A DNA stretch of 64,000 nt from Escherichia coli (GTDB taxonomy: Bacteria > Pseudomonadota > Gammaproteobacteria > Enterobacterales > Enterobacteriaceae). The translations under genes and the position numbers were made by a program. Where the stretch lies: assembly GCF_051903065.1 (NCBI RefSeq), contig NZ_CP178438.1. One strand, written 5' to 3'. Shown piece after piece: positions 1 to 64,000 of the stretch; the first letter of the stretch is position 1; each line of letters opens with the position of its first letter. Below the pieces are notes generated by a model. The model was not told the origin of the DNA and did not search any database. It worked only from the letters and a program-made list of their open reading frames with translations.

Positions 1-46399: not shown

Positions 46400-47563
46400 A
46401 TGGCTAGAGTCTCTCTTTCATGGGCATTGATTCTTGGTCTTTTAGCCGGTATCGGCCCGATGTGTACCGATCTTTATTTGCCGGCTTTGCCGGAGATGTC
46501 TGAGCAACTGGCGGCAACCACGACCATAACGCAATTAACGCTGACTGCATCACTGATCGGTCTTGGCGTCGGACAACTGTTATTTGGCCCTCTGAGCGAC
46601 AAAATAGGGCGTAAACGTCCGTTAATCTTGTCGTTGCTATTGTTTATTGTTTCTTCCATTTTGTGCGCGACAACGAACAATATTTACTGGCTGGTGGTCT
46701 GGCGTTTTATTCAAGGGATCGCGGGGGCGGGTGGTTCGGTGCTCTCTCGTTCTATTGCTCGTGACAAATATCAGGGAGTAACGTTGACCCAGTTTTTTGC
46801 GCTGTTAATGACGGTGAATGGCCTGGCACCGGTGTTGTCGCCAGTGCTGGGCGGGTACATTGTTAGCACTTTTGACTGGCGCACTTTATTCTGGGTAATG
46901 GCTGAAATTAGCACCGTATTGTTGCTGGGCTGCGTGTTATTTATTAATGAGACCTTGCCAGAAAATAAAAGGGGCTCATCATTGCTATTAACCGGACGAA
47001 GCGTGGTGCAGAACCGCCGTTTTATGCGCTTTTGCCTGATTCAAAGTTTTATGCTGGCAGGCTTGTTTGCGTATATCGGCTCTTCGTCGTTCGTGTTGCA
47101 GAAGGAATTTGGCTTTAGTCCAATGCAATTTAGCCTGGTGTTTGGCCTTAACGGCATCGGACTTATCATTGCTTCATGGATCTTTTCGCGTCTGGCGCGA
47201 CGGATTAATGCGATGACATTGTTGCGAGGTGGCCTGATAGCGGCAATTTCGTGTGCATTGCTCACGGTCTTATGCGCATGGACACAATTGCCCATTCCGG
47301 CACTGGTGGCATTATTTTTCACTATTGCATTTTGTAGCGGCATCGGCACTGTTGGCGGGGCAGAGGCTATGAGTGCAGTAGGGACACAGGAATCTGGAAC
47401 GGCGTCTGCGTTGATGGGGATGAGCATGTTTGTCTTCGGCGGTATAGCCGCGCCATTGTCGGGATTTGGCGGAGAAACACTGTTAAAAATGAGTCTGGCA
47501 ATTACGGTGTGTTATACACTGGCATTCCTGGTTGCTCTCACCAGAATCGACAATCAAAAGTAA
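46400..47563 (+). CDS. MFS transporter, Bcr/CflA (DHA1) family (387 aa)
   Basis: 12 predicted TM segments; MFS motif A GPLSDKIGRKRP; start 8 nt after the OMF stop with an AAGGA Shine-Dalgarno. Confidence 0.8.
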   Translation: MARVSLSWALILGLLAGIGPMCTDLYLPALPEMSEQLAATTTITQLTLTASLIGLGVGQLLFGPLSDKIGRKRPLILSLLLFIVSSILCATTNNIYWLVVWRFIQGIAGAGGSVLSRSIARDKYQGVTLTQFFALLMTVNGLAPVLSPVLGGYIVSTFDWRTLFWVMAEISTVLLLGCVLFINETLPENKRGSSLLLTGRSVVQNRRFMRFCLIQSFMLAGLFAYIGSSSFVLQKEFGFSPMQFSLVFGLNGIGLIIASWIFSRLARRINAMTLLRGGLIAAISCALLTVLCAWTQLPIPALVALFFTIAFCSGIGTVGGAEAMSAVGTQESGTASALMGMSMFVFGGIAAPLSGFGGETLLKMSLAITVCYTLAFLVALTRIDNQK

Positions 47564-47569
47564 TGAATA

Positions 47570-47603
47570 CCTCATCCTGAGGGGGGCCCCTGTCAGGATG
47601 AGG
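47570..47603. other. GC-rich inverted repeat between the MFS gene and sapF 3' ends
   Basis: cctcatcctga-ggggggcccctg-tcaggatgagg; perfect 11-bp arms, no U-tract on either strand. Confidence 0.5.
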
Positions 47604-47612
47604 TGCAGAACA

Positions 47613-48419
47613 CTAACGGTCCTTACGCCACGCATCCGCTGTCAATGCCTCGCCAAAATGACCGGCAATCAGCCGTTTGGTGAGTTCATGCAGCGGCGAT
47701 GCCAGCACATCCGCGGTGCTGCCTCGCTCGACAACCTCTCCCTGATGCATCACCAGCACCTGGTCGCTAATGTGCTTCATCATTCCGATATGCTGGGTAA
47801 CATAAATATACGAAATGCCCTGTTTTTCCTGTAATTCCAGCATCAGATTAATCAACTGCGAACGCATCGACATATCCAGTGAAGCGAGGGCTTCATCGGC
47901 AATAATGACTTTTGGGCGCAATATCAGCGCGCGCGCCAGACCCAGACGCTGTTTTTGCCCGGGGGCCAACATATGCGGATAGTAACTGACGTGATCCGGT
48001 AGCAGCCCAACCATACGCATCGTTTCGATAATCTGTTTGCGACGCTGTTCCGGTTCCAGGTTGGTGTTCAGGCGCAGTGGAAAATCCAGAATTTGCGAGA
48101 TACGTTGACGGGGATTCAACGAGGTCGAAGGATCCTGAAAAATCATGCGAATACGCTGACTGCGGAAGGAATAATCGCCAAAATGCAGTGGATGATCGTC
48201 AATCAATAACTCGCCGCTGGTAGGTTCTATCATCCCCGCCAGCATTTTTGCCAGCGTGGATTTACCCGAACCATTCTCGCCAATAATCGCCAGTGTCTGG
48301 CCTTCACGTAGCGTAAAGCTCAAGGGTTTTACCGCTTCTACGGTCTGACGACGAAACCAACCGGTCCGGTAGCGGAACGTTTTACTTAAATTACGCACTT
48401 CAAGCAGCGTTTCGATCAT
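47613..48419 (-). CDS. sapF: peptide ABC transporter ATP-binding protein SapF (268 aa)
   Basis: Walker A GENGSGKST; operon position. Confidence 0.95.
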   Translation of the reverse strand: MIETLLEVRNLSKTFRYRTGWFRRQTVEAVKPLSFTLREGQTLAIIGENGSGKSTLAKMLAGMIEPTSGELLIDDHPLHFGDYSFRSQRIRMIFQDPSTSLNPRQRISQILDFPLRLNTNLEPEQRRKQIIETMRMVGLLPDHVSYYPHMLAPGQKQRLGLARALILRPKVIIADEALASLDMSMRSQLINLMLELQEKQGISYIYVTQHIGMMKHISDQVLVMHQGEVVERGSTADVLASPLHELTKRLIAGHFGEALTADAWRKDR

Positions 48420-48420
48420 C

Positions 48421-49413
48421 TCACTCTTTCTCCATGTTCAGCGGGAAATGACAGGCATAGAGATGATTTTTCGCCCCCGTCAAACGTGGCGTCACAATGC
48501 ATTCTCGTTGTGCATACGGGCAACGTGGCCCCAGACGACAACCAATCGGTAACTGTTCCAGCAGTGGGATAGCGCCGGGTAGCGTATTGAGGCGACTTTT
48601 ATGCGGCATCGCGCTGCCGAAGTCTGGTATCGCGCGGATCAGCGCCTGGGTATAAGGATGATGTGGCATCGTCACCAACTCCTTACTCGGCGCGGTTTCC
48701 ACCGTTTGACCGCAGTAAAGCACGTTAATTTTATCCGCCCATTGGCTAAGCATTTGTAAGTCATGGCTGATAAGCAAAATAGTGGTATTGCTGTTTTGGT
48801 TGAGGCGCGTCAGCAGGCGAAAGATTTGCGCCTGGGTTGTTGGCTCCATTGAGTTGGTCGGTTCGTCAGCAATTAGCAGACGCGGTTGATTCGCCAGTGC
48901 AATGGCTATCATCACTTTCTGACATTCACCTTCGGTCAACTCATAGGGAAAACTGCGCATCGCATCTTTGTGATCTTTAATCCCCACGCGGTGCAGCAGT
49001 TCAATGGCACGGCGTTTGCGCCAGCCAAAACGCTGCCACCAACGGCCTTTATAGGTCCAGGCTGGGATGTTTTGCATCAACTGGCGACCCACACGTTCTG
49101 AAGGATCAAGACACGACTGCGGTTCCTGGAAAATCATCGACACGTTGTGACCAACCAGCTTGCGCCGTTCGCGTGCGGAGAGACGCAGCAAATCGATATC
49201 ATCAAAACGCATACGGTCTGCAGTAACACGCCAGTTATCTTTATTCACCCCACAAATCGCTTTCGCAATCAAACTTTTGCCGGAACCGGATTCGCCAACA
49301 AGACCGCGGATTTCACCTTCGGTTAAGGTCATACTTACCCGGTCAACGGCTTTAACCCACTCATCCCCGGTTTTAAATTCAATGGTCAGGTTACGAATAT
49401 CAAGTAATGGCAT
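48421..49413 (-). CDS. sapD: peptide ABC transporter ATP-binding protein SapD (330 aa)
   Basis: Walker A GESGSGKS. Confidence 0.95.
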
Positions 49414-50303
49414 TATTCCACCCCCGCAATAATTGCACGACGGACACCGTCGCCAAGGAGGTTAACCAACAGCACGCTAATCATAATTGCCGCACCAGGC
49501 AGCATGACAGTCCACGGGGCGACATAAATCAGTTCCAGCGCATCACCGAGCATTGCTCCCCATTCAGGCGAGGGGAGTTGTGCGCCAAGATCGAGAAAGC
49601 CCAGCGCGGCGATATCGAGAATTGCCATCGACAGTGCGCGAGTGATCTCGGTGACCAGCCCGGCGGTGATGTTAGGCATCACAGCAAACCAGAGAATATT
49701 CAGCGTTGATGCGCCATCCAGACGGGCGGCGATAACGTACTCTTTTTCCAGTTCGTCATGCACCATGCTGTAAATCGAACGTACCATGCGCGGCAGCAAT
49801 GCCAGCCAGACAGCAAACATAGCGTGGGACAAACTCGGTCCGGCAAACGCTACAACGATAATTGCCAACAGTAGGGAAGGGATCGCCAGTAAGGTATCCA
49901 GAATATGGTTAAGCACCGCTGAGCGGAGGCCGTGTGTCGCCCCGGCGAAGGTGCCCAGTACCAGGCCACAGATCGTCGCGGCAAGCGTCACCACAAATGC
50001 GCCACCCACGGTTGGCGCAGCTCCGCTCAGTAAACGGCTTAAAACATCGCGTCCGAGGTCGTCAGTCCCCAGGAAGAAAGAAACTTCGCCATAGCGCGAC
50101 CATGACGGCGGCAATAATTGGTAACCGAGAAATTGCTGGTCGATGCCGTAAGGCGCAAACCAGCCGCCAAAAATACACAGTACAGCCAGCCCCGCGCAGC
50201 CGTACAGGCCGACCATCGCAGAGGCGTCACTATAAAATTTGCGCCAGGCGGTACGCAGCGTGCCCGGCGGGCGCTTTTCGCTGTATACGCTATCGTAAGG
50301 CAT
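49413..50303 (-). CDS. sapC: peptide ABC transporter permease SapC (296 aa)
   Basis: ABC permease; overlaps neighbouring genes. Confidence 0.95.
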
Positions 50304-51255
50304 ACCATTCCTTATGTTTCAGAGGGTTAGCCATGGCACCCAAAATATCAGAAATCACGTTAACAATAATGACCAGTGAGCCACACACCATCACTCCGGC
50401 GGAAATGGCTGCGTAATCCTGCTGGCGGATGGCGTTAATTAACCAGCGCCCTAAACCCGGCCAGCTAAAAACCATTTCGGTGATCATCGCCAGCGTCAGC
50501 ATGGTGGAAAACTGTAAGCCCAGGCGAGGAATAACCGGCGGTAACGCGTTATGCAGAACGTGGCGACGCAAAATAGTAAAGCGCGACAAACCGCGGGTCG
50601 CCGCCGCTTTTACATAGTTCTGGTCATACACTTCGATAGTGCTGATACGCATCAGGCGGATCACTTCAGTTGTTGGCGCAACCGACAGGGTGATCACGGG
50701 CAATATCATATGGCGGATTGCGCTCATGATCATTTCATCCCGCCATGGTGAGTCCGAAAGCCAGGCATCAATCAACGCAAAACCGGTAATCGGTTTCACT
50801 TCGTAGAGCAGATCGAAACGCCCTGAAACGGGCAACCAACCTAGCGTGAGTGAACAAAACAGCGTCAACAGAAGCGCCAGCCAGAACACCGGGATTGAAA
50901 AGCCCAGTAAGGCGATGGCGTTGATCAAGTTATCCTGCCACTTATGGCGCGTAATCCCGGCAATCATCCCCACGGGGATGCCAACAATCAGCGCAAAACC
51001 GAAGGCGAGGATGCACAGTTCCATCGTCGCCGGGAAGACCTCTTTTAACTGTTCGGCAATTGGTTGACCGTTAATGCTGGAAACACCAAAATCCCAGTGG
51101 ATCAGGCCATTAAACCAGAACACCCAGGCATTCCACAGTGACGCGCCTTGTAACGGCGCGTGTGGAGTGAAATAGCTCAAACTGAAGCCAACGAAGGTCA
51201 GCAGGAACAAGGTGACAATCAATAACAAAATGCGGCGTAAGGTGAAGATAATCAT
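50290..51255 (-). CDS. sapB: peptide ABC transporter permease SapB (321 aa)
   Basis: ABC permease. Confidence 0.95.
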
Positions 51256-52895
51256 GGTTTTTTCACCTCATCCTGTTTCTCGCGATACACCCCAGCAAAG
51301 GAGGCGTTACCAAACGGGCTAAGTACCAGACCTTTGATATCGTACCGATAGGCCTGCAAACGCAATGACGACGCCAGCGGCAAAATGGGCAATTCCTGCG
51401 CCAGAATACTCTGCGCTTCGTCATAGGCTTCAATACGCGCCGCCAGCTGCTGCGAGGAGAGCGCCTTACGCAACACGCTGTCGAATTTCGGATCGCACCA
51501 GTGGGCGAGGTTGGTCTGTGAATGAATTGCCGCGCAGCTCAGTAACGGACGGAAGAAACTGTCCGGGTCGTTACTGTCCGTCGCCCAACCGGATAACGTC
51601 AGATCATGGCTCATATCCATCAGCCGCGCCTCCTGAAAGCGACCTTCTACCGGCACAATCACCACTTTTACGCCAACCTGCGCCATATCCGCCTGAATCA
51701 GTTCGGCAGTTTTCAGTGGACTGGGGTTCCACGCCTGCGAACGTGTGGGCACCCACAGTTTCAGCGTTAAATTTTCCAGCCCCAACGACTTCAACTGTTC
51801 GCGCGATTTCGCCGGATTGTATTCAGTAATTTTAGCCTCGTTGTCATAGGCCCACGAGGCGCGCGGTAAAATAGAGGCCGCCGTTTCAGCCGTACCATAA
51901 TAGATGGATTGCATCAGGCGCTGGTTATTAATCGCCAGTGCCAGCGCATGGCGGACAGCGGGATTATTTAGCGGCGGTTTGGCGGTGTTAAATGCCAGAT
52001 AGGCGACGTTCATCCCAGGACGCAGCGTTAAACGCAAGCGCGGGTCGTCACGCAAAATGGATAGCTGGCTGGCAGCAGGCCAGGCCAGAACGTCGCATTC
52101 CCCGGTCAGGAGTTTCGACAGACGTCCGGTGCCGCCGGAGCCTAAATCCACCACCACCTGCGGCATTAACGGTTTACCGCGCCAGAAGTCATCATGACGT
52201 TGTAGGCGAATAAATTGCCCGGCGCGGTATTCCGACAACTGATACGGTCCAGTGCCGACCGGTTGACGGTCGAGTTGTTCCTGGCGATCTTCTTTCTCTA
52301 ACTTCCGGGCATATTCTGCCGACATGACCGAAGCATAATGGGTTGCGAGGTGCCACAAAAAAGAAGCATCCGGCTGAGCCAGACGGAACTCAACGGTATG
52401 ATTATCCAGTTTACGGACGCTTTTCACGTTATCGGCAAATTGCAGGCTGTCGAAGTAGGGGAAGTTGCTGCCGTTGACGTTATGCCACGGGTTGTTGCGG
52501 TCAAAAATTCGCTGGAAGGTAAACACCACATCGTCGGCATTCATTTTACGAGTGGGAGTAAACCAGTCGGTTTTTTGAAACGGAACATCGCGACGTAGGT
52601 GGAAGCGATAGGTCGCGCCGTTGTCGAGTACTTCCCAGCTTTCGGCAAGTTCTGGCATCAGGCGATAGGTATAGGGATCAACATCCAGCAGTCGATCATA
52701 AAACTGGGCGGCAAGGGTATCGACAATTAACCCACTGCTCGCTTTGGATGGGTTAAAGGTGTTGACTTGCCCGCTGACGCAATAGACAAAACCGCTGTCG
52801 CGGATATCAGCATGCGGGGGGGATTCAGGCGCGGCGATTGCCTGACCACTCACAAGTCCAGCAATCACCAAAAGAGACGATAATACCTGGCGCAT
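51252..52895 (-). CDS. sapA: periplasmic peptide-binding protein SapA (547 aa)
   Basis: Signal peptide [21 protein letters not shown]; family 5 substrate-binding protein. Confidence 0.95.
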
Positions 52896-53143
52896 AATAT
52901 TAAGGGATTTTATGTAAAGAAGCTATCTTACTAATATTTAATGACATTTGCCATTACCGTTTGTGTTCAGGGGTCGTAATGAGGGCCGTGTGGTTGGTCG
53001 TTGAACAGGTGGCGTCGCCATCTGTTCAACATTCGTACCCGTGATTTCTCTATAACTATAACTCACAGAACAACTTAGCGAGGAGCAGAGCGGTACGATC
53101 GTGAGAAACCCATTAAAGCACGCTGCAGTGCGTGTCATTGTTA

Positions 53144-53174
53144 GCCGGATGCGGCGTGAACGCTTTATCCGGAC
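53144..53174. repeat. REP (repetitive extragenic palindrome) element
   Basis: gccggatgcggcgtgaacgctttatccggac matches the E. coli REP consensus. Confidence 0.8.
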
Positions 53175-53207
53175 AACGATACTGACCGATCGTCTGCAAT
53201 TAAATAA

Positions 53208-53453
53208 TTACTCATTACCCCATTGATTCAAAAACTCTGCGATCTCATCAATGCGTACGGGATTAATCCCCGCTTCAGCAGCCATTTCATGTTGGGCTTC
53301 TTCGCTGATCTCTTCATTGTTCATCAAACGGGTGAGCAGTAACTGGAAGTAGTGGGCCAGCGGTGTGCGTTCAGCCTCTGCGACAGGCTCTGCGCATTCG
53401 GTCGCGTACTCATCGGCAATATCAAAATATTTTAGCGGGATATCGTGGTTCAT
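53208..53453 (-). CDS. ymjA: DUF2543 protein YmjA (81 aa)
   Basis: Sequence and position between sapA and puuP. Confidence 0.85.
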
Positions 53454-53586
53454 TATTTGCCCCTGGGGTTAATGCGCTAAGCATAAGGGCGGATGATAGC
53501 ACTCGTGATCCGGGTCATACATCTTTTTATAGTTAATGGCGCGGTGCATTACCCTCAGGCAGGATAATGCGCCGCGCATCCGACTA

Positions 53587-54972
53587 TTACGTTTCGCTCA
53601 CCGGCGTTCTGTCACCATCATACAACGGCACTTTGCGATAGCGGCGGATCAGATACCATAAATATGCGCCGCCTAAAGAAGCCCATACCAGACCGAGTGT
53701 TAGTGACGTTGACTCGAGGTTAACCCACAGCACACCCACCGTCAGCGCGCCAACCAGCGGCATCAGCAAATAGTGGAAGTGATCCTTCCAGCTTTTATTC
53801 ATTCCTTTACGCCGCCAGAAATGATTAAACACCGACAGATTCACGAAGGTAAACGCCACCAGAGCACCGAAGTTAATTAACGCTGTGGCGGTAACTAAAT
53901 CGAAGAACAGCGCCGACAACGCGACAATCCCGACCATAATGACGTTCAGTGCCGGAGTCCGCCATTTTGGGTGCACATAGCCAAACACGCGCTCCGGAAA
54001 CACATTGTCACGCCCCATTACATACAGCAGGCGCGACACGCTGGCATGTGAGGCCAGGCCAGACGCTAACGTGTTCACAAACGTGGTGCAGAGGAAAATC
54101 GACTGGAAGAGCTTGCCGCCGACGTACAGCGCAATTTCAGGCAGTGCGGCGTCCGGATCTTTAAAGCGGCTGATATCGGGAAAGAACAGCTGCATAAAGA
54201 ACGACGCCGCGATAAAGATAACGCCACCGTAGACCGCCGTCAGGAAGATGGCTTTCGGGATCACGCGTGCGGCGTCCGGCGTCTCTTCCGAAAGCGTGGT
54301 CACCGCATCGAAACCGAGGAACGAGAAACAGACAATCGTCGCCCCGGTAATAATCGGGATCAGGTGCGCGTTCTCGCTGATAAACGGCTGAAGTGACCAG
54401 ACGGTGCCAACGCCTTCTCCTTTATGCAGTCCCTGAACTACCAGGAAGATAAACACCACCATGATGGAGATTTGCACCAGTACAAACAGGGTATTGAAGT
54501 TAGCGACCAGGTTGACGCTCTTCAGATTCGCGGCGGTTAAAATGGCGACGAAGGTTACTACCCACACCCACGGCGGCACTTCCGGGAAGAGGGCGGAGAG
54601 ATAGATTTTCGCCAACAAAACGTTGATCATCGGCAAAAAGAGATAATCCAGCAGTGATGACCAGCCGACCATAAATCCGACGTGCGGGTTAATCGACTTT
54701 TGCGCGTAGGTATAGGCCGAACCGGCCTCCGGAAACTGGCGAACCAGTTTGCCGTAGCTGATAGCGGTAAACAGCACGCCCGCCAGCGCCAGCAAATAGG
54801 ACGCCGGAACGTGACCGTCGCTAATGCCTGACACAATGCCAAATGTATCGAACACAGTCATCGGCGTGAGATAGGCCAGACCCATCATCACCACCTGCCA
54901 CAATTTCAGTGATTTTCGCAGACGGGTTTTGCCGGGTTGCGCAGCAATATTCAGTGGTGAATTAATAGCCAT
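53587..54972 (-). CDS. puuP: putrescine importer PuuP, APC family (461 aa)
   Basis: Starts [26 protein letters not shown]; 12-TM amino acid/polyamine permease. Confidence 0.93.
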
Positions 54973-55274
54973 AATTGCTGCCTCCCCTGCGTAATAAGGT
55001 TTGCGGTCGTGTCGACCTGAAATCAAACCTGTTTAGCAAGGGAAGCAAAGGGGGCGGAGTCCAGTCAGCCGCAGGAGGGGCGCATACGCAGCCTCCCTCG
55101 CCATGCGGGGATTTAATCATCGGCATCATCTCATTTCCTCGTCACAGTCTTAATCGTTAACGGAAGCCCGTTGCCGCCTGCGCTCCATAACGCGACATCC
55201 GGAAAATGTCTGGATTACCAGCAAATGTCAGGCCTGGCTCCGCTCAGGCCGATGAAACAACCCCGCAAGGGGTA

Positions 55275-56693
55275 CTATGCGTTTTTCAACATCCACTCAA
55301 TTTCTGTTTCTGTGATGAGGCGCTCAAACTGCAACAGCTCATCATTTTTACAGGCGTGATACACATGGCAAAACCGTTCGCCTAAATAGCGGCGCAGGTG
55401 ATCATTCTCGATAAACTCACCCAGGGCATCGCTCTGGCGAATCGGGAAGGGTAAGCCATCCTGTTCCAGCCCGTTGCCTTCGACTTCTTCCTGCAACGGC
55501 AGCTCGTTATCAAGACCGTGCAAAATACCGGCAAAAATCGCTGCCATCACCAGATATGGGTTGGCATCGGCACCCGCCACGCGATATTCCACGCGGTGAT
55601 TATGACGATCGCCGCATGGAATACGCAGGGCGACGGTACGGTTATTATGGCCCCACGACGCCTGCGTCGGTACATACATCCCTGGCTGGAAGCGGCGATA
55701 CGAGTTCACGTTTGGTGCCAGCAACGCCATTGATGACGGCATCAGGTCAATCATCCCGGCGAGCATCTTTTTCAGCAGCGGCGAATCTTCGCCTTCTGTG
55801 TCAGAAAGCACGTTCTCGCCACGATTATTTTGCATACTGATATGGATATGCATTCCGCTGCCCGCGTGCTCTTCATACGGCTTCGCCATAAAAGTGGCGT
55901 GCATCTTATGCTTTTCTGCCATCAGACGCACCAGGCGTTTTAGTGCCAGCGCATCATCGCAGGCTTCCAGCACGTTATCAGTATGGTAAAGGTTGATTTC
56001 AAACTGACCCGGCGAGGCCTCAGCGACCGCGCCATCTGCCGGAATCAGCTGTAACTGTGCCAGTTCATCAATATCATTGAGCACATCGGCGAAGTGGTTG
56101 AGGTTATCAACCGAGTAAACCTGGCTTTGTGTATTGCGGTCATCGGTGCCGGGTGCGCAGGGCGGTTGCAGATACCCTTCAGCGTCGCGCTGACGATCCA
56201 GTAAATAGAACTCCAGCTCTACCGCTACGACCGGGAACAATCCGCGCTGGCGCAGCTGCTGCCACAGGCGGTTAAGAACGTTCCGCGGCTCAACGTCAAA
56301 GGGAGCGCCATCTTCATCGACCATGGTCAGGAGCATCTGACCGATAAACTCTGGATCGGCGGCAGAAGGGGTTAAGGAACCGAGAACAGGAACACAGGTA
56401 CGATCCGGCTCGCCCATTTCCTGACCCAGACCCGCTTCTTCTACTACGTTGCCCAGAATATCCATTGCAAACACCGAGGCCGGGAAATAACACCCTTTCT
56501 CCAGCTTCTTCAGACTTGAAACAGGAATACGTTTTCCACGGAAGCAACCATTCAAATCGGTAAGTAAAACATCAACATATTGCGTATTCGGGTAGCGCTC
56601 CAGGTAGCGTTTCACTTCCTGCGTAAAGGCGCTACCCCGCCTCTCTTCTGACTGCTGAACAAAGTTCTCTACTTCAACGATATTGGTTTCCAT
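55275..56693 (-). CDS. puuA: gamma-glutamylputrescine synthetase PuuA (472 aa)
   Basis: Glutamine synthetase-like; start METNIVEVENFVQQ. Confidence 0.93.
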   Translation of the reverse strand: METNIVEVENFVQQSEERRGSAFTQEVKRYLERYPNTQYVDVLLTDLNGCFRGKRIPVSSLKKLEKGCYFPASVFAMDILGNVVEEAGLGQEMGEPDRTCVPVLGSLTPSAADPEFIGQMLLTMVDEDGAPFDVEPRNVLNRLWQQLRQRGLFPVVAVELEFYLLDRQRDAEGYLQPPCAPGTDDRNTQSQVYSVDNLNHFADVLNDIDELAQLQLIPADGAVAEASPGQFEINLYHTDNVLEACDDALALKRLVRLMAEKHKMHATFMAKPYEEHAGSGMHIHISMQNNRGENVLSDTEGEDSPLLKKMLAGMIDLMPSSMALLAPNVNSYRRFQPGMYVPTQASWGHNNRTVALRIPCGDRHNHRVEYRVAGADANPYLVMAAIFAGILHGLDNELPLQEEVEGNGLEQDGLPFPIRQSDALGEFIENDHLRRYLGERFCHVYHACKNDELLQFERLITETEIEWMLKNA

Positions 56694-56736
56694 GATTCTT
56701 CGCCTTTGGTTTGTTTTCCGCTCGTTATCAAAGCGT

Positions 56737-56752
56737 AAAATATAATGACCAC
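56737..56752. promoter_or_regulatory. putative PuuR operator in the puuA-puuD divergent promoter region
   Basis: aaaatataatgacc, an AT-rich motif repeated at 56833-56846; assignment to PuuR is from memory of the motif type. Confidence 0.35.
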
Positions 56753-56832
56753 CATTCGAATCTGTATGCAAACTAAATGTTTGTCAAATGTTAAATTGAG
56801 TTTGCAAAAAAGAAAACTCACTGCTAGATTGA

Positions 56833-56846
56833 AAAAATATTGAACA
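56833..56846. promoter_or_regulatory. putative PuuR operator (second copy)
   Basis: aaaaatattgaaca, similar to the 56737 site. Confidence 0.35.
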
Positions 56847-56904
56847 GAAAGGTCATTTAAACCGCAGTAATGGCGATAATTTAGTCCACTTTGTGAGATT
56901 GAGC

Positions 56905-57669
56905 ATGGAAAATATAATGAACAATCCGGTTATCGGTGTCGTAATGTGCAGGAACAGGCTTAAGGGTCATGCGACCCAGACTCTGCAAGAAAAGTACCTG
57001 AATGCCATCATCCACGCAGGCGGTTTGCCAATTGCGCTGCCACATGCGCTGGCGGAACCGTCGTTACTTGAACAACTTTTGCCGAAACTCGATGGCATTT
57101 ATCTTCCTGGTAGTCCCAGCAATGTGCAGCCGCACCTATATGGTGAAAACGGCGATGAGCCTGACGCCGATCCCGGGCGTGATCTTCTGAGCATGGCGTT
57201 AATTAATGCCGCACTCGAAAGGCGCATCCCCATTTTCGCCATCTGCCGGGGTTTACAGGAACTGGTGGTGGCAACCGGTGGTTCGTTGCATCGCAAGCTG
57301 TGCGAACAGCCTGAATTGCTGGAACATCGGGAAGATCCCGAACTGCCGGTGGAACAGCAATATGCACCGTCGCATGAAGTTCAGGTTGAAGAGGGGGGAT
57401 TACTGTCTGCGTTGTTACCTGAATGTAGCAACTTTTGGGTAAACTCTCTACATGGACAAGGGGCGAAGGTCGTTAGCCCACGGTTGCGTGTTGAAGCTCG
57501 CTCGCCGGATGGCTTAGTTGAGGCGGTTAGCGTCATCAATCATCCTTTTGCGCTGGGCGTACAGTGGCACCCGGAATGGAACAGTAGCGAGTACGCGCTT
57601 TCGCGTATATTGTTCGAGGGCTTTATCACCGCTTGTCAGCACCATATCGCTGAAAAACAGCGACTCTGA
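56905..57669 (+). CDS. puuD: gamma-glutamyl-GABA hydrolase PuuD (254 aa)
   Basis: Class I glutamine amidotransferase-like (AICRGLQEL catalytic Cys). Confidence 0.93.
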   Translation: MENIMNNPVIGVVMCRNRLKGHATQTLQEKYLNAIIHAGGLPIALPHALAEPSLLEQLLPKLDGIYLPGSPSNVQPHLYGENGDEPDADPGRDLLSMALINAALERRIPIFAICRGLQELVVATGGSLHRKLCEQPELLEHREDPELPVEQQYAPSHEVQVEEGGLLSALLPECSNFWVNSLHGQGAKVVSPRLRVEARSPDGLVEAVSVINHPFALGVQWHPEWNSSEYALSRILFEGFITACQHHIAEKQRL

Positions 57670-57695
57670 CCACTACAGTTTAAGGAAATGCAAAT

Positions 57696-58253
57696 ATGAG
57701 TGATGAGGGACTGGCGCCAGGAAAACGCTTGTCGGAAATCCGCCAGCAGCAGGGGCTTTCACAACGTCGTGCCGCCGAACTCTCCGGGCTGACTCACAGT
57801 GCTATCAGTACGATAGAACAAGATAAAGTCAGCCCTGCCATCAGTACGCTGCAAAAGCTGCTGAAGGTGTATGGTCTGTCACTCTCGGAATTCTTTTCCG
57901 AGCCGGAAAAACCTGATGAGCCGCAGGTCGTCATTAATCAGGACGATTTAATTGAGATGGGCAGTCAGGGTGTGTCAATGAAGCTGGTTCATAACGGTAA
58001 CCCGAATCGCACGCTGGCGATGATCTTTGAAACGTACCAGCCGGGCACAACCACTGGGGAAAGAATTAAGCATCAGGGTGAGGAAATAGGCACTGTACTG
58101 GAAGGTGAAATTGTTCTGACGATTAATGGTCAGGATTACCACCTCGTCGCGGGGCAAAGTTATGCCATTAATACCGGCATCCCGCACAGTTTCAGTAATA
58201 CATCGGCAGGTATTTGCCGAATTATTAGCGCCCATACGCCCACCACGTTTTAA
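57696..58253 (+). CDS. puuR: HTH/cupin repressor PuuR (185 aa)
   Basis: N-terminal XRE HTH plus C-terminal cupin. Confidence 0.93.
   Translation: MSDEGLAPGKRLSEIRQQQGLSQRRAAELSGLTHSAISTIEQDKVSPAISTLQKLLKVYGLSLSEFFSEPEKPDEPQVVINQDDLIEMGSQGVSMKLVHNGNPNRTLAMIFETYQPGTTTGERIKHQGEEIGTVLEGEIVLTINGQDYHLVAGQSYAINTGIPHSFSNTSAGICRIISAHTPTTF

Positions 58254-64000: not shown

Follow-up and report, generated by a model that had tools for sequence, protein, structure and literature searches.

The inverted repeat that separates eefD from sapF in the window (the whole 64,000-nucleotide stretch of Escherichia coli DNA that was analysed) is very probably what remains of the leader of the DUF559 gene ycjD, a hairpin orphaned when the efflux locus eefRABCD replaced that gene. 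This origin, combined with a present role as a 3' stem-loop, makes up the explanation that we favour overall, with moderate confidence. The inverted repeat is real and non-random; its anatomy is ordinary, and it is its history that is informative.

According to the ORF list, the intergenic gap between eefD, which encodes the MFS transporter, and sapF occupies positions 47564-47612 (49 bp), and the two stop codons converge on it. The length and the sequence quoted in the first-pass annotation are exact. In order of position, the gap reads TGAAT-ACCTCATCCTGA-GGGGGGCCCCTG-TCAGGATGAGGT-GCAGAACA, and its parts and the two flanking genes are the following.

46400-47563, plus strand: eefD, last gene of eefRABCD, a multidrug efflux MFS transporter in RefSeq (ORF list and RefSeq annotation; name per PMC12817139).
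47564-47568, no strand assigned: TGAAT, whose first 4 nt are the last island-specific bases past the eefD stop.
47569-47580, no strand assigned: eefD-side arm ACCTCATCCTGA, perfect complement of 47593-47604 and the 3' arm in sapF sense.
47581-47592, no strand assigned: centre GGGGGGCCCCTG (G6C4TG), loop and short G:C inner stem, polymorphic in length via its G/C runs.
47593-47604, no strand assigned: sapF-side arm TCAGGATGAGGT, the 5' arm in sapF sense.
47605-47612, minus strand: 8-nt spacer from the sapF stop to the stem, TGTTCTGC in sapF sense, left over from the beginning of the leader of the ycjD family.
47613-48419, minus strand: sapF, last gene of sapABCDF (ORF list; RefSeq annotation of the identical locus).

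The stem lies 8 nt from the sapF stop and 5 nt from the eefD stop. Its arms form a perfect 12-bp inverted repeat; taken as 18-nt arms they are 89% complementary, the 12-nt centre being not fully self-complementary. The earlier description of a GC-rich perfect palindrome is thus right for the arms as a perfect repeat and wrong for the centre; G and C make up 11/12 positions of the centre and 50% of the arms. In 20 shuffles of the 64-kb window, no perfect stem with a loop of 20 nt or less reached 12 bp, and the real window contains 8 perfect stems of 10 bp or more. RNA folding yields -28.9 kcal/mol on the minus strand and -29.5 kcal/mol on the plus strand, with a z-score of about -3.6. When Rfam was searched at permissive thresholds, the best scores were 12-18 bits, against gathering scores of 37-84, and came from eukaryotic miRNA/lncRNA models or an unrelated sRNA; we treated these matches as noise and rejected membership in a known RNA family.

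The locus exists in two states. PMC12817139 places eefRABCD in the fabI-sapF interval of E. coli phylogroups B2, D, E, F and G, with the 354-nt ycjD in its stead in phylogroups A, B1 and C as well as ST69 and ST182; that study interprets the pattern as repeated eef loss and makes no mention of a palindrome, inverted repeat or terminator at the locus. Among 5426 complete E. coli genomes, we counted the eefD-sapF junction in 2039 and the ycjD-sapF junction in 3378. In K-12, the interval from the ycjD start to the sapF stop contains ACCTCATTCTGACA-AGATTTAATCTTT-TGTCAGAATGAGGT, a palindrome with an N13 centre that includes 17-bp perfect arms, located at MG1655 1351759-1351799. It resembles the window repeat in its position 3' of sapF, in its orientation and at 11/12 positions per arm, the sole difference in the arms being a compensatory C:G to T:A pair. 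It differs in its AT-rich 13-nt centre, which stands in place of G6C4TG, in 20 nt extra between sapF and the stem, and in the gene that begins at the stem base. Aligned with K-12 (TTTTCTGAATCC...), the 8-nt spacer of the window carries a 20-nt deletion relative to ycjD-type genomes. The eefD-side arm ACCTCATCCTGA is homologous to positions 2946-2957 of the K-12 locus (L001), is the counterpart of the arm adjoining the ycjD start codon in ycjD-type genomes, and is unchanged in all the E. coli eef-type alleles examined. This alignment places a homologous palindrome beside sapF in K-12, the finding that the first-pass annotation had itself named as a refutation, and the palindrome was therefore not brought by the island. 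A duplication was also considered and rejected: BLAST pairs the right arm of the window with the K-12 spacer CTGGAAGGAGGATTCAG, a weak offset match that agrees at about 9/16 positions.

It should be noted that the K-12 gene itself is unusual at its start. At L001 2945-2947, K-12 has ATA where the other ycjD-type Escherichia with which it was compared (L009, L216 and L221) have ATG (ATG GAT AAA, MDKIK), and the annotated GTG start of K-12 ycjD, one codon upstream, falls within the hairpin stem. Because ATA stands for ATG and the GTG lies inside the stem, K-12 ycjD may be poorly translated or untranslated.

Homologues of YcjD with 59-69% amino acid identity were found in Kluyvera, Klebsiella, Enterobacter, Phytobacter, Franconibacter and Pseudenterobacter. 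The genes outside Escherichia sit at other loci, namely SBP/yfeX (adjoining yfeX) and hemW/yggN (after hemW); ycjD after sapF was found in E. ruysiae and in two divergent 'E. coli' and Shigella lineages. The regions upstream of the ycjD-family genes align over ~68 nt with one 1-nt gap, and their parts follow one order: first HP1, a small inverted repeat (CTGAA-N6-TTCAG) whose beginning coincides with or overlaps the stop codon of the gene before it (sapF or hemW), then a large hairpin, then exactly 6 nt, and then the ATG. HP1 (~70 nt upstream of the ycjD-family genes in L216-L225; L001 2987-3014 in K-12) has the motif TCTGA/TCAGA in common with the large hairpin. The latter has a folding energy of -16 to -33 kcal/mol in Escherichia, Kluyvera, Enterobacter, Franconibacter and Pseudenterobacter; its copies in Klebsiella, Phytobacter and strain BIT-l23 are degenerate.

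Moreover, the two arms of the large hairpin covary. TTCTGAC/GTCAGAA of E. coli is matched in Enterobacter by CTCTGCC/GGCAGAG, and the outer stems differ yet stay complementary. Over the 16 stem pairs of the family, 76% of the cells pair, versus 25-42% after shifting the partners by 1-3 columns; changes on both sides are seen in 10/16 pairs, and the observed covariation score was reached in 0/500 shuffles, although the count leans towards structure since we chose the register in which the arms were extracted. In the non-Escherichia members, G:U pairs outnumber A:C cells by 15 to 2 on the gene-sense strand, an excess that favours an RNA hairpin read in the direction from sapF to ycjD. These comparisons point to a conserved RNA hairpin over the start codon of a widespread, uncharacterised DUF559 gene family. 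The window retains arms homologous to those of this module, (T/C)TCTG(A/C)C and G(T/G)CAGA(A/G)T; of HP1, TGTTCTG alone is left, and 6 nt past the 3' arm there is no DUF559 ATG but the inverted 3' end of eefD. To judge from its sequence, the window element is an orphan of the ycjD leader module and no working member of it.

Concerning the protein, Pfam assigns PF04480 and PF18741 to YcjD, a nuclease-like fold. A place for YcjD in a defence system was considered and rejected, as the E. coli protein belongs to no PADLOC family and the Enterobacter homologue gave weak domain-level matches only. A plasmid-borne ycjD cassette was rejected likewise, tblastn against plasmids returning scattered and mostly distant matches, several of them in chromosome-sized records. 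The ycjD-family proteins end in ...PSPRPSP, a tail encoded by GC-rich palindromic repeats, CCCTCTCCC/GGGAGAGGG, which follow the ycjD-family gene in every genus examined (L216-L220 2851-2990; L001 2380-2610). In K-12, moreover, the 3' end of ycjD is duplicated 106 nt beyond itself, over 39 nt and with 90% identity (L001 2507-2545 and 2613-2651).

The point at which eef-type and ycjD-type alleles cease to be homologous lies between 47567 and 47568, where the stem has its outer base; this is 4-5 nt past the eefD stop and at the position of the ycjD ATG. Across this junction, the B2 allele reads GAGGTG followed by TTCATTAC and ycjD-type genomes read GAGGTG followed by ATGGATAAA, and the end of homology after GAGGT(G) coincides with the ATG GAT AAA of ycjD-type genomes. 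The palindrome had been taken for the probable right boundary of the accessory segment: the junction does fall at the hairpin base, and the hairpin itself is on the resident side. In the eef-type allele, the sapF stop is followed by TGTTCTG, by one base (21 in ycjD-type genomes) and then by the large hairpin, with no ycjD gene. The complete leader common to other genera cannot derive from a truncated one that lacks a gene, which argues that eef replaced ycjD here. The ancestral, ycjD-type order would have been the sapF stop, HP1, the large hairpin, 6 nt and the ycjD ATG; eefRABCD, in the opposite orientation, would have taken the place of ycjD from its start codon on, stranding the large hairpin between two converging genes, with 20 nt of HP1 lost. 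The loops connect the two states: GGGAAATTCATCC, from a divergent ycjD allele, is similar to GGGAATATCCCC and GGGAAACCCCC of the eef-type, and GGAGATAATCTC, from the eef-type E. albertii, is similar to the K-12 loop. The right junction of the eefRABCD efflux locus is hereby fixed to the base pair. The eef/ycjD dimorphism would also gain a direction, and the leftover hairpin could serve as a simple marker for deciding between this replacement and the repeated-loss reading of PMC12817139.

We also compared the sapF loci from 80 species-representative genomes. The hairpin was present 3' of sapF in 3/80, the only Escherichia records in the set (Escherichia sp. MOD1-EC7003, 'E. coli' SCPM-O-B-8794 and E. 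albertii) and each of the eef-type, and was missing from the other 77 Enterobacteriaceae species, where unrelated sequence follows sapF. Among these 77, at least 22 have fabI in the same orientation 24-225 nt past sapF, and at least 11 have a canonical hairpin with a T-run past sapF. The sapF-fabI gap is variable across the Enterobacteriaceae (L011-L090, first 120 nt past sapF), with 24 nt to fabI in Kluyvera sichuanensis, ERIC-like elements in L080, L086, L087 and L089, and inserted genes elsewhere. Moreover, the curated Term-seq data for K-12 in supplementary file 1 of Adams 2021 list no 3' end for this allele anywhere from the fabI terminator to puuD, indicating that the hairpin forms no strong 3' end in K-12, where it precedes a gene and does not close an operon. 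The palindrome is thus not simply the conserved sapF terminator, an option the first-pass annotation had held out: it is absent from 77 species, belongs to the ycjD-family leader at other loci and matches no curated K-12 Term-seq end.

Within Escherichia, the differences among E. coli eef-type alleles are confined to the G/C runs of the centre and to flanking bases. The centre alleles, in sapF sense, are G4C6 (window), G4AAC6 (O157), G2C6 (B2, SE15), G3C6, G3AAAC5 and G4AAAC5, and K-12-type genomes carry the centre AAGATTAAATCT; depending on the allele, the arms stand between 10 and 17 nt apart. Identity to the window of at least 99% over 53 bp was found in only 40/2043 genomes, and megablast with the MOD1-EC7003 allele gave no match in complete E. 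coli genomes. The core CATYCTGA/TCAGRATG pairs column by column in 11/11 Escherichia variants, and double changes occur at offsets 3, 10 and 12, one of them C:G to T:A. Relative to the window, the arms differ at 1/24 positions in MOD1-EC7003 (sapF 4-fold sites 24%, P=0.011), at 3/24 in SCPM-O-B-8794 (34%, P=0.017) and at 7/24 in E. albertii (41%, P=0.16), in tests that use few sites and assume that the local genealogy matches that of sapF. Arms less diverged than the sapF 4-fold sites across the eef-type lineages suggest continuing constraint, that is, that the stem is still constrained despite the loss of its gene. In E. albertii, the outer 4 pairs are lost. An insertion was observed as well: in E. 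coli O127:H6 EPEC1, derived from E2348/69, the IS4-family element ISEc13 (L007 1415-3037) lies inside the eefD-side arm with a duplication of ~8 bp (ATCCTGAG), and the hairpin can therefore be split in a viable strain.

As to what the hairpin does now, we tentatively propose, a little short of an even balance, that it acts as a 3' stem-loop without a U-tract that ends the converging sapF and eefD mRNAs. The sapABCDF mRNA would enter the hairpin 8 nt past the sapF stop and the eefD mRNA 5 nt past its own stop. A stable stem (about -25 to -30 kcal/mol) would block 3'-to-5' exonucleases and may pause RNA polymerase, and release would be brought about by Rho acting on untranslated antisense RNA further downstream. 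In sapF sense, the C/G ratio rises to 2.0-2.6 between +100 and +240, and in eefD sense to 1.6-1.9 between +80 and +200; this rut-like composition is unspecific and weak evidence, a high C content being general in antisense RNA. Other Enterobacteriaceae often have a canonical terminator at the same position. The supplements of Cappable-seq and SMRT-Cappable-seq hold no entries for the coordinates of the palindrome or for the gene names. If this role holds, the window hairpin would be annotated as an ordinary 3' stem-loop without a U-tract, and not as a mobile-element site.

The efflux operon of this strain is itself interrupted. An IS1 of 768 bp (41895-42662) is followed by a truncated eefB (42663-45014) and stands where the intact locus (L002 1675-4363) has eefR, eefA and the initial 756 nt of eefB; the operon is therefore broken, and its own regulator and promoter region are lost. 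This IS1-eefB junction was found in only 2/5426 complete E. coli genomes, 23CRST027 and 23CRST031. Because IS1 breaks the eef operon, the eefD side may be hardly transcribed in this window.

It is a lesser though real possibility that the hairpin is a functionless relic of the ycjD replacement, kept because little time has passed or by intrastrand templated repair of palindromes. Its origin as a leftover is well supported, its centre varies freely and is prone to slippage, and an IS is tolerated inside it in a viable strain; E. albertii lacks the outer 4 pairs, and its arm divergence of 7/24 is not significantly unlike that of the 4-fold sites (P=0.16). Double changes in a quasi-palindrome can, besides, arise without selection, through templated mutation. 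Against a relic, an uninterrupted stem of at least 12 bp persists in every eef-type lineage examined, across 24-41% synonymous divergence, the arms are significantly less diverged than the 4-fold sites in 2/3 comparisons, and the changes within them are compensated.

With regard to termination, the hairpin does have the G+C-rich stem-loop of an intrinsic terminator (a 12-bp perfect stem and an inner G:C helix). Its tails were then scored. The plus-strand tail GCAGAACACUAACGG has no U-tract (score -1.51), and the minus-strand tail in sapF sense, AUUCAUUACUUUU, is interrupted and U-rich (score -2.72, which falls at the 13th percentile when 15-mers are drawn at random from the window). A U-run directly 3' of the stem is missing from both strands, and a terminator scan of the window returned no site that uses the full stem. 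The tail scores and the scan agree with the first-pass annotation, which had considered a classical intrinsic terminator unlikely. We regard as improbable even a weak intrinsic terminator of the classical kind that would serve sapABCDF only, on the minus strand. A strong stem followed by AUUCAUUACUUUU in sapF sense, a tail score of -2.72 close to the cut-offs in common use in TransTermHP-style scoring, and canonical terminators that are frequent at the same position in relatives all speak for it. However, the tail has only 4 U in its first 9 nt and is the eefD coding sequence read backwards, its score lies at the 13th percentile of random 15-mers, the scan flags just a 5-pair sub-stem in numbers not above those of shuffles, and the K-12 and E. 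albertii alleles are without any U-rich tail. Several other perfect repeats in the window bear A and T runs in their arms, in the manner of bidirectional terminators, for example AGTCAAAAGCCTCCGACCGGAGGCTTTTGACT at 1509-1540.

The first-pass annotation had also raised a recombination site. That a hairpin or cruciform in the DNA caused or mediates the eef/ycjD exchange, as a site of recombination or breakage, appears unlikely to us. The break in homology does fall exactly at the stem base, ISEc13 has inserted in an arm in the E2348/69 derivative, loop insertions and deletions are frequent, and the neighbouring ycjD encodes a nuclease-like fold (PF04480, PF18741). Yet the palindrome is a single-locus element in each genome, neither the left junction nor the rest of the window contains a related copy, and no integrase or recombinase gene is annotated in the 18.6-kb locus; the proposed recombination site fails on these three points. 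Moreover, there is no attC-like or dif-like core and no GTTRRRY/RYYYAAC in the arms, the palindrome is intact on both haplotypes, homologous recombination in the flanking fabI and sapF suffices for allele exchange, and the G:U wobble pairs seen across the family speak for a structure in RNA, not in DNA. The left junction has a repeat of its own, a 12-nt inverted repeat (TCTGTACCGGAG / CTGCGGTACAGA) at 41641-41669, 92% complementary, ~125 nt upstream of fabI and just inside the eef segment, whose sequence is unrelated to the hairpin at the right junction.

A more far-reaching version, which we hold to be quite doubtful, is that the ycjD-family genes are mobile, hairpin-bounded cassettes, that the eef/ycjD swap took place by hairpin-directed breakage and that the window palindrome is the resulting scar. 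Such a cassette may be bounded by HP1 and the large hairpin on its 5' side and by the CCCTCTCCC/GGGAGAGGG palindromes on its 3' side, with intergenic sites abutting stop codons as its target, and the large palindrome may be the cassette end or a recognition site of the nuclease-like YcjD.

A sigma-70 promoter or a protein operator is very improbable: the K-12 arms give CTGACA-16-CAGAAT, a predicted constitutive ycjD promoter to which the RpoD-holoenzyme peak obtained by genomic SELEX in the 67-bp ycjD-sapF spacer was assigned (Shimada et al. 2014, PMC3946193), our scan finds this motif on both K-12 strands with TG before the second hexamer, and E. albertii retains the K-12 promoter geometry, but the second hexamer of the window is CAGGAT at a spacing of ~11 nt, the promoter scan (hexamers 15-19 bp apart) finds no site in the window gap, arms that stand 10-17 nt apart among alleles misfit a dimeric operator, and nothing similar occurs in the eefR-eefA control region of the intact locus. 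The variable distance between the arms also speaks against the suggested protein-binding palindrome as the site of a dimer, and an EefR operator was rejected, as no related sequence exists in the eefR-eefA region of the intact locus. In K-12, CTGACA-16-(TG)CAGAAT lies at L001 2954-2981 on both strands because the palindrome is symmetric. The plus-strand copy would, by its sequence, fire towards sapF, across AAGGAGG at L001 2998-3004. This plus-strand promoter-like copy may be related to the antisense transcription and translation that PMC12817139 mentions close to the 5' end of ycjD.

The palindrome pattern matches at two places per E. coli genome, which we read as one palindrome seen on both strands, pattern scans reporting each match on both strands at the same coordinates. 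In scans of metagenome and viral contigs, 35 of the 82 pattern matches had related flanks, all adjoining sapF, and the remaining 47/82 had unrelated flanks and loops, about the chance expectation for the pattern. A copy of the arm at window position 9385 lies within a coding region and has no inverted partner. With one locus per genome and unrelated pattern matches elsewhere, a dispersed repeat of the REP/BIME or ERIC kind was excluded. The element is nevertheless like these repeats in being an intergenic palindrome past a stop codon with a possible mRNA-stabilising role, such as REP elements may have; it differs from them in occupying a single locus and in being without a REP or ERIC consensus.

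Two other classes of 3' structure can be compared with it. Bidirectional intrinsic terminators between converging genes, which Ju et al. are said to have described by SEnd-seq in 2019, likewise consist of one hairpin where two stop codons converge across a short gap; an A-tract precedes or follows the hairpin and a U-tract lies on its opposite side, which is not so for the eefD-sapF hairpin. The other parallel is with Rho-dependent transcripts, which, according to Dar & Sorek 2018 (PMC6061677), carry a stable protective stem-loop with no U-rich sequence after it. The window element is like this class in its stable stem-loop just past the coding region, without U-rich sequence, and perhaps in the C-rich, G-poor RNA further downstream of the hairpin. 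The eefD-sapF stem differs from the class in that its 12 bp and inner G:C helix are common to two converging transcripts.
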